This document shows, in pieces, positions 1 through 64,000 of a stretch of 64,000 nt of DNA. The stretch is from a virus (lineage: Duplodnaviria > Heunggongvirae > Uroviricota > Caudoviricetes). Both the position numbers and the translations under genes were made by a program. The DNA lies in the IMG/VR virus record IMGVR_UViG_3300009500_000011, positions 40,585 to 104,584 of that record. One strand, 5' to 3'. Numbering within the stretch: position 1 is the stretch's first letter; each line of letters begins with the position of its first letter. The notes below the pieces were generated by a model. That model saw only the letters and a list, made by a program, of their open reading frames with translations, did no database searches and had not been told where the DNA came from.

Positions 1-1050
1 GGTGCTTTAACTAAAGGTGAAGGTCTTCTTGGAAGTTTAACTGGCGGAGCAATTAAAAATGTAGGAAATGCTGCCAAAAATATTGGTCGCTTTGGAATTC
101 TTGGAGACGTTGGTGTTAGATTGGGTGATGCTTGGTATCAACATGCACATGGTAATGATAAGGAAGCCTTACATCAAGTTGGAATTAGTGCTACTGATGC
201 TGGTGAATATGCTGCTATGGGCGAAGCAATTTTACCTAAAGCTGTTCGTGTACCTGCTGCTTTAGCAGCAGTTGGCACTCGTTATATGATGGAAAAGAAA
301 AAAATAGAAGAAAACGAAAAAGACCCAACAAAACGCGCTCAAGAAATAGCAGATTTACAAAGACGCGAAGCTATAGATGCAGGAATTGATGTGGGAACAG
401 GTGTTTTAGGTACAGTAGCAGCACTTCCTGTTGCCGCTGCTTCATTGGGCATTGCTGGTCAAAATATTAGATTAAATCATTCTTTACATGGTGACCAAAA
501 AAGAATTGATGAAACTAAATATTTAGAAGGACAAACAGATTTAGGTGCTGACCCAGGAGGAAACATGTATGTTAGAAATCTTCCTGATTTTAAAAAATTT
601 GCAACAGAACAAGAAGAAAAGCGCAAAGCAAATTTACATGGAATGCCTGATATGAGTCATATAGATAAATATGGAAAAGATATGCAAGGTGCTTTTATTG
701 ACTCTTTAGCAAAAAATCCTAAAGAATTAGATAGTATTTTTAAAGAAGTTCAAACATTACAAAAAAATCATGCTTCTCCTATGGAACAATTTAAAGCAGC
801 AGCTATGGCAAACGGTAGCGCAGGCAATGCCGGTGGAAAATCAACAACCGTGAATGTAACCATAAATAATACTAATCCAAATTATCAAAATTATGCTACA
901 CAGCAACAAATTCAAGCGGCTATGAAAGAACAAATGACTTCAATATCTAAGCAATTATTTAATGAAGAAAGTTATAGTACAGGCGCAAATTTTGGCAATA
1001 CATTTGACCGAGTAGGAGCAACAATGTTTACTCCTGCATCTACGCCTTAG
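1..1050 (+). CDS. Probable tape measure protein, C-terminal part (5'-truncated)
   Basis: Frame 1 is open from base 1 (GALTKGEGLLGSLTGGAIKNVG...), so the ORF starts before the window. It is Ala/Gly-rich and helical, has a C-terminal 'TTVNVTINNTN' segment, and lies directly upstream of baseplate genes. Confidence 0.6.
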   Translation, partial: GALTKGEGLLGSLTGGAIKNVGNAAKNIGRFGILGDVGVRLGDAWYQHAHGNDKEALHQVGISATDAGEYAAMGEAILPKAVRVPAALAAVGTRYMMEKKKIEENEKDPTKRAQEIADLQRREAIDAGIDVGTGVLGTVAALPVAAASLGIAGQNIRLNHSLHGDQKRIDETKYLEGQTDLGADPGGNMYVRNLPDFKKFATEQEEKRKANLHGMPDMSHIDKYGKDMQGAFIDSLAKNPKELDSIFKEVQTLQKNHASPMEQFKAAAMANGSAGNAGGKSTTVNVTINNTNPNYQNYATQQQIQAAMKEQMTSISKQLFNEESYSTGANFGNTFDRVGATMFTPASTP

Positions 1051-1062
1051 AGGATATAAAAT

Positions 1063-1899
1063 ATGTCAGCAATGCCTCCTACAATTACCACATCTAGCCC
1101 TGGTAATACCGCCCAACAAAATAGTGCAAATACTAGTTCAACTGTTCAAAAATATCAATATTCTTTTCAACAACAATCTGCTAAAAGAAATAATCCTAAA
1201 CTTAGATTTACACTTTCAGTTCCAAATGTTCAGCAAACATTTTTAGCGCATTTAGACCCCAATGATGTTCAATATAAACAAGCAAAAAGGCTTGCAAGTT
1301 TAGATGTTTTAACTGGCGTTGTACTTCAAGATTTTGGATATAAAGCACCAATTCTTGAAGTTAAAGGAACTACAGGAAGTGCATACTATAATGAAATTAA
1401 TACATTAAATGGTATTTTCCAAAAACAAAATATCGGAACACCCGCTCCAGTTTCAATAACTTTAGAGGGTTATTCTTATCAAGCAGTTTGGACCGATTTT
1501 TCTTATGGACGCTCGATTAATCAAAGCGCAGGAAATTTAGTTCAATACGCAATGACGTTTACTGTTCTACAAGAATCAAGTGTTCAACCACAAACAGGTG
1601 ATACAGTTGCTGTGGGCAGTTCATATGTCGCAAATACAAATAATACCAATAATGGTAGCACAACTTCATCTGCTTCTCAACAAGCAATTACTATACCAGG
1701 TACAATATTGCAATATGTTAATAGTGCGGCGGCAGCGAATAATATTGTAAATTATAAAGGCCAAATGATTGAATATATTTCTGATAATTGGGATACAACG
1801 CAAGGGCCATATCCTGGATTAAATTCGAAATTAGGAAGTCAAACAATTAACGTACCTCTTAGTTGGCCTGCTATTATTACTCCTTCTGCAAGCACTTAA
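1063..1899 (+). CDS. Baseplate/tail-tube initiator-like protein
   Basis: Lies between tape measure and hub. The motif 'LDPNDVQY...LQDFGYKAPILEVKGTTG' resembles tube-initiator proteins of contractile tails. Confidence 0.5.
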   Translation: MSAMPPTITTSSPGNTAQQNSANTSSTVQKYQYSFQQQSAKRNNPKLRFTLSVPNVQQTFLAHLDPNDVQYKQAKRLASLDVLTGVVLQDFGYKAPILEVKGTTGSAYYNEINTLNGIFQKQNIGTPAPVSITLEGYSYQAVWTDFSYGRSINQSAGNLVQYAMTFTVLQESSVQPQTGDTVAVGSSYVANTNNTNNGSTTSSASQQAITIPGTILQYVNSAAAANNIVNYKGQMIEYISDNWDTTQGPYPGLNSKLGSQTINVPLSWPAIITPSAST

Positions 1900-1902
1900 A
1901 AT

Positions 1903-4900
1903 ATGGCGAATTCTTCATCAACTTCAAACCCAGGTTCAAATTCTACTACATCAACAGGTAGTCAGAATTCTTTTAGTATTCAAGGTGAACAATTACAATC
2001 ATATATTCAATCAATTCAAGCAACTTTTGTTGAAAAACCTGGATATGAAATTTATTTTTACTCACGCGCAGACACAAATTGTCAAGTTTTAAACAACACG
2101 AATTCAACTTCGTCTTCTGTTCCTACTGTTAATACGGGTCTGATTCAAGACTTTACCAACGTAACTCCAACGGCCTCTGTAAATTCATATACGAACAGTT
2201 CAAATGGTAATCTACCTTTAGTCGTAAATATTGAAGTTATACAAACCGTTGGAGAAGAAGGAAGTCGAGCAAACATAAGATTAATTCAACCTACAGGATT
2301 AACATATTTTTCTGAAACAATTGGAACAAATAAACCTGGTTTATCAGATTTTGATTCTAGTTTTTCAGGTCCACCTCATTTAATTGGAACAATGGATACT
2401 GTTTTAATTAAATTAAAAAATGGCAATCAAACCAAAACTGTTTTTAGAGGAGTTATCTCAACGATAAAACGTTCTAAAAGTGTTGGCGGAAGTGTAATTG
2501 ATTTAGAATGTAATGATTTTTCTGAATTTTTAAAGAATATAGTAGGCGTTAAAAACGGATTATGGTCAACAACTATCCCTTGTTTTACAGGAAGAGGTAT
2601 AGTTTATTATGTTCTTAATTATGCTAATAATCTTTTAAATGGTGATAAGCAATTATTTAATATAAAAATTAACCAACAAGAATTAGACAAAGCAACTCAG
2701 TTAATTTCAAATATAGTGCAATTAGGTGTAACATATGGAACAAATGGAAGTGCTTTAACAAATATTAACGATGCAGCGTCAACTCAATACACTAATTTTG
2801 CTCAACACGCTATGACTGTGCCGCCATTTTTTTATTTGCAATATGCGGAAAAAGCACAAGATGCTAATGCCATTGGAAATGTAAATATAGCACAACAAAT
2901 ATCTAGTTTTTTCCAAACATTAGCACAAAATACAGAAACATCTATTCAAGCATTATTAAGTGGTACTCTTTTATCGTCGTATATTGTTACTCCTGAAGAC
3001 CAAGAAACTGTTCAAACTTATTCTGTTGCTTTTAATAACACAAGTGGTAAAACTCAACAAAGAAGTGTTGCAAATAATACAGAAACACAGGTGCTTCCAG
3101 ATTTTCAAAAATATTCATGGATATTATCAGATTTATATATAGAAAAACTTTTTTATTCTTTTGAACATAAAAAAGTTTGGAATGTATTAACTGAAACTGC
3201 TGCAAGAGGTTTTAGAGAAGTTTATTTTGATTTTGCCCCACAAATTAATTACATGACAGCAACTAACTCTTATATTCCTCTTGATAATAAATTAATTAAA
3301 ACAACATCTGCAACAAATCTTCATGATATGCACCCCAATATTGGGATTGTAAAATACAGACTTTCTCCATCATTAATTCCTTATATTAGTGCAAATTTAA
3401 ATACAAGTGAATTTAATTTATATTCCATATCAGATAATCAAGTTATTTCATACGTATCCCAAGAAACAGAACGCGGAGTGACAACCGCTATTTTAGGTTA
3501 TGGTGCTACATTAACGCCAGAAGGTATTACTCAAGGATTAGTTAGTCTTTTAACATCTGAATCCGATGGTTTTGCTTTAGCACAAACTATCAATCCTCAA
3601 TATGAACAACGTTTGGGTTATCGTTTTAATACAATGCATGACCAAAAACTTGCTATTCCAATTTTAAGGTATTTAGTTTCTTATGTATTATTAGAAAAAA
3701 GTCAGTTGAGTATGTTTTCTCAACAAGTTCAAATTAACGGAAATCCTAATTATTATCCTGGTTCAATTGTTCAACTATCTTCTAAAAATACTGATTATTA
3801 TTGTACTGCTGTTGCACATCAATGGAGTTTACAAGGTTACACAACAACGTTATATCTTGAATATGGACATAGAACAGGTTCACTTCCTTTTGCAATAATT
3901 GAGGGAGGTACAGCAACCATAAATACCAATAAATGTGTTGCACAATATAATACATTAACTCCATTTTTAAAAGGCCAACCTCAAACTATTGGCGGTGTAA
4001 ATACTCAATGTTTTGTAAATGCAATTTGGGGATTTTGGTGTGGATATGCTCAAACAAATTTACAAGAATTTTCTAAAGAATATCAAACTCAGTTATCAAA
4101 TGGACAAAAATCTGTACAAAATAATTCAACAGATTGGATTACTTTATCTACACCAAATATGCCAACAACATATGACAGTATTATTTCCAATGCTATTTCA
4201 GCAACTGGTTTAAATAAATATAATGTTACTTTAAATACAATTAAAAATATTATTAACGACGAATCAAGTTTTAATCCTCAAGCAGGTGCTGGAGGTTCAT
4301 ATGTTGGGTTAATGCAAGTTGGACAATCTACATATCCAGGTCAAGATTTAACAAATCCTACGACTAATATTCAAGCAGGTTGCCAAATTCTTTTATCCAA
4401 ATTTACTGAGGTAAATGCTAAACCTGGATGTTCTGGAACAACATGGTTAAAAGCAATTCAAGCATATAATGGACTTGCTCCTAATGGCTCTACCGACCCA
4501 TCAACCTGGAATTCACCTGGTTACAATGAAATTAATGGACAAAACATTCCGGTTTATTATTGCACAAAGGTTTTTGGTGCCACTCAAGCTCAAGCGATAG
4601 CAAATAATCAACAAATACCTGGACCTAATGGTTCTGCACTTTCAGCAATTTTACCAACTGGAACTAATTCTGCATGGCCTTATTTTTGTTATGGTCCATG
4701 TGGTATCCGTGTTCACCAAGCAAATTCAAATATAAATGAAAATCCAAATGCCCCACAATCCGATTATAATGCTGTTGTTTCTCAATTAGAAAATTTTTCT
4801 TCTGGGATGACCTTAAGTGTAACTTATTTGGTTAAATTACTACAACAATACCAAAATTCAAATTCTACTGTTCAAGTTACTAATGCACCTGGAAGATTTA

Positions 4901-5541
4901 ATGGATTAATAAATAATAGCTCAACTTTACAAAAAGCAATAGCTGCTTGGTATTCTGATAATATTGCACAATCTTGGGAACCCAAATTTAATGCAACTAA
5001 TTTTACTAATGCTTTAACTCAAATAACAAATAATTATAACACATGTTTAAACTGTGCAGGAACTAGTATCACACCAAATTTAAATCAAGGACTAAATGCA
5101 CAATTTGCCAATATAACCTTTTCTCATCCTACAAATGGGGTCGGAAGTATTACGTCACCTTTTGGTCCAAGAACAGCGCCTACCCCAGGTGGCTCTACTC
5201 AACATAAAGGTGTTGATATTGGTAATAATAATCAACCTTTTAATGTTTATGCTGCACAACCTGGTACAGTTGTATATGCAGGTTATGATAGCTCTGCTGG
5301 CCATTTTATTGAAATATTACATTCAAATAATTATATGACACGTTATTTGGATTTAGGAACTTTAAATGTTCAAACTGGACAAGTTGTTGCCGAAAATCAA
5401 TTAATTGGAGTAACCGGACCAGGACCAAATGAAACCGGAATTCACTTGCATTTTGAAATCCGTACCGGAGCAACAAGTTCTTCTGCAATAGGTGCTGCAC
5501 AAAATCCAACTTCATTTAATATACAACCGCCATTACAATAA
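1903..5541 (+). CDS. Baseplate hub (gpD/gp27-like) fused to lytic transglycosylase (SLT) and M23 peptidase domains
   Basis: Hub-like 'VFRGVISTI...DLECND' and 'INGNPNYYPG...YYCTAVAHQW...YTTTLYL'. SLT motifs IINDESSFNP (catalytic Glu), GLMQV, NIQAG and AYN. M23 motifs HKGVD and HLHFEIR. Confidence 0.85.
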   Translation: MANSSSTSNPGSNSTTSTGSQNSFSIQGEQLQSYIQSIQATFVEKPGYEIYFYSRADTNCQVLNNTNSTSSSVPTVNTGLIQDFTNVTPTASVNSYTNSSNGNLPLVVNIEVIQTVGEEGSRANIRLIQPTGLTYFSETIGTNKPGLSDFDSSFSGPPHLIGTMDTVLIKLKNGNQTKTVFRGVISTIKRSKSVGGSVIDLECNDFSEFLKNIVGVKNGLWSTTIPCFTGRGIVYYVLNYANNLLNGDKQLFNIKINQQELDKATQLISNIVQLGVTYGTNGSALTNINDAASTQYTNFAQHAMTVPPFFYLQYAEKAQDANAIGNVNIAQQISSFFQTLAQNTETSIQALLSGTLLSSYIVTPEDQETVQTYSVAFNNTSGKTQQRSVANNTETQVLPDFQKYSWILSDLYIEKLFYSFEHKKVWNVLTETAARGFREVYFDFAPQINYMTATNSYIPLDNKLIKTTSATNLHDMHPNIGIVKYRLSPSLIPYISANLNTSEFNLYSISDNQVISYVSQETERGVTTAILGYGATLTPEGITQGLVSLLTSESDGFALAQTINPQYEQRLGYRFNTMHDQKLAIPILRYLVSYVLLEKSQLSMFSQQVQINGNPNYYPGSIVQLSSKNTDYYCTAVAHQWSLQGYTTTLYLEYGHRTGSLPFAIIEGGTATINTNKCVAQYNTLTPFLKGQPQTIGGVNTQCFVNAIWGFWCGYAQTNLQEFSKEYQTQLSNGQKSVQNNSTDWITLSTPNMPTTYDSIISNAISATGLNKYNVTLNTIKNIINDESSFNPQAGAGGSYVGLMQVGQSTYPGQDLTNPTTNIQAGCQILLSKFTEVNAKPGCSGTTWLKAIQAYNGLAPNGSTDPSTWNSPGYNEINGQNIPVYYCTKVFGATQAQAIANNQQIPGPNGSALSAILPTGTNSAWPYFCYGPCGIRVHQANSNINENPNAPQSDYNAVVSQLENFSSGMTLSVTYLVKLLQQYQNSNSTVQVTNAPGRFNGLINNSSTLQKAIAAWYSDNIAQSWEPKFNATNFTNALTQITNNYNTCLNCAGTSITPNLNQGLNAQFANITFSHPTNGVGSITSPFGPRTAPTPGGSTQHKGVDIGNNNQPFNVYAAQPGTVVYAGYDSSAGHFIEILHSNNYMTRYLDLGTLNVQTGQVVAENQLIGVTGPGPNETGIHLHFEIRTGATSSSAIGAAQNPTSFNIQPPLQ

Positions 5542-5562
5542 AGATTAGAAAGGAGAAATATC

Positions 5563-6777
5563 GTGCCATATAGTCAAGATAATAAAATTAATGATTTTAA
5601 ATCTCGCCGAAAAACAGCAACAATTACTGGTGTAAATCCACAAGCGAAAACTGTCACAATTAAATATACCAGTCAACAAGGTGATTTTCAAAATCTTGAT
5701 TTATCCTTTCAAAATGTTGGCCTTTCTTGGGGTCGTCTTCACATGCCTCAAATTGGTGATAGAGTTATAATTGACACAACTCAGGGTGATTATCCAATTA
5801 TGGTTGGAATGGCACCTCAAAATAATCAATTATTACCATATTTGGACCCTGGTGAAATTGCAGATACTAACTCCGATGGTTCTTTTATTCATTTAAGAAA
5901 CGCTCGTCGTCGTGTTCAATCAACTGGAGAATTAATTGGATATAACGAAACAAAAGGACCTAATGGTGAAACCGATATTGAAATGGAGCCAGGCGGAATA
6001 ACTATTGGCGTTCGCAGTAAACAAGATACAAGTTCTAAAGCACCACGTTGGTATCAACATTCATATATTGCAATGTATGATAACGGCGACATTAACATTC
6101 AATCAAGACAGTCTGGACAGACAAAGGGATTGTTGCGAATGGATGGGGACAATGGATTTGTGTTTCTTTCTGCTGGTGATGGAACAGTTCAAGAATATGT
6201 TGAGCTTGACCCAGTTAATAAATTAATAACTTTATTTTCCGATGGAGATTCACACCAACATACCCAACAAGATTGGAAAATAAATGTATATGGTAATCAA
6301 CTACATAATTTGGGCAACATTTTAGAGATTAATGTCGGTGTTGCAACTTCGAGTACACCTGCAAATTTTAATGATGTAAAACCGGATTCAGACCTTTCAC
6401 AAGGCGATATTAGAATTAATAATTCTACAACTGCTGGAACAGGTAATTTTTATCTTCATATTAAAGGTAATGCCAATATAGAATTAGACCAGGGTAATTA
6501 TAATTTAAATGTTGACCAAGGAACCGTTAATATAACTTCAGAGGGGGATGTAAATGTTTCTACTCAAGGAAATGCAAATGTTACTTCTCAGGGAAAAGCG
6601 GTTATTCTTGCACAATCTGAAGTTGATATAACGGGTTCAAAAATTACTTTAAATGGCGGAACAGAAACTGTAGCAACAATAACAGATATCCAAACGCATA
6701 CTCATTCTGGTGTACAAAATGGAGAAGGATTTACAGGAACATCTTCTTATTCAGCAACAAGGCAGGTATATGCGTAA
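5563..6777 (+). CDS. Baseplate central spike (P2 gpV/gp5-like)
   Basis: N-terminal OB-fold 'MPQIGDRVII', C-terminal beta-helix repeats (NVTSQGKAVI) and metal-binding apex 'THTHSGVQNG'. GTG start with AAGGAG SD. Confidence 0.85.
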   Translation: MPYSQDNKINDFKSRRKTATITGVNPQAKTVTIKYTSQQGDFQNLDLSFQNVGLSWGRLHMPQIGDRVIIDTTQGDYPIMVGMAPQNNQLLPYLDPGEIADTNSDGSFIHLRNARRRVQSTGELIGYNETKGPNGETDIEMEPGGITIGVRSKQDTSSKAPRWYQHSYIAMYDNGDINIQSRQSGQTKGLLRMDGDNGFVFLSAGDGTVQEYVELDPVNKLITLFSDGDSHQHTQQDWKINVYGNQLHNLGNILEINVGVATSSTPANFNDVKPDSDLSQGDIRINNSTTAGTGNFYLHIKGNANIELDQGNYNLNVDQGTVNITSEGDVNVSTQGNANVTSQGKAVILAQSEVDITGSKITLNGGTETVATITDIQTHTHSGVQNGEGFTGTSSYSATRQVYA

Positions 6778-8253
6778 ATGAGCAGCACAGTTTATACTTG
6801 GGGTGGTTCATCATTTACTAGTCCCGATTTTATCACTTCTCAATTTATGTTATCATCATCAGATGGAAATACATATTTTTATGAACAAAATTATATGCTT
6901 TTTTTTCCTGTTACTTTTTCAAGTGAAGGTGCCCCTTATTATACGGGAAATGGGCAAGGAGTAACATTACCTGTTAATACCAGTTTATTAGTGTTAACGG
7001 GGTATGCTTCTTATATTACCGCTTTCGATGCTTCAATTTATCAAACAAGAGCAAATTCTTTTTTAAGTGACCCTACAAATATTTTAGATGCTGCAAATCA
7101 ACAACCTACCTCTTTGGTTACAAATTCAACTACAGCAGCACTTACTGCTAATGCAAATTTACAACAAGCATTACAGAATGCAACAGGTATATTGACAGAC
7201 GTACATTTAAATTTTGCAATGAAAGATATTATGAACTCTTGGCCTGGAGGTTCTTCTATCATAAGCATGATAAGTGGTTTTTTGGCAAATCATCAAAATT
7301 TAATTTTAGGTTCTCAGTTAAAAATTCAAAAATTAATTGATTTTAAACAAGCATTAATATCTCAATCTGTTCAAAATGCCAATAAACAAGTTGCCATTTC
7401 TGGACAATTAAATACTTGGCAAAATCAAGGTACTTTTACAGGTTTAGCTTCTGCTTTTCCAACTGTATCAACTTTAACATCTTCTTTTAGTGGACAAAAC
7501 ACTCAAATTTCCCAAAATTTAACTAAATTTATTCCAGGTTCTGCTGCTTCTGGTGATAGTACGATATCTTCTATATTTGGAAATGCAGGTTTAAATATAA
7601 ATAGTTTACCACCAATTTTAAATCCTATGGATAAATTTATCATAGATTTAGGAAATTTAAATACAAATAATGTCTCTTTTAATGGTTTTTCAAGTCTTTC
7701 CCAAGCAACAAATCACATTAATCAATTAGCAAATTTATTAAATAATATTCATGCAACAATGCCTGTAACTCCTCAAGGTGTTGTTAAAACTCCTGTTACA
7801 AATCCAGCAACAATTTATAGCACCGCAACACAATATGCAAATGCCCAAAATGGAATTACAACTACAGTAAGTGCTAGTGCTGCGGCTTTAGCAAAATTGG
7901 CAAACACTACAACTGTTATAGCAAGTTCTTCACCAACTTTAGGAACTAATGCGTCTATGGGCGGAACTTTAGCAAACAATCCTTCAATTTCTAATGTTCT
8001 TCCTTCAAGTTTGCCTCCAGTACCTGATTATAATATTACAACTTCTCCTGACCCTGAAATTGCTTCAACTCAAAATAACATAAATAATCAACAAGTTGCT
8101 GCAAATGCTACAACGACGACAATGATAGTTAGCGCAGGTGATTGTATAAACAACATTGCTGATGTTGTTCCTTTAAAACCAAGGTGTAAACCATTCAATG
8201 GAAGTTTAGGTGATTTTAATGGTTCTAATCAAATACCTTTAATTATTCCCTAA
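6778..8253 (+). CDS. Unknown virion protein, N/S/T/A-rich
   Basis: 491-aa ORF abutting the spike gene inside the baseplate operon; no motif recognised. Confidence 0.55.
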   Translation: MSSTVYTWGGSSFTSPDFITSQFMLSSSDGNTYFYEQNYMLFFPVTFSSEGAPYYTGNGQGVTLPVNTSLLVLTGYASYITAFDASIYQTRANSFLSDPTNILDAANQQPTSLVTNSTTAALTANANLQQALQNATGILTDVHLNFAMKDIMNSWPGGSSIISMISGFLANHQNLILGSQLKIQKLIDFKQALISQSVQNANKQVAISGQLNTWQNQGTFTGLASAFPTVSTLTSSFSGQNTQISQNLTKFIPGSAASGDSTISSIFGNAGLNINSLPPILNPMDKFIIDLGNLNTNNVSFNGFSSLSQATNHINQLANLLNNIHATMPVTPQGVVKTPVTNPATIYSTATQYANAQNGITTTVSASAAALAKLANTTTVIASSSPTLGTNASMGGTLANNPSISNVLPSSLPPVPDYNITTSPDPEIASTQNNINNQQVAANATTTTMIVSAGDCINNIADVVPLKPRCKPFNGSLGDFNGSNQIPLIIP

Positions 8254-8326
8254 AACCATCTATGATAAAATTATGAACATATTTCATATTGTGTAATGAG
8301 GATATGAAAATGTTTAAGGAAAAATT

Positions 8327-8803
8327 ATGTCAACAACGTTTCAATTAACAACGGCATCTGGACCAATTTCTGACCAAAGCGATGATATAGCGATAGATGC
8401 TATTGGGGCATTAGTTCCTATTACTGGTTTAGCAAAATTAGAACAAGATATTCTTAAAATATTAAGAACTGCAACAAACAATTTTTATAAAAATTATGAA
8501 ACAGAAATTGATTCCTTAATCGGCGGAAATTATAACGTTGATGAAATCAAACAAACTTTAGCAAACAATATTACAAATTCTTTAGTTTATTTGCAATATT
8601 TACAGCAGCAGCAACAAAAATATCAAATCTTAGATGCTGCTGAAGTTCTTGAAACTATCAATTCAATTGCTGTTACATATTTAGGTGATATTACTCCAAC
8701 AGGTACAAATTTAACAACTTATACTGTGGCCATTTCTGTAACAAATGCTGCCCAAAATACTGTAACAATAAGTACCACATCACAGGCTGGTAGGTTTGAT
8801 TAA
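8327..8803 (+). CDS. Baseplate wedge/sheath initiator (gp25/gpW-like)
   Basis: Size (158 aa), position just before baseplate J, and 'ITGLAKLEQDILKILRT' pattern. Confidence 0.65.
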   Translation: MSTTFQLTTASGPISDQSDDIAIDAIGALVPITGLAKLEQDILKILRTATNNFYKNYETEIDSLIGGNYNVDEIKQTLANNITNSLVYLQYLQQQQQKYQILDAAEVLETINSIAVTYLGDITPTGTNLTTYTVAISVTNAAQNTVTISTTSQAGRFD

Positions 8804-8805
8804 TA

Positions 8806-10842
8806 ATGGCAAAAAGCTTTGATACGATTTCTCAAGATATTATTACAAATATTTTGACTGTTAATCCAACTATTGATGTTAAAATTGGGTCACCTGTTCG
8901 TGATTTATTTATTGATGTTCAAGCTTCACAATTACAAGATTTATACACACTTGTTGATTATGTAAGCGAAGCACAATCAATTTTAACTGCTACGGGAAAT
9001 CAGTTAGATTTGCTTGCTTATAACAATTTGGTCACAAGATTTCAACCAACATATGCTACAGTTACTGAAACTTTGATTATTTCGAATGGCGTTCAAGCAC
9101 CAACCTTATTGCAATTGGGCGACCAATTTTTTACTAATTCATCTGCAACTGGTTCACAAATAACTTTCATCGTTGCTGCTTCAACATTATTAACTCCAGG
9201 ATTAGTGCAAGCAGTAATTCCTTTAATTGCTTTAAATCCAGGTTCTGCAAGTAATGTCCCGGCTCAATCTATAACAGAATGTAATTATGATTTTGTTGAT
9301 TCAGTTTATAATGCGTCGGCAGCAACAGGCGGAGCAGATACAGAATCAGATTCTGCATTTGCTGGAAGAATTCCAATTTTTATAACTGGAATTTATAATA
9401 ATGTTTACAACGGTATTGTTAAAACTTTATTCAACATTGCAAATGTCAATACAACTCCTCAAATTATCACACCAGATAATCCTTTATCCCGTGGACCATA
9501 TACCGTTGATGTTTATATTCAAAGGGACCAAGATTATTATGGAACTCCGGTTTCAGAAACTGCTCCAGCAAATTCATATCAGTATAAGTTTTTACAACAA
9601 CCATTATATGAATTAAATCCAATTAATGAAATTACCATTTTTAACCCTTCAACTAATACCACAACAACAATTGCTCCATCTATTAATGGTATAAGTCAAT
9701 ACGAAGTGGCTGCAAATGGCGCTGACGTTACTGGAGAGTATAAAGGGTCAATATATGCCGGGCAGACATTAAACTGGCTTGTACAGCCTCCTACGCTGCC
9801 TTATACAGTTAATTACAATGTAGACGAAACAGTTGTTAATGCACAATCGGCTTTTGATGCAAATGTTGAAGTTGTTGCAGATGTTTTATTTAAACAATCT
9901 AATGCAGTACCTATCTATATTAGCGCAAGTTTATATGCTAATTCATCTGGTTCTACTGCCACATCATCAACTGCAACAATCACACAAACTGCCGAATCAA
10001 ATCTTGAAACATTTTTTGGTAGTTTAACAACAAATACACCTGTTGTTTTTAATAATATTGTTTTTACACTTCTTCAAGATACTTCATTAAATAATGTTGT
10101 AATAACAAATTTTGATAGTACAACTGATATACAACTTGTTTATAACGGAAGTCAATTCGTGCCTTCACCAAATAATTTAGCTTTGTATGAACATCCATTG
10201 ACTCCATTAGATACATATTGGGAAATTGATGCTACTCCAGGACCTTTTCAACCATTCACAATTGCTGCACAATTATTTATTGGAAATAGAGACTTAATTT
10301 CTTCAGGAATTGTAAAAACTGCCGGAATTAATTTAAGTGCTTCAACAACAAAAAGTGGTGTACCTTCTGTAGATTCGATACAATTATCGACAAGTTGGGG
10401 TGCAAATATTGATTCTTATTATGACAAAAAAACACAAACATTAGTTTTTAACTTTGATTCTGTACCTAGTGACTTATCAACAGCTACAATAACATTAAAT
10501 TTAATACAACAATATATAGATATATCTAGCAATCTTAGTTATTTGACACTTGCTCCCGATTTAGTTCAACCAATTTATGTAATTACAAGTACCGCTAATT
10601 TGGCTCAACCAATTTATGCAACCGTTCTTCCTGCTGGTTTAGATGCAAGTATTGCTAATGTATATAAAAATAATTTATTATTAACTTTAAGTCCTGATGG
10701 TGTAACAGGTGATTATACTATTGCAGGACCAGACCCTACAACTGGACTTTATCAAATAACATTTATAAATCAACCAGCATCTACAGATATTTTACAATTT
10801 GGTTTATTAAATCCTAATCTTTCTATTAGTTTTACAAGTTAG
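8806..10842 (+). CDS. Baseplate J-like wedge protein
   Basis: Motifs 'ATGNQLDLLA', 'ALNPGSASNV', 'AATGGADTESDSAFAGRI' and 'GPYTVDVYI' are typical of the baseplate J/gp6 family. Confidence 0.85.
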   Translation: MAKSFDTISQDIITNILTVNPTIDVKIGSPVRDLFIDVQASQLQDLYTLVDYVSEAQSILTATGNQLDLLAYNNLVTRFQPTYATVTETLIISNGVQAPTLLQLGDQFFTNSSATGSQITFIVAASTLLTPGLVQAVIPLIALNPGSASNVPAQSITECNYDFVDSVYNASAATGGADTESDSAFAGRIPIFITGIYNNVYNGIVKTLFNIANVNTTPQIITPDNPLSRGPYTVDVYIQRDQDYYGTPVSETAPANSYQYKFLQQPLYELNPINEITIFNPSTNTTTTIAPSINGISQYEVAANGADVTGEYKGSIYAGQTLNWLVQPPTLPYTVNYNVDETVVNAQSAFDANVEVVADVLFKQSNAVPIYISASLYANSSGSTATSSTATITQTAESNLETFFGSLTTNTPVVFNNIVFTLLQDTSLNNVVITNFDSTTDIQLVYNGSQFVPSPNNLALYEHPLTPLDTYWEIDATPGPFQPFTIAAQLFIGNRDLISSGIVKTAGINLSASTTKSGVPSVDSIQLSTSWGANIDSYYDKKTQTLVFNFDSVPSDLSTATITLNLIQQYIDISSNLSYLTLAPDLVQPIYVITSTANLAQPIYATVLPAGLDASIANVYKNNLLLTLSPDGVTGDYTIAGPDPTTGLYQITFINQPASTDILQFGLLNPNLSISFTS

Positions 10843-10858
10843 TAGTAGTAATTAAAAC

Positions 10859-13800
10859 ATGACAGTTGCTTCAACAGATTTTCAGTCTACGGTATCCATC
10901 ACTAACCCTAGCCCACTAACAACGGCTATGCAGGGTCAGTTACCCTCTAACTATACACAAAGTCAAAATTCCAATGTTTTTGCTTTTATGTATGGTACTG
11001 GCTATGCTCTTGAAGAATTAAATCAAACAATTACGCAACTTCAGGCAAATAATTATTTATATAGTCCTTCAAGTCAAACAGGTGAAATTCTTGTTACAGG
11101 AACTGGATTATATTTAATTGAATTTTCTGTTCCTTTTATTGTTCCCCCATTAAATGTTAGTATTTCCGCAAGTTCAAGTTCAACAGATGTTTATATTGAA
11201 TATACATCAAATTTTGGTATGACTATTAATGTTGTTTCAGGCAATCAAGATGTACTTACATGGACGGCTTCTGGGGCAACAGGTGCAATTAATGGAGAAG
11301 ATTTTGGGGATGCTCTTTATAATAATTTTGGAGCAATATTTAATTTCCCAAGAACAGGTGATTCGATTGCTGATGCGACATTTGTTTCTCAATATGAATC
11401 ATTTAGCACATTTATAGATGCAAATTCATTAACAACATATATTGATTTTTCATCCTATCCAAATGAATTAATTTATAATGCTCCAACTCCTGGGGCATTA
11501 CGTGGAACTCTTCAACCAGTTTCTATCGTTACTAATCCAACTGCTTCACATCAACTAATAAGTGATACTGGCGAAATTATTGCTTTAATAAACTTTGATG
11601 TTGGAATTTTTCCTATTGGAACTACAACTGCTCAGGTTTCATCTTTTTATCCTGCTAATCTTTTAGCAACTTATGGTATACCAACAACTATGATTAATGG
11701 TCAAGTTGTTAATGTTTTACCGCCAAATGGTACTGATGTTTATGTAAATGGTACTTTTTCTACATTTTCTTTTGATAGATGGGACCAACTTTCATATCAA
11801 CAAGAAGTTATTAGAGCAGATAATAAATATCGTCGTTTACTTTATGGTATAAATTCTGCTTTAAAAGCTGGACCAAATGTAGCAGGAGTTGCTGAAATGG
11901 TTCAATCTATAATTGCTCAACCTTTTATTCCTCAAGATATTTGGGAAGCAAGCGATTTTAGAGTGTTTGAGCCTAATCCTGAAGGATTAAATTTTGTTAC
12001 TTACACTTCAACAAATTCTGTTTCAGCAGCAACACAAAAAGACGGATATCCTGCGGTAGCACCATGTGTTTATATTGAAGAAATTCAACAAGCATGGACA
12101 CCAAGTAATTTAACATATAATAATAAACCATATAGCACTCCAATTGCGGATATACCTCCGGTTCAAATTACTCAATTAAATACTGTTACGCCTTTCGATA
12201 TAACTAATGAAGTTATTCGTCAATTACGTGTTGGCTTAGAAGATATTAATGAAGGTGGTATTATTAATTGGAATTATTTAAATTTTACTAGTTCAGAATT
12301 ACCCACTTCTGTATATCAGACAGGTGTCGAGATTAATAATGTTAATTACTCATATAACTACATATTTTTAAATAATACAACTGATTCGGTTGCAAATTTA
12401 AAAATATTCTATTATAGAAATTTAATTGATTCAACAGGAGCAACAACAGGGTATAATACGAATGGAACACTTGTTTATAATAAAGATTATTACTTAGTTT
12501 CTACATCAACATTATATGATGCAAGCGCAAATAATGGGGCTGGAGGTTATTTATTACCGGCAGAATTATGCGTAAATTACGCTGTTAATTCTGCATTACC
12601 TGCATTATACACAATTGGAGAATTAGTCGCAGGTCAAAATTATATTTATGATGAAAGTGTTTTTAAACCTGGTATTCCTTCTTCAGTTATTCAATTGGCA
12701 TTAGATAATCGTAATTTAACATATTCATCTATTACTAATGGAGCAACTCATTTTCCAACATCTGTAGATGATTTTATCATTTATACTTATCAAGATGTAA
12801 ATTACACACCCGGATTAACCACGGGAACATTTGATACCGACCCTGAAAATCCAACATTACCGTGCTATTATGATTCTGCTAATATCTATGCTGTTCAACC
12901 TTCTGATAGTGTTTTTAGCGGTTCTCATAATATTTTAAGGGTTGCACAAGGTTCATATGCTCGTTTTACAAGTGAAACAGGTAATAAATATGTTTTAAGT
13001 ATGGTTGGTGGCGAAGTTACTTTTAATAAAACAATTAATATAAGTGCTATGCTATCCCCAAATCCAATTGAAAATGTAGATTTAGGACCAGCCGGAATTC
13101 TAATTCTTCAAGTTACATCAGTAGGAAGTCTTGAAAGTAATCCAACAGCAAGTAATCTTACATCTGGATATGTTAATGTTGGTAATTATTTTGTAGTACC
13201 TGGTTCTATTGCTTCAAATATTAATAATACAAATCATCAACCTTATTTTCAAATTGATAATGCATCATATTTAATAATGAATGAAAATGGGTTTCCTTGT
13301 GCTATTGTTGCTTCTAATAGTCAATTTGATGTATCTCAATATGTTAATGGAAATAGAATGTTATGGCAAGGTGTTGTTACAGGTATTATTTGGGACACAA
13401 GAATTCCAGTAACCGATTATTATGTTAATTCTCCTGTTTTCCAATCTACAAATAACTTTAATGCCGCAGGTATAACTTATACTCCAGATTTGAGTGGACC
13501 AAGAACAGCATTGCCTATAAATCAAAATTTCTTAGTTTTATTACAAGGTGATTTTTTAGGTAATCAACAAAGTGTAACTGCATCTTGGACATTTAACATT
13601 TCACAACTTCAAATTTCGAGTGCTTCCTTAAATACAGCATCTTTTAATGGAGTTGAAAGTTTAACTTTATCTGATTCTATTTTAAGTAATAATACTGTTC
13701 AACCTGGGGTTTTTACTTACTTTACTGGAAATCAATTAATTAGAACTTTAGGTATTGAACCAGATGGTGCAATATATCAACAGCAATATGAATCTCCTTC

Positions 13801-15514
13801 TTTTGGTAATTCTTATTTCTTAAGTTATAAAGATTATATAAATACAAGTTATGGTAATGGAATTTATGGAAATAAATTATCAACCACCGGGGATGCCACT
13901 TATTTTGACACGCTTTATAATAATGATACTATTCCTGCTGAATATTCTACAATTTTAACCTTTTTTAATCCTGTATATGGTTTCATTTACTTTTCAATTA
14001 TTCCACAAATGGAATTTTATGTTGCAAGCGATAGTTCTGCAATCCCAATAGGCAGACCAAGAAATCTTGGAATTGCTTTAACTATGCAATCAGGAACATA
14101 TAGTGGATTGGTTTTTTATGGAACAGTTGGCAACCAAATTGTTGACAAACCAACTCGTTTATTAGTTGATTTTTCATATTCAGCTTCCCAAAATACAAAT
14201 CGTCATCGTATCATTGACCTTGATACTAATTCAAATGCTGGTTGGGTTGATGGTTTAAATCCAAATACCGTTCAAACAGGTGATGTATTTTTTATTGCTG
14301 GTGATACATTTAAATATTCTGGGGATGGATACGACCAAGCGCCAAGTTTTTATTCAACAAATGCAATTTCACAACCTGTACAAAGTTCACCTTACACACA
14401 AAATTCTATACCACCAGCATATGAAGTTGCTCCAGGATTTCCTTATCCTTCAACTCCAAATAATCCCCAAAGATACAGAAGACCTCCTACATATGTTTTA
14501 GGAACAAGTGGTTTAGAAACTTTAGACCCAACATATTACATGAATACTCCAGAAAAAATAGCTTATTTTCAATTTAATTTAGATTCTTTTCCAGTTGATA
14601 CAATTTTAAAACAAGCACAATTAGAATTATATTTTTGTTCTGGATTTACAATTAATGAAGCAATTAATAAAGATTTTGTATTGTCTTATAATAGTTTGTG
14701 GAAAAGGTCAAGACTTTCTGGTAATGGACGTACAGAACAAACAGTTCAAATTAATTCTGATGGAACTACTACTGTGTTAGTTAAGCCAGTAAATAATGTC
14801 CATTGGCGTAAAAATTATTTTGAGATAAATATTCCATATGTTTATACTGGACAACGTACAAATAAAGATTATGGAATTCAAAATATTTTCACATCAACAG
14901 AATTATTAAGTTCTGCTCAAGTTGAACCTAATGAAAACCTATTTTATCTTGGATTTGTAAACTTAGATGAAATAGGTGTATATAATTCTGGTGTTGCTAA
15001 TCAATATACCGAACAAACCGAAGGTTTAACTAATTTAGTTCTTACAGATTCAAGTGTGTTTTATATAATTGCCGGGTCTTTAAGTGCTACATCAGATGGT
15101 GAACCAAATATTGAATTATATGACCCTGTTAATAATTCAAATGGATTGGCAACTCCTGCACAAGTAGCCGAATATAATTTACCTTCAAATTATCAATATC
15201 GAACACCTATTTCTCAAGATAATGTATTACCAAATCAAAAAGTTTTAATTTTTCCATTTGGAGATACAGATTCTAATGGAAATTATGACGCAACACAACC
15301 TTATGTATATGGTTATGTTAAATCAATATTACCAACTTCTCAAATAGGATTTGATAGTTCTAATATAAATTTATACAAATCAATGTTAGAATATATTGTT
15401 CCATTATATTCTCAATATACGGTTAATTTATTAGAATCAGATACTTATTTACCATTCATGTCATTTGGTAGAAACACAGCATTAGCTGGAACACCTCAAG
15501 ATATTTCTTATTAA
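10859..15514 (+). CDS. Large baseplate wedge/fibre-attachment protein (gpI/gp7 position)
   Basis: 1551 aa directly after J. 'LYNNFGAIFNFPR' and 'YRRLLYGINSALKAGPNVAGV' resemble gpI-like segments; called mainly from synteny. Confidence 0.5.
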   Translation: MTVASTDFQSTVSITNPSPLTTAMQGQLPSNYTQSQNSNVFAFMYGTGYALEELNQTITQLQANNYLYSPSSQTGEILVTGTGLYLIEFSVPFIVPPLNVSISASSSSTDVYIEYTSNFGMTINVVSGNQDVLTWTASGATGAINGEDFGDALYNNFGAIFNFPRTGDSIADATFVSQYESFSTFIDANSLTTYIDFSSYPNELIYNAPTPGALRGTLQPVSIVTNPTASHQLISDTGEIIALINFDVGIFPIGTTTAQVSSFYPANLLATYGIPTTMINGQVVNVLPPNGTDVYVNGTFSTFSFDRWDQLSYQQEVIRADNKYRRLLYGINSALKAGPNVAGVAEMVQSIIAQPFIPQDIWEASDFRVFEPNPEGLNFVTYTSTNSVSAATQKDGYPAVAPCVYIEEIQQAWTPSNLTYNNKPYSTPIADIPPVQITQLNTVTPFDITNEVIRQLRVGLEDINEGGIINWNYLNFTSSELPTSVYQTGVEINNVNYSYNYIFLNNTTDSVANLKIFYYRNLIDSTGATTGYNTNGTLVYNKDYYLVSTSTLYDASANNGAGGYLLPAELCVNYAVNSALPALYTIGELVAGQNYIYDESVFKPGIPSSVIQLALDNRNLTYSSITNGATHFPTSVDDFIIYTYQDVNYTPGLTTGTFDTDPENPTLPCYYDSANIYAVQPSDSVFSGSHNILRVAQGSYARFTSETGNKYVLSMVGGEVTFNKTINISAMLSPNPIENVDLGPAGILILQVTSVGSLESNPTASNLTSGYVNVGNYFVVPGSIASNINNTNHQPYFQIDNASYLIMNENGFPCAIVASNSQFDVSQYVNGNRMLWQGVVTGIIWDTRIPVTDYYVNSPVFQSTNNFNAAGITYTPDLSGPRTALPINQNFLVLLQGDFLGNQQSVTASWTFNISQLQISSASLNTASFNGVESLTLSDSILSNNTVQPGVFTYFTGNQLIRTLGIEPDGAIYQQQYESPSFGNSYFLSYKDYINTSYGNGIYGNKLSTTGDATYFDTLYNNDTIPAEYSTILTFFNPVYGFIYFSIIPQMEFYVASDSSAIPIGRPRNLGIALTMQSGTYSGLVFYGTVGNQIVDKPTRLLVDFSYSASQNTNRHRIIDLDTNSNAGWVDGLNPNTVQTGDVFFIAGDTFKYSGDGYDQAPSFYSTNAISQPVQSSPYTQNSIPPAYEVAPGFPYPSTPNNPQRYRRPPTYVLGTSGLETLDPTYYMNTPEKIAYFQFNLDSFPVDTILKQAQLELYFCSGFTINEAINKDFVLSYNSLWKRSRLSGNGRTEQTVQINSDGTTTVLVKPVNNVHWRKNYFEINIPYVYTGQRTNKDYGIQNIFTSTELLSSAQVEPNENLFYLGFVNLDEIGVYNSGVANQYTEQTEGLTNLVLTDSSVFYIIAGSLSATSDGEPNIELYDPVNNSNGLATPAQVAEYNLPSNYQYRTPISQDNVLPNQKVLIFPFGDTDSNGNYDATQPYVYGYVKSILPTSQIGFDSSNINLYKSMLEYIVPLYSQYTVNLLESDTYLPFMSFGRNTALAGTPQDISY

Positions 15515-15528
15515 GAAGTCAATATATA

Positions 15529-18500
15529 ATGGCAATTGTTATACCAATCGTTTTAGGAAGTACAGCAACCTCAATAACCAGGATTATATCTTTATATAAT
15601 TATTATCCTGTTTTTCCAGGTTATTTTGACGTATATGGAAATCCACAAATTTATACAGGTTCTCAATTAAATCGTCTTGCTACGCCATCATTTGGATATC
15701 CACATTCTGTTGATGGAACAAATCAATATTTGGTTCCTCAAAATAGTTATACATTAGTTTCTGCGAGTCAAATTTCAGGAAATTCAACTGATTCTACTGC
15801 ATTAAATGTATTATTATTTGATGTTGAAACAACTCCAATCGAACCTGGTTTTTCAAGATTGCGTGTGGATTATCAAGATGCAAACAATAATCCACAAACT
15901 CAATATTTTGATTTTCCATTCTATGAAATTTGGGATGTTCACCCTACAGAAATTCAGGCAATAGTCGATTATATCACAGGAGCGGTAAACTTTTATCAGA
16001 CCGTTTTACATAAACTTGAACGTGAAACTGACTTTTTGATTCAAAGAATGTTCCCTATTGGTCTTCATGTTTCTGGCGATGTATCAGTTTCACAAGCAAC
16101 ACAAAATTTAGAAACTTCATTAGAAGCCCATAGTATAACTAATTTAGACCAATTAAAAAATTATACTTTAAAAAGTGATATATATTCTAAAGATTTTACT
16201 TCAGAAATATATTATCCTGGCTCAACGATAACTATTCCATTATCTGCTTCAAATATATTGCCAAATGATACCATTGCAATCTTTGGAAAACCATTAAAAA
16301 CAACACGTTCTGGCAATAATTTAAGTGCTGTTTTACCAGTTAATATACCTTACACATTAACTGCTCCAATTACAATTACAAATAATGGACTAGTTAAAAA
16401 TGGTCCTTACTTTATTACGATTAAAATAAAACCAACGATTTCTTCATTCCAGACAAGTACAGGTCAAAGTTTAGGATTTCCTGGAGACATTTTCGTAATT
16501 AATGGTTCTAATTTTGGTTCTAGCAAAGGTACTATAACTTTTTCAAATTCTTTATCAGCAACTATAGTTGAATGGAATGATAATTTTGTCACCGGATTAA
16601 TACCTGAATTAGCACATAGTGGTAATGTAATTTTAGAAACATCTAATGGTTTTACGACTAAATTCGGCGTTACAATTGGTTATCCGAATAGTAATGGTAT
16701 ATTTGTTATCTCACCAGATTTAGCCGTTGCTACTACGGGCGAAACTATCCAATTTAGTGGAACTTTAAATGGAGTTTCAACATCATCAATTTTATGGTCA
16801 ATCATTGACGATAATCAAAACTATGGCAATGGAAATATAACTGTCGGAACGATTAATTCAAACGGACTTTATACTGCTCCAACATTCGTATCTTCGCCAT
16901 TACCTTTAGCCATATCTGCGACTATAAAAACACAATACGGCTATTTAACAGCACAAACTTCTTTATTAATTTTACCTACATCTAATACCTTTACAATTAG
17001 TCCAAGCGCAGCATCTGTTCAAATTGGATTTAATAACCAATTTCAATTATTTAATGAATCTGAACTTATTAATGATGTTCAATGGTATGTTAACGGTGTT
17101 ATTGGTGGAAATTCTACATATGGTTTTATTGCTTTTAATGGATTTTATACTGCTCCGACAGTTACGCCTGCAACTAACACAGTCTATATAACAGGCTTAG
17201 GTACATTAGATAATGGAACTCAATCCGCTGCTCATGCTATAGTGAAGATAGTTAGTTCTGCTGCTACCGCCAATAGTAAAGATATAACAAATAATTTAAT
17301 TAATTTTGCTATGTCTATGCTTGAAACTAAACAAGTTTTCTCAAAAGACGGACCATATACTGGTCAAGTCTTAACCCCTAATGAAACTGTTACAGGGGCC
17401 TTTAGTTACCCAGATGAAGGCAATCCACCATCATTTAATTATGGACCATACAATATAGCTGGTAGTTTTAACTATAGTTGTGCAACAACTGCTGATGGCG
17501 AAGGAAATATTGATTGTACATGGTCATATACGGCTCCAAATTTTAATAATACTGACCAAGTTGTTCTCCAAGTTCAAGATACAGATAGCGGTGGAACAAT
17601 TGGAGGTGTTAATGAAACATTTGTTACTATGGCTCCCAACCCAACTATAACTAATGTTCAATCAGGTTGTCCAAGTCAAAATATTACTATAAATGGAAAT
17701 AATTTTACTTCAGATGCTGAAGTTTTAACTTCGGACGGTATGTATAATTTTCCAATTATTACAAATAATTATACGTCACTTGTTGTTATGATTCCATCAA
17801 GTATAACAAGTCCTGGCACATATAATTTGGTTGTTTCTACAGATAGCGGAACCTCCAATTCTTATGGCTTAGTTATTCCAAATAGTTGCTTTACATCAAC
17901 TTTATCAGCCCCTGTAGTTCCTGTTTTAACTTCGATTGCATCATGTTGTCCTGGACAACAAACTACATTAACTGGTCAATACTTTACATCTGATATGACT
18001 GTATATTTTGTTGGAACGAATGAAAATATACCTATCGTACCAGGAAGTTTTCAAACAACCGATAGTATAAATTATACGGTTAATGTAGATATACCTTCAG
18101 ATGTTCCATCAAGTGGTGGAACCTATTATGTTTATGCACTAAATAGTGCAGGAACATCAAATAATACAGCGTTTGTAGTTCCATCTAGTTGCGCTCCTGT
18201 CGCATCCCCAACATTTATAATTAATGGACCTTCGACTGTTTGTTCTGCTTCTAGCAATAATTATACCGCACTATATAATGGTACTGATGTTACTGATTTA
18301 GCAACTTGGAGTGCAACATCAGGATATATTCAAAATGGTGTTTATGAAGCTCCTCAAACAATTAACGTAAATTATCAAATTACTGCATCTTACAATGGTC
18401 TTTCTACAACGGTAAATGTAATGACTCAAAATTGCACATTACCAACGCCTCCTTCTCCACCTACTACTTGTAATGATTTGTTAGTCCAACCATCAACGCA

Positions 18501-19659
18501 AACAATTTCGTTGCCTTTTGGAACACAACAATTTATTGCTTATCTTAATGGAGAAGAAACTACGGCTGATTCTTGGCTTGTAAATGGTGTCTTAGGAGGA
18601 AATAGTACATTTGGCACAATTGATGATACAGGTTTTTATACTGCGCCAGGACTTTCACCTGGTTTTACCAATGTAAAAATAACGGCATTAAAAAATTATG
18701 ATTCCGCTGAATTAAGTGGATATGCTATTGCAACTCTATATGCTACTGTACCCCAAACTGCCACCTGTAATGTTATGGTTGTTAGTCAAATTAATGTTTT
18801 TTTTGGTGATACAAGAAGTGGATATTTACCTGTTGGGACAAGTATTTCTTTAGCACCAGGACAATATTGGATTGCTCAATATCAAGAAACATTAAATCAA
18901 TATAAGGCTGCAATTCCTAGTGGCGGAAGTCAACTTTTAAGTCAATTTGCAGCCTATGCCGAAAGTTCAAATATTCCGACACAAATGTATAATCAAGGAG
19001 AATTAGTTGATAATGGCGATGGAACCTATACTAGACCATTTTCAATATTAATAGGTATATGCGACCCAATAACGGGATATTTTCAAAGTGAATGGGATAT
19101 AAAACCTTTAGCATATCCTATAAATAATCCTTATCCAGCACAACCCGTTTGTGGTCATGGTTTGTTTACAGATACTTCCAAGTCTATTGATGTTGAAACT
19201 TATCTTAAAAATAAATTAAGTATTGATAAAAAGAAATCAAAAAATGCATTCAACATTGATGATGTTACTTCTCGAAATAATATTTTTTGGACAGGTAAAG
19301 CAATCTATAATAATAATGAACTTAAATTTTTAGATTCATTAAAATTAATAGATTTAAACAATAATGAAATAAAAATTATGGCCGATTCTGGAACATCTAT
19401 ATCCATTGAAAATAATAATTATTTAATTTGTGTTCCAACATCAAGTGGCCCAATGGCACTTTTAACAATTCCTGAAAACGATAAGTTGTTTGATAGTTCG
19501 CATACTTGTGTTATAGGGCTTGTTAAAGAAAATCACTTTATATCATTATTAAGTTCTTTTCAAGTAAAAAATACAATAAGTAAAGATTTTGTTGCACAAT
19601 TACCAAGTTCAAAAGGATTTCGTAAAGCATTAAAGTATCTTAAGGGAAAAGCAGTATAA
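15529..19659 (+). CDS. Tail fibre/adhesin-like protein with IPT/TIG and Ig-like repeats (paralog A)
   Basis: IPT motifs 'GDIFVINGSNFGSSKGTITF' and 'NITINGNNFT'; three W-x-V/I-x-G...G-x-YTAP Ig repeats; shares N- and C-terminal domains with the next gene. Confidence 0.65.
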   Translation: MAIVIPIVLGSTATSITRIISLYNYYPVFPGYFDVYGNPQIYTGSQLNRLATPSFGYPHSVDGTNQYLVPQNSYTLVSASQISGNSTDSTALNVLLFDVETTPIEPGFSRLRVDYQDANNNPQTQYFDFPFYEIWDVHPTEIQAIVDYITGAVNFYQTVLHKLERETDFLIQRMFPIGLHVSGDVSVSQATQNLETSLEAHSITNLDQLKNYTLKSDIYSKDFTSEIYYPGSTITIPLSASNILPNDTIAIFGKPLKTTRSGNNLSAVLPVNIPYTLTAPITITNNGLVKNGPYFITIKIKPTISSFQTSTGQSLGFPGDIFVINGSNFGSSKGTITFSNSLSATIVEWNDNFVTGLIPELAHSGNVILETSNGFTTKFGVTIGYPNSNGIFVISPDLAVATTGETIQFSGTLNGVSTSSILWSIIDDNQNYGNGNITVGTINSNGLYTAPTFVSSPLPLAISATIKTQYGYLTAQTSLLILPTSNTFTISPSAASVQIGFNNQFQLFNESELINDVQWYVNGVIGGNSTYGFIAFNGFYTAPTVTPATNTVYITGLGTLDNGTQSAAHAIVKIVSSAATANSKDITNNLINFAMSMLETKQVFSKDGPYTGQVLTPNETVTGAFSYPDEGNPPSFNYGPYNIAGSFNYSCATTADGEGNIDCTWSYTAPNFNNTDQVVLQVQDTDSGGTIGGVNETFVTMAPNPTITNVQSGCPSQNITINGNNFTSDAEVLTSDGMYNFPIITNNYTSLVVMIPSSITSPGTYNLVVSTDSGTSNSYGLVIPNSCFTSTLSAPVVPVLTSIASCCPGQQTTLTGQYFTSDMTVYFVGTNENIPIVPGSFQTTDSINYTVNVDIPSDVPSSGGTYYVYALNSAGTSNNTAFVVPSSCAPVASPTFIINGPSTVCSASSNNYTALYNGTDVTDLATWSATSGYIQNGVYEAPQTINVNYQITASYNGLSTTVNVMTQNCTLPTPPSPPTTCNDLLVQPSTQTISLPFGTQQFIAYLNGEETTADSWLVNGVLGGNSTFGTIDDTGFYTAPGLSPGFTNVKITALKNYDSAELSGYAIATLYATVPQTATCNVMVVSQINVFFGDTRSGYLPVGTSISLAPGQYWIAQYQETLNQYKAAIPSGGSQLLSQFAAYAESSNIPTQMYNQGELVDNGDGTYTRPFSILIGICDPITGYFQSEWDIKPLAYPINNPYPAQPVCGHGLFTDTSKSIDVETYLKNKLSIDKKKSKNAFNIDDVTSRNNIFWTGKAIYNNNELKFLDSLKLIDLNNNEIKIMADSGTSISIENNNYLICVPTSSGPMALLTIPENDKLFDSSHTCVIGLVKENHFISLLSSFQVKNTISKDFVAQLPSSKGFRKALKYLKGKAV

Positions 19660-22600
19660 ATGTCTGAAATTTTAAATTTTACGCTTCCAAGTATAGCTAC
19701 AAATGTAAATGCTATTATTTGTTTATATGACCCAAAACCTCCATTACAGTATCAACAAACACCATATGGAGGTTATGAAATATTAACAGGAAGTCAACTT
19801 CAACGTAATTCAGGAGTTGCTTCTGCTGGATTTCCTTCTTCTCCTAATGCTGCGATTGGACAATCTCAAGTATATCCTCTTCCTGCAAATGCTTATGGAA
19901 TTGCATTACCTAGCCAAATATTTGGAACACCAACATCAGGTGATAACTTTAGCGTAATTACAATTAATACAGGTGTAGCACGGGTAGAACCTGGATTTTC
20001 TCGTTTAAGAATTGATTGGGTTGATTCTAACCAAGCTAATCAATCAACTTATTTTGATTGTCCTTTCTATGAGGCGTTTAGAGTAACAGCAAGAGAACTT
20101 AATAATATTATTGCATATGTTGAAGAAGCATTTAATTTAATTCAGCTTGAAATAAATAATTTAGTGCAAGAATTAGCTTATCTTTCTGAGCGTGAATTTT
20201 GGAGAGGCACAAGTGTATCTGGTCAACTTCAATGGACTGGAGCAACAGAAGGGCTTGTAAGCGGTCCTCTTGTTAGTAGTGATTTTTCTGATGCGCTAGT
20301 TAGAAAAAAATCTTTAAACCAACCAAAATCAACTCCTGTTTTTACAGATAGAAATAGTAATACGGATGTTCCAATTGCAACATTATATGCAGGTGTTAGC
20401 GATGCAGGTAGTGGTGGATTAGCCAAAACACCAACAGGAAATTGTAATTATGCATATTTTGATAATCCCGGAAATTATAAAGGCACAGCACTTGTTGCCG
20501 AAAATACAGATGGAACCGTATCTATTTTAATATGGGATTCTAATACTTTTTCAAGTTTATCAAGTTCAAACCAAAACTCTGTTGCAGTTGGATTCACTTG
20601 TGGAGACGGTGACCAAATTGATGCTGCCGCAAGCAATGGTGTGGAACTTGGTGCAGTTGGTTGTATTGGTTACGAAATGGTTAGTACAGGTGGAAATGGT
20701 TATCCTACACGACTTAATTATTGTTCTGGTGTTCCATTTGATTATGTAAATTTAACTTGCTCAACTGGTGCTACGGTTCATGTTGCTCGGTTTGTTTGTA
20801 CTCCAACTGTGGCACCAGGTACTCAATTATATTTAGGTTCATGTAATGGTGAAGTTAATGGTAGTGCAACAAGTAGCATTGGAAATGATACAACTTGGTA
20901 CGATTATACTGGAGCAGAAAATCAATATTTTACTTATCAACCTAGTGATGTAAGTATTGCAATTACCCCATCTACAAGCACAATCATTGTAGGTTCACAA
21001 GAAAATCTTGAATGTATTGGTACACAATCAGATGGTTCGACAAATGATGTAACCCAAGAATGTACTTGGACAGTTGTTTCAGGAAGTGGTTCATTCCCTT
21101 CTCCGGGACTTTTCCAATCACCATCTTCTGTTTCTGCCAATGGTGAAACTACTATTGTTCAAGCAACTTTATCAAGTTTAACAGCAACAGCTACAATCTT
21201 TGTCAATCCACCTTATACTGCGCCTACATTTACAGTAAGCACAGCAGCAAATGGTTGTTGCCCTACAGGACCAAATTCAACAATAACATTAAATGGAACA
21301 AATTTAAATAGTAGTTTTACTGTTTATATTAATGATTTATCACACCCAGCAACAAATGTCAATTATGTATCTTCTCAAGAAATAACATGTACAATTCCTA
21401 ACGGAATTCCTCCAGGAACTTGTACAGTTATTTTAGATGACGGAACTCATCCAGATGTAACTTCAACATTTACGTTGCTAGGAAGCCCAACAATATTCTC
21501 TATTGTTGATGAAACTACAGGTGAATCTGGTGCTGGTGGTGCTGGAGAAACATTAGAAATCAATGGAACCGGGTTTGGTTCTTCTGGTGTTGTAAACTTT
21601 ACTGATAGTTATGGTGATTTTTACCAACCTTCAAGTGTGCAATGGTCAGATACACAAATTTCTTTTATTATTCCTGAAAACATGACAAAAGGAACTTACA
21701 CTTTAAATCTTCAAGCATATTGCGGAACTGTTACTGCACCATTTACTTGTACACATGATGAATATATTGGTCCTCCACCAATTCTTGTTATTATACCTCA
21801 AAATGTATCTTTATATCCAACACAGGTACAAAATTTCGAGGCTTATGAATTAAAACAAAATGAAACACCCGTTGACGTAACTAATCAAGTTCAATGGTAT
21901 GTTAATGGCATTCCAAATGGTGATTCAACAGATGGAACTATTTCTGCTGCCGGTTTATATACAGCGCCCTCTAGCATTGGTTCTGATAGTAATTTTACTG
22001 CGACTATTTCTGCAACCATAACATATGAAGCTGTTCCAGATGATGGATACGATGGTACAGCATTAAGTGCTACATCTGTCGCTACTATTAACCAACCAAC
22101 CGAAGCTAATTCACCTGTTGCACATCTTTCAGTAACAAGTCAAATTAATGTTTTTCTTGGTGATGGTCGAGCAGGATATATTCCTACTGGAACAACTTAT
22201 CAAGCAAACCCAGGTGATTATGTTTATGTTAAGTTTCAAGAAAAAATTAATCCTACAACAAGCATTCCTATTGCTTCAAATACAGATATTCAAACGTTGA
22301 GTTTCCATTCAATGAATGCGTTAAATCCTAATATTTCACAAGAACTTTATAATGTAACTCCAGTTGGAATTAATGCCGATGGAACTATTCAAACATATAG
22401 AAGTGTAGTTCTTGGTATTATTGACCCTACCGATGGAAATTGGCATTCTATGTGGGATATTGGATTACCACCTGTTCCCGTAAATTATAGTGATTCTTTG
22501 GTTACTCACGATATGAAATCTTTGATGCCTATTTCAGCAGATGTATTACCTGCATTTTCTTCAGGAAATGAATTTAGTGGTTCTGTAATTGATTATATTG

Positions 22601-22959
22601 ATAATATTGCAGGAACACATCAAGGTCAAATTACAACATTAAAGAAACGTCTAAATACTTTAATTACAGGAAATTGTTTTTTTGATGAAAATAAATTAAT
22701 ATTTGAAATATTAGATGAACTTGTAGTTCATGGTGTTGACAAACAAAATCGTTATAAACGATTATTAGTATTTGGCCCACAAAAAATAAATATTCCAAAA
22801 AATTATATTTTATTTATAGACTCATTTAATGAGTTAAAAACAAACAAAATTGGGGATTCACTTGGTAACAATTCAATTGTAATAGGATTAAATTCAGATA
22901 GATTCTATACACAATGGCCAATACTTCCGCAATATTTGATTCAGGAGGGTAGCCTTTAA
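19660..22959 (+). CDS. Tail fibre/adhesin-like protein with IPT/TIG and Ig-like (Big2-type) repeats (paralog B)
   Basis: Motifs 'TITLNGTNL', 'ETLEINGTGFGSSGVVNF', 'SIAITPSTSTIIVGSQENL' and 'QWYVNG...GLYTAP'; paralogous to 15529-19659. Confidence 0.65.
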   Translation: MSEILNFTLPSIATNVNAIICLYDPKPPLQYQQTPYGGYEILTGSQLQRNSGVASAGFPSSPNAAIGQSQVYPLPANAYGIALPSQIFGTPTSGDNFSVITINTGVARVEPGFSRLRIDWVDSNQANQSTYFDCPFYEAFRVTARELNNIIAYVEEAFNLIQLEINNLVQELAYLSEREFWRGTSVSGQLQWTGATEGLVSGPLVSSDFSDALVRKKSLNQPKSTPVFTDRNSNTDVPIATLYAGVSDAGSGGLAKTPTGNCNYAYFDNPGNYKGTALVAENTDGTVSILIWDSNTFSSLSSSNQNSVAVGFTCGDGDQIDAAASNGVELGAVGCIGYEMVSTGGNGYPTRLNYCSGVPFDYVNLTCSTGATVHVARFVCTPTVAPGTQLYLGSCNGEVNGSATSSIGNDTTWYDYTGAENQYFTYQPSDVSIAITPSTSTIIVGSQENLECIGTQSDGSTNDVTQECTWTVVSGSGSFPSPGLFQSPSSVSANGETTIVQATLSSLTATATIFVNPPYTAPTFTVSTAANGCCPTGPNSTITLNGTNLNSSFTVYINDLSHPATNVNYVSSQEITCTIPNGIPPGTCTVILDDGTHPDVTSTFTLLGSPTIFSIVDETTGESGAGGAGETLEINGTGFGSSGVVNFTDSYGDFYQPSSVQWSDTQISFIIPENMTKGTYTLNLQAYCGTVTAPFTCTHDEYIGPPPILVIIPQNVSLYPTQVQNFEAYELKQNETPVDVTNQVQWYVNGIPNGDSTDGTISAAGLYTAPSSIGSDSNFTATISATITYEAVPDDGYDGTALSATSVATINQPTEANSPVAHLSVTSQINVFLGDGRAGYIPTGTTYQANPGDYVYVKFQEKINPTTSIPIASNTDIQTLSFHSMNALNPNISQELYNVTPVGINADGTIQTYRSVVLGIIDPTDGNWHSMWDIGLPPVPVNYSDSLVTHDMKSLMPISADVLPAFSSGNEFSGSVIDYIDNIAGTHQGQITTLKKRLNTLITGNCFFDENKLIFEILDELVVHGVDKQNRYKRLLVFGPQKINIPKNYILFIDSFNELKTNKIGDSLGNNSIVIGLNSDRFYTQWPILPQYLIQEGSL

Positions 22960-22976
22960 AGACTATTAAATAATAA

Positions 22977-23255
22977 ATGCGTTTTCTATGCTTACTTCTC
23001 GTCATATTTTTAATGGGCGCGAATGTAAACAAAGATATGATTACAAATTCTAGCATAGACGAAAATAAGTTAAAAAATCATATTGTTCATAATATAATTA
23101 TTAAAAATCAAATATATAAATTAGATGAAAAGTTACCTCCAGTAACATTAGAAAATTGTAGAAAATGGACAACTACAAAAATATCATTCTGCGTTTACAA
23201 CGGAACCACTTGGCTTTGTTATGAAAAAGGTCAAAAAGAATGTATTTTGGTATAA
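22977..23255 (+). CDS. Small secreted/membrane-anchored hypothetical protein
   Basis: Hydrophobic N-terminus MRFLCLLLVIFLMGA and several Cys residues. Confidence 0.4.
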   Translation: MRFLCLLLVIFLMGANVNKDMITNSSIDENKLKNHIVHNIIIKNQIYKLDEKLPPVTLENCRKWTTTKISFCVYNGTTWLCYEKGQKECILV

Positions 23256-23280
23256 ATTGGTATTAACAAATTCAAAAAAC

Positions 23281-23310
23281 TTGCTTACTTTAGGAATAGA
23301 CGCATATAGT
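23281..23310 (+). promoter_or_regulatory. Sigma70-like promoter
   Basis: TTGCTT-N18-TATAGT upstream of a gene with AGGAG SD. Confidence 0.45.
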
Positions 23311-23348
23311 CTTTAATCTATCGACAACCGCGCTTTAGGAGAAAAAAC

Positions 23349-23708
23349 ATGGCTTTAATTTCATTCGGCCAAACATTCCGTACATCTAATGTCGGATTTG
23401 GTTTAAAAAATCCTGGAACTGAAAACGTAATTGTTTCTTTACTTGGACTTAACATCGCAGCAGGCACAACAGAAGTTGTTCCACTTGACCTTTTCGATGC
23501 TTATTATTTCAATCCTCGTCATCCACAAGTTTACAATGTAAAACCTGATGGTTCACCATATGTTAACGATGTTGTTGATTTAGCAAAAATGATTGCAACT
23601 GGTACACTTCATGTTACCACAACTACATATGTTGCATCTTCAAATACTTTTACAGTCGGAGCAAGTGCCGCACCAACTGTTGCAGGAAGCTCAATCTTCT
23701 TTGCATAA
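23349..23708 (+). CDS. Hypothetical, likely abundant protein (possible virion decoration protein)
   Basis: Strong SD; enriched in TTC/AAC/ATC/CGT codons typical of highly expressed genes; beta-rich. Confidence 0.45.
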   Translation: MALISFGQTFRTSNVGFGLKNPGTENVIVSLLGLNIAAGTTEVVPLDLFDAYYFNPRHPQVYNVKPDGSPYVNDVVDLAKMIATGTLHVTTTTYVASSNTFTVGASAAPTVAGSSIFFA

Positions 23709-23739
23709 ATCTTAAATCAATGAGATTGGTCCTTCGAAT

Positions 23740-24051
23740 ATGGATTCAAATTTGGACCGCCTTTTCATTCAAGGCAAATTAAGTGAAGAAGAATATTGTG
23801 CCCTTGCAATGAATGAAGGACAAGTTGTTGCTATCGCAGTTTGTGAAAAAGATAGAATAACTACAATCTCATTATCATTATCGAAATCAGGTTATTTAGG
23901 TGAAGTTCTATATTCTCCAGACTTAGAAAAACCAGATGAGAAATTTCTTTCAAAAGAAAATAATTTTGATATGGCAAGAAATGCATTCCTAAAGCGTATC
24001 GGAGCTTTGGAAAACACAGGACGACACAAATTTGAAACTACTTGGTTTTAA
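23740..24051 (+). CDS. Hypothetical protein
   Basis: 103-aa ORF, last gene of the + block. Confidence 0.55.
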   Translation: MDSNLDRLFIQGKLSEEEYCALAMNEGQVVAIAVCEKDRITTISLSLSKSGYLGEVLYSPDLEKPDEKFLSKENNFDMARNAFLKRIGALENTGRHKFETTWF

Positions 24052-24054
24052 AAG

Positions 24055-24080
24055 AATAAGGGCCTTAATTGGCCCTTATT
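24055..24080. terminator. Probable bidirectional intrinsic terminator
   Basis: Perfect inverted repeat AATAAGGGCC-ttaatt-GGCCCTTATT between convergent gene blocks, with A/T-rich flanks. Confidence 0.8.
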
Positions 24081-24789
24081 TCATTAGAAATTCTCTTATT
24101 TGAGAGTTTCTTTTTAATTTTTCTTTAGCTCTTTTAAGTAAAAGTTCAATTTCTTTTTCTGATTTTTGTAATTTAAAACTTATTTCTTTTAAATTGTATT
24201 TATCACCATTTGTCAAAATACCTGAGCGTAATAAAAATGTTATTCTTTCATTTTTTGGTAACGTATTAATTGCGCCCCATACATTATTTGGTAAATATTT
24301 TTTTTCAAATTCTTCATAAGTTGAATCATAAAAATTATTATTTTTAATAGAAACATCATCAGATTGAGAAGAATCAAAATTTCTTTGCAATTGTATAGGT
24401 TTCATTATTTCTTTGTATAATTTATTTATTTGTTCTTCTTTCGATTTATCTGTATTCCAAACAAAATTTCTTGCAATATTATTTGGAATATGAACAGGTA
24501 AATTTTTGCAATAGGTATCGAACATTGCCGATACAATATCCCAATGAATGAAAGATAGCAACTTTACATTTTTTTTAATATTGTATTTTTGAATACCTTG
24601 AATAAATCCTAAAATTGCGCTTTGATAAAGGTCCTCAATAGGAACATCTTCTTTAAATGCTTTAAAATATTGATTTACTAATTTCCAAATGTAACCTTCA
24701 TGACCGTATATCAATCTTTCTAATGCATATGAATTTTTGTTTTTTAAATATTCCTGAATGAGGACTTTTTCTTGTACCTCATGCAGCAT
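24076..24789 (-). CDS. Sigma70-family RNA polymerase sigma factor (regions 2 and 4)
   Basis: Region 2 'DLYQSAILGFIQGIQKYNIKKNVKLLSFIHW'; region 4 'LPKNERITFLLRSGI...YNLKEIS'. Confidence 0.85.
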   Translation of the reverse strand: MLHEVQEKVLIQEYLKNKNSYALERLIYGHEGYIWKLVNQYFKAFKEDVPIEDLYQSAILGFIQGIQKYNIKKNVKLLSFIHWDIVSAMFDTYCKNLPVHIPNNIARNFVWNTDKSKEEQINKLYKEIMKPIQLQRNFDSSQSDDVSIKNNNFYDSTYEEFEKKYLPNNVWGAINTLPKNERITFLLRSGILTNGDKYNLKEISFKLQKSEKEIELLLKRAKEKLKRNSQIREFLMK

Positions 24790-24792
24790 AAC

Positions 24793-25644
24793 TTATAACA
24801 ATTCTTTCCTTGGAACAGCCTTCTTTTGATTAAATGGGTCACGTAAATTTTTTATAAGAATTCGTTTAGCTTTTTTAAATGTTTTATCTACATCAATAAC
24901 GTCTAATTTTAATCTTTCAGAAATATCTTCAATTGAATATTTTGTACCATCTTCTAAACCAGTACGCATATTAAATATTTTGATTTCTTTAGATGTTAAT
25001 TTTTTTAGAGCAGAAGAAACCATTGGAGAAAATATTTCTTTAATGCTATCTTCAAAGGTTGGGTCAGCAATTTTTACGCCATTTTCATTATATTGAATTT
25101 CAAAATTATTTGAAGAACGGCCTTCTTTATTGCGAAAATCTTCTGTTAATGCATCCAAAGATTCGCCCTTCATTCCAATTTTAGCGATTCTTTTATTTTC
25201 TAAAGACTTTGGAGTTTGAGGACTTTTTTCATCAATTTTTTTAAAATGTATGGCTCTTAAAATATGTGCAGGAATATGAACAGGATGTGCATGATGCCAT
25301 GCTTCTTGCATCTGAGCATTTATTTTAGTGTGAGCATAAGTTAAAAATCTTAATGGTTGACCAAAATTTGGTGAATCTTCGTTATCCACTAACCTTGTCA
25401 AATCAAATTCTTGTGCGGCACGTATAAATCCTAATCTTGCTTGTTGTACAAGGTCTTCAAATTCTACTACCTTATTAAATTGTGTAAATGCTTTTGATGC
25501 TAATTGTTGAACATATGGATTGTGCGCTTCTAATAATTCTTGAAGGGCATAATTATTTCCATTTTCTTGATAATCACGTATTAATTCGCGTTCTAATTCT
25601 CTTGATATGTGTTTTGTTTTTTTTGTTTTAATTGTATTTGGCAT
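24793..25644 (-). CDS. Sigma70-family RNA polymerase sigma factor (regions 2 and 4)
   Basis: Region 2 'EDLVQQARLGFIRAAQEFD...RFLTYA'; region 4 'LTSKEIKIFNMRTGLEDGTKYSIEDIS'. Confidence 0.9.
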   Translation of the reverse strand: MPNTIKTKKTKHISRELERELIRDYQENGNNYALQELLEAHNPYVQQLASKAFTQFNKVVEFEDLVQQARLGFIRAAQEFDLTRLVDNEDSPNFGQPLRFLTYAHTKINAQMQEAWHHAHPVHIPAHILRAIHFKKIDEKSPQTPKSLENKRIAKIGMKGESLDALTEDFRNKEGRSSNNFEIQYNENGVKIADPTFEDSIKEIFSPMVSSALKKLTSKEIKIFNMRTGLEDGTKYSIEDISERLKLDVIDVDKTFKKAKRILIKNLRDPFNQKKAVPRKELL

Positions 25645-25701
25645 AAGTTTCCTTATTAGTAATGATTGCTATTCCTAGTTTACACGTTGTTAATTTGCTA
25701 T

Positions 25702-28251
25702 TCAAGTATCTTTTGTTTCTTTTTTATTGAATACACTTATAAAGTTGTTTACAGTTTCAAGTCCTTCAATTAAATATGATTCGTATTCTGGTTCATATTT
25801 TCCAAAAGCAAAGTATGGCTCGCCTTTAAATATTTTAGATGAAAATTGCATGTAAATTGATGAAAACATAACCCACCTTTGCTTTTCACCATCTAAGTTT
25901 GTTGCCGTCATAAAAGCCATATTATTTCCATTTTTATCAGGTTTTACAAATAAATCTTCTATAACTCCACAAGTTGCAAACTTATTTTTTTTCGCGACAA
26001 CATTTTTAAAACTCTCAAAATATTTTTTTACAGAATTAATATGTTTAATAATAGCATCTTCAAAAGGGAACCCAAAAACTTCTCTTTCAAATTTAAGTTT
26101 TTCATTCTCTTCCCAATCAACAACAACAATATCTATGTTTTTACGGCCTGCTTTTTTAGGTCCATCTTCTTCATCAAACATATCAATTGTTTCATAATCT
26201 GATTTTTTTGCAGCACCTTTAGCGATTAATATTTTGGCTAATGTTAATGCCCTGTTTGGAGATATATCATCAAAAGCACCAGATTTGACCAATGGTTCTA
26301 AAGCACGACGACTTACAATTCGCCAAGTTATATCACGACTCAAGAAATCATCTAACGATGTAAATGGTCCATGCTGTTCTCTATTTTCAACAATAGAAGC
26401 AGCAGCCTTTTCGCCCACACCTTTAATCATTTCTAATCCGCTAAATATACTGTTGGTTTCAGCATCAATAGAAAACTTTATATGTGATTTATTTATATTA
26501 GGTTTACGGATAGAGTAATTATTTTTTTGAATCGTTCTTATATAATCTTTAACTTTATCTTCTTTTAAAATATTATGTGTTAACAAAGATGTAAAAAATT
26601 CAAGAGGATAAAATGCTCTAAAAAAAGCGGTTTGATAGCTGATAAGAGAGTAAGATACGGCATGTGCTTTATTAAAACCATATCTTGCGAATGGCAAAAT
26701 TGTATTCCAAGCACCCAACGCTTGTTCGCGGGTTGCTCCATTTTTTACAGAATCTTCGACAAATTGCTTTTCCATTTCTTCAACGTAAGCAATTGTTTTA
26801 GGGTCCGTTCTTAATAATTCGGGCTTAATTTTTGTAAAATATTTACGAATTTTTTCTGCTGAAGCAAACGAACATCCAGTCATATTCATTACAATTCTTG
26901 AAATATCTTCTTGGAACACAGCAATACCCATAGAAGGCCCAAGAATTTCACTTAATTGTGGAGCAGGGAATGTAATTTTATCTCGACCGTGACGGCGCTC
27001 AACAAAACGCACATGTGCGCCTTTGGCTTTAGCATATTCGTGTGGCTCTGTGTCTTTATCTATAGGCATACCATCTTTATCTAAATGACAGTCCATTGCG
27101 CCGGGACGATAAAGTGATGTTATATAATATAAATCTGCAAATTCGGTGGGACCATAGGATTTAGCAAATTCAGTAATTCCTCTAGGTTCAAATTGAAATA
27201 TGCCTTCTGTTTTTCCTTCTGCAATGATATTAAATATAGGCTTAATATTTAGACATAATTTGTCTAAATCAATTAACTTAACATCTTGACCTTGTAGATT
27301 CTTTCTGCTAATAAAGGGTAATTTAAAATTTGTTGAGCAATCTTTGCCTTCTTCTTTACATGCACAGGGACTATCTGAATTTTCATCAAGATTATATCTC
27401 TGAACAACAAGTAAATTGGCATCTTCTAAAACTCTTAAAGTATTAAGACCAAGTAAATCAATTTTAATACCACCCATTGACCCTAATTCACTAACGCCTT
27501 GGCCTTCTGTCCATTCTGTGCATATTTCATCTTTACTTCGGCGAATAGGAAATGTTTGAGCGAATGGTTCTGGAAGAATTAAAACTCCAGCAGCATGTTG
27601 ACCTGCGTATTTTGGAAGTCCTAATAATGATTTGAAGTGAGAGAAAATATAAGGATATTTACGCTGAAAATCTTCAATATCTTCATTATTAAATTCAATA
27701 CCTTCATCATTATCTATATCATCATCGGTAGAAATTTCTTGGTCAATTTTAAGACCTAATTTTTTGGCAAGTTGACGAACTTCTTCAAGAGGAATAAGTC
27801 TTTCTCCGTCCTCATCTTTAAATAATCTTGTAATATCGTTTAACAATGATTTAAATTTGTATTTGCCATACGTCCCAATATTACATACTCTATCTTCACC
27901 ATATTTTTGAATTGCATAATCTTTAACAGATGCGTTATCTGCAAAGTCATTATCTATATCTGGGAGGGCAGATGGAGCCACCGGATAATGAAATGAAATT
28001 TTACCCGGAGACATAGAAGTTATACCAAGTTCAAAGGCTATTTGAGAATGGCATTCATTAACTGGACGCGCTGTAGAAATTTTTTCAATATGTATTGCTT
28101 GATAGGCTTTTAAAAAAGATTCAGGAATAAAGGAAGGGGCTTCTTCTAAAAGTTCTAATTCTTTCTTTATTCTGGGTGTTATTTCTAATTTAGCTTTTAC
28201 TAATTTTTTTAAAAGCTCAAACGATTTATTAATTGTTATTTGTGATGACAT
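25702..28251 (-). CDS. dnaE: DNA polymerase III alpha (DnaE), C-terminal subunit: palm Asp triad, thumb, fingers, HhH and OB
   Basis: Motifs PDIDNDF, GQHAAGV, KIDLLGL, GIFQFE, LYRPG, YGFNKAHA, IKGVG and 'KNGNNMAF'. ATG at 28251 is preferred over TTG at 28257. Confidence 0.93.
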   Translation of the reverse strand: MSSQITINKSFELLKKLVKAKLEITPRIKKELELLEEAPSFIPESFLKAYQAIHIEKISTARPVNECHSQIAFELGITSMSPGKISFHYPVAPSALPDIDNDFADNASVKDYAIQKYGEDRVCNIGTYGKYKFKSLLNDITRLFKDEDGERLIPLEEVRQLAKKLGLKIDQEISTDDDIDNDEGIEFNNEDIEDFQRKYPYIFSHFKSLLGLPKYAGQHAAGVLILPEPFAQTFPIRRSKDEICTEWTEGQGVSELGSMGGIKIDLLGLNTLRVLEDANLLVVQRYNLDENSDSPCACKEEGKDCSTNFKLPFISRKNLQGQDVKLIDLDKLCLNIKPIFNIIAEGKTEGIFQFEPRGITEFAKSYGPTEFADLYYITSLYRPGAMDCHLDKDGMPIDKDTEPHEYAKAKGAHVRFVERRHGRDKITFPAPQLSEILGPSMGIAVFQEDISRIVMNMTGCSFASAEKIRKYFTKIKPELLRTDPKTIAYVEEMEKQFVEDSVKNGATREQALGAWNTILPFARYGFNKAHAVSYSLISYQTAFFRAFYPLEFFTSLLTHNILKEDKVKDYIRTIQKNNYSIRKPNINKSHIKFSIDAETNSIFSGLEMIKGVGEKAAASIVENREQHGPFTSLDDFLSRDITWRIVSRRALEPLVKSGAFDDISPNRALTLAKILIAKGAAKKSDYETIDMFDEEDGPKKAGRKNIDIVVVDWEENEKLKFEREVFGFPFEDAIIKHINSVKKYFESFKNVVAKKNKFATCGVIEDLFVKPDKNGNNMAFMTATNLDGEKQRWVMFSSIYMQFSSKIFKGEPYFAFGKYEPEYESYLIEGLETVNNFISVFNKKETKDT

Positions 28252-29648
28252 TCGCAAGCCTTTAATATTTCTTCTTCATTTAATGACATTTTAGCAATTT
28301 CAAGTCCAAATGTAGGCATCATAATGCCTTTTGATTCATCAAGAAAACGCTCAAAATAAAGGTCAAATTCTATAGGATTTACATTAGTTATACCTAAACA
28401 ATAAGCAACTAAAGAACCCGAAGCACTTCCGCGTCCTGGCCCTACTGCTTGTTTTTGTCTAGCTGTGCCAACTAAATCTCCAACTACATTAAAGTAAGAA
28501 GCAAAACCCAATTTAGTTATTGTTTTAAGTTCTCTTTTTAATCGTGAAATGTATTCGGGTTTTGTGTGTAAACCTTTATTTATTAATCCTTTTAATGCAT
28601 TTTTTGTTAGAAAATCTTCTTGATTATCGTCATTGTTAGTTTCAAATGTTGGAAACTTTAATGATGTATCAAAAGGAAAATTTGTTATCATTGAACTTAT
28701 TTGGCGAGTATTTTTTATTGCTTCTGCTAAATATTTAAGTTCAACATCAGGCATATATTTTTGCCAAGATTTAAAAAGCATATCTTCGTTTTTAATATAC
28801 AAATCAACAAGCATATCATCATTCATAGAATAATCTTCTTGTCCTAATTGTCGAATTAAAGCCCTAGTTTCGTGGCCACCTTCTTCAACATAATGAGAAT
28901 CACAAGTAACAACCAATGGTGTTCCTGTGCTTTCAGATAATTTGATTAGTTCTACATTAACTGTTTTTTGTAAATTAATATCATTTAACTGAAGTTCTAA
29001 AAAGTAATTTCCTTTACCAAAAATACTATTAAATCTATTGATATTTTCAACAGCACCTAATGTATCTTGACCATCAATTAACTTGGCTATTCTTCCACCT
29101 AAACATGCTGAAAGAGCAATAACATCACCTTTGGTAACATATTTTTCAAGAACAGACCAATCAAGTCTTGGCTTGTAGTATGTACCATCAATGACCGCAG
29201 CATTATGCATTCTTATTAATGCAAGACAACCTTCCCAATTTTTAGCAAGTAAAATTAAATGATTATATTTACGCATTTTGTCGCGTATGATTGTTGCTTC
29301 TTCTACTTTGGTTTCAAGTTTAGATAAATTAGATTTAGATTTGGCATCTTTACTTTTATTTAAGATTTTAGCTTCTTCACGAAGTTCATCTAATTTTGCA
29401 TTTGCTACAAATACGCTTTTTTGGTCATCCACAAAATAGGCTTCCATGCCAAAGATACCTTTTATACCATATTTATCACATGCTTCTTTAAACATCAACC
29501 ATCCAGCAAGTGTGCCGTGGTCTGTGATAGATATTGAGTTCATGCCCAATTCCTTAGCGCGTTTAACAATGTCTTCGCAACGAGCTATTGAATCACCCAA
29601 ACTAAATTGTGAATGAACATGTAAGTTAGTAAAGATTTTATCTGTCAT
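28236..29648 (-). CDS. dnaE: DNA polymerase III alpha (DnaE), N-terminal subunit: PHP domain plus first palm segment
   Basis: PHP metal motifs HVHSQFS, ITDHG, GMEAY, NHLILL, SACL and CDSHY, followed by GPGRGSASGSLVAYCLGIT and FERFL. Confidence 0.93.
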   Translation of the reverse strand: MTDKIFTNLHVHSQFSLGDSIARCEDIVKRAKELGMNSISITDHGTLAGWLMFKEACDKYGIKGIFGMEAYFVDDQKSVFVANAKLDELREEAKILNKSKDAKSKSNLSKLETKVEEATIIRDKMRKYNHLILLAKNWEGCLALIRMHNAAVIDGTYYKPRLDWSVLEKYVTKGDVIALSACLGGRIAKLIDGQDTLGAVENINRFNSIFGKGNYFLELQLNDINLQKTVNVELIKLSESTGTPLVVTCDSHYVEEGGHETRALIRQLGQEDYSMNDDMLVDLYIKNEDMLFKSWQKYMPDVELKYLAEAIKNTRQISSMITNFPFDTSLKFPTFETNNDDNQEDFLTKNALKGLINKGLHTKPEYISRLKRELKTITKLGFASYFNVVGDLVGTARQKQAVGPGRGSASGSLVAYCLGITNVNPIEFDLYFERFLDESKGIMMPTFGLEIAKMSLNEEEILKACECHHK

Positions 29649-29676
29649 TTAATAAGCCTATATTAATACAAGCAGG

Positions 29677-30255
29677 CTAAGATTCATCATCAGCAGGAAC
29701 TAAAACTAAATCCATTTTATCTTCTTTTGCTTCCTGGGCTTTAATTTCTTTAAATTTAGCTTCTAACTCTTCATCGGTAAATATTTTATCACATTCATCA
29801 ATGTATAGTCCACCATTTAAATGACGCATTTCATGCCATACAGCCCTTGCCCAAAAATCCTTAAATTCGAATTCATAGAATTTTTTATTATGGTCTTGCC
29901 AACGTAATCTAACAGTATTTGGGCAAGTTACATAGCCACCTTTACCTGGCACGGAAAGACAACCTTCTATTTGTGAGTTAGTTTCATCCGAGAAAGATAA
30001 AATTTTAGGATTTACAAAATACAATGGAGGTTTGCCTTCTCCATTAGATAATGCAAACATTCGAACATTCTTACCTAATTGATTCGCAGCAATTCCTGCA
30101 ACACCCTTTTGAGAACAAATTTTTCCCATTAATTGTCCAAGTATAACAATTTCTGGGTCTTGAGGATTATCTATTGCTACACAACGTCTACGGAGAATTT
30201 TTTCAGAACGAGTTGAATTTTCATCATCTAGAGTTAAAATAGTAGTTTTTGCCAT
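29677..30255 (-). CDS. def: Peptide deformylase
   Basis: Motifs GIAANQLG, EGCLSVP and HEMRHLNG. Confidence 0.92.
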   Translation of the reverse strand: MAKTTILTLDDENSTRSEKILRRRCVAIDNPQDPEIVILGQLMGKICSQKGVAGIAANQLGKNVRMFALSNGEGKPPLYFVNPKILSFSDETNSQIEGCLSVPGKGGYVTCPNTVRLRWQDHNKKFYEFEFKDFWARAVWHEMRHLNGGLYIDECDKIFTDEELEAKFKEIKAQEAKEDKMDLVLVPADDES

Positions 30256-30262
30256 TTGTTAA

Positions 30263-30490
30263 TTATCTTCCATTAAAAATTTTAGCATAAAATTCAGCGA
30301 TTGTATATAACTCTTGCGGTGTTAAATCAATGTGGTGACCTCTACCGTTCTTAGTTACCATAACACGAATTTTATCTTTGTCAAGTAAAATTGTTTCAAA
30401 TTTTGATTTGTTTTCTTGGTCTACAAAAAACATAAATTTACTCAATTCCGAGTAAATCATTAACTTGTTAGAAGATTCTACAGTTTTCAT
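30263..30490 (-). CDS. Hypothetical protein
   Basis: ATG at 30490 overlaps the upstream TGA (ATGA coupling). Confidence 0.5.
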   Translation of the reverse strand: MKTVESSNKLMIYSELSKFMFFVDQENKSKFETILLDKDKIRVMVTKNGRGHHIDLTPQELYTIAEFYAKIFNGR

Positions 30491-30927
30491 CCTAATTCTA
30501 CTACCCAACTTTCTTTATATATCTCTTTTAATGGTACAAGCATCATTTGTGTGGCATTTCTATCGCCGCCCCAAACAGTCCTAAAATTACTATTTTGTAC
30601 ATATTCTTTTAATCTATCTTTACCCATTAGCAACATTTTTTCACCAACACATATTACCCAAAAATCTGCTTGACTAATCATTATTCCACTCGGGTCACCA
30701 TTTTTCTTAAAACATTCTATAGCTAAATTACCTGTATCAACTGCACGTAAATCATTCTTAACTTCTAGCGTTTTATTAATTTCGGGTATCTCTATATCAT
30801 AGAAAGGATTATAACCCTCTACTCTTTTAGATAAAGGATATACTTTTTGTATGGTAGTTAAAACTTTATCTTCACCCTTATGACCTAATACTATATCTTT
30901 TTTAAAATTATAATTTGATTTTCTCAT
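30487..30927 (-). CDS. PD-(D/E)xK family nuclease-like protein
   Basis: 'GHKGE...YDIEI...LEVKND...TGNLAIE' catalytic pattern. Confidence 0.65.
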   Translation of the reverse strand: MRKSNYNFKKDIVLGHKGEDKVLTTIQKVYPLSKRVEGYNPFYDIEIPEINKTLEVKNDLRAVDTGNLAIECFKKNGDPSGIMISQADFWVICVGEKMLLMGKDRLKEYVQNSNFRTVWGGDRNATQMMLVPLKEIYKESWVVELG

Positions 30928-30934
30928 AGATTAC

Positions 30935-30963
30935 AAAATAAGGAGGGTTTTCACCCTCCTTAT
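30935..30963 (-). terminator. Intrinsic terminator
   Basis: Minus strand ATAAGGAGGGT-GAAA-ACCCTCCTTAT-TTT: 11-bp stem with a GNRA tetraloop, after the 30978 gene. Confidence 0.8.
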
Positions 30964-30977
30964 CCTTTCAGATTAGG

Positions 30978-31205
30978 TTATTGAACTGTGCGATTAATTT
31001 CACGTTCAATGCGAGTACGGCGAGTTTCGGAAAGATTTGGGTTAGCTAGTGAACCAATTAAGCTAAGAAAGTTAGTTCCATACTTATCGACCACAGCATT
31101 ACCACCAAGGCTACCGATTTTTGCCATATGTGAACGACCGTATTTTCTAACTACGGCTTGACCGCCCGCAGAACCAGCAACTTCTGTTGTTGTTCGTCTT
31201 GACAT
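30978..31205 (-). CDS. Small KGG-repeat-like general stress protein (GsiB/YciG/Con-10-like)
   Basis: Repeats 'AGSAGGQAVVRKYGRSHMAKIGSLGGNAVVDKYG'; GGAG SD; optimal codons. Confidence 0.7.
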   Translation of the reverse strand: MSRRTTTEVAGSAGGQAVVRKYGRSHMAKIGSLGGNAVVDKYGTNFLSLIGSLANPNLSETRRTRIEREINRTVQ

Positions 31206-31299
31206 ATGATTTTCTCCAATTTTGGTGTGTTTCTTTAGGGTAAATCCCTATGTTGAAAATATATAACGTTTTGCCGCTCGGCGAACTATTATCTTATTT

Positions 31300-33003
31300 T
31301 TAATTTTCGTTAAATTCAGATTTATGTGCCGCAATATCGCCTTTTATCTTTTCGGCTCTTGTTTTTGAAGAAGAACTGGTAAATTCAAACTTTTCAAGTG
31401 CTTCAATTCTATTTTTCTTTAAGCCCTCAGAATTAGTAACTGCATATGGCCTAATAAATTTCATTGATTCTTCAACAATCTGTCTATTTACGTCAATTTT
31501 TTCTTTTAATAATTTTGACCTTGAAGCCGCTTTATAACAAGATTCTATTATTGCATGTTCAATTTCAGCACCAGTAAGTTGTAACTCAAAAGCAATTTTA
31601 GATAAATATTTAATATCTTGTAAATCTAATTTAACAGTTTTTTGCTTACATTGAATTTCAATTATTTTTTCACATTCGATTTCATCAGGAAGGTCGGCCC
31701 ACCATATCGAATCTAATCTCCCAGCACGTTTAAATTCTGGAGGAATAATATCTATATTATTTGCTGTAGAATAAATATAGACCATTTCTTTGCGTTCACT
31801 CATCCAAGTTAATAACTTACCAAAAACACGCTGAGTAGTTCCTGAATCACTTGAATTTAAACCGCCAATTGCTTTCTCAATTTCATCAATCCACAAAATA
31901 CATGGTGCGCTTGCTTCAGCAATTTTTAAAGCATTTCTTAAACTTTCTTCTGATTCACCTAATCTTTCACCAAATAAAGCGCCCATATCTAATCTAATTA
32001 ACGGAACTTGCCATTCAGCACCTAAATAACGAGCAAAGAGGGACTTCCCCGCACCAGGAACCCCAACCAAGCAGACTCCTTTTGGAGTCTGCAAAGAGAA
32101 TTCTTCTCTGAAGTTTTTCTTTAAATATAGCGAACGTTCATAGACATATTCTTTAAATAGATTATGACCACCAACTTCGATGGTCGTACTAGTTGGAATA
32201 AACTCAAGATAGCCTTTACGCTCAATTATTTGACGCTTCATATCTTTAATATCATTAAGACATGTGGCATTTATTCCGGTGTTATTTACACACGTATATG
32301 TTAAAACTTGTGAGATTTCTGTCTCTGTTAAACCAAGTAAGTTAAAAATAATTTTATCTGCTAAATCATTAGTTACGTTTACTTTTATGTCTTTCCCGAA
32401 TGCTTTTTCAAAACTTAATAAAGCATTTTTTAATAAAATTCCTATTTCTTCTTGGTCGGGTAGAGGCATATCTAAAATTTGAATTTCTTTTTCTAAATCT
32501 GATGGAATATCATCGTTTAAAGATAAAAGCATCAACCATTGATTGTCGGTTCTAAATCTTGAAATAATATCTCTAATTTTTCTAATATTTAAATTAGAAG
32601 AAGCAACACGGTGATTAACAAGGAAATGAATATCCTTAATTAGGATTATATTGTTTTTACCGTTTTCTTTTAAAAAATGAATCAATTCATCAAAATCGTA
32701 GACTTGTTTTGCATCTTTTTTAATGGAATCTCCTAATATAGAATCTTTTAAAACTTCATCCGCCATAACAGGTTTAATTTTACCAAATTTACCAACTTCA
32801 TTAGGCTTTAAAAAAGATGTATAATCATATAATCCTTCACTTACCGACCAAACTAGTATTCTAAAATCTGAACCTTTAAATTTAGGAACTAATTTACGCA
32901 ATGAAAAAATAAGCCTTTCTTCTTCGTGAGTTATAATCCACGGAGTCATGTTAGCTTTTAACATTGTTTCTAATGTATCAATAAATAAATTGTTCTTAGA
33001 CAT
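31300..33003 (-). CDS. Ycf46-like AAA+ ATPase
   Basis: Walker A GVPGAGKS, Walker B WIDEIEK, 'LIRLDMGALFGERLGESE', 'TANNI...PPEFKRAGRLD', and a degenerate N-terminal AAA domain. Confidence 0.85.
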   Translation of the reverse strand: MSKNNLFIDTLETMLKANMTPWIITHEEERLIFSLRKLVPKFKGSDFRILVWSVSEGLYDYTSFLKPNEVGKFGKIKPVMADEVLKDSILGDSIKKDAKQVYDFDELIHFLKENGKNNIILIKDIHFLVNHRVASSNLNIRKIRDIISRFRTDNQWLMLLSLNDDIPSDLEKEIQILDMPLPDQEEIGILLKNALLSFEKAFGKDIKVNVTNDLADKIIFNLLGLTETEISQVLTYTCVNNTGINATCLNDIKDMKRQIIERKGYLEFIPTSTTIEVGGHNLFKEYVYERSLYLKKNFREEFSLQTPKGVCLVGVPGAGKSLFARYLGAEWQVPLIRLDMGALFGERLGESEESLRNALKIAEASAPCILWIDEIEKAIGGLNSSDSGTTQRVFGKLLTWMSERKEMVYIYSTANNIDIIPPEFKRAGRLDSIWWADLPDEIECEKIIEIQCKQKTVKLDLQDIKYLSKIAFELQLTGAEIEHAIIESCYKAASRSKLLKEKIDVNRQIVEESMKFIRPYAVTNSEGLKKNRIEALEKFEFTSSSSKTRAEKIKGDIAAHKSEFNEN

Positions 33004-33209
33004 TATGCAAGTTCATCTATACCTTGCTCTGTTTTAACATAATTTTTAGCAGTATCATGAATTATTGTTTCGGCTGGATTATCTTTATCTTCTAATGATT
33101 CCACATAAGGTTTAGTCACATCAAGACATGCTAATCCTTCTACACCTTTAATATTAAACATTTCAACATTGCCATTTAGGTCAAATTTTAATTCAAATGA
33201 TTTCTTCAT
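33003..33209 (-). CDS. DUF2997-family small protein
   Basis: 'FDLNGNVEMFNIKGVEGLACLDVT' pattern, positioned between the DUF1257-like and Ycf46-like genes. Confidence 0.7.
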   Translation of the reverse strand: MKKSFELKFDLNGNVEMFNIKGVEGLACLDVTKPYVESLEDKDNPAETIIHDTAKNYVKTEQGIDELA

Positions 33210-33643
33210 TATGCACTTGCTGTTTCCACTCTGGCGTGAATGATACCATCTTTATCAGGGTCAGATACTACAATTGTATGACCTAAATTCTCTGCTTCTA
33301 CAATAGCAGTTGTCACCGCAGCCGCTTGAGCAATTATTCCAGCAAATATATTTCTACAATCATCATCATTTTTTGAATTTTTAAGAGCTACTTTAAGTCT
33401 TTCAAATTTTTTCATTGGACCCCAAGAAACTGAATCTCCAACGATTTCATACATTCCTTGTTCTGTTCTATAAAATCCAACATTCCAATGACCTACGTTT
33501 GTGATTACAAAATCACAAACTGGAACTTGATTTAATGAATTTATTTTTTTATTTTCTTCGATTTTAAAACCAAGCCAAATCAACGCTCTTTTTAGTTTTT
33601 TAGCGTCGTTTAATTTAGTTTTAACTTTTGTCAAGTGAGACAT
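33209..33643 (-). CDS. DUF1257 (Ycf35-like) protein
   Basis: N-terminus 'MSHLTKVKTKLNDAKKLKRALIWLGF' and 'VGFYRTEQGMYEIVGD'. Confidence 0.75.
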   Translation of the reverse strand: MSHLTKVKTKLNDAKKLKRALIWLGFKIEENKKINSLNQVPVCDFVITNVGHWNVGFYRTEQGMYEIVGDSVSWGPMKKFERLKVALKNSKNDDDCRNIFAGIIAQAAAVTTAIVEAENLGHTIVVSDPDKDGIIHARVETASA

Positions 33644-33675
33644 TTTGTTTTCCTTATAATAAATAGAAATTCAAA

Positions 33676-33708
33676 TTAAAAAGCCAGGATTTATTCCCCA
33701 GCTTTTTA
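33676..33708 (-). terminator. Intrinsic terminator
   Basis: Minus strand AAAAAGCTGGGA-ataaa-TCCTGGCTTTTT with two G-U pairs, downstream of the HNH gene. Confidence 0.7.
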
Positions 33709-33713
33709 ACTTT

Positions 33714-34232
33714 TTAGATATAGATGAATTCAGACCACTTATGAGCAGTTTTTTCATCTGCTAAAAATGCACAACATCTTAGAAATTCGACAAAGCTTGG
33801 TTGTTTTGGTTTTTTATCCAAAACCATACCTAACTGAGCAACTTCTTCAAGTGATTTGTTGCCTTTACGTTTATTGCATGGAATACATGCGGCAACGCAA
33901 TTTTCCCAAGTTGATTTTCCACCTTTTGATTGTGGAATAACATGGTCAATGGTCATCTTTACATTGCGCTTTTTGCAATATTGACAGGTGAATTTATCGC
34001 GAGTCAATACACGACGACGAGTAAACGAAACTGGCTTTGCAGCAAAGTTAATAAAAGATAACAAACGTATTACAGAAGGAATTGGAATCATTTCACGCAT
34101 AGTTTGCATGAACATATCATCAACTTTTTCAACAATTTCGGCTTTACCCTTGACGACAAGTTTAATAGCCTTACGAACTGTTACAAATTGTAAGAATTGA
34201 TATGATTTGTTAACTACTAATACTTGTGACAT
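33714..34232 (-). CDS. HNH endonuclease (zinc-binding, McrA-like)
   Basis: Motifs 'RDKFTCQYC', 'TIDHVIPQSKGG' and 'WENCVAACIPCNKRKG'. Confidence 0.92.
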   Translation of the reverse strand: MSQVLVVNKSYQFLQFVTVRKAIKLVVKGKAEIVEKVDDMFMQTMREMIPIPSVIRLLSFINFAAKPVSFTRRRVLTRDKFTCQYCKKRNVKMTIDHVIPQSKGGKSTWENCVAACIPCNKRKGNKSLEEVAQLGMVLDKKPKQPSFVEFLRCCAFLADEKTAHKWSEFIYI

Positions 34233-34492
34233 TATTCTGGTAGGTCATTAAACGAAGCTTGGGTTACCCTTTTAGATTGAGAGTAATTCATTTTTGTATA
34301 TCTTTCGACTTCATCCTTTTTAAGGGGTAAAACTGCATATGCTAATCTAAATAATCTATGGCATTTAGGACATGGAAAGATTAAATTTTCGGTTGCAGGG
34401 AAATCTTGAAATACATAATTACAAACAGCACATTTTATTTCAACGTGCGCTTCTATAAAGATAAAATCTGCTTTGTCTAATTCTCCTTTCAT
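34232..34492 (-). CDS. Small zinc-ribbon protein
   Basis: CAVC...CPKC pair. Confidence 0.5.
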   Translation of the reverse strand: MKGELDKADFIFIEAHVEIKCAVCNYVFQDFPATENLIFPCPKCHRLFRLAYAVLPLKKDEVERYTKMNYSQSKRVTQASFNDLPE

Positions 34493-34500
34493 TCTTATTT

Positions 34501-34785
34501 TTACTTACTTTGCAATTCTTTTTGAACGGTTCCATCTTTAACAGTAAGTTTTAAAATCTTAGGAATTGATACTCCTCCTTCGACTTCAACATTTCCTGTT
34601 ATAGTTGCGACTTGATAATCATTCTCATTTACATGAGATTGGTCAACATTTGGAAGCAATGGTGATTCCGCAAACTGTAAATCATGGGCTCCATTTTGCG
34701 TATCTAAATGAATATTTGCCCCTGATAAATGTGGATGATTTATTTTCAAATAGTTTTGAACTACTTGTAAAATATCTATGCTCAT
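34501..34785 (-). CDS. Hypothetical protein
   Basis: 94-aa ORF in the operon; no motif. Confidence 0.5.
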   Translation of the reverse strand: MSIDILQVVQNYLKINHPHLSGANIHLDTQNGAHDLQFAESPLLPNVDQSHVNENDYQVATITGNVEVEGGVSIPKILKLTVKDGTVQKELQSK

Positions 34786-34810
34786 ATTATACTACCTCTG
34801 TCAAGTGATA

Positions 34811-35458
34811 TTAAAATCTACTTGAATTATAGGCAAATGCGAAACCAAATATTAAAAATATAATCAATAATATTACAAAAATCATCAATATTATTGATAA
34901 CATCATGTATGTTTGTGATTGAGGCGCGTCCGCTGTAATTACAGGGCCACCAAATACCTGTTGTCCAATAGTTTGTGGAGGTGCCCCATAATAATATACT
35001 TGATTATTATGATTGGTCATTAGGTCAATCATAAATAGCGTTGTAAATGGGTCACAACCAAATCCGCAATAATGATAACCATAATAGTTATATGGGTGAT
35101 AACCGTACCCATAGCCATACGATGAATAGCCGTAATGGTAATAGTTAGTAGATGAATACGAGTATGGAGCCCTACGACTATAGTATGCATTTGCAAACTG
35201 ATTGTTAACAGTTACACTTCTGACAGTTGTATGTATAGTGGAACTGTTTAGAGTCGAATTTCGAACAACTGTCGTATTTACAACGGTGCTTCTATAAACA
35301 TTGTTTGATGGCGTATATGTTCTGGGATAAGAATAGACTCTACTATAACTACGACTAAATCCACCTCGAAATCCTGTTTGTTCAAGATTATAATGATGCT
35401 GTGCAACATATGTATGTGGCATAAACATCAACAAAAAACTAAAAATAAATGCTAACAA
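34811..35458 (-). CDS. Membrane protein with signal peptide, Tyr/Gly/Ser-rich low-complexity region and C-terminal TM helix
   Basis: TTG start with AAGGAG SD; hydrophobic N- and C-termini; 'YSSYGYGYGYHPYNYYGYHY'. Confidence 0.65.
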   Translation of the reverse strand: MLAFIFSFLLMFMPHTYVAQHHYNLEQTGFRGGFSRSYSRVYSYPRTYTPSNNVYRSTVVNTTVVRNSTLNSSTIHTTVRSVTVNNQFANAYYSRRAPYSYSSTNYYHYGYSSYGYGYGYHPYNYYGYHYCGFGCDPFTTLFMIDLMTNHNNQVYYYGAPPQTIGQQVFGGPVITADAPQSQTYMMLSIILMIFVILLIIFLIFGFAFAYNSSRF

Positions 35459-35478
35459 GTAATTTCTCCTTTAAACAA

Positions 35479-35507
35479 AGGATACCAAAATACGAAAATT
35501 TTGTCAA
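35479..35507 (-). promoter_or_regulatory. Strong sigma70 promoter with extended -10
   Basis: Minus strand TTGACA-N17-TATCCT with TG one base upstream of the -10. Confidence 0.75.
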
Positions 35508-35510
35508 ATC

Positions 35511-36167
35511 TTAATTTTCTTCAGTCCAGCCCATAGCGATAGCAATATTTGGTAAATCTTGAATAATAATTTTTTTCACTTCTTCAGCAATAAGTCTGTG
35601 TTCGAGTTGAGTTGCTACATCTGCTCTTAAATCTATATAATGAATCCAGCTTCTAATGGTTCCAGTCATATAAATATGGGTTTTTGCGCTCATTGGAAGG
35701 ACGAATGCCATCGTTTCTTTTGCAAACCCCCTATCCAATCCTTCTTTATAGAATTGCATGGCAAGTTCTTCTAATTTATTTTTATTTTCCTCAAACCACA
35801 TTTTATCTTCAACTGATAAATCATCATGAGAAGATTGCCTATTTGTAAAATCTTGACGCCGGGGATTAACCTTTACAAATCCATCAACAGCCGCATAACG
35901 AGTTGAAAACTCCTGAAATGAGAAACTCCTATGTCGAAGTATTTGAGGAGCAATGCGTCGGCTTGTATTTATTGAAACGCAAAGACTAGCCATTTCTAAA
36001 GGTGACCAATGTTTATGTTGAATTAAATATTTTAATAATCCTGCATATTTAGGATTTTTTTGATTACCTGGATTGCTTACTCTTGCAATTTCTGCAATTA
36101 ATTTTTCAGCATCGGGAGTAATCCAAACTTTTTCTACTAATGTTTCTTCGCTCACTTTATATTCCAT
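35511..36167 (-). CDS. thyX: Flavin-dependent thymidylate synthase
   Basis: ThyX motif RHRSFSFQEFSTRY, plus 'HWSPLEMA' and 'QLEHR'. Confidence 0.96.
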   Translation of the reverse strand: MEYKVSEETLVEKVWITPDAEKLIAEIARVSNPGNQKNPKYAGLLKYLIQHKHWSPLEMASLCVSINTSRRIAPQILRHRSFSFQEFSTRYAAVDGFVKVNPRRQDFTNRQSSHDDLSVEDKMWFEENKNKLEELAMQFYKEGLDRGFAKETMAFVLPMSAKTHIYMTGTIRSWIHYIDLRADVATQLEHRLIAEEVKKIIIQDLPNIAIAMGWTEEN

Positions 36168-36471
36168 TCGTTAAATTAAGTAAATTTTCGAAACCTTTTT
36201 CATGGAAATGTCTCAAAAAACTTTTATTTTCTAGTTCTTTTCTTTTACGTTTAAGCATTTTATTTATGGCAGCAGGCCCATAATTATGATAAAGTTCATT
36301 AACTATATCATCTAATTGAACAAGTTTATTCAAATAAATAACTTTGCTATCTGAACCATGAAGCATGACTTTTCTTATTTCACCAATGCTTAAATTAGAT
36401 TTAAACATGATTTCTTCAAGCATATCTTTATAAGATTTAGAGATAATAACAAGTTTAGATTTTCTAGGCAT
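36157..36471 (-). CDS. Hypothetical protein
   Basis: 104-aa ORF overlapping the thyX start. Confidence 0.5.
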   Translation of the reverse strand: MPRKSKLVIISKSYKDMLEEIMFKSNLSIGEIRKVMLHGSDSKVIYLNKLVQLDDIVNELYHNYGPAAINKMLKRKRKELENKSFLRHFHEKGFENLLNLTNGI

Positions 36472-36473
36472 AA

Positions 36474-37454
36474 TTATATTTTTATTGAAGGTGAACCATA
36501 AATATTAAATTCAAGTAATGTTTTCTTATTACTTGGTTCCAAATTACCATCACGACGAATAATATTGGTAGCAAAATCTTTTTTTGCATTTAAAAAAGCC
36601 TCTCCAATAGTTTCACCTTTAAGTAGATGTTGGTAAAAACAATAGGTCAACATATCTGCACCATCAGCAGGAGGTTGCGGAGGTCCATATGCTACAGCAG
36701 TTGATGCTATGACCCCTACAGCACCGCTTAGAAGGGCCATGAGCGGTATTGATGAGTTTCTATCCCTATTCTGCAACCAACCACCGTAGCAGGCTTCTGT
36801 GACCACTATACCATCTTTAAAGTTACCTGATTTAGGTGCAAGAGCAATAGGATAGCCTTGGGGTCCTTGTCCATAATAATATGGCGTTCCTTGAGCCCCG
36901 TGTAAGTTTAAATAGTGATATCTTTTGCCTAAGATTTGTGCATCTGGTAGATTTGTAAATTGAACAGGAGGAACAACATTTTGATTATTCATATTAAAGG
37001 TTGAATTCATAAAATCTGAAATACCTTTCCATACAGAAGCAACCATATTAAACCATCCAACATTAGGAGAGTTATTTTGCATATGTGCTGCTTGAAGATT
37101 TATTACTGTTTCTAAATAATCAAATTTTGCATTTATTTGTTCGTCTGGAATTCGTCCAACAATCTTATCCGGTACATAAAATAATGGGTCTTTTGTACAT
37201 GCATATGGAGCATCCGAATAGACTTGGCTATCTGGGTCACTACATGGATTTTGCAGAATACCAAAAGGAACAATATCATGACCACCAACAAGCAAAATAT
37301 CATCATTAATACCATCTACATGTGCTTTAACAAGACTAAATGTAGATGTTGGCAATATATCAACATTAGGTGACAATTTTGTAAGCAGAGACATTGCTGT
37401 TTCTTGCGTGATATTATATTTTGATAATAAATTTGTCGTAGTGATTACTTGCAT
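36474..37454 (-). CDS. Peptidase C25 (gingipain)-like clan CD cysteine protease
   Basis: 'ILLVGGHDIVPF', 'YSDAPY', 'VGRIP', His-Gly in 'NLHG' and 'TEACYG'. Confidence 0.7.
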   Translation of the reverse strand: MQVITTTNLLSKYNITQETAMSLLTKLSPNVDILPTSTFSLVKAHVDGINDDILLVGGHDIVPFGILQNPCSDPDSQVYSDAPYACTKDPLFYVPDKIVGRIPDEQINAKFDYLETVINLQAAHMQNNSPNVGWFNMVASVWKGISDFMNSTFNMNNQNVVPPVQFTNLPDAQILGKRYHYLNLHGAQGTPYYYGQGPQGYPIALAPKSGNFKDGIVVTEACYGGWLQNRDRNSSIPLMALLSGAVGVIASTAVAYGPPQPPADGADMLTYCFYQHLLKGETIGEAFLNAKKDFATNIIRRDGNLEPSNKKTLLEFNIYGSPSIKI

Positions 37455-37462
37455 TTTTATTC

Positions 37463-38374
37463 CTAAACTAGTGTTACTTTATATTCAAACAATCTTTTCC
37501 AAGATTCAAACTCACGTAAAAATGTTTTCATTTCATAACGTTCAAAAAATTCTCTCAGAGTAGCGTCGTCAACTACTATTTCCTCAACTAATTTAACTGG
37601 AATTTCTTGAATTGGAACATCGGTACGAATTTTTGCAAGTCCATAAGCGTTAGCAATTACATCAAGATTTTCAAGTATTAATTTATATTTATCTGGTATT
37701 AATGTGTTATTTTTTAATATGTTGATAACATTAAAAATTGTTCCATGTTGCTTAATCAATTTTGTTGCTATTTTTGGACCAATACCTTTAACACCTTGTA
37801 TATTATCTGTTTTTTCTCCAGTTAAAGATTTAATATCCACAAGTTGACTTGGTTCAACTAAAAAATTTTCCTTAACATAATCAACATCAATAATTCCACT
37901 TCCGTCTTTTTTCTTAGCTGTAAAAGAATAGACATTTATATTGTCTGAACATAATTGGTAAAAATCTTTATCAGAAGAAACAATTGTTACTTTAATGTCT
38001 GCTTTTGCAGCTTTTGTGGCTATTGTTCCAATCAAATCATCACATTCAACATTATTCGCGGTTATTTGAGAAACACCAAGAATATCAAACGCTTCCTGTA
38101 CTATAGGAAATTGAATTTTAAGGTCATCGGCTGCTGGACCCCGATTTGCTTTATATGTAGAATCTTGTTCGTGTCTAAATGTTCTTTTACCGGAATCCCA
38201 ACAAACTATTACATAATTAGGTTTAAATTCTTGAATAGTAGAACGAAAAGATTTTAAAACTCCATAAACAGCATTTGTTGCAATACCATTTGAAGCACTT
38301 AAGTCTTTAATAGCAAAAAAAGACCGATATATTAAATTGTTACCATCAAATAGTAATAACTTCTGTTTTTTCAT
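37463..38374 (-). CDS. 5'-3' exonuclease/flap endonuclease (PolA N-terminal-like)
   Basis: Motifs 'LLLFDGNNLIYRSF', 'ECDDLIGT', 'SSDKDF' and 'GEKTDNIQGVKGIGPKIA'. Confidence 0.93.
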   Translation of the reverse strand: MKKQKLLLFDGNNLIYRSFFAIKDLSASNGIATNAVYGVLKSFRSTIQEFKPNYVIVCWDSGKRTFRHEQDSTYKANRGPAADDLKIQFPIVQEAFDILGVSQITANNVECDDLIGTIATKAAKADIKVTIVSSDKDFYQLCSDNINVYSFTAKKKDGSGIIDVDYVKENFLVEPSQLVDIKSLTGEKTDNIQGVKGIGPKIATKLIKQHGTIFNVINILKNNTLIPDKYKLILENLDVIANAYGLAKIRTDVPIQEIPVKLVEEIVVDDATLREFFERYEMKTFLREFESWKRLFEYKVTLV

Positions 38375-39011
38375 TTTGCTTCTTGCCTATCGTCTTAATT
38401 TCTTTCCAGACCTTATTGGATACACTCTTTATTGTAATCTGTTTTAGTGTTCCACTAGCGACTGTTAAAGGATATATTTTAACGCCAATTTGTTCGGTTA
38501 CATAGTCAAATCTGTTTGTGTTTGAAAAAACCAAACTATAGGAAGCATCTGCTACATCAATATTTTTAAGAAAAGCACCTTTAAATTTTCTTTTTAATAA
38601 TGTCCAAATAGCGTCGTCAACTTTTGATGGTAATTCAATAATATTTTCTCTCATTGTATTACCATAATCAACATCAATGTAGCGATATATATTGCCTTCA
38701 ATTATAATATTGTCGATTATATGGTCGGGATTTTCTTTCCAATAGGCATTGGTCAAATTTGGATGGCGCACGATTGCAATGACTGGTTCTACTTTTTTAG
38801 CCATAACAAAATATTCAAAATAAATAAGATTATCGGCTTCTTGTTGATTTAAGATAAATAAATCTTTACCATCTAAAACTTGCATGACATTTTCAAACTG
38901 TTTTGTAGTTTTGACTTCAAATCCAGCATTTGTTTCTATATTGCAAAAAACGAGGCGTTTTTCAACCCCAATTCCTTGTAAATATAAATTATAAATATCA
39001 GTTATTGTCAT
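38346..39011 (-). CDS. Hypothetical protein
   Basis: 221-aa ORF coupled to its neighbours. Confidence 0.55.
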   Translation of the reverse strand: MTITDIYNLYLQGIGVEKRLVFCNIETNAGFEVKTTKQFENVMQVLDGKDLFILNQQEADNLIYFEYFVMAKKVEPVIAIVRHPNLTNAYWKENPDHIIDNIIIEGNIYRYIDVDYGNTMRENIIELPSKVDDAIWTLLKRKFKGAFLKNIDVADASYSLVFSNTNRFDYVTEQIGVKIYPLTVASGTLKQITIKSVSNKVWKEIKTIGKKQNEKTEVITI

Positions 39012-41212
39012 TATTCACCTAATATCTTTGTTCCATCTTCTGATTTTGTTAATACAACTGCATTTTCAAATTCAGAAGCTAAATCTGGAAGATGTGTCAT
39101 AATAATCAATCTAGAGAAATCAGATGCTATAGATTTAATCGTATTTACAAATACTTGTCTTCCATCAGGGTCTAATGCGGATGCTGGTTCATCAAGTATC
39201 AAAAGTTCTAATTCTATACCTGCCCTACGGGCTAAAACTTTTGATAAAGCAAGTCTAATGGAAAGACTAACCCTAAATTTTTCTCCACCAGAGAAAGATT
39301 CAAATGAACGCCAGATTTTGCCATCATGAACTTCAATATCAAGAGTGTCTTTTTCATCACCTTTTTTATTAACTTCTGTGGTTTTAAAAGAAATAGCAAG
39401 TTGACCATGACTAATTTTACTTAAAAAGTAGTTTGTGGTTTCTTCAATTTCTGGCAAAACTGTAGAAATAATTGCCGCTGGAATACCTTTGCGTGAAAAA
39501 GCAATACAGATTTTATCCAATAAATTTATTTTATGTATTTTTACTTTAAGATTTTCTTCTAATTCTTCTTTTTTAGATTTTGATTCTAACGCTTGTTCAA
39601 ATTCAGATTCGACTTGAGTAATATAACGAATTAACTTGTCAACTTTTTCTCTAGATGTGTTAACATCTTTTTCTTCTTTTTCAGTTGAAATTTTTTCTCC
39701 AATAACTACAGGAACATCTTGTAGAGCTTCTTTAAGTTTAGTTATATTTTCAATTTTTTCATTTATGCTATTATTTAAATAATTAATTTCACGTTTTGCT
39801 GCTTCATACTGAGTTTGTAAAGAAGATTTATTTTTTAATATTGTTCTTAATTCGTCAATTTTAATTTTTTTATTAGTTATATCTAATTTTTTTTCAGATA
39901 ATTCTTCAGATAATTCTTTTAATTTTACCTTATGTTCTTCTAACTCTAAATGTTCACCTTTGCGAACTGCATCAATTATTTGCTGAATTCTAGCAACAGG
40001 AACTTCTTGTTCAATAATTCGAGCATTAATATCTTCAATTGTTTTTTTAACAGATTGAAGAATTATATTATGTTTTTTATGGTCAACTTCTTGCAAACAA
40101 GTTGGACATTCTGTAAATGTAACGTCTTGAAGTTTTTTTAATAATGTTTCGGATGTTCTTAATTCTGCTCTACTGTCATTTAATTTTTCTAAATCTTTTT
40201 TACGACTAGTTTCAAGCCTATCTATTAAGTTTGACGCTAAATTTATAAAATCTTCTTTATGTAAGTCTATTTTATTTTGTAAATTATTTTGAACATAATC
40301 TTCGCTTACGCGAAGTAATTTTTCTGCTTCGCTAATAATATTTTCTAATTTTATAATTGATTCGGATTGGTCATTAGAAGTAATAACAACAGATTTTGTG
40401 GTTTCAATTTTCGAAGATTCATCTTTTAATTGTTTTTCTAACGTCTGAATCATTTGTTCTATACGAGAATTATGCAATAATACTTCTTGCTTCCTAGATA
40501 ATTGAGAATCAATAAGCATATTTTCTTTTTGAATAGAATTTAATTTTTCTTGTCTTTTTTGTAAAAGATTACATTCATAATCAAAATATTCTTTAGATTG
40601 AATTAGTCGAGATTGAATTTCATCAATATCTTTTAGATTAATTGAATTATAAATATTTTCTTCAATTTTAATTTCTGCTTTTAAATTTCTTCTTTGTTCA
40701 TTGGCAATTTTTTCTAAACGTTCATATTGATTAAGGTCGAGAATTTCACCAATAATTTTTTTACGTTCATCTGGTTTTTGGCGTACAAAAAAATCAGCAT
40801 CTTCTTGCTTCAAGATTGCTGTCGAAAGGAAAGAATTATAAGATAAACCAAATAATTTATCAATTCTTTTTTGAGTTTCTGTCAGAAGTTCATTAGTCTT
40901 TACTCCATCTATAACGAGTTCAAGACTTGCACTTTTCCCGCGTTTTTTTGTGCGAATTATTTCAATTTCTTGGCCATTTAATCCAAAGGAAATACTTACT
41001 CCCATTTGATTAGCATTGCCGCGTATAGAATCATCAACATTAGAATTTCGAGTTACTCCGAAAATAGCAAAAGTTAATGCCTCTACAAAAAGACTAGTTT
41101 TCCCACTTCCATTTTCACCTTTAGCTAAAATAGGAGCAGGAGTTTTACGTAAATCAACTTTAGTATATTTATGATTAAAAAAGTTTTGAACTTCGATTAT
41201 GTCTATTCTCAT
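39011..41212 (-). CDS. sbcC: SbcC/Rad50-like SMC ATPase
   Basis: Walker A GENGSGKTS, coiled coil with CPTC hook, signature FSGGE, Walker B LILDEP. Confidence 0.92.
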   Translation of the reverse strand: MRIDIIEVQNFFNHKYTKVDLRKTPAPILAKGENGSGKTSLFVEALTFAIFGVTRNSNVDDSIRGNANQMGVSISFGLNGQEIEIIRTKKRGKSASLELVIDGVKTNELLTETQKRIDKLFGLSYNSFLSTAILKQEDADFFVRQKPDERKKIIGEILDLNQYERLEKIANEQRRNLKAEIKIEENIYNSINLKDIDEIQSRLIQSKEYFDYECNLLQKRQEKLNSIQKENMLIDSQLSRKQEVLLHNSRIEQMIQTLEKQLKDESSKIETTKSVVITSNDQSESIIKLENIISEAEKLLRVSEDYVQNNLQNKIDLHKEDFINLASNLIDRLETSRKKDLEKLNDSRAELRTSETLLKKLQDVTFTECPTCLQEVDHKKHNIILQSVKKTIEDINARIIEQEVPVARIQQIIDAVRKGEHLELEEHKVKLKELSEELSEKKLDITNKKIKIDELRTILKNKSSLQTQYEAAKREINYLNNSINEKIENITKLKEALQDVPVVIGEKISTEKEEKDVNTSREKVDKLIRYITQVESEFEQALESKSKKEELEENLKVKIHKINLLDKICIAFSRKGIPAAIISTVLPEIEETTNYFLSKISHGQLAISFKTTEVNKKGDEKDTLDIEVHDGKIWRSFESFSGGEKFRVSLSIRLALSKVLARRAGIELELLILDEPASALDPDGRQVFVNTIKSIASDFSRLIIMTHLPDLASEFENAVVLTKSEDGTKILGE

Positions 41213-42321
41213 TATCTTTCGACCGCTTTAACTTCGTCTAATTGACGTAATTCTTTCACAAGACTTAATAACTCTATTTTTTCTTCATCTTTTTCAAAAT
41301 ATTTATTTAAATAATCTTCTAAACCAATTCCAGCTAATGCATCTATTTTTGTTAAAGTTGTACGTCGAGCATCTTTCTGAATTATAACTTTATACGCGGA
41401 AGCAAATTTTTCTTTAATAAAAGCATCATCAATGGGTTCATTTGCATCATCAATAATAAGTTTTATAATATATTTAGAGAAGTCAAATGACGAATTTTCC
41501 ATATGTGATTTTAAATCAGACATAGTTCCTTTAAAAGTTAAATATTTCCTGCAATCAACTTCAATAAATTTTATATTTGATAATTTTGTTCCAGAAATTT
41601 CATAAGCTATAAACCCTTTAGGGTCTTTTTCTTCTGCAAAGTTACATCTTGTTAATGAACCAACATAATAAGCTGGAGGTTCAACATTTAATTTTTGATG
41701 TTTATGTATATGACCGGCTTGAATAAAAGACCAAGGATGCGAAGTTAATGCTGCCAATGGAATAAATTCTAAATCGGCCATAAATGCTCCTGGGAAATCT
41801 GCATATTCAATTTGAAGATGAACAACTAATATAGCAGGTCTAGTCCAGTCTACTTGTTTTGCATATTTATTTAGTTCTTCAGCAACTTCTTCTGGGCCAT
41901 TCCAATAAGAAACAGTAACAATTTGAACAAAATCTAAATCAATTATGCCGCCCCCTCGCGTTACATAAAAGTTGTCAACTCCAATTGTTCCAGCAATATC
42001 TAATCCATTTTTTATTTGAATATATTGACTAGCATCATGGTTGCCTTGAAGAACTACTACAGGAATACCTGCATCTGTTAATTGTTTTGTTTGTTTATAA
42101 AATTGATTAACAACAGTTTGGTTAACCACTTTCTTATCAAATACATCACCAGAATGTATAAAAAGAGAAGCTTTATTTTTTAAAGCATAATCTATAGACT
42201 CTTGATAGGCTTTAAAAATATCTTCTGTTTGTGTATGTAAACCTGTAACGGGATTTTCATGACCATGAACACTTAATCCAAAATGTGTATCACTTACGCC
42301 TACTGTTAAAAATTTTGACAA
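41212..42321 (-). CDS. sbcD: SbcD/Mre11-like nuclease
   Basis: Motifs SDTHFG, GDVFD, GNHD and GHIH. Probable TTG start at 42321 after AAGGA. Confidence 0.92.
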   Translation of the reverse strand: MSKFLTVGVSDTHFGLSVHGHENPVTGLHTQTEDIFKAYQESIDYALKNKASLFIHSGDVFDKKVVNQTVVNQFYKQTKQLTDAGIPVVVLQGNHDASQYIQIKNGLDIAGTIGVDNFYVTRGGGIIDLDFVQIVTVSYWNGPEEVAEELNKYAKQVDWTRPAILVVHLQIEYADFPGAFMADLEFIPLAALTSHPWSFIQAGHIHKHQKLNVEPPAYYVGSLTRCNFAEEKDPKGFIAYEISGTKLSNIKFIEVDCRKYLTFKGTMSDLKSHMENSSFDFSKYIIKLIIDDANEPIDDAFIKEKFASAYKVIIQKDARRTTLTKIDALAGIGLEDYLNKYFEKDEEKIELLSLVKELRQLDEVKAVER

Positions 42322-42380
42322 GATTGTGTATTTCCTTTGTAACAAGATATTACAACTCTACTCATATTATAGGCATCCAT

Positions 42381-42968
42381 ATGGACCAAATTCAGCAAAA
42401 AATAGAAGACTTTAATAAACAACAAACTACTTTTCAAAATACAATGAAAGATGTTTTAGATGTTCATGAAGTAAAAAAAGCTATGTTTGAAGATTACTTT
42501 GTCCCTGGTCATGAACCTCGTACAGCTTCTTCTTTATATAGTAAAACCCATGACAATATGATTAATAAATTAGATATGCCATGTTTTATTTGTGGTGTTT
42601 CTAAATCAAAAATTGATGATACTACTATCAATACTTGTGGTGCAACTCAATTAGAAACACATCATTTTATTTTAGAATGGTCATTAGCAAATGCTGCAAA
42701 TTGGGATGTTTTGAAACAAATGCATTCTGATTTTCCTGATTGGGACAAAGTAGTTCCTGGTGATGAATCTACTTATTTTAATTTTGTTGACCATCCATAT
42801 AACATGCTTATTCTTTGTGATGTTCACCACAGAGGAAAATTTCATGGAATTCATGCCATTGAATACCCTGTGTGGGTTGCTCAAAAATTTATGCAACACA
42901 CATTTAAATTCATAAATGATTCTGCTTCTAAAGATTTATCAGACCTTTTTGTTGAAGATATGAGTTAA
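42381..42968 (+). CDS. HNH/His-Me finger-like protein, oriented against its block
   Basis: 'CFICG...LETHH...NMLILCDVHHR...GIH' pattern. ATG at 42381 is preferred because the longer track ORF overlaps sbcD. Confidence 0.55.
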   Translation: MDQIQQKIEDFNKQQTTFQNTMKDVLDVHEVKKAMFEDYFVPGHEPRTASSLYSKTHDNMINKLDMPCFICGVSKSKIDDTTINTCGATQLETHHFILEWSLANAANWDVLKQMHSDFPDWDKVVPGDESTYFNFVDHPYNMLILCDVHHRGKFHGIHAIEYPVWVAQKFMQHTFKFINDSASKDLSDLFVEDMS

Positions 42969-43423
42969 GATAAAGGTCTTTGTATTATTGGCATATCAAT
43001 TGCAATACAACCGACACTAATCGCATCTAATTCATCTTTTGAAATACCATCACGAAGATTAAAAATTCTAGATTTTAAAATCATATTTGTTTCTAACTTT
43101 GACATATTAGGGTCTAAATAAAGATAATTTCTTATGTCTGACACTTTATATCCGATAGCAGGAATTCCAAATTTTTGAATAGCCTGAGAGATTATCTTGG
43201 CATATATTCCTTTTAAAAAATTACCTGTTTCTTCATAAGCTAAAACTTGAGGGTCGAAGATTTCGACTAATTTTTTGATTTCTTGTTCAGCTTTTTTTTC
43301 ATTAGAACTATATTTAAATTTACCTGTAGCTATTACATTTAAAGTTAAAATTGATTTACTAATTCTTTCTAGAACAGCCCAGCCAATTGCCTGTTGACCT
43401 GGGTCAAAGGCCAATACACGCAT
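42965..43423 (-). CDS. RuvC-like Holliday junction resolvase
   Basis: 'VLAFDPG...GWA', 'LAYEE' and 'DELDAISVG'. Confidence 0.75.
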   Translation of the reverse strand: MRVLAFDPGQQAIGWAVLERISKSILTLNVIATGKFKYSSNEKKAEQEIKKLVEIFDPQVLAYEETGNFLKGIYAKIISQAIQKFGIPAIGYKVSDIRNYLYLDPNMSKLETNMILKSRIFNLRDGISKDELDAISVGCIAIDMPIIQRPLS

Positions 43424-43780
43424 TTAATCTTCATCATCTTCTGTATCTACAGTTACTGAACTAAAATGTTCATTTTCATTTTGTTCAACAATATTTTTTT
43501 CACGTAGTAAACGTAAAATACTAGCAGAAGGTTTAAACCTAACTGCTAATCCAGATGGCAATGTTGTGGTGCATTGATTTGTAAAATCATAAACCGATTT
43601 TGGAGGACGCACATATGTTTGTAATGTTCCATGCCCCATCTTCACGTTATAACCACGGTCTATTGCTTCTTTTAAGATAGAATCAAAAAGACCCAATACT
43701 TCTAAGATTGTATCCATCTTAAATTCACAATTTTTATGAATTATTTTTGCTATATCTATTTTTTTTAGTGTTTTTCCCAT
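43424..43780 (-). CDS. HU/IHF-like DNA-binding protein
   Basis: 'KIDIAKII...GYNVKMGHGTL...RPPK...VRFKPS'. Confidence 0.8.
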   Translation of the reverse strand: MGKTLKKIDIAKIIHKNCEFKMDTILEVLGLFDSILKEAIDRGYNVKMGHGTLQTYVRPPKSVYDFTNQCTTTLPSGLAVRFKPSASILRLLREKNIVEQNENEHFSSVTVDTEDDED

Positions 43781-43791
43781 AATATTTTCCT

Positions 43792-44889
43792 TTAATTAAA
43801 TTTAAATCTTTTAATTTGATTGACGTATGTTAATGCAATTTTTTCAAAAGATAGATTTGTCCCATACTCAAAATTATGTTCTTCTAATATAGTTCTAAGT
43901 TCTGCATTTTCTATAACAACTGAACAAGCATCATAAAAACTAGCAATGTTTTTATATTCATATAATAAAATAGATGTTTTCTTTACTAAATCATCTGAAA
44001 ATAAATTTTGTGGTGCTACTATTGCTTTTCCCATAGCAAGGGCATCTATCATACATCCATTATACATGTCGAAAGAATTATCTTGAGGAAAAACAATTAC
44101 GCTTGCACAACGCATTAAATTTATATATTCAGCATCACTAGTTTTATCTAACGAACATCTTATATAATTTTGCATTTCATTTTCTTCAATATAATCTTGA
44201 ATTTTATCAAATGCTTCCCATGTTTTTTTAGCATCTACTATAGGATGTGATTTTAATGCTAACATAAATATTGTGTTTTTATATTTTTTTCCCAATATTT
44301 TAAACTGTTCTAATAAATTTATATAGTCTTTTTCTGGAGTTAGCAAACCAGGCGTAAACACTAATGTTTGTTTAAAATTTAATTTTTCTTTTAGTTTTAA
44401 ATTAGATGTAGGAGAAAAATCCAAAGATGGTATATTTATTACTTTAATTTTATTTGTTGGTATCCCTAAACCTGGGTCAACCTTTATTAAAAGTTTTCTG
44501 AAAGCATCGTTACATACAATAATTTTGGATATATTTTCAACTTCTTTTATTTGACTTTTAATTAATGAAGCTGGCCCCATTTCTGTTGGAAAAATAAATA
44601 TATTTTTATTACTCCAAATAGACCGCATAAAATTAGTGAACTTATGAGAATCTATATTTAGATTATTATTATTCCATAAAGTAAAATCATGAACTACAAA
44701 AAGAATATCTGAATTGTCATTTATTTCTTTTAAAGCTATATGAGTGTTGTTTAAATCTAAATTATAATTTATAGTTTGAATATTTTCGTTACTAGATTTT
44801 TCTATATAAGGCATTAACTCTTCGATATGAAGCGAACAGTTAATTTTTTTCCCATTTATTGAATTTATTAAATATAGTTTTTTAGTCAT
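43792..44889 (-). CDS. GT-B fold glycosyltransferase (GT4-like)
   Basis: 'GLLTPEKDY' and 'VIVFP...YNGCMIDALAMGKAIVA'. Confidence 0.7.
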   Translation of the reverse strand: MTKKLYLINSINGKKINCSLHIEELMPYIEKSSNENIQTINYNLDLNNTHIALKEINDNSDILFVVHDFTLWNNNNLNIDSHKFTNFMRSIWSNKNIFIFPTEMGPASLIKSQIKEVENISKIIVCNDAFRKLLIKVDPGLGIPTNKIKVINIPSLDFSPTSNLKLKEKLNFKQTLVFTPGLLTPEKDYINLLEQFKILGKKYKNTIFMLALKSHPIVDAKKTWEAFDKIQDYIEENEMQNYIRCSLDKTSDAEYINLMRCASVIVFPQDNSFDMYNGCMIDALAMGKAIVAPQNLFSDDLVKKTSILLYEYKNIASFYDACSVVIENAELRTILEEHNFEYGTNLSFEKIALTYVNQIKRFKFN

Positions 44890-45598
44890 TTAAATATTTT
44901 GTTATTTCGTTAAAATTTTTTATTTGTGTATAATTTTCAAGATTTAATTTTTCAATTTCTTTAATTCTTTTCCTAGATTTAGGAATTATATGAAATCCAT
45001 GAATACCATTTTGAATTGCCGGTAAAATATCTGTATGAATATTATCACCAACCATTATAGTTGTTGATGGGTCTAAATTCATTTCTTCTAAAATTTTTTT
45101 ATATGTTTCAACATTTTTTTGATTAACAATGTATATTTTGTCAACACATTCAGATACATGTGCTGAATCAATTTTGTATTGTTGAACGTCTTTATTACCT
45201 AAAGTAACTAATATTTTTTGTTGTGTTATTTGATTTAACGTTTCTTTAACACCATCATACATTTTATAAACTTTTTTAAACCATGTCATTGTAGAAACGC
45301 CTATTGCACTTCTTACGGAAGAAGATGGTTCTCTGCCTACTAATTCACAAATGTCGTTATAGTAATGAATCCATGATTGAGAAAATTCAGTTCCGTTAAT
45401 TTCAGTTGGATTGTCTAAAAGTTTACGACCAATTTCTTGTGTTTCGGCAATCATATCTAATACTAAAGGCGATTTTTCTCCTAAATCAAGCGTTATAAGT
45501 TTAGCGCATTCTAACTGTGGTAAATTATAATCTTGCTCAGATGCTAATATTGTTGCATCTAAATCAATTAAAACTGTTTTTATTTGCATTTTATTCAT
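44882..45598 (-). CDS. HAD-family phosphatase
   Basis: Motif I DLDATI, motif II VTLG, motif IV VGDNIHTDI. The start is uncertain (45598 or 45589). Confidence 0.85.
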   Translation of the reverse strand: MNKMQIKTVLIDLDATILASEQDYNLPQLECAKLITLDLGEKSPLVLDMIAETQEIGRKLLDNPTEINGTEFSQSWIHYYNDICELVGREPSSSVRSAIGVSTMTWFKKVYKMYDGVKETLNQITQQKILVTLGNKDVQQYKIDSAHVSECVDKIYIVNQKNVETYKKILEEMNLDPSTTIMVGDNIHTDILPAIQNGIHGFHIIPKSRKRIKEIEKLNLENYTQIKNFNEITKYLND

Positions 45599-46382
45599 TT
45601 TCTTTTGTGAAAATAACTTCAAAATCACTTGCTAATATTCCAAATAATGTTGTTCCGTTTTCAAACGTAACAAATATTCCAGGTATTTGGGTTCCTGATA
45701 TTGAAACTAAAGCATCATTGATATGGTTTTGTATATCTTCTACCTCCAATGTAACACTTGAAGAATTTTTTCTTGGTTTATATTCTTTTAAATAAAAAAA
45801 CTCTACAAATTGTTCTTCAGTTATTTTGGTACGTTCATGAAAATCGCTTAAATCCATAAACATTAATCGTAAATGGCTACCTGTATTATCTAATACAATT
45901 TCTAAAATTGGTGTTTTTTGAATATCTTTGGCCTCTCGGTTTATTTTAGCCCATATTTTTAAAGATAATGAATAAGATTTTTTATCTGTAAACTTATGTT
46001 CTCCTAGCCAATTATCTGATTTAACATCACCTTTATTACCATTAAAAGCACCACTTCCAGGAGTAGTCCTGCCATTCAATGATTTTGCCATTCGTTTTTC
46101 TAAACGTTGTGAAGTTTTCTTTTTATATTTACGTTCAGCATTTACATTATAGGTTAAAAATGCTACTCTATCATAAGGATAAATGTTGTATTGCTCGTCA
46201 ACTACATTAGTCTCATCTACATTTATACCAATTGTTTTAGGTGGCTCGACAATATCTTTAACAACAAGAGGTGTATCAAAATCGTCTTCACCCAAACGAA
46301 TTTTGTACACCTCGCCAATTTTAATTTCGTCTTGTTCCACCATGCCTAGTATGTTTTTATTAAATACTATCAGGTATTTCAT
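45591..46382 (-). CDS. PD-(D/E)xK resolvase-like nuclease
   Basis: 'LEKRMAKSLNGRTTPGSGA...GDVKSDNWLGEHK'. Confidence 0.7.
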   Translation of the reverse strand: MKYLIVFNKNILGMVEQDEIKIGEVYKIRLGEDDFDTPLVVKDIVEPPKTIGINVDETNVVDEQYNIYPYDRVAFLTYNVNAERKYKKKTSQRLEKRMAKSLNGRTTPGSGAFNGNKGDVKSDNWLGEHKFTDKKSYSLSLKIWAKINREAKDIQKTPILEIVLDNTGSHLRLMFMDLSDFHERTKITEEQFVEFFYLKEYKPRKNSSSVTLEVEDIQNHINDALVSISGTQIPGIFVTFENGTTLFGILASDFEVIFTKENE

Positions 46383-46383
46383 T

Positions 46384-47583
46384 TTACTCGTTCTCTTCGA
46401 CTGTCACTTCATCGACTTCAATATCTTCTTCGGCTGCATTCATTTCTTCTTCGGTAATATCTAAACCATCTGATTCAACTTCATGTTTAAGTGTAATATT
46501 GAAACCCATTTTTGCGCGACATTGTTTCATTAAGTTTTCGGTTAATTCTTTATTTTTAAGTAATTCGATATTAATATTATCTTTACCTTTAACAATTAAA
46601 CCATCAACATCATAACTTACGGTGCTTAATTTTTTGATTAGACCTTGGTCTATACCAACATCACGTAGAGTTGTGTAATTATCTACTGTTGGACCCACAG
46701 TTACTATAACGCCTGTTTTACCAATTGCATCGTATCTTGTTTTATCAATAGTAAATTGATATTTAGCTCCGATAGGATTTTTATTAGAATCAAGTATTTG
46801 GTCGGCCGCACTTGTAAGTCTTTTAAAATTAATAGAAATTGTATTATAATATTTGACAGCCTTACCACCTGGTACACTCGTTGGTGGACCATAAGGTGAC
46901 AACGAAGAACGAATTTGGTTGATAATCATTACCAATGTTTTGTTTTCTGCAAATACTTTCATAACACGACGAAACCATTTACTCATATTACGAGCAAAAA
47001 TACCCATCTGTTCTTTATCTAAGTTTTCGATTGTTTTTTTAGTATTATCTGTATATAATTCTTTGGTTGGTGCAAGTGCAATCAATGAATCTAAAACAAT
47101 AACATCTACGCCTTGTTTAGATGCATTTTCCATAGCATTTAATGCATCTTCTTGTGTATCTGGAGGATATACAAGCAATCTATCTAAATCAACGCCATGT
47201 GCTTCGGCCCATACTCCGTCAAATGCGTGTTCCGCATCTACCCATAAACAAACGCAATCAGGACTTATTTTTTGGGCTTCAGCAACAGTTTTTAAGCAAA
47301 CTGTTGATTTATAAGATGCTTCCGCTCCGTATAATTGGACGACCTTTCCTCTTGGAAATCCTCCAACTTTAAGTTTATAATCAAGTTCTAAAATTCCAGA
47401 TGGAATAACTGATGGAGAAGCAAAATTTCTGGCAGTTTGAATTTTGTTATAACCTGTAAGTTTGCCGTCTCTATTTAATGCAGCCATTATATCTTTAGCT
47501 GATTTTTTTGGAATTACAACATTTTCATCTACAGGTTGTAAACTAAGCATTTTTTCAACTTCTGTTTTCTTTTTAGGAGGCAT
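46384..47583 (-). CDS. recA: RecA/UvsX recombinase
   Basis: 'GGFPRGKVVQLYGAEASYKST', 'VDAEHA', 'VLDSLIAL', 'IINQIR' and 'PGGKAVKYY'. Confidence 0.95.
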   Translation of the reverse strand: MPPKKKTEVEKMLSLQPVDENVVIPKKSAKDIMAALNRDGKLTGYNKIQTARNFASPSVIPSGILELDYKLKVGGFPRGKVVQLYGAEASYKSTVCLKTVAEAQKISPDCVCLWVDAEHAFDGVWAEAHGVDLDRLLVYPPDTQEDALNAMENASKQGVDVIVLDSLIALAPTKELYTDNTKKTIENLDKEQMGIFARNMSKWFRRVMKVFAENKTLVMIINQIRSSLSPYGPPTSVPGGKAVKYYNTISINFKRLTSAADQILDSNKNPIGAKYQFTIDKTRYDAIGKTGVIVTVGPTVDNYTTLRDVGIDQGLIKKLSTVSYDVDGLIVKGKDNINIELLKNKELTENLMKQCRAKMGFNITLKHEVESDGLDITEEEMNAAEEDIEVDEVTVEENE

Positions 47584-48155
47584 TATTTAATAAGTCCTTT
47601 GCGGAATTCATCCATTAATTCTTTAGCAATATCAGCACCACCAAGATATTGAATCTCATGTTGTAATGCAGTTTGTGCGCGTGAAGCAGTACCGATAGCA
47701 CTTTGAAGGTTTTTGCGAACTACATCTGTAATTCTAAGCAAACCCTGTTCTAAAGAAAGCAATAGATTAATAGTCTCCATTGCACTATATGCTTTGGCTT
47801 TACGTGATTCAGCAGAACCATTTGAACCTAAAACACTTAATATAGAATTCATTAGTGCTGTTTGTGATGCGGAGAGTACAGTCTCAATCCGCATTGATTC
47901 AAGTTCTATTTCAGTCAATCTATTCAATGAAGATTGACCATGATTTTGGATTGTAATGCATTCTAATAAACTTGGATTTGATGATAATTTTAATTTAGAA
48001 TCATTAGCAGAATTAATAAGTTCATTTTCTAAAGCGTCAATTACTTCAATTCTAAAGCCCCATTTTTCCCCAAGGGCTGCATTTCTTTGTGCAGCAAGTA
48101 ATAAAACATTACTTAATTCATCCGCGTCTATTGTTTCTTCTTTTTTCAATGGCAT
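47583..48155 (-). CDS. Helical protein, possible UvsY-like recombination mediator
   Basis: All-helical composition and position between ruvC-like and recA; the UvsY call is inference only. Confidence 0.35.
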   Translation of the reverse strand: MPLKKEETIDADELSNVLLLAAQRNAALGEKWGFRIEVIDALENELINSANDSKLKLSSNPSLLECITIQNHGQSSLNRLTEIELESMRIETVLSASQTALMNSILSVLGSNGSAESRKAKAYSAMETINLLLSLEQGLLRITDVVRKNLQSAIGTASRAQTALQHEIQYLGGADIAKELMDEFRKGLIK

Positions 48156-48639
48156 GTTCTGATACTTCTTTTTTTAATTCAATAGATTGACACAGCGCAA
48201 CCATTAAAGCATCAGATTGGTCATAACCCTCAGTTGCAAGTTGCATATTGTATCTCTTTTCAAGTATAGAACAAATTTCAGCCTTATCTAAGTTACCTTT
48301 TTCAAGGACTATTTTTCTTATATGAGAAGGAGTATATTCAGATATGGATTTAATTCCACAAGTAGTAATTGCTAATTCTACTACTCCTCTTAATTTAGAT
48401 AAAGATTTTAGAGTTAATACATTTTTAAGATATATATTTTCTACTGCTACTATTGAAGGTTCGTACTTTTTACAAATCAATTCTATTTCATTATATGTAA
48501 CTCTGAGATATTTCATCCTATCACTAGGCTTTTTATATTGTTGTAAATTAATTTCACCTATGCCTATAATTTCTTGATTCTCATTAATTACGGCCCATCC
48601 GGTTACTTTGGTTGATAAATCTAGTCCTAAAATATTCAT
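48118..48639 (-). CDS. ruvC: RuvC Holliday junction resolvase
   Basis: 'ILGLDLSTKVTGWAVI', 'VAVEN', 'LRGVV' and 'DQSDAL'. Confidence 0.85.
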   Translation of the reverse strand: MNILGLDLSTKVTGWAVINENQEIIGIGEINLQQYKKPSDRMKYLRVTYNEIELICKKYEPSIVAVENIYLKNVLTLKSLSKLRGVVELAITTCGIKSISEYTPSHIRKIVLEKGNLDKAEICSILEKRYNMQLATEGYDQSDALMVALCQSIELKKEVSEHAIEKRRNNRRG

Positions 48640-48642
48640 AAA

Positions 48643-48674
48643 AAAACCTCATGAATATTAACTCATGAGGTTTT
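48643..48674 (-). terminator. Hairpin/terminator after ssb that overlaps the ruvC SD
   Basis: AAAACCTCATGA-N8-TCATGAGGTTTT followed by TT-ATG on the minus strand. Confidence 0.7.
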
Positions 48675-48694
48675 CTCGAATTTGTAGTAATTTA

Positions 48695-49549
48695 CTACTT
48701 GATATCTTCTAACATTTTCCAGAAATCTGAAGTTTTTTCGCTTGTTACAGCAGGTTCTTCGGTTTTAGTTGCTTCAGCAGTAGTAACAACGGTTTCTGTT
48801 TTTGTTGAAACTGAATTTAATAAATCAGCAACTGATGGCGAAGTTGTTGGATTTGCACTACTTGCACCTTTAAGTGCCTTCATGAAATCTTCTGCAACAT
48901 TTGAAGGTGCTGCTTTTTTACCATTACTATTATTTCCTTCACCTGGTTTTTTGGCCATGACTTGGGAAATACTTTCTTCGTTGTATGTTGGAATTAGTGT
49001 TTCTAATTTATAACGACCTTCAACAAGTGTTTTGTCATTAGTAGTTAATTCTGTTGCTTCACCAACAGGTTCAATAATGTAAACAAATTTTGATTTAATA
49101 TTTTTGTCTTCATTTGAAATAAATTGAACACTATAATCACGGTCCCCGATTGTTCCGTTTGTTTTGATATGTTCTAATAATCTAGCCATAACCATTGGTG
49201 AAAATTTCCAAACCTTAAGTTTGCCATCTTCACGGTCAAGAACATTAATCATGTGAGCAGGTTTACGTTGGTCATCAACATAATCTGTTCCTCTTTTGCT
49301 ACGACAAATAAGACATTTGTCATCCCCAATTTCTTCATTAGGGCAAGCAAAATTACGTTTCCAACCATTGTTGAATTCGGTCCAATGTTCTGTAAACGTA
49401 ATTACTGAGTTGTCTCCGTCATGTAAAACAAAACGAATTCTTTTTGCTGGAGTATCTTTTTCTACTTTAAGTTTTTCGTATTCTTGTGGTCCTTGTTTTT
49501 GTGCTTCTTCGACAGCTTCTGCCGCAGCACCAAATCCTGCTTTTGCCAT
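48695..49549 (-). CDS. ssb: Single-stranded DNA-binding protein (T4 gp32-like)
   Basis: 'RIRFV...FTEHW...FACP...CLIC...NVLDREDGKLKVWKF...GDRDYSV'; AAGGA SD; located in the recombination cluster. Confidence 0.75.
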   Translation of the reverse strand: MAKAGFGAAAEAVEEAQKQGPQEYEKLKVEKDTPAKRIRFVLHDGDNSVITFTEHWTEFNNGWKRNFACPNEEIGDDKCLICRSKRGTDYVDDQRKPAHMINVLDREDGKLKVWKFSPMVMARLLEHIKTNGTIGDRDYSVQFISNEDKNIKSKFVYIIEPVGEATELTTNDKTLVEGRYKLETLIPTYNEESISQVMAKKPGEGNNSNGKKAAPSNVAEDFMKALKGASSANPTTSPSVADLLNSVSTKTETVVTTAEATKTEEPAVTSEKTSDFWKMLEDIK

Positions 49550-49607
49550 TTTGTAATCCTTTTGTTATTTTGTTTAAAGTTTTTCCAGCATTTTTGCTGG
49601 TAGTTAT

Positions 49608-49637
49608 ATTATATGACAACAGGGGATTCTTTGACAA
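49608..49637 (-). promoter_or_regulatory. Sigma70-like promoter for the ssb/recombination operon
   Basis: Minus strand TTGTCA-N18-TATAAT in the divergent intergenic region. Confidence 0.6.
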
Positions 49638-49675
49638 AAATCCTACAATATAAATGTGTTGAAAAAGAGGCAAAA

Positions 49676-50440
49676 ATGAACCCAATAACGATAGAAATTT
49701 ATGATGAAGAAGTTGTTAGTTATTTAACAAAAATGTCTAGTAAATTTGGTATTTCTCCTGTTGAATGGGTGACCCGTGAAGTTAAAAAACATATTGCAGA
49801 AGATGTTAAAATTGATAAAACTAATCCTATAAAAAGAATGACTTTTGAATTACAAAATGAGTATAATAATGCTTATAGAGAAAAATTTGGAACTGACCCA
49901 GCACCGGAAAATGGCGAAGGTCTAAAAGCAATTTCTGAAATAGTTGAATTTGCTTTTCAGAAAGACCCAAATTATGAAAATAACTTTAAAGTATTTTCTC
50001 GCGCTATAAACTGGTATATAAATTACCACAATAATTCTGATACTCAAGGACAAAATTTTCCCTACGGTATAAAGTATTTATTTAATAAAAATAATGGTTG
50101 GCTTCTTCGTACTTGCATTGAATCGTCTTTAAAATTAGATGATAAAATTTTTCAAATTATGAAAGAACGCAATTTAACCAAAGATGAAGCAGTTAGATTG
50201 CTTCGTCGGGGTGATGCCGCAGGTAGTAATATTCAAAATAGTGTTATTACAACTTTAGATGAAGCATTGTTAGTTTATACGCGCGTTAAAAACAAAATGA
50301 ATAATTTAAAAATTAAAAATGCTTTAAAAACTTTACCCGAGGTTGAATTATTATTTAGGTCCGAAACTCCTTCTATAGAATACATAAAAAAATCTATAGA
50401 ATTTTTAAAAAAAGTAGAAGAAAAAATAGAAAATGAGTAA
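49676..50440 (+). CDS. Hypothetical protein, possible replication initiator/loader partner
   Basis: ATG at 49676 with GAGG SD; immediately precedes the DnaC-like loader and DnaB. Confidence 0.45.
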   Translation: MNPITIEIYDEEVVSYLTKMSSKFGISPVEWVTREVKKHIAEDVKIDKTNPIKRMTFELQNEYNNAYREKFGTDPAPENGEGLKAISEIVEFAFQKDPNYENNFKVFSRAINWYINYHNNSDTQGQNFPYGIKYLFNKNNGWLLRTCIESSLKLDDKIFQIMKERNLTKDEAVRLLRRGDAAGSNIQNSVITTLDEALLVYTRVKNKMNNLKIKNALKTLPEVELLFRSETPSIEYIKKSIEFLKKVEEKIENE

Positions 50441-51170
50441 TGATAACAAAAGTCTAAGAGTTTTTAGTTCAATGATTCCTGAATCTCCATGTAAGCGTGG
50501 ATGTAACAAGGGTTATGTTATTGATGAGCATGGTGAACCTATTATAAAAAACAATGAATCTGTTAGGTGTCAATGTTATTATGAAGGCAGATATTTAGAT
50601 TCAAATATTGGAAAATCTTATTGGAATCTAACATTAGAAAATTTTGAAGGTCACCCTGATGATTTAAATTCTTTAAAATATTATATTTCTAAAGCAAGCA
50701 AAATGTATGAAAATGGAAAAGGTCTATATATTCATGGAGGTAACGGAGCAGGAAAAACTACGTTAGCCATATTATTTTTAAAACATATAATTCATAATTC
50801 AAAATGTTCCGCGTTATTTGCTCCTTTTGCAGATTTAGTCATTTTGAATAGTCGAATTATTGGAGGTTTTCATGATAAAGATGCTGATAAGTCTATTTCA
50901 TATATTAAAAATGTTGATTTTTTAGTATTAGATGATATCGGAAAAGAATTTGATAATGGTAAAGATTATACTAGAGCAACTTTAAATTCAATATTAAGAT
51001 ATCGCGACCTATGGAATAAGCCTACAATCTATACAGCAAATTCTCCATTGGATGCTTTGCGCGAACATTATGGAGATAGTAATTATTCAATAATGCTTGG
51101 AAGAAGTATGGTTATTACTTCGAAATATCAAAATGACCACCGCAAAGAGAAAAAAATGGAAGGAATGTAA
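50433..51170 (+). CDS. DnaC/DnaI-like helicase loader ATPase
   Basis: N-terminal CxxxC...CxC, GGNGAGKTT, LVLDDIG and 'PTIYTAN'. Confidence 0.85.
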   Translation: MSNDNKSLRVFSSMIPESPCKRGCNKGYVIDEHGEPIIKNNESVRCQCYYEGRYLDSNIGKSYWNLTLENFEGHPDDLNSLKYYISKASKMYENGKGLYIHGGNGAGKTTLAILFLKHIIHNSKCSALFAPFADLVILNSRIIGGFHDKDADKSISYIKNVDFLVLDDIGKEFDNGKDYTRATLNSILRYRDLWNKPTIYTANSPLDALREHYGDSNYSIMLGRSMVITSKYQNDHRKEKKMEGM

Positions 51171-51175
51171 ATTAC

Positions 51176-51649
51176 ATGCCAGATTTTATACCAGCATCAG
51201 ATTTAAAAGAATTAGCACAAAAATTAGTTGAACGTTATCCATTATATTTAGAAGATGTAGATATTGAAAAAATAGCATTTTTTAGAGACATAACGACAAC
51301 TAAAGGCAGAAAATTAGCTTACGTTGAAAAAACAAGACCACTAGATAAACAATTAAATCCTAATTTTGATTTTAAATTAGTTGTTATTGATGCATTGACC
51401 AATTATATGAATCCTGCTCAATTTAACATATTAATGTTGCATGAGTTAAGGCATATCGGTCCAACAACTTTTGATAATAATGGCAACGAAAAAACAAAAT
51501 TAATCACCCATGATGTTCAAGAACATAGCGAAATTATTGAAGTTTTTGGATTACATTGGAAAACTGATGAAACAGTTCGTGACCCATTAGAAAAAGAACC
51601 TGTTGAAATTAAAAAACCAATAACTAATCAAGATGATGAAGAAGAATAA
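51176..51649 (+). CDS. Putative phage metallopeptidase
   Basis: HExxH motif 'LHELRHI' plus 'HDVQEH'. Confidence 0.65.
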   Translation: MPDFIPASDLKELAQKLVERYPLYLEDVDIEKIAFFRDITTTKGRKLAYVEKTRPLDKQLNPNFDFKLVVIDALTNYMNPAQFNILMLHELRHIGPTTFDNNGNEKTKLITHDVQEHSEIIEVFGLHWKTDETVRDPLEKEPVEIKKPITNQDDEEE

Positions 51650-53053
51650 ATGAATACAGAATATGCTTTAGTGAATTTACTTATCCGTGACCCTAAAAAA
51701 ATATCTGACCTTGCTAGAAAAGGGTTTAGTAGTAAATATTTTAAAAATAAACAATATGGTAAAGTTTATGATGTTATTTTAGAACGCTGGAGCAAATTCA
51801 GTTCTTCTCCTACTCAAGAAGAACTTGATACCTTAAAATTTGAGTCTTCTAACGAAGAAATTCCACATACAATTGAACATTGTATTGCTGTTCTTTATGA
51901 AAATAAAATTAAAGAATTAATGCAATCTGGTATTGTTGCTTCTGGCGAACAATTGGTTGCAAGTGGTCCAGAAGCCTCTATGGAATTAATGCGTCAATTA
52001 ATTAATAATCTTCCGAGATTAGATAACGAAAAACGTATAAGGGAATTATCTGAAACTACGGATGCTTTTTTAGAAAGGTTTCATAGCAGAGCAATTAATA
52101 AAGGTAAAATTATTGGTTTGGAAGTAGGTTTTCCTGAAATAGATTTACATACAAAAGGGTTAATGCCACAATGGTTAGTTGTAATACAAGGGCGTAATGG
52201 ACAATATAAATCATGGGTATTATCGCATTGGATAAAAACAATGTTTATGAATAAAAAGAGGCTTGCTGTTTTTTCTTGTGAAATGAGTTTAGAAGAGTTT
52301 GAAACAAGAATTTATGCATTAATTTTAGATATTGACCCACGTAAATTAGAAACTGGTGATTTAACATATCAAGAGTATAACAAATTACAAGAATTTCTTC
52401 AAGATATAAAAGATGAAACAATTGGAGGAACTATTGTTATAGACGATAATCCAGGAGATTTAGATATGATTGATATGAATGTTAAAAAACTTTTAGAAAA
52501 GGGTCCACTTGATGCAATTTTAATTGATGCAGTTTATGGACTTGCTGCTCCTGGGAAAAGTGATACTGAACGTTTTAATTTTATTGCTAAAAATTGCAAA
52601 GCATTAGCAAAAAAATATGAAGTTCCGGTTATTGTTACCATTCAAGCAAATCGTGATTTTGCCCGAGCAAACATGAATGCAAAAAAAGAAACAACAGGTT
52701 CTGGCATGTCTGCATATGGAGGAGACGCTTGGAACCAATATGCAGACATTATGTTTATTATTCATCAAACCGATGACCATAAACCATTTATGTTTTCTGA
52801 TTTTGTTATGGATAAATTTCGTCATGGGCCTAAGAAAGATTTTATGTTACACATAAACCTTTTAAAACCTGTTATAGAAGAAACAGATAGAGAAAAAGCA
52901 ATAGCAAGAATTAAAGGGGAAAATCCTGTTGCTCAATCAACTGCCGACCAAATGTTTGCAGAAGCTTCTGAAAAATTTACTTCTACAGAAGATGTAGCGC
53001 CCGAAATTAACATAGAATTTGGAGAAGAAGAGGACACAGAAGATGCAGATTAA
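51650..53053 (+). CDS. dnaB: DnaB-like replicative helicase
   Basis: Walker A variant GRNGQYKS, 'FSCEMS', 'ILIDAVY', 'QANR' and 'KFRHG'. Confidence 0.88.
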   Translation: MNTEYALVNLLIRDPKKISDLARKGFSSKYFKNKQYGKVYDVILERWSKFSSSPTQEELDTLKFESSNEEIPHTIEHCIAVLYENKIKELMQSGIVASGEQLVASGPEASMELMRQLINNLPRLDNEKRIRELSETTDAFLERFHSRAINKGKIIGLEVGFPEIDLHTKGLMPQWLVVIQGRNGQYKSWVLSHWIKTMFMNKKRLAVFSCEMSLEEFETRIYALILDIDPRKLETGDLTYQEYNKLQEFLQDIKDETIGGTIVIDDNPGDLDMIDMNVKKLLEKGPLDAILIDAVYGLAAPGKSDTERFNFIAKNCKALAKKYEVPVIVTIQANRDFARANMNAKKETTGSGMSAYGGDAWNQYADIMFIIHQTDDHKPFMFSDFVMDKFRHGPKKDFMLHINLLKPVIEETDREKAIARIKGENPVAQSTADQMFAEASEKFTSTEDVAPEINIEFGEEEDTEDAD

Positions 53054-54230
53054 ATGTAATTTATGTGAACAGGATAGAGAAATTTCATTGGCAACTTTAA
53101 AAAAAATAAAAAGAGGAAAATTATCAGGAAATTGTTTAAAATGTCGAGATTTTAATGGATATAAAAATCCTAATCATAAATATAATATTGATGATTCTTT
53201 ATTTGAAATTATTGATTCAGAAGAAAAAGCATATTTACTTGGATGGATTGCATCTGATGGTTCTATTTCTAAAAGTTCGATTACTATTGCAATTAAAAAT
53301 GATGATTTAAATTTATTAAAAAAATTAAGAAATATTGTATGCAAAGAAATTCCAATAAAAAATAAAATCAATACAAATTTAGTATATTTTTCGGTATCTT
53401 CAAAAAAAATAATTAAAGATGTTTGTTCATTATTAAAAATAAAACCAGGAAAAAAATCTTCTACTGTTAATTCTCCTGATTTAAATGAAGAACTACAAAG
53501 ACATTTTTGGAGAGGATATTTTGATGGCGATGGTTCAATATCAAAACCGGGTAATACAAACTATCCAAAGGCATCTGTATCTTCTAATTCACCATATATA
53601 CGTGATGCTTTAAAAAAATTTGCCAATAAAAATTGCTCAAATAGTGACAAAAGTAATGCGGTTTATTGGGCTGGAAATGGTTGTTTAGATTTCCTTGCAT
53701 TGCTTTATGAAAATTGTAATATTTATTTATCACGAAAATATAATATTTATGTTGATTGGAGGACTTGGGTTCCATCATTATCAGGAAGCGGAACAAGCGG
53801 ATTAAATTTACAATTTAGATGGGTTAAAACACGTAAAGATGCTATTCCGCCGACTAAAAAAAGAATAACTGATAGTGGTTATGATTTAGTGATTTTAGAG
53901 AAAGTACAAACTATTGGCGATGTTGAATTTTACGATACAGGTATAAAAATTCAACCAGATTATGGTTGGTATTTTGATGTTGTTCCAAGAAGTTCAATTT
54001 CTAAAACTGGTTATATGATGGCTAATTCAATTGGAGTTATAGACCGCACATATATTGGTAATATTTTAATTCCTTTGCGGAAAATAGATAAAAATATGCC
54101 AGATTTAGAATTGCCAATGAGAATAGCACAATTAATACCTCGTCCTATTATTCATTTTGAAATTTTAGAAGTTGAAAATTTGCAAGAAACTGACCGAGGT
54201 GAAGGTGGTTTCGGTAGTACAGGAATTTAA
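53043..54230 (+). CDS. dut: Fusion of a LAGLIDADG homing endonuclease (N) and trimeric dUTPase (C)
   Basis: LAGLIDADG motifs AYLLGWIASDGSI and FWRGYFDGDGSI; dUTPase motifs SGYDL, RSSISK, GVIDRTYIG, RIAQLI and RGEGGFGSTG. Single frame; ATG at 53043 with GAGG SD. Confidence 0.9.
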   Translation: MQIKCNLCEQDREISLATLKKIKRGKLSGNCLKCRDFNGYKNPNHKYNIDDSLFEIIDSEEKAYLLGWIASDGSISKSSITIAIKNDDLNLLKKLRNIVCKEIPIKNKINTNLVYFSVSSKKIIKDVCSLLKIKPGKKSSTVNSPDLNEELQRHFWRGYFDGDGSISKPGNTNYPKASVSSNSPYIRDALKKFANKNCSNSDKSNAVYWAGNGCLDFLALLYENCNIYLSRKYNIYVDWRTWVPSLSGSGTSGLNLQFRWVKTRKDAIPPTKKRITDSGYDLVILEKVQTIGDVEFYDTGIKIQPDYGWYFDVVPRSSISKTGYMMANSIGVIDRTYIGNILIPLRKIDKNMPDLELPMRIAQLIPRPIIHFEILEVENLQETDRGEGGFGSTGI

Positions 54231-54242
54231 TCAAAAATTGAT

Positions 54243-54272
54243 TTGTTACAAAAGTAGTAAATTACTTATAAT
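54243..54272 (+). promoter_or_regulatory. Sigma70-like promoter
   Basis: TTGTTA-N18-TATAAT upstream of the GAGG SD of the 54309 gene. Confidence 0.55.
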
Positions 54273-54308
54273 ATCTATATACTAATCTCTAGTAGAGGAA
54301 AATATCAA

Positions 54309-54590
54309 ATGTTCGATGAAGACGAAGAAGATGATGACCGTGGTTACGGTCCAGTAACAAACAGAAAAGAAGAAGAACGCGACCCTTTCACAAACGAAAT
54401 TGTTCGCCGTCCGCAATTCGGTGTTAAAATTGTTACTCAATCAGGTATTGTTGAAGCAGCAACAACCGACCCAGAGGCTATGAAACGTCGTGCCGAAAAA
54501 GCACGTAAGGCCAAAGAAGAAAAAGCAAAAGCTGAAAAATCAACAATTCCAGCGAAGAAAAAGAAAAGTTCAGCCAAAACTAAGAAGTAA
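54309..54590 (+). CDS. Small charged hypothetical protein (acidic N-terminus, basic C-terminus)
   Basis: Good SD and optimal codons (CGT, TTC, GAC). Confidence 0.6.
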   Translation: MFDEDEEDDDRGYGPVTNRKEEERDPFTNEIVRRPQFGVKIVTQSGIVEAATTDPEAMKRRAEKARKAKEEKAKAEKSTIPAKKKKSSAKTKK

Positions 54591-54618
54591 TAAAAACTTA
54601 TAACTTGTTGAGGTTATC

Positions 54619-54798
54619 ATGAAAAATAATAAAGAGCAAGCGGCAAAAACTATTTATTTGCAACTTAAAGAAGCAGTTGAAAACTGCGATAGCCAATTAA
54701 TAAAAATTAATGGTAACGAATTTAAACAAGAAACACTTCGTGCAAGGCGTGAACGTCTATTAGATGAACTTCACGAAGTGGCTGAGACATTGGTCTAA
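54619..54798 (+). CDS. Small hypothetical protein (59 aa, absent from the ORF track)
   Basis: GAGG SD, ATG at 54619, MKNNKEQAAKTIYLQLKE..., and TAA overlapping the next ATG. Confidence 0.6.
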   Translation: MKNNKEQAAKTIYLQLKEAVENCDSQLIKINGNEFKQETLRARRERLLDELHEVAETLV

Positions 54799-55391
54799 TG
54801 AAGTTAAGCAACTTCAAAAACGATAAAACAGTTGATTATGTTAATTATTTCGAAAGACTAGTTGAATCACAACCAACTGAACTTATAGTTTTTTCGCCCA
54901 AATATATTGTTCCGCGTCGTACAGAGGCGGATGTTTATTTTCTTTTTCCTTGTGATGATTCAGAACATTTTAACTGTGGATTTTTTAATTATGGAATAAG
55001 CATTAAAACAATGCAAACAGTTTATGATTATTTAGAAGATTTAAGAAAAAGAAAACAACTAACGCAACTAGAAGTTGCAAAAAAGTTAGAACAAGAAAAA
55101 GATTTATTATTTAATAAAATTGTACCAGTTTCAGACTTTACTGAAGGTGACATAATTAATTATGTTGCAGATTGGGTTCAGGAGTGGGTAGAAGAAATTA
55201 AAAATATAAAAATAAATTCTATCTCAACTTTAGAATACAATAAATATTGGTGTAACTACGAAGAATTTCATTTAGTTTCTGAATCATTTGATGTTTTGTT
55301 CTCGAACTTAAGAGACGTAAATACTAATTTATTTAAAAATAATAGACAGCCATTGTTTAAAGAAATGTTCAGGAAGATGTTAGATGAATAA
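54798..55391 (+). CDS. Hypothetical protein
   Basis: Translationally coupled ORF. Confidence 0.55.
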   Translation: MKLSNFKNDKTVDYVNYFERLVESQPTELIVFSPKYIVPRRTEADVYFLFPCDDSEHFNCGFFNYGISIKTMQTVYDYLEDLRKRKQLTQLEVAKKLEQEKDLLFNKIVPVSDFTEGDIINYVADWVQEWVEEIKNIKINSISTLEYNKYWCNYEEFHLVSESFDVLFSNLRDVNTNLFKNNRQPLFKEMFRKMLDE

Positions 55392-55575
55392 AGATAGATA
55401 TAAAGTTTTATTAGAAGAACTTTATAACGAGGTTGTTGTTAGATTACAAACATGGCAAAATTTCGCCATATATGGCGAGCCACAATTGACAAAAACAATT
55501 GCAAATGCTAAAGTCGAAGCATATAAGGATTGCTTGGTCTTAATTAATAATCTTATTGTAAATCCAAATGAATAA
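55384..55575 (+). CDS. Hypothetical protein
   Basis: Coupled 63-aa ORF. Confidence 0.5.
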   Translation: MNKDRYKVLLEELYNEVVVRLQTWQNFAIYGEPQLTKTIANAKVEAYKDCLVLINNLIVNPNE

Positions 55576-55915
55576 GATATTCAAATGTATAGATGCTGAT
55601 TGCGGTATGTCATTTAAAACATTGCAATTAAAAAATCAGCACCAAGAAATTTTTCATAAAAACTTGTATTCTGAGATTGTTCGTGATATTATAAAAAAAA
55701 TCAAAGCAACTAACTCACATAAGTCTCTTGAAAAACGCATTAATTGTCCTAGTGGTTCATACAATTATAATGAATTAGCAGTTATGGATATTGAAAATCC
55801 TATATATAAATATTTTGAAAATATGATGATTTCTGTTCTTAAAAATTGGGAATTAGAACATCCTGGCCAACCTTTAAAAGAATTCGTTCGGGTAAAAGTG
55901 TTCAAACTACAATGA
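55568..55915 (+). CDS. Protein with an N-terminal C2H2 zinc finger
   Basis: C-x4-C-x3-F-x8-H-x4-H (CIDADCGMSFKTLQLKNQHQEIFH). Confidence 0.6.
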   Translation: MNKIFKCIDADCGMSFKTLQLKNQHQEIFHKNLYSEIVRDIIKKIKATNSHKSLEKRINCPSGSYNYNELAVMDIENPIYKYFENMMISVLKNWELEHPGQPLKEFVRVKVFKLQ

Positions 55916-56172
55916 ATCAAAATGTAATTTTAATGCCAATTATTATTGGTGTACTTTTTTTAGTCGGATGTAATTACTTTCAAGAAGTACATCAAAGAAA
56001 TAGGTCCATTGGTTCTTATTGGGAAGATGTTGCTCCTTATAAAATCGAACCAAAAATAGAACTAGAAGAAGAACGTTTTTATTCCACAAATATTTTGACT
56101 CGCGAAGACCAAAAAACTCTTAAAAATCTTAGTAAACAATTTGACATAAAGGATATAAAATTTAAACTTTAA
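55912..56172 (+). CDS. Putative lipoprotein
   Basis: ATG at 55912; hydrophobic stretch followed by lipobox LVGC. Confidence 0.55.
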   Translation: MNQNVILMPIIIGVLFLVGCNYFQEVHQRNRSIGSYWEDVAPYKIEPKIELEEERFYSTNILTREDQKTLKNLSKQFDIKDIKFKL

Positions 56173-56173
56173 T

Positions 56174-56449
56174 ATGAGCAAAAAACAACGTAATTTAAAT
56201 AACTTTGAGTCAACAACTTCTGATTCAACAAATCAAAAAGTTAAAAACAACAATAGTAACGCATATAATAAAAACAGCAAAGACCGCTGCATGTGTTTAT
56301 CGAATGTCCCTGGTTACCCGTATCGTTTGGGTTATCATAAAATGTATGTAGATATTAATAACGATGTTCGCTGTGTTTATTGCGATTGCTATTGTGACGA
56401 CCCGAGAAAAAATGAATCAAAACCAAAACAGCCAGTCGGAAAAAAATAA
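56174..56449 (+). CDS. Cys-rich small hypothetical protein
   Basis: CxC...H...CxxC pattern. Confidence 0.45.
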   Translation: MSKKQRNLNNFESTTSDSTNQKVKNNNSNAYNKNSKDRCMCLSNVPGYPYRLGYHKMYVDINNDVRCVYCDCYCDDPRKNESKPKQPVGKK

Positions 56450-56645
56450 TTTAATTGCTTGTACAGAGTGTTTTGATACAGGATATTATTATTACGTACC
56501 AGTACAATTTATAAATGGACAGCCTAGTGCATTTTATAAATTGAAAATAACTGACCAAGAACCTCCAGCAAAAATAGTGACATATGAACCTTGTGTTTGC
56601 GAGATTGGGAAAAGGACTGTTATTAAAAAATTAAAGGATATTTAA
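56412..56645 (+). CDS. Small zinc-binding hypothetical protein
   Basis: CTEC...CVC; ATG at 56412. Confidence 0.45.
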   Translation: MNQNQNSQSEKNNLIACTECFDTGYYYYVPVQFINGQPSAFYKLKITDQEPPAKIVTYEPCVCEIGKRTVIKKLKDI

Positions 56646-57305
56646 ATGGCGACATATGCTATTGGGGATGTACATGGGTGTTTTTTAACATTAAAAAAAC
56701 TTATCGAAGTTTGTAATATTACAGATGACGATAAGTTGATTTTTTTAGGTGACCTGGTAGATAGAGGACCAAGGATAAAAGAAACTTTAGATTTTGTTTT
56801 GACTCGTCCTAATACTGAAATTTTATTAGGAAATCATGATGAGTGTTTTATTGATTGGTTTCGACCGGGCGGAACTCAAAGAAGTTATTTTATGGTTCAT
56901 CAGGGTCTTGGAGATACTTTATCTCAACTGGGCTCTGAAGCAGAAATATACGCTAACAAATTAAGCAAATATCCATATGTGATACATACTTCTAATAAAG
57001 AATATGTTATGTGTCATGCCGATTATAATTGGGCAGAAGAAAAATTTTCAAAAAATTTAAATGGTCATATTTGGAATAGAATTAATGAATATTCTCACGC
57101 AAAGTACGAAGGGCCTGTAATTTTACATGGACATACACCTTGCCCCCCAAGTGAAGTATACGAAAAGAAGTCTACAGGAGAATTATTTGGCATAAACTTA
57201 GATGGCGGTTGTGTGTACTTTAGAAACTATGATTGGTCATGTTTAAGAATGATTCGTTTAGAAGACCGTCAAATTTTTGAACAATCAAATGTTGAATATT
57301 CTTAA
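56646..57305 (+). CDS. Ser/Thr protein phosphatase (PPP/calcineurin-like metallophosphoesterase, lambda NinI-like)
   Basis: Motifs GDVHG, GDLVDRG, GNHD, HGHTP and 'NLDGGC'. Confidence 0.9.
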   Translation: MATYAIGDVHGCFLTLKKLIEVCNITDDDKLIFLGDLVDRGPRIKETLDFVLTRPNTEILLGNHDECFIDWFRPGGTQRSYFMVHQGLGDTLSQLGSEAEIYANKLSKYPYVIHTSNKEYVMCHADYNWAEEKFSKNLNGHIWNRINEYSHAKYEGPVILHGHTPCPPSEVYEKKSTGELFGINLDGGCVYFRNYDWSCLRMIRLEDRQIFEQSNVEYS

Positions 57306-57322
57306 TTGTTCTGGGCTTTCTT

Positions 57323-57331
57323 TGATATAAT
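57323..57331 (+). promoter_or_regulatory. Extended -10 promoter
   Basis: TGaTATAAT about 40 nt upstream of the clpP start. Confidence 0.55.
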
Positions 57332-57369
57332 CCACATAGAACCTTGTCTATTACTAGTTGAAGGTAAAT

Positions 57370-57981
57370 ATGAGTTTAAAAAAGAAGTCCAATGATGGGT
57401 CTTCCTCAAATGATTTTAATTCTGAAACATATGAATTGCTTTATTCAAAAAATATTCTTATGCTGGATAGAGAAATTACAGAGCAAATTGCTTCAGATTT
57501 AATCGGACGGATTATATTAATAAATTTATCAACTCCAAAAACTAAAAAATCAAACATAGTTTTAATGGTAAATAGTTTCGGCGGAGATTCTTATTGTGGT
57601 TTAGGGCTCGTAGATGCAATTAAGGCATCTGAAATTCCTGTAACTACTATTTGTATAGGTGTTGCAGCTTCTTGTGCTGCAATGATATTAGCGAGTGGAG
57701 CAAAACGTTTGTCGTTACCTAATGCTTCAATAATGATTCACCCACATTGGATTGAAATGGAAAGAGCATATACTCATCAAGAACTTATGACCGAAGTTAC
57801 TGAAAGCAAAAGACTTCATGAATTAAATACAAATTTTTGGAATGGTATTATACCTACAAGTAAAGGTAAAGTTACTAATTTAATGTCTAAAGATAGTTGG
57901 TTAAATCCTCAACAAGCTTTGTCATTAAATATTATTGACGAAATAGTGACTTCTACAAATGCATTGCCAAAAACAACCTAA
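57370..57981 (+). CDS. clpP: ClpP-like serine protease
   Basis: 'VNSFGG', Ser in 'AASCAA', His in 'MIHP', Asp in 'KDSWLNPQQA...IIDEI'. ATG at 57370 is the likely start. Confidence 0.88.
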   Translation: MSLKKKSNDGSSSNDFNSETYELLYSKNILMLDREITEQIASDLIGRIILINLSTPKTKKSNIVLMVNSFGGDSYCGLGLVDAIKASEIPVTTICIGVAASCAAMILASGAKRLSLPNASIMIHPHWIEMERAYTHQELMTEVTESKRLHELNTNFWNGIIPTSKGKVTNLMSKDSWLNPQQALSLNIIDEIVTSTNALPKTT

Positions 57982-57989
57982 AATTATAA

Positions 57990-58101
57990 ATGGACCCTGT
58001 GTTCCACAGCCTTACATTTAGTCCATGTACTATTTAGGTTAGAAATTCACAGCCCTAGTCGATGTGCAAATCAAGTTGACCACTTGAGCCTCGGCTAGGG
58101 T
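57990..58101 (+). ncRNA. Structured RNA element (two nested hairpins) in the infC leader
   Basis: ATGGAC/GTCCAT enclosing CTGTG/CACAG; GCCCTAGTCGA/TCGGCTAGGGT enclosing TCAAGT/ACTTGA. GC-rich relative to the genome. Confidence 0.5.
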
Positions 58102-58135
58102 ATTAATTTTTAAAATAATTTGGAGATAAATAGTC

Positions 58136-58618
58136 ATTAGTAAAGATAGCAACAAAATAAATAACGAAATTCGTTCTCGTCAAGTTTATTTGATTGATGA
58201 ATCAGGAAATAATTTAGGTATTACTGATACTTATAAAGCCATGTATATGGCTTCAAATGTGGGATTAGATTTAGTCGAAGTTGCTCAAAAAGATAATTTA
58301 CCATTATGCAAGATTCTTGACTATGGTAAATACAAATATGAACAAGCAAAAACTAAGAAATCACAACAACCTAAAAACATCGTAAAAGAACTTAAAATGA
58401 GTCCTCGTATTGATAGCCATGATATTGAAATTAAAATTAAAAAAGTAAAAGAATGGTTACAAGACGGGTGTAAAGTTTACGTTGCTATTCAGTTTCGTGG
58501 TCGTGAAAATACACATCACGAAAATGGCTATAATATTATTAATAAATTCACACCTTTAGGTAATTCGACACAGCCAAAATTAGAAGGTAATACTCTTTCA
58601 ATTTGGTTAACAAGGTAA
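58136..58618 (+). CDS. infC: Translation initiation factor IF3 with AUU start
   Basis: 'INNEIRSRQVYLIDESG', 'LDLVEV', 'CKILDYGKYKYEQ', 'KELKM' and 'FRGRE'. In-frame ATT at 58136 lies after GGAG and an in-frame TAA at 58127. Confidence 0.92.
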   Translation: MSKDSNKINNEIRSRQVYLIDESGNNLGITDTYKAMYMASNVGLDLVEVAQKDNLPLCKILDYGKYKYEQAKTKKSQQPKNIVKELKMSPRIDSHDIEIKIKKVKEWLQDGCKVYVAIQFRGRENTHHENGYNIINKFTPLGNSTQPKLEGNTLSIWLTR

Positions 58619-58624
58619 ATTGAT

Positions 58625-58993
58625 ATGTTTATTGTAGACCGTAATAAAGAAAATATTGTACTATCAATTCCTTACAATTTAGCTATGGAAGTAACAACAT
58701 CTATTTTACAGTCTGTCGTTTGTATGCTAAATGATATTCGTCTAAATAAGATGTTAATATCTAAGCAAGAACTAGAAAGAATTAATTTTTCAGTTAATAC
58801 GTTGGTTAATTTTGCGAATGAGTTAAGTCATCCAAATATGATTAGATTGGGTTATCAAGAAGTGTTGCAACATTTAATGGAAACAATATTAATTGCATAT
58901 AACAAACAAAATTTTAAACAATGTGATGATATTTTAAAGAAAATTGAAAAGTTATTAACAGAAGAAAATGAAAATTTAAATGTACAATCCTAA
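58625..58993 (+). CDS. Hypothetical protein
   Basis: 122-aa ORF in the operon. Confidence 0.55.
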   Translation: MFIVDRNKENIVLSIPYNLAMEVTTSILQSVVCMLNDIRLNKMLISKQELERINFSVNTLVNFANELSHPNMIRLGYQEVLQHLMETILIAYNKQNFKQCDDILKKIEKLLTEENENLNVQS

Positions 58994-59603
58994 TTATTAT
59001 TTTGTATTTGATTTAGAAACTTTAGGTTTAAATCAAAGAATTCATCAAGTTATCGAGATTGGTGGAGTTTTGGTCGAGGGTGATACTTTAGAATTAGTTA
59101 TGGACCCTTTTAGACAACTTGTTAAACCACAATTTCCGGTTGCTGTTGATGATAGGGCGCTTAAAGTTAACAATCTAACATTAGATGAAATATACAAACA
59201 TGGCGTTACTCAGCTAGAATCTTTAATGATGTTGACGGAGTGGTTAAAGAGTTATTCGGCAAATACAATGCAAATAGAACCTGTTTGTAATAATAAAACG
59301 TTTGATATTCCTCGGTTAGAACAAATGTATTTAGATAATGGATTAAATTTGCCGTGGCATTATGCTCATAAATGGGATGTAAAAGATATGGCACGGGATT
59401 TTAGTTTGCCTTTAGAAAAAATAAGTTTAGAAACTCTTTGTAATTATTTTAATGTACCATATGTAAATGGTCATTCAGCAGTTAATGACGCGGTTATGAC
59501 GGCTTATAATTTTATTAAATTAGAAAAAATTCGCCGAGCAGTAGGTAGTGTTCTTCACGAAGCACCTTTATTTATAGAATTCATTAATAATTTAAAGCAA
59601 TAG
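58980..59603 (+). CDS. DEDDh 3'-5' exonuclease (DnaQ/epsilon-like)
   Basis: Exo I FDLETLG, Exo II NNKTFD, Exo III HSAVND. Confidence 0.88.
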   Translation: MYNPNYYFVFDLETLGLNQRIHQVIEIGGVLVEGDTLELVMDPFRQLVKPQFPVAVDDRALKVNNLTLDEIYKHGVTQLESLMMLTEWLKSYSANTMQIEPVCNNKTFDIPRLEQMYLDNGLNLPWHYAHKWDVKDMARDFSLPLEKISLETLCNYFNVPYVNGHSAVNDAVMTAYNFIKLEKIRRAVGSVLHEAPLFIEFINNLKQ

Positions 59604-59653
59604 CGTATACCTATTATGTAACTCTTTCTTCTTTTTAAGAGATAGGTGACATA

Positions 59654-60076
59654 ATGGAAATACAGCCGCCTAAAAATCTAAATGAAGTTTTAAAAGAAAA
59701 TCTTCCTGAAAAACCTAATATATTATTAAGATTTGCAAAAATATTAGGAACACCAATATTTATTATATGTTTGACAATATTTTTTGCTTTTTGGTTAATA
59801 GGAAATACGGTGCTTTCGGTATTTTTCCATATAAATATAGACCCTGCTCCTTTTCTATTAATTTCTACTTCAATTAATATTTATTCGGCATATACGATTT
59901 CAGTATTGATGATGGCAGAAACAGAACAAAGAAAACGCGACGAAATTGAAAATAATCATAAACACGAAATAAATAAGCAAACCCATGATATTTCAGTTAC
60001 TACTCTAAAAACTTTAAAAGCCGTATATCATGATTTAAAAAATACAATTATTAAAATTAATGATAAGGAAATTTAA
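59654..60076 (+). CDS. Two-TM membrane protein (DUF1003-like)
   Basis: Two hydrophobic helices with 'DPAPFLLI' and 'VLMMAETEQRKRD'. Confidence 0.55.
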   Translation: MEIQPPKNLNEVLKENLPEKPNILLRFAKILGTPIFIICLTIFFAFWLIGNTVLSVFFHINIDPAPFLLISTSINIYSAYTISVLMMAETEQRKRDEIENNHKHEINKQTHDISVTTLKTLKAVYHDLKNTIIKINDKEI

Positions 60077-60079
60077 ATT

Positions 60080-60394
60080 TTGGAAATCAAAGAAATGATA
60101 ATTATTAACGGCTCATTACCCATTGTTCGTAAAGAAGAAACAATGCCAGCATTTGTTTATAATCCGAATGAACAATATACGTTTATTTCTCCTGGTAAGA
60201 ATTCATATTTTGTTTCATATTGGCGAGTAAAGAAACTAGATGTTGAAAATTGGATTGATAAAATGAAAAAAAATCCTCCAAATCCAGATGCTGAATATAA
60301 TGCTATTTTTCTTACATATTTAGATGAAGATGGGGGCGAACCACGTTTTGGTGCCTCTATTTTTCAAGTCGGAAAGTCAATAAACGAAGAATAA
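60080..60394 (+). CDS. Hypothetical protein
   Basis: TTG start after an AAGGA SD. Confidence 0.45.
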   Translation: MEIKEMIIINGSLPIVRKEETMPAFVYNPNEQYTFISPGKNSYFVSYWRVKKLDVENWIDKMKKNPPNPDAEYNAIFLTYLDEDGGEPRFGASIFQVGKSINEE

Positions 60395-60816
60395 TGGAAA
60401 ATAAAGATAAATCTTATATTAAACCTTTACAAAAAGATTTGCTTTTGATTGCAAAAGAACAACTTGGCGATGATAAAGATATTAAAGATTTAGAATATAT
60501 TATTAAAAAAAATTATGGATTGACTTATGAGCAGTTTGCGGAATCTCGAAATCAATTTATAAATAAACATGAAAATCCGACAAATTTAGATTTTCATAAT
60601 TATTTAATTAATCAAATATTTATTGATTTGGTTGGAAGAGGTTATTTGTCTTTGGGTAATATAACAACAAAAGAACTACAATATGTAATAACAGATAAAG
60701 CAACTTCCACGATGGTTGATATTATTTTAAATAAAAATCATTTGTTGCCTAAAGATATTCCTTATAATGCACATTTAGCGTTAATTTGTTTTAGAAATTT
60801 AGATTTATTACCATGA
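60394..60816 (+). CDS. Hypothetical protein
   Basis: Coupled ORF. Confidence 0.5.
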   Translation: MENKDKSYIKPLQKDLLLIAKEQLGDDKDIKDLEYIIKKNYGLTYEQFAESRNQFINKHENPTNLDFHNYLINQIFIDLVGRGYLSLGNITTKELQYVITDKATSTMVDIILNKNHLLPKDIPYNAHLALICFRNLDLLP

Positions 60817-61310
60817 TAAAATTTAATCCTATGAATGGCAATATTTTGATTCGTTTTCCTAAAAAATATGACGAATTAGAAACAAGTTCTGGTATTATCC
60901 TTCCGCTTGTTGAACAAGATATTAATGTCGCTGAAGTAGTTTCTGTTCCTGAAAATAAGACATATATTATGACAGCCCGTGAAGATGATGGCACATATAT
61001 AAGAAATGAAGATGGCTCAGTTAAAGAAGTTGTTGGACATGTATGGGTTGAACCTGGTGATAAAGTAATTCTTGAAAAGAAAAAACATGCTGATTATGAT
61101 ATTCGACAAAGAAACGTTACAGATAGAACTTTCTTTTTAGATGAATATACTCGTCAAATGAACGATGATTACGAATACTATATAACTAAAAGTGAAGATA
61201 TATTAGTTGCAGTTGAAGGTGATATACCACGTTCTAATGATGTTCATGGTTACTTATTTAGTCAAATACCTCCTAAGCCGGTATACCGTAAACCAGATGC
61301 TTCTGATTAA
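60813..61310 (+). CDS. groES: GroES/Cpn10-like co-chaperonin with insertions
   Basis: 'FNPMNGNILI', mobile loop 'TSSGIILP', 'AEVVSV', 'VEPGDKVI' and 'SEDILVAVE'. Confidence 0.8.
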   Translation: MIKFNPMNGNILIRFPKKYDELETSSGIILPLVEQDINVAEVVSVPENKTYIMTAREDDGTYIRNEDGSVKEVVGHVWVEPGDKVILEKKKHADYDIRQRNVTDRTFFLDEYTRQMNDDYEYYITKSEDILVAVEGDIPRSNDVHGYLFSQIPPKPVYRKPDASD

Positions 61311-63843
61311 AGTAGGTTTAGAAGAAAGCCAGATTATAGGTAATCTTACACCAAGACTTAAGTATGAACTTAAGTCTTCTTTGTCTTATCAAAATCAAGG
61401 CCAAATTATTCAACGTAATATTATGAAAAAAAAATTAGGATATATTCCTAAGCATTTAAAATGGTCGGGAATAATTTATCTTTATAATGAAACAAAAAAT
61501 ACTTTTCCTACTGGGTTACTTAAAAAAGTAAAAAAAATTATTGAATCTCATGGGGAAAATTGGTCCGAAGTTATAGAATATAACATACCTCAATCTCATC
61601 AATGTAATATTGTTTCGATGGGCGATAAACCTCTACGGTTTTATCAAATTGATGGGATTCAAGCAATTAAAGATAATATGCGCGGAATTATTCGCATAGG
61701 AACCGGAGGTGGAAAAGCCTTATGTCTTGATACCGAAGTTTTAACTACTACTGGATATAAAAAAATGAGAGATATAAATTTGCAAGATGAAGTTATAACT
61801 CCCGAAGGCAAATCTAAAGTGATTGGAATTTATCCACAAGGCATTCAAGATGTTTACCGTATAACTTTTAGTGATGGAACTTCAACAAAATCAACGCTTG
61901 ACCATTTATGGGCCGTTAGGTCTGCTAAAGAAAAATATAAAAATAAACCTTATAAAATAAAATCGCTTAAAGAAATTTTAAATATTGGGTTAACAAGGAA
62001 AAATTGTCCAAATTCCTCTCAAAATTTTATTCCTATAACTCAACCAATTAAAAATTTTGAAAGCACAAATAATTTACCAATAGACCCATATTTATTGGGT
62101 GTATTAATTGGAGACGGCAGTTTGTGTCATGGTTTATCTTTTACAAACATAGATGATGAAATTATTCAATCAGTTAAGAATTTGATTCCTAATGGAATGA
62201 AAGTTTCTCAAATAAAAAATTCTATTAGTTATCGAATTTCTAATATAAATCCTAATAGTCAAAAAAAGAATCAAATTAAAAAATATTTAGAATCTAAAAA
62301 TTTAAACGTAAAATCAGAATTTAAATTTGTACCAGATGAATATTTATATGCTTCTTTGGAAAATAGAGTCGCACTTCTTCAGGGTTTACTTGATACCGAT
62401 GGCGGTATTGAAATGGGACGCAAGGTGTCATTTTCAACGTCATCTGAACAACTTGCTAAAGACGTTCAATTTTTAGTTCAATCTTTAGGTGGTACGGCAA
62501 AAATATCAAAACGAAAAACAACTCATTTACCTTCGTATCGAATGAATTTATGTTTGCCTAATGAAATTAAACCTTTTCGTTTATCTCGAAAAGCTAATCA
62601 AGTTAAAAATAGAATTAAATATTTTCCCCGTCGAGCAATAAAAAAAGTTGAATATGTTGGAAAAGAAGAAGTTCAATGTATAAAAATAGAAGATTCTAAA
62701 GGTTTGTTTTTAATTAACGATTGTATAGTTACACATAATACAATTATGGCTATCAATGCCGCAGCAGAAATTTGTCAATTACCATTTTTGTTTGTTGTCA
62801 ACCGTGTTTCTTTACTTAAACAGGCTCATAAAGATTTTGAAAAATTTTTAGGTGAAAAAATAGGATTTATTGGTGATGGGCAAATGTCTTTTGGTCGCTT
62901 TAATATTGCTACGGTTCATACTCTTTGTTCAATATTGAACATTGACTATAACGATGATGATACCGATGAAAAAACTTTTACATATACGCCCGAACAAATA
63001 GAAATATTGTTGGCTTTATTAAAGTCAACCCGTATGGTAGTTGTTGATGAATGTCATCATGCTGCCTCCGATATGTATAGAAAATTGATGAAAAATCTTC
63101 CAAACGCTATATATCGTATTGGATTAAGTGCAACACCATTTAGAACCGATGGATTAGATTTACTTTTAACTTCTGCTTTTGGTGATGTTCTTTACAATAT
63201 TTCTGCCAGCGAATTAATAAGATTAAAATATTTAGTTAAACCTTATATTCGAGTTGTTTTATATAAAGACCAAGAACTTGGAGAAAAATTTCCAACAGAA
63301 CAAAAACCAGGTAAAAGAAAAGCAAATTACAATACAGTTTATAAAGAATGTGTTGTTGAAAACCAAAAATTTAATACAATTGTTGCAAAATTAGCGATAA
63401 CACACGCCAAAGTAAATGAACAGGTTCTTATTTCTGTAAAGCAAGTTACGCATGGGGAAAATATATTAAAGATAATAAAATCAATATATCCTGATGCACC
63501 TGTTGAATTTTTGCATGGTAAAAACAAAAAAGAACTAGGTGACGAAGCAGTTATTAAGAGATTCTCAGAAAGAGAGACTAAGATATTAATTAGCACCTTG
63601 TTTGATGAAGGTGTTGATATTCCGGCAATTGATGTGGCTATTGATGCTGGTGGCGGTATAAGCCCAATTAAAATGCTCCAATTAGTTGGTCGTGCAATAA
63701 GATTAAATGAAGGGAAAGAAAGGGCAATTATTTATGTTTTTGCTCAACCTTATACACATTTAATGAAACATTCTGTTGAACGAATTAATATCCTAAAAAC
63801 AGAAGAAGAATTTGTTATTGAAAAATTAGAATGGGATAAATAA
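61297..63843 (+). CDS. Superfamily 2 helicase (UvsW-like) interrupted by an intein
   Basis: GTGGGK|intein|T, VVDECHH, GLSATP and 'FDEGVDIP...QLVGRAIR'. ATG at 61297 is preferred. Confidence 0.9.
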   Translation: MLLIKVGLEESQIIGNLTPRLKYELKSSLSYQNQGQIIQRNIMKKKLGYIPKHLKWSGIIYLYNETKNTFPTGLLKKVKKIIESHGENWSEVIEYNIPQSHQCNIVSMGDKPLRFYQIDGIQAIKDNMRGIIRIGTGGGKALCLDTEVLTTTGYKKMRDINLQDEVITPEGKSKVIGIYPQGIQDVYRITFSDGTSTKSTLDHLWAVRSAKEKYKNKPYKIKSLKEILNIGLTRKNCPNSSQNFIPITQPIKNFESTNNLPIDPYLLGVLIGDGSLCHGLSFTNIDDEIIQSVKNLIPNGMKVSQIKNSISYRISNINPNSQKKNQIKKYLESKNLNVKSEFKFVPDEYLYASLENRVALLQGLLDTDGGIEMGRKVSFSTSSEQLAKDVQFLVQSLGGTAKISKRKTTHLPSYRMNLCLPNEIKPFRLSRKANQVKNRIKYFPRRAIKKVEYVGKEEVQCIKIEDSKGLFLINDCIVTHNTIMAINAAAEICQLPFLFVVNRVSLLKQAHKDFEKFLGEKIGFIGDGQMSFGRFNIATVHTLCSILNIDYNDDDTDEKTFTYTPEQIEILLALLKSTRMVVVDECHHAASDMYRKLMKNLPNAIYRIGLSATPFRTDGLDLLLTSAFGDVLYNISASELIRLKYLVKPYIRVVLYKDQELGEKFPTEQKPGKRKANYNTVYKECVVENQKFNTIVAKLAITHAKVNEQVLISVKQVTHGENILKIIKSIYPDAPVEFLHGKNKKELGDEAVIKRFSERETKILISTLFDEGVDIPAIDVAIDAGGGISPIKMLQLVGRAIRLNEGKERAIIYVFAQPYTHLMKHSVERINILKTEEEFVIEKLEWDK
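61717..62739 (+). mobile_element. Class 3 intein (341 aa) with a LAGLIDADG homing endonuclease, inserted in Walker A
   Basis: Begins ALCLDTEV and ends VTHN before Thr+1. WCT signature present (DHLW, VQCI, THN). LAGLIDADG motifs LLGVLIGDG and LLQGLLDTDG. Confidence 0.92.
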
Positions 63844-64000
63844 TGAAATTAGTAAATTCAAAAAAATTAGAATTAGAGGCTTTAGGATTTTCTACATTTG
63901 TAGGTTTGTCCTTTTCTATTCTTGCTTATATTCTTTTTATGGAAGCATTCAACTATAGATTGATTTTTAAATTAGGAACAGAAGATGAACCACCTACTCA
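63843..64000 (+). CDS. Hypothetical membrane protein (3'-truncated)
   Basis: ATG overlaps the helicase TAA; the frame is open to the window end and contains a hydrophobic stretch. Confidence 0.45.
   Translation, partial: MKLVNSKKLELEALGFSTFVGLSFSILAYILFMEAFNYRLIFKLGTEDEPPT

Follow-up and report, generated by a model that had tools for sequence, protein, structure and literature searches.

An uncultured phage encodes its DnaE-type polymerase in two genes that break inside a duplicated palm module, probably forming one shared active site

The DnaE-type polymerase of an uncultured phage, known from a 169-kb record, is encoded by two overlapping minus-strand genes, and the break between them falls within a stretch of the catalytic domain that is duplicated and diverged. 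It parts the nucleotide-binding half of the active site from the metal-binding half. Both genes lie in a window of 64,000 nucleotides (positions 40,585 to 104,584 of IMG/VR record IMGVR_UViG_3300009500_000011), and their features are listed in Table 1. The two copies have lost their catalytic residues reciprocally, and the split, the duplication and the losses are all conserved among relatives. With the cut at such a place, the enzyme most likely works as a complex of two proteins that share a single active site. The sequences are best read, and probably rightly, as encoding a heterodimer with a composite site. The two-gene DnaE is also the only recognisable DNA polymerase of the record, which is estimated to be 80% complete and gave no match to PolA or to PolB (profile PF00136); another polymerase may lie in the remainder.

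Table 1. Features of the two DnaE genes (positions are those of the window; residues are numbered within each protein)
Feature	Position	Strand	Description or basis
DnaE N subunit gene	28236..29648	-	470 aa; PHP, first part of palm and conserved tail; ORF, Pfam, AF2
PHP domain, N residues 1-324	28677..29648	-	residue counts; model aligned to PHP-only chimera 4gx8
N copy of duplicated palm module, N residues 366-470	28239..28553	-	three-way alignment
GRGS (N 405-408), G-S nucleotide-binding motif, N subunit only	28425..28436	-	G407 and S408 in 23/23
FERFLDESK (N 432-440)	28329..28355	-	R434 = E. coli R390, K440 = R396; alignment, counts
PTFGL (N 445-449), dead copy of catalytic P-D-x-D strand	28302..28316	-	phmmer alignment to Taq 2hpi
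CECHH tail motif (N 465-469)	28242..28256	-	C465 and C467 invariant
Gene overlap, 16 nt	28236..28251	-	N/C junction of the window
DnaE C subunit gene	25702..28251	-	849 aa from ATG 28251; rest of palm, thumb, fingers, HhH, OB
C copy of palm module (head, C residues 1-96)	27964..28251	-	alignment, hhalign, residue counts
PDIDNDF (C 97-103)	27943..27963	-	D98, D100, D102 = E. coli D401, D403, D405
K263-I-D265 (C)	27457..27465	-	= E. coli K553 and D555 (third catalytic Asp); aligned to Taq K-M-D-F-L-G-L
Cys-rich insert (C)	27253..27366	-	C296, C298, C305, C333 invariant; absent from Taq
IDMF (C 689-692), clamp-binding-like motif	26176..26187	-	alignment to Taq; residue pattern
C-terminal OB fold, C residues 754-841	25729..25992	-	VIA Z about 10 to SSB and PriB OB folds

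The open reading frames and coordinates given in a preliminary description of this locus agree with the ORF list, as does its placing of the break between FERFL (28341-28355, N gene) and PDIDNDF (27943-27963, C gene). The N protein matches the Pfam families PHP (E 3.6e-39) and DNA_pol3_alpha (positions 9-107, E 5.9e-31), and its AF2 model (pLDDT 86.8) is structurally similar to the Taq, E. coli and Mtb Pol III alpha (VIA Z 35-36). Residues 1-324 of this model align to the PHP-only chimera 4gx8 with Z 32, and all nine ligands of the metal site described for the PHP domain of DnaE (PMC3919608) are present (H10, H12, D19, H44, E69, H130, C182, D250 and H252). The C protein matches DNA_pol3_alpha (positions 23-260, or 22-260 in a second comparison), the finger domain (97.6 bits) and HHH_6 (88.0 bits). 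The DNA_pol3_alpha scores are 108.5 and 80.1 bits against a cut-off of 23.9, and those of the finger and HHH_6 families also exceed the curated cut-offs. The AF2 model of the C protein (pLDDT 83.6) is a complete polymerase body from palm to OB fold. The clamp-binding-like IDMF motif, previously described as retained, is present in this protein, aligned to a Taq stretch ending in GLF that we take to be the location of the internal clamp-binding motif; across the clade its retention is partial, with xD[IM]F in just seven of 13 members.

About 100 amino acids of the palm are present in both proteins, and about 85 positions of the DNA_pol3_alpha profile occur twice. Pairwise BLASTP between the N tail and the C head, with 23% identity and an E value of 0.016, is weak alone, but homology is backed by three further results. 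Alignments of the C protein to unsplit phage DnaEs start at residue 23-27 (tblastn), the C-head profile matches the canonical segment (hhalign, E 5.7e-6), and a three-way alignment places the segments in register. In the head, NECHS (28045-28059) replaces SASGS, and FHYPV (27979-27993) replaces FERFL. The N protein aligns to canonical phage DnaEs through its PTFGL stretch (tblastn), and P445-T-F-G-L449 aligns to P-D463-I-D465 of Taq (phmmer, 2hpi), with T446 placed on D463 and G448 on D465; F447 and G448 are conserved in all 23 sequences of the split clade. The duplicated palm segment had been noticed before; it proves longer than was claimed, and reciprocal, with a dead Asp strand in the N tail as well.

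The C gene had been said to begin with a decayed copy of the end of the N gene. The duplication stands, and the decay does not. Conservation of the N copy is 0.73, against 0.68 for the whole N protein, making it the best-conserved part of that protein, and conservation of the C head is 0.67, against 0.66 for the whole C protein. These values indicate that both copies are under purifying selection and that neither is decaying, so that the labels 'decayed' and 'degenerate' are misleading. Neither the HMM nor the hhalign scores set the N copy apart from canonical segments as the closer match to the head; the head is thus equally distant from both, and its source is not assignable. An origin of the split by partial duplication is plausible.

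The division of the active-site residues between the two proteins, reported earlier for the GRGS and FERFL..K motifs and the three Asp of this phage, holds across the clade. G407, S408, R434 and K/R440 are found in the N subunit only, each in 23 of 23 sequences, while D98, D100, D102, K263 and D265 are found in the C subunit only, each in 13 of 13. The C subunit holds the equivalents of E. coli D401, D403 and D555, together with D405, the roles of the catalytic Asp having been described for DnaE (PMC3919608). The N copy keeps G407-S408, R434 and K440, and its Asp strand has turned into P-T-F-G-L. The C copy has V64-N65 in place of the G-S turn and Y89 in place of the R390 equivalent, and its conserved S69 aligns to the second Ser, S412. 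The chain with the Asp triad has neither the G-S turn nor the R390 equivalent: all 13 heads lack the turn and both Arg equivalents, and N65, S69, H88 and Y89 are invariant in them. No homologue has regained the Ser or Arg in the C copy, and none has regained the Asp in the N copy.

The presence of every catalytic function in just one of the copies, where it never varies, argues for a composite site. The replicative DnaE would then consist of two subunits, the products of a translationally coupled gene pair. The N subunit would provide a PHP proofreading exonuclease in intact form, and with the first half of a Pol-beta-like palm it would bring the G-S turn, R434 and K440, whose equivalents hold the dNTP triphosphate in single-chain DnaE. 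The C subunit would provide the three metal-binding Asp, K263, the thumb, the fingers, HhH and OB. Of the duplicated module, the outer halves (N 366-440 and C from residue 97) would together make up the one site that works, and the inner halves (N tail 441-470, C head 1-96), conserved despite the loss of their catalytic residues, would most likely serve as the docking interface. Low pLDDT in the N tail 441-470 and in the head loops 65-67 and 87-98, each in the model of one chain alone, fits folding only on the partner. On a more tentative view, quite possible but short of probable, the inner halves (P-T-F-G-L and the CxCH tail of N; the NECHS/FHYPV head of C) may fold across the chains into a chimeric pseudo-palm, which a metal at C465, C467 and H88 may hold. 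The duplication would then be a built-in heterodimerisation domain that makes the fission tolerable, with the true site formed by the G-S/Arg/Lys of N and the Asp triad of C. Co-variation between His of the tail and Cys/His of the head gave no clear pattern in nine pairs, which are too few for such an analysis; only one locus (L003) is without both.

What speaks against a composite site is the model of the C protein alone, in which similarity to solved Pol III alpha (VIA Z 21-23) sets in inside the head, at residues 22-45. Should the head take up the usual place of the palm in cis, a G-S segment supplied in trans would require it to lie elsewhere. The C subunit could accordingly be read as self-sufficient, with N65, S69, H88 and Y89 as a remodelled cis nucleotide site that acts together with finger residues, and with N as a separate PHP proofreader whose palm fragment serves docking or folding. 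The palm-to-OB body of C, the conservation of the head with its four invariant residues and the nine PHP ligands of N are all compatible with this alternative. Yet the G-S turn and both Arg equivalents are missing from every head, and the N copy holds those very residues invariant in 23 sequences within its best-conserved part, which is unexpected for a mere docking piece. Intein positions point the same way: of the five inteins in N halves, four are inserted at GRG|S408, the G-S turn of the N copy, whereas those in C halves occupy other core motifs and are absent from the head. Furthermore, pLDDT is below 50 in the loops of the head that would have to form such a site. We therefore regard a self-sufficient C subunit as unlikely.

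The search for DnaE pairs broken at the same site, suggested in the preliminary description, returned many relatives. The split occurs in about 30 metagenomic protein clusters (45-71% identity) and at five further loci. The relatives comprise 22 N halves of 450-506 aa (47-71% identity) and 12 C halves (45-65% identity), and four additional N halves carry inteins. No fused form was found in the split clade; the search for longer relatives gave intein-bearing N halves and then canonical DnaE. The nearest relatives outside the clade are canonical DnaEs of 1100-1200 aa with at most 39% identity, and the bit score falls from 687 to 379 on reaching them. Bacterial and archaeal species genomes gave canonical DnaE only (28-30% identity), aligned from residue 95 onward. 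The best matches in phage records have at most 36% identity and are all unsplit, and the C head has no tblastn match in 50,697 phage records. A peptide-pattern scan of IMG/VR found none, and the back-translated pattern FHYP[VI]-x6-DxDxD retrieved one other IMG/VR record, the contig of locus L007. Shorter matches in the HMMER top 150 were inspected as possible further split clades and turned out to be pieces of canonical DnaE that carry GRGS and PDxD on the same chain.

At the junction in the window, TTG 28257 opens the frame of the C gene, ATG 28251 is its likely start and the frame ends at 25702. This ATG takes its A from the third position of codon 466 and its TG from the Cys467 codon of the N gene, and AAGG lies 8-11 nt upstream of it. 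An ATG inside the Cys codon recurs at three other loci (L003, L004 and L007), with overlaps of 7, 19 and 25 nt among them. The layout is thus present in four of the five adjacent pairs, which suggests that the N and C genes are translationally coupled. The fifth pair, at L006, has TAA-TAA-GTG between the genes in the same frame, and L005 has no C gene within 11.6 kb.

Expression as a single polypeptide, through programmed -1 frameshifting, stop read-through, RNA splicing or protein trans-splicing, appears very improbable. The C frame is indeed -1 relative to N in the window and at L003, L004 and L007, as frameshifting would have it. This is not the picture of a dnaX-like frameshift, however: the junctions differ, C follows two stops in the same frame at L006, and L005 is without a nearby C gene. 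No conserved recoding or shared slippery site was found at the junctions compared. A search of 25000-30500 against Rfam at a permissive threshold gave no match, and hence no intron. Neither protein has a Pfam match to a Hint or intein domain, and both the N tail and the C head align to palm sequence rather than to intein fragments, in agreement with the earlier account of a split without an intein. Moreover, a fused product would contain the whole tandem duplication, and no such protein was found among 5.8 billion clusters. The two ORFs of the window are parted by just one frame change, but an artefact of sequencing or assembly can be practically dismissed, and so can a decaying pseudogene, given the same split with differing junction sequences in independent JGI, ENA and Logan assemblies and two ORFs that are intact and conserved throughout. 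Nothing in these comparisons points to a fusion, an intein, an intron or an assembly error, and by its distribution the two-gene split is to be judged real and old. All the checks at sequence level that the preliminary description proposed favour its interpretation.

C-family replicative polymerases are usually regarded as single-chain catalytic subunits. The full domain set of single-chain DnaE1/Pol III alpha (T. aquaticus 2HPI/3E0D, M. tuberculosis 7PU7, E. coli 2HNH) is matched across the phage pair, which also has the Asp triad, the K553 equivalent, the G-S turn, the R390 equivalent and the steric-gate His (H530). The phage enzyme differs in being two polypeptides with at most 39% identity to these proteins, and in its palm duplication of about 100 aa with reciprocal loss of catalytic residues. 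The nearest precedent in print, by arrangement, comes from the group 2.2 (T4-like) jumbo phages, whose 'minimal' Pol III alpha is likewise split (Iyer et al. 2021, Viruses 13:63, PMC7824862). Of its two proteins, the N-terminal one binds NTP and the C-terminal one binds Mg2+ and template DNA, and together they are predicted to reconstitute a single enzyme. The topological break is the same, and the NTP- and Mg-binding parts lie on separate proteins as they do here. That version is minimal: it has no PHP and none of the other DnaE domains, its two genes lie far apart, and it occurs alongside a family B polymerase (PMC7824862), whereas the present pair has the full DnaE architecture, overlapping genes, a break in a duplicated module and no PolB or PolA found in a record about 80% complete. 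In the literature on intein-free splits of full-length DnaE, we found nothing beyond that study.

Microbes and phages with dnaE in two or more genes are also known from the work on cyanobacterial split-intein DnaE and 'fractured genes' (Dassa et al. 2009, PMC2677866). There, the halves bear split-intein fragments and ligation yields a single chain, and a homing endonuclease gene often stands between the halves (PMC2677866), while the present phage pair has no intein fragment at the break and its relatives have ordinary inteins elsewhere. A further parallel is the NrdA of Aeromonas phage Aeh1, split into NrdA-a and NrdA-b by mobE (Crona et al. 2011, PMC3045599). There too an essential enzyme is fragmented at the DNA level and functions as separate polypeptides, and both its assembly and its activity depend on extra tails at the break (PMC3045599). 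The Aeh1 tails are new sequence from the endonuclease insertion, with mobE still between the genes (PMC3045599); in the phage DnaE, by contrast, the extra sequences are diverged copies of a catalytic module that belongs to the enzyme itself, and the break contains no endonuclease gene.

If confirmed, the pair would be a natural split-enzyme replicase, a full-size DnaE with its nucleotide- and metal-binding elements on different proteins, and a clear case of gene fission via duplication and complementary loss. A two-gene DnaE would also offer a testable system for the assembly of a Pol-beta-like palm and possibly a guide to engineered split polymerases. Such loci are at risk in annotation, where pipelines will name one gene 'PHP protein' and the other a truncated DnaE, or will join the pair as a frameshift.

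The C subunit further differs from single-chain DnaE1 in the 42-aa Cys-rich insert that follows its palm. Residues 285-326 have no Taq counterpart, and the insert is modelled with pLDDT 86-96. It had been suggested as one side of a putative metal clasp with the CECHH tail of the N subunit; its four invariant Cys would be enough for a separate metal site of its own.

The phage record containing the window (168.6 kb, IMG/VR, completeness estimate 80%, GC ~31%) encodes DnaE as two proteins, an N subunit with the PHP domain and the first part of the palm, and a C subunit with the remainder of the enzyme. The C gene, whose probable ATG is preceded by AAGG, overlaps the upstream N gene by 16 nt, and all coordinates in the preliminary description proved correct on re-check. 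Pfam assigns PHP and DNA_pol3_alpha positions 9-107 to the N protein, and DNA_pol3_alpha positions 23-260, a finger domain and HHH_6 to the C protein. At ~80% completeness, the split DnaE is the sole polymerase detected in the record, which gave no match to DnaN. A DnaQ-like ORF is a possible second proofreader beside the intact PHP domain.

Coordinates of genes and features in the window
Feature	Position	Strand	Remarks
N subunit ORF	28236-29648	minus	470 aa
C subunit ORF	25702-28257	minus	opens TTG 28257, ends 25702; probable start ATG 28251, 849 aa
Cys-rich insert of C subunit	27253-27366	minus	residues 296-333, between palm and fingers
Peptide deformylase gene	29677-30255	minus	directly upstream of N gene
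Two tandem sigma-70-like genes	24076-25644	minus	region 2 matches; directly downstream of C gene
DnaQ-like DEDDh exonuclease ORF	59004-59507	plus	Pfam RNase_T 1.3e-13, DEDDh_C

The two Pfam ranges imply that ~85 DNA_pol3_alpha profile positions occur twice, once per protein. Pairwise BLASTP between the copies (N residues 366-470, C residues 1-96) is weak (E 0.016). Against unsplit phage DnaEs, tblastn alignments of the C protein start at residue 23-27, on a stretch of these genes that the N protein covers as well, and a profile of the C head matches the canonical DnaE segment in hhalign (E 5.7e-6). At the level of sequence, the duplication is genuine, affects both copies reciprocally and is conserved. 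The duplicated palm segment first described thus stands, but its extent had been understated, since the N tail also includes a copy of the Asp strand that is dead (P-T-F-G-L) and the next helix. Nor is either copy decaying, as had been supposed for the C copy: mean top-residue frequency is 0.73 in the N copy versus 0.68 in the whole N protein, and 0.67 in the C head versus 0.66 in the whole C protein. Residue correspondence, established from a three-way alignment, phmmer alignments to T. aquaticus Pol III alpha (the Taq enzyme, 2HPI) and per-column counts, bears out the division of active-site residues between subunits, the G-S and R390 equivalents occurring only in N and the Asp triad only in C.

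Active-site residues in the two copies, with per-column counts (N, n=23; C, n=13)
E. coli	N copy	C copy
G363-S364	G407-S408, 23/23	V/I/L/Y64, N65 13/13
R390	R434, 23/23	Y89, 13/13
R396	K/R440, 23/23	no equivalent
D401, D403	T/S/N446, G448 23/23	D98, D100, 13/13
D405	variable	D102, 13/13
K553, D555	absent	K263, D265, 13/13

In C-family polymerases, whose fold is Pol-beta-like, strand 2 bears the first two Asp and lies ~40 residues from the G-S motif (PMC11646218). If a module bounded by the helix preceding G-S and the helix following strand 2 was duplicated in tandem, the upstream G-S segment and the downstream Asp strand would both still run on into the remainder of the enzyme, and the two inner halves lying between them would be redundant. 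The residue pattern seen here matches this proposed scheme exactly. The outer halves (N 366-440 and C from residue 97) keep every catalytic residue, while the inner halves (N 441-470 and C 1-96) lost them yet stayed conserved, a combination that favours an obligate heterodimer. We consider such an enzyme probable: N would contribute G-S, R434, K440 and the intact nine-ligand PHP exonuclease, C would contribute the Asp triad, K263, the steric gate (H530) and every DNA-binding domain, and the two subunits would dock through their inner halves. The main alternative, in which C polymerises on its own through a remodelled site in its head and N is only a proofreader, is less likely, as the triphosphate-binding residues are strictly retained in N and lost in C.

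AF2 models of each chain alone (pLDDT 86.8 for N, 83.6 for C) match Pol III alpha structures with Z 35-36 and 21-23, respectively, and the C terminus of the C subunit matches an OB fold. Low confidence is confined to the conserved N tail (441-470) and to C-head loops 65-67 and 87-98, which stand in place of the G-S turn and FERFL. The C-head helices are confident, and the C model begins to match solved Pol III alpha structures at residues 22-45, inside the head.

DnaE pairs broken at the same site occur in relatives, as the earlier reading would have it. We found 22 further N halves (450-506 aa, 47-71% identity), all sharing the tail FERFL-x3-K, P-T-F-G-L and C-x-C-H, and 12 further C halves (812-848 aa, 45-65% identity) plus one 99%-identical copy, with the head common to all. 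The search for longer, fused proteins gave only intein-enlarged N halves and then canonical DnaEs (1100-1200 aa, <=39% identity). In an exhaustive HMMER search the clade forms about six clusters at 50% identity, after which the score falls from 687 to 379 bits; shorter matches below this drop are fragments of ordinary DnaEs. Judged by these searches, the split is ancient and has become fixed. Two short PHP plus early-palm DnaE proteins with 36-38% identity to the N subunit are annotated within long bacterial contigs, P0046 (391 aa, Clostridium cylindrosporum, 501 kb) and P0096 (475 aa, Anaerostipes caccae, 361 kb); these could be pseudogenes, or DnaEs split in another way.

In four of five other metagenomic loci with split DnaE (L003-L007) the gene order is that of the window: peptide deformylase, N, C, sigma-like gene. 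The deformylase neighbour is kept in all five, and L003, L004 and L007 also have a sigma-like gene after the C gene. The junctions vary among the four adjacent loci (three overlaps, of 7, 19 and 25 nt, and one TAA-TAA-GTG junction with both genes in one frame), and in L005 unrelated genes follow the N gene, with no C homolog within 11.6 kb. Assembly error and a spliced or frameshifted single chain, which would have undone the preliminary description, were looked for and not borne out at the six loci: these varying junctions and the unlinked L005 exclude assembly error and conserved frameshift or read-through, and, in the window, Rfam found no intron in the DnaE gene region and Pfam no intein domain at either end of the break. 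In four of the five adjacent pairs the C-gene ATG overlaps the codon for the second tail Cys, a layout that suggests coupling, as one would expect where two subunits are produced in equal amounts. Downstream of its N gene, L005 encodes, in this order, a 245-aa protein without Pfam matches (7860-8597), a phage metallopeptidase and a DnaB-like helicase.

A "minimal" Pol III alpha of T4-like jumbo phages is likewise split, into an NTP-binding and a Mg/DNA-binding protein encoded by distant genes, with a family B polymerase alongside (Iyer et al. 2021, PMC7824862). The topological break is the same; what differs here is the full DnaE architecture including PHP, the overlapping genes, the position as only polymerase detected and the reciprocal duplication. 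Our literature search found no paper on this full-architecture, duplicated arrangement. Split-intein DnaE and fractured genes rejoin the chain (PMC2677866), whereas this DnaE cannot. The best functional analogy is Aeh1 NrdA, in which assembly of the fragmented enzyme requires the tails at the break (PMC3045599).

The Cys pair of the N tail is invariant. The Cys-rich insert of the C subunit, ~42 residues without Taq counterpart, has four invariant Cys (C296, C298, C305, C333), is modelled with high confidence (pLDDT 86-96) and may be a separate metal site, perhaps structural zinc. IDMF (C 689-692) aligns to a Taq-enzyme stretch ending in GLF, presumably the internal clamp motif (QADMF in E. coli), and a clamp-like motif is kept at this position in 7 of 13 relatives.

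Inteins occur in five N halves, in four of them exactly between G407 and S408 (GRG/S; P0014, P0241, P0243, P0244) and in one in the PHP domain (KPR/C; P0242). Two C halves (P0128, P0132) also carry them, one at YGFNK/S and one at KYRG/SHAAG, and the catalytically dead halves hold none. These positions are circumstantial evidence for the N-copy G-S turn being a functional core site. Loci L005 and L006 are among the intein-bearing relatives, with inteins of ordinary type; L006 carries them in both subunits and has an HNH_3/AP2 endonuclease gene just upstream.

What the first reader, a model, noticed from the sequence alone, without database searches (positions are those of the whole stretch)
58121..58618. 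Phage-encoded IF3 keeps the non-canonical AUU start codon
Seen: the track starts infC at TTG 58190, inside the conserved N-domain. The frame extends back only to TAA 58127. Ten nt after a GGAG SD it reads ATT AGT AAA GAT (I/M-S-K-D...INNEIR), and there is no ATG or GTG in that interval. Established: bacterial infC commonly starts with AUU, and IF3 represses initiation at such codons, giving autoregulation. Inference: the phage kept this feedback, so its IF3 would be made when host IF3 activity falls. That would act as a sensor keeping initiation and ribosome recycling running during infection, and would be cross-regulated by host IF3.
Basis: partly seen in the sequence, partly recalled or inferred. 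Interest (0 to 1): 0.7.

Follow-up and report, generated by a model that had tools for sequence, protein, structure and literature searches.

The report
Phage IF3 gene starting at AUU
A 169-kb uncultured phage carries a complete copy of the bacterial translation factor IF3 that almost certainly starts at the rare codon AUU, as bacterial IF3 genes do; most other phage IF3 genes have switched to normal start codons, so this copy probably remains under IF3's own feedback control.

Summary
In frame between TAA 58127 and the gene caller's TTG 58190 there is no ATG, GTG or TTG. GGAG (58122-58125) lies 10 nt before ATT 58136. The TTG start would remove 11 residues of the IF3 N-domain and cut strand beta-1.

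From ATT the product is a 160-aa, two-domain IF3. It passes the Pfam and TIGR00168 cut-offs and gives an AlphaFold model with pLDDT 88. The residues matching E. coli Y75 and R131 are kept.

The gene belongs to a well-supported phage clade with conserved gene order (ClpP-like, IF3, small ORF). Of eight distinct members, five have ATT and one has ATC at the homologous codon behind a Shine-Dalgarno (SD) motif. One has ATA or TTG, and one has TTG. Three of the ATT/ATC members, besides the window, have no canonical option at all.

Elsewhere the pattern differs. About 48 of 61 IMG/VR phage infC loci and six cultured jumbo phages use ATG, GTG or TTG. About 60 of 68 mostly bacterial loci use AUU, AUA or AUC.

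The AUU start is therefore well supported (about 0.85). IF3-mediated feedback is inferred only (about 0.6), and the "host-IF3 sensor" idea is untested. This scan has noted AUU-start phage IF3 genes before on other DNA. I found no paper that describes them.

The parts
58122..58125 (+). Shine-Dalgarno core GGAG, 10 nt before ATT 58136
   Evidence: Sequence. In this genome GGAG-to-ATG spacings run 4-14 nt and are mostly 10-13. Clade relatives have (A)GGAG or AGGA 7-10 nt before their AUH codon.
58127..58129 (+). In-frame TAA that closes the frame upstream of infC
58130..58132 (+). ATA, the alternative near-cognate start (rival, judged unlikely)
   Evidence: It lies only 4 nt after GGAG. It is not conserved in relatives.
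58136..58138 (+). ATT, the proposed true initiation codon of infC
   Evidence: There is no canonical start between 58127 and 58190. The homologous codon is ATT in L082/L171, L005, L007 and L008, ATC in L173 and ATA in L162. Protein conservation begins exactly at this codon.
58136..58618 (+). infC coding sequence: 160 codons plus stop, a two-domain IF3
   Evidence: Pfam IF3_N 7.6e-27 and IF3_C 9.1e-21. TIGR00168 scores 147.6 bits against a cut-off of 60. phrog_9787. Solved IF3 chains match at up to 3.5e-30. AlphaFold2 pLDDT 88.
58157..58363 (+). IF3 N-terminal domain (residues 8-76)
58382..58609 (+). IF3 C-terminal domain (residues 83-158). The clade shows a gap of about 5 residues after NKF relative to the other IF3s aligned.
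58190..58192 (+). TTG, the start chosen by gene callers (rejected)
   Evidence: P0001, 142 aa. There is no SD before it. It lies inside strand beta-1.
58112..58175 (+). Translation initiation region, essentially unstructured
   Evidence: MFE -1.9 kcal/mol, z +0.5.
58052..58101 (+). GC-rich hairpin followed by a T-rich tract (to about 58110). It looks like a terminator for the ClpP-like gene, or is a conserved leader element. TTGAC sits in its inner loop.
   Evidence: -25.5 kcal/mol, z -4.9. Comparable branched hairpins with a TTGAC loop lie upstream of infC in L007 and L008. The motif is not repeated elsewhere in the genome.
57358..57981 (+). ClpP-type peptidase gene, the syntenic upstream neighbour of infC
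   Evidence: Pfam CLP_protease 1.6e-30. The Ser, His and Asp motifs align with solved ClpP. The neighbour is conserved in L005-L008, L170, L171 and the P0121 contig.
58625..58993 (+). Small ORF (122 aa, no family) 6 nt after the infC stop. It is positionally conserved and overlaps or abuts infC in the relatives.

Best explanation
The gene at 58136-58618 is a phage-borne, full-length infC. Translation starts at AUU 58136, placed by the GGAG 10 nt upstream in an open, unstructured initiation region, and gives a 160-residue two-domain IF3.

IF3 destabilises 30S initiation complexes on AUU, AUA and AUC. Synthesis of this protein should therefore be throttled by the total IF3 activity in the infected cell, host plus phage, and should rise when that activity drops. 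This is the homeostatic loop known for bacterial infC.

Shown here: the gene structure, the absence of any canonical start, the intact IF3 fold and fidelity residues, and conservation of an AUH start at the homologous codon across a deep phage clade. Inferred: that initiation really uses AUU (about 0.85) and that it is IF3-repressed in vivo (about 0.6).
For: (1) There is no in-frame ATG, GTG or TTG between TAA 58127 and TTG 58190. Residues encoded in that interval, N9 and I12, are invariant in my alignments of IF3s. They belong to the Pfam IF3_N domain and to predicted strand beta-1.

(2) The GGAG spacing of 10 nt is typical for this genome and for cultured phage infC genes.

(3) The clade is supported at 100 (SH-like) on a long stem, with tip branches of 0.22-0.54.
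- ATT at the homologous codon with an SD: WIN, L082/L171, L005, L007, L008.
- ATC: L173.
- ATA or TTG: L162.
- TTG: L170.
- L008, L082 and L173 have no canonical alternative.

(4) Peptide conservation, (I)-[SL]-[KR]-[DE], begins at the ATT. The in-frame codons just before it are not conserved.

(5) The layout of AUH, then S-K-[DEQ], about 8 codons before IN.EIR is the same as in many metagenomic, apparently bacterial infC loci (for example L098, L122, L150).

(6) Y68 and R121 align with E. coli Y75 and R131 (chain 8jsg_A). That these are fidelity positions is from my memory of the literature.

(7) The initiation region is unstructured.

(8) IF3 autorepression through AUU or AUC is established for bacterial infC (PMC5499595, PMC5472188).

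(9) infC is the only credible AUH-start candidate in the genome.
Against: There is no expression, N-terminal or ribosome-profiling data. No RNA run holds this DNA, and the phage and its host are uncultured.

ATA 58130 and even GTC 58133 cannot be excluded by sequence alone. L005 and L007 also have an in-frame ATG upstream, though without an SD.

The clade sample is small: eight distinct loci, several from the same peat-moss habitat.

Retention of AUH shows selection for a weak or discriminated start. It does not show feedback.

The phage IF3 has a linker about 3 residues shorter than in E. coli and G. stearothermophilus IF3, and a trimmed C-domain. Its discrimination activity is unknown.
Confidence: 0.62

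Rival explanations
1. AUU 58136 is the real start, but it only sets a low, fixed translation rate or is an inherited feature. There is no meaningful IF3-dependent feedback or host-IF3 sensing during infection.
For: The feedback was not tested in any way. Two clade members (L170, perhaps L162) use UUG, and most phage infC genes use canonical starts, so feedback is clearly dispensable for phage IF3 genes in general.
Against: AUH persists across lineages about 50% identical in protein, with changes among ATT, ATC and ATA but none to ATG. IF3 discrimination against AUH is a general property of bacterial initiation (PMC5499595), so some repression is hard to avoid if the host has a normal IF3. The residues matching the fidelity positions are kept.
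Confidence: 0.25
2. Initiation is at AUA 58130 (162 aa) or at GUC 58133, not at AUU 58136. The regulatory logic would be the same, since these are also IF3-discriminated codons.
For: ATA is in frame directly after the stop and 4 nt after GGAG. GTC lies 7 nt after GGAG, and 'GTC AT[TC]' is shared with L082 and L173. A GTC start repressed by IF3 is documented for Streptomyces sigR (PMC5472188).
Against: A 4-nt spacing is at the extreme low end for this genome. ATA is not conserved: L082's ATA lies elsewhere and has no SD, and L008, L007 and L005 have none in that place. The codon before the start is CTC, CCC or ACA in L007, L008 and L005, so GTC is not conserved, whereas ATT or ATC is.
Confidence: 0.08
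3. The annotated TTG 58190 is the start, giving a 142-aa IF3 with a truncated N-domain.
For: Gene callers choose it (P0001). It is the first canonical codon in frame.
Against: No SD precedes it. It deletes 11 residues of IF3_N, including the invariant N9 and I12, and cuts strand beta-1. The codons upstream of it are conserved as protein across the clade. Relatives have no start at the equivalent site.
Confidence: 0.02

Closest known systems
Bacterial infC (IF3) with an AUU, AUC or AUA start and translational autoregulation (E. coli thrS-infC-rpmI-rplT; Butler et al. 1987 and Sacerdot et al. 1996, as cited in PMC5499595 and PMC5472188)
   Same: A two-domain IF3. A non-canonical AUH start behind a good SD. 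The start lies about 7-8 codons before the IN.EIR motif, as in many apparently bacterial loci. The residues matching the fidelity positions are kept.
   Different: It lies on a phage genome, not in an infC-rpmI-rplT operon. It is flanked by a ClpP-like gene and an unknown small ORF. The linker is about 3 residues shorter than in the E. coli and G. stearothermophilus IF3s aligned, and the clade shows a gap of about 5 residues in the C-domain. Autoregulation is untested.
IF3 genes of cultured jumbo phages: Escherichia phage 121Q gp47, Agrobacterium phage Atu_ph07 (AUZ94813.1), Sinorhizobium phage Phosso, Yersinia phage fHe-Yen9-03 g317, Xanthomonas phage XaC1. Also the huge-phage IF3s of Al-Shayeb et al. 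2020 (PMC7162821).
   Same: A phage-encoded IF3 homologue. GGAG lies about 10 nt before the start. The gene sits next to a Clp component.
   Different: They are annotated with, and plausibly use, ATG, GTG or TTG. They are only 27-42% identical to the window protein, lie on other branches of the tree, and sit in genomes of 350-490 kb rather than 169 kb.
Geobacillus stearothermophilus IF3 (PDB 5ME0 chain Y, 1TIF, 1TIG)
   Same: It is the best solved match, covering nearly the full length (E 3.5e-30, query residues 8-154). A short N-terminal tail precedes INEQIR.
   Different: It is a cellular protein. Its linker is longer, and its C-domain has about 5 more residues after the second helix.
Streptomyces sigR GTC start repressed by IF3 (PMC5472188)
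   Same: The same principle: a non-canonical start places a gene under IF3 control, and gene callers mis-annotate it.
   Different: A different gene and codon, and shown experimentally there.

Membership tests
Translation initiation factor IF3 (InfC; TIGR00168) | IF3_N domain (PF05198) present and complete | tested here: met
   Residues 8-76 match profile positions 1-69 of 70, E 7.6e-27, 93.7 bits against a cut-off of 26.9. This holds only if translation starts upstream of TTG 58190.
Translation initiation factor IF3 (InfC; TIGR00168) | IF3_C domain (PF00707) present | tested here: met
   Residues 83-158 match profile positions 3-83 of 86, 74.1 bits against a cut-off of 34.8. The model shows a beta-alpha-beta-alpha-beta-beta order.
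Translation initiation factor IF3 (InfC; TIGR00168) | Equivalog-level whole-protein score | tested here: met
   TIGR00168 scores 147.6 bits against a cut-off of 60.
Translation initiation factor IF3 (InfC; TIGR00168) | Residues at the E. coli fidelity positions Y75 and R131 | tested here: met
   Y68 and R121 align with them in the alignment to 8jsg_A. The functional meaning of these positions is from my memory of the literature.
Translation initiation factor IF3 (InfC; TIGR00168) | 30S binding, subunit anti-association and start-codon discrimination activity | not testable with these tools
   Needs biochemistry or complementation.
infC-type autoregulated AUH initiation site | Non-canonical AUU, AUC or AUA initiation codon | tested here: met
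   By exclusion and conservation: there is no canonical codon in the open interval, and the AUH codon is conserved in the clade. It has not been mapped experimentally.
infC-type autoregulated AUH initiation site | Shine-Dalgarno motif at working distance | tested here: met
   GGAG at 10 nt, and 7-10 nt in the relatives.
infC-type autoregulated AUH initiation site | Repression by IF3, relieved when AUU is changed to AUG | not testable with these tools
   No experiment was possible. No RNA run holds this DNA.
infC-type autoregulated AUH initiation site | Operon context thrS-infC-rpmI-rplT | tested here: not met
   No rplT-like ORF lies downstream in the window or the clade loci. The two bacterial flanks on 'viral' contigs (L027, L043) do have one. 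Operon context is not needed for the AUU mechanism.

The most novel reading that the evidence does not exclude
The conserved ClpP-like / IF3 / small-ORF block is a host-factor replacement module. A phage Clp-type protease, or the phage Clp adaptors seen beside IF3 in other phages, would remove or disable host IF3. The resulting fall in IF3 activity would de-repress the AUU-started phage infC. A phage-specific IF3, with a shorter linker and a trimmed C-domain, would then take over start-site selection on host ribosomes. The AUU codon would be the switch that times the hand-over.
Probability: 0.08. Interest if true: 0.8.

Novelty: new member of a known kind. Interest (0 to 1): 0.45.

Why it matters
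Why phages carry IF3 is an open question. Papers on huge and jumbo phages list the gene and only guess at its role (PMC7162821, PMC7824862, PMC11895373).

The start codon is a readable clue to how the gene is controlled. Here a phage lineage has kept the AUH start that puts bacterial infC under IF3 feedback. Most phage IF3 genes in my sample have replaced it with ATG, GTG or TTG and have presumably escaped that feedback. This gives two contrasting, testable strategies: homeostatic top-up versus overproduction of IF3.

There is also a practical point. Gene callers truncate these genes. Public models of 142, 135, 123 and 115 aa exist for clade members, and a 149-aa model (P0121) probably belongs with them, so databases under-report intact phage IF3s.

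Tried and rejected
- Rfam (gathering thresholds) and ARAGORN found nothing in the window.
- blastn of the region against GenBank phages found no match.
- Sequencing runs: no RNA holder is listed. Laying the contigs of two moss-metagenome DNA runs showed identical sequence and no variants, so they say nothing about the start codon.
- Complex prediction of IF3 with the downstream small ORF gave 'no answer'. This is not evidence either way.
- Protein-atlas look-alikes of the small ORF (DUF8042, 'chaperone', score 0.86) are below the level worth trusting. A relaxed Pfam scan gave nothing.
- A DNA-pattern scan of IMG/VR for the L007/L008-type upstream hairpin found only L008's own contig.
- Hairpins with a TGAC loop are not enriched in the genome (29 found, about 33 in shuffles). 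The element upstream of infC is therefore not a general phage promoter or terminator motif.
- The phage tRNA-Met(CAT) is not an initiator type: it has a G1-C72 pair and lacks the three G-C pairs in the anticodon stem. The idea that the phage brings IF3 together with its own initiator tRNA was dropped.
- P0121's contig could not be read because no DNA was served.
- The sigma-70 promoter scan was no better than shuffles.

Full report
WHAT IS THERE

The window is part of a single 168,584-bp contig with 32% G+C. The contig is a tailed-phage genome. It encodes a baseplate wedge protein, a lysin-bearing structural protein, DNA polymerase, DnaB-like helicase and an SbcC-like nuclease, and it carries 32 tRNA genes outside the window. 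An identical 3.5-kb contig, and two DNA runs that hold the region, come from moss metagenomes.

At 58127-58618 a single frame is open. It reads TAA(58127) ATA GTC ATT(58136) AGT AAA GAT ... TAT TTG(58190) ... TAA(58616-58618). There is no in-frame ATG, GTG or TTG before 58190. GGAG is at 58122-58125. Public gene calls start at TTG 58190, giving 142 aa (P0001).

THE PROTEIN

Read from ATT, the product has 160 residues.

- It matches Pfam IF3_N (residues 8-76, profile 1-69 of 70) and IF3_C (residues 83-158), both far above their cut-offs.
- It matches the IF3 equivalog TIGR00168 at 147.6 bits against a cut-off of 60.
- It matches phrog_9787.
- It aligns over nearly its full length with solved IF3s of G. 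stearothermophilus, E. coli and T. thermophilus.
- An AlphaFold2 model has mean pLDDT 88 and shows two domains joined by a helix and linker.

TTG 58190 is residue 19. It lies inside predicted strand beta-1 (residues 16-20). Starting there would delete N9 and I12, which are invariant in my alignments. Tyr68 and Arg121 align with E. coli Tyr75 and Arg131. From memory, these are the positions of classical IF3 fidelity mutations. So the gene encodes an apparently intact IF3, and its start must lie upstream of 58160.

WHICH CODON STARTS IT

Three codons are open to consideration: ATA 58130, GTC 58133 and ATT 58136.

- Spacing. In this genome GGAG-to-ATG spacings are mostly 10-13 nt, with a range of 4-14. 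Cultured phage infC genes also have GGAG about 10 nt before their start. ATT at 10 nt fits. ATA at 4 nt is at the edge of the range.
- Structure. The initiation region 58112-58175 is unstructured, with MFE -1.9 kcal/mol and z +0.5.
- Relatives. This is the decisive evidence.

Searches of the protein collections, IMG/VR and metagenome contigs recovered a clade of eight distinct loci. They share gene order: Metallophos, ClpP-like, (optional ORF), IF3, small ORF, RNase T-like, DUF1003. Their IF3 proteins are about 50% identical. On a FastTree tree of 151 IF3s they form one group with support of 100 on a 0.46 stem, with tip branches of 0.22-0.54.

At the codon homologous to ATT 58136, 7-8 codons before the invariant Asn of IN.EIR, the loci read as follows:

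| Locus | Codon | SD and spacing | Other in-frame option |
|---|---|---|---|
| Window (= L006) | ATT | GGAG, 10 nt | none canonical |
| L082 (= L171/L172) | ATT | AGGA, 7 nt | none canonical |
| L008 | ATT | AGGAG, 7 nt | none canonical |
| L173 | ATC | GGAG, 8 nt | none canonical |
| L005 | ATT | GGAG, 10 nt | ATG upstream, no SD |
| L007 | ATT | AGGAG, 7 nt | ATG upstream, no SD |
| L162 | ATA | AGGA, 6 nt | TTG two codons later |
| L170 | TTG | AAGGA, 6 nt | start follows the stop codon directly |

Peptide conservation, (I)-[SL]-[KR]-[DE], begins exactly at this codon. The in-frame codons just before it are unrelated between loci.

A genome-wide scan for the same signature (an AUH or CUG codon, a GGAG-type SD and a lead of at least 10 codons) finds only infC and one spurious antisense frame among 274 ORFs. 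I put the ATT start at about 0.85, ATA or GTC at about 0.08, and TTG 58190 at about 0.02.

HOW UNUSUAL IS THIS AMONG PHAGES

I applied one heuristic to all loci: take the best SD-backed in-frame candidate upstream of the domain.

- Metagenome loci. Of 68 non-redundant loci, 60 are predicted to start at ATT, ATA or ATC, and 31 have no canonical option at all. I take these loci to be mostly bacterial from their protein matches and, where the contig is long enough, a downstream rplT-like ORF (18 of 79). This agrees with the literature statement that infC uses AUU or AUC throughout bacteria and is autoregulated through it (PMC5499595; PMC5472188).
- IMG/VR viral loci. Of 61 non-redundant loci, 48 are best explained by ATG, GTG or TTG. 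Most of the remainder have a canonical codon two codons downstream of the AUH codon.
- Loci that require a non-canonical start. Only L008 (ATT) and L037 (CTG) clearly do; L016 is unclear.
- Contaminants. Two apparent ATT cases (L027, L043) are bacterial infC-rpmI-rplT flanks on 'viral' contigs.
- Cultured jumbo phages. Six of them (121Q, Atu_ph07, Phosso, fHe-Yen9-03, XaC1, Vibrio 2.275.O) are annotated with ATG, GTG or TTG behind GGAG.

So phage infC genes have mostly given up the AUH start, and this ClpP-linked clade is an exception. There are caveats. The heuristic favours SD-backed codons. The metagenome set is the 80 contigs most similar to the clade profile, not a random sample of bacteria.

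MECHANISM

Established knowledge: IF3 rejects 30S complexes on non-canonical codons, so AUU- or AUC-started infC is repressed by its own product (PMC5499595, PMC5472188).

Inference for this gene: translation from AUU 58136 is limited by total IF3 activity, host plus phage, and rises when that activity falls. Three observations support it.

- The start codon varies only among ATT, ATC and ATA, or TTG in one or two lineages, and never becomes ATG, across lineages whose proteins are about 50% identical. That points to selection for a weak or discriminated start.
- The residues matching the fidelity positions are kept.
- The initiation region is open.

None of this shows feedback, which I rate at about 0.6.

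WHAT IS KNOWN

Phage-encoded IF3 is on record for huge and jumbo phages (PMC7162821, PMC7824862, PMC11895373). Those papers say the function is unknown, and none mentions the start codon. Four full-text searches found no paper on AUU starts of phage infC.

This scan has noted the same kind of thing before on other DNA. e1-1688479 is a jumbo-phage IF3 with a conserved AUU. e1-5358503 is AAGGAG-7nt-ATT opening a 166-aa IF3, which resembles my L007 and L008. e1-1832754 is a phage IF3 with a conserved UUG start. I did not test those notes. My census is independent of them and agrees with them.

VERDICT

The annotation should be corrected to 58136-58618, with an ATT start and 160 aa. This is a new, phage-borne member of a known kind of initiation site. 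The added value is the contrast with most phage IF3 genes and the conserved ClpP-IF3-small-ORF context. Interest is moderate.

Noticed in passing
window 57358-57981; loci L005-L008, L011, L170, L171; L163-L167; L012, L014, L015, L023, L024, L026, L047, L052, L058: Phage IF3 genes sit next to Clp components in several separate IF3 lineages. The neighbour is a ClpP-type peptidase, with Ser, His and Asp motifs aligned to solved ClpP, in the window's clade. It is ClpX in the Atu_ph07/Phosso group and two other branches, and ClpS in the 121Q, fHe-Yen9 and XaC1 group. The reason is unknown.
   Followed up: partly
window 58625-58993: A small ORF (122 aa, no Pfam or PHROG family) starts 6 nt after the infC stop. 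A weakly similar ORF, with a core of about 70 aa and often an acidic tail, overlaps or abuts the infC stop in L005, L007, L008, L170 and L172. It looks like a translationally coupled partner of unknown function.
   Followed up: partly
window 57982-58120: The spacer before infC is GC-rich and structured (z -3.3 for the whole region). Hairpin 58052-58101 folds at -25.5 kcal/mol and is followed by a T-rich tract. L007 and L008 have a branched hairpin in the same place. Its inner stem differs in sequence, but its loop keeps TTGAC. It could be a terminator of the ClpP-like gene, a -35 element inside a palindrome, or a leader element. In addition, 8 nt at 58029-58036 are the exact complement of 58127-58134, which lies between the SD and ATT.
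   Followed up: partly
proteins P0001, P0005, P0121, P0127, P0135 (public gene calls of clade members): Gene callers truncate these infC genes to 142, 135, 149, 123 and 115 aa by choosing internal ATG or TTG codons, so databases hold broken models of intact phage IF3s. P0005 and P0121 were judged from their protein sequences only.
   Followed up: partly
loci L027 and L043 (IMG/VR contigs 3300029755_000018 and 3300024272_004042): These 'viral' contigs carry an ordinary bacterial infC-rpmI-rplT operon (ATT start, GGAGG 9 nt upstream) near a contig end. It is probably host flank or contamination.
   Followed up: partly
genome G000:C1 121460-167528 (outside the window): ARAGORN tRNA genes. The only tRNA-Met(CAT), at 167453-167528, has a G1-C72 pair and lacks the three G-C pairs of initiator tRNAs. 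The phage therefore brings IF3 but no initiator tRNA of its own.
   Followed up: partly
locus L037 (IMG/VR 3300022719_000283, 619 kb) and L016: Another huge-phage infC has no ATG, GTG, TTG or AUH option. It has only CTG behind AGGAG at 7 nt. L016 has a long open N-terminal extension with no obvious start.
   Followed up: no
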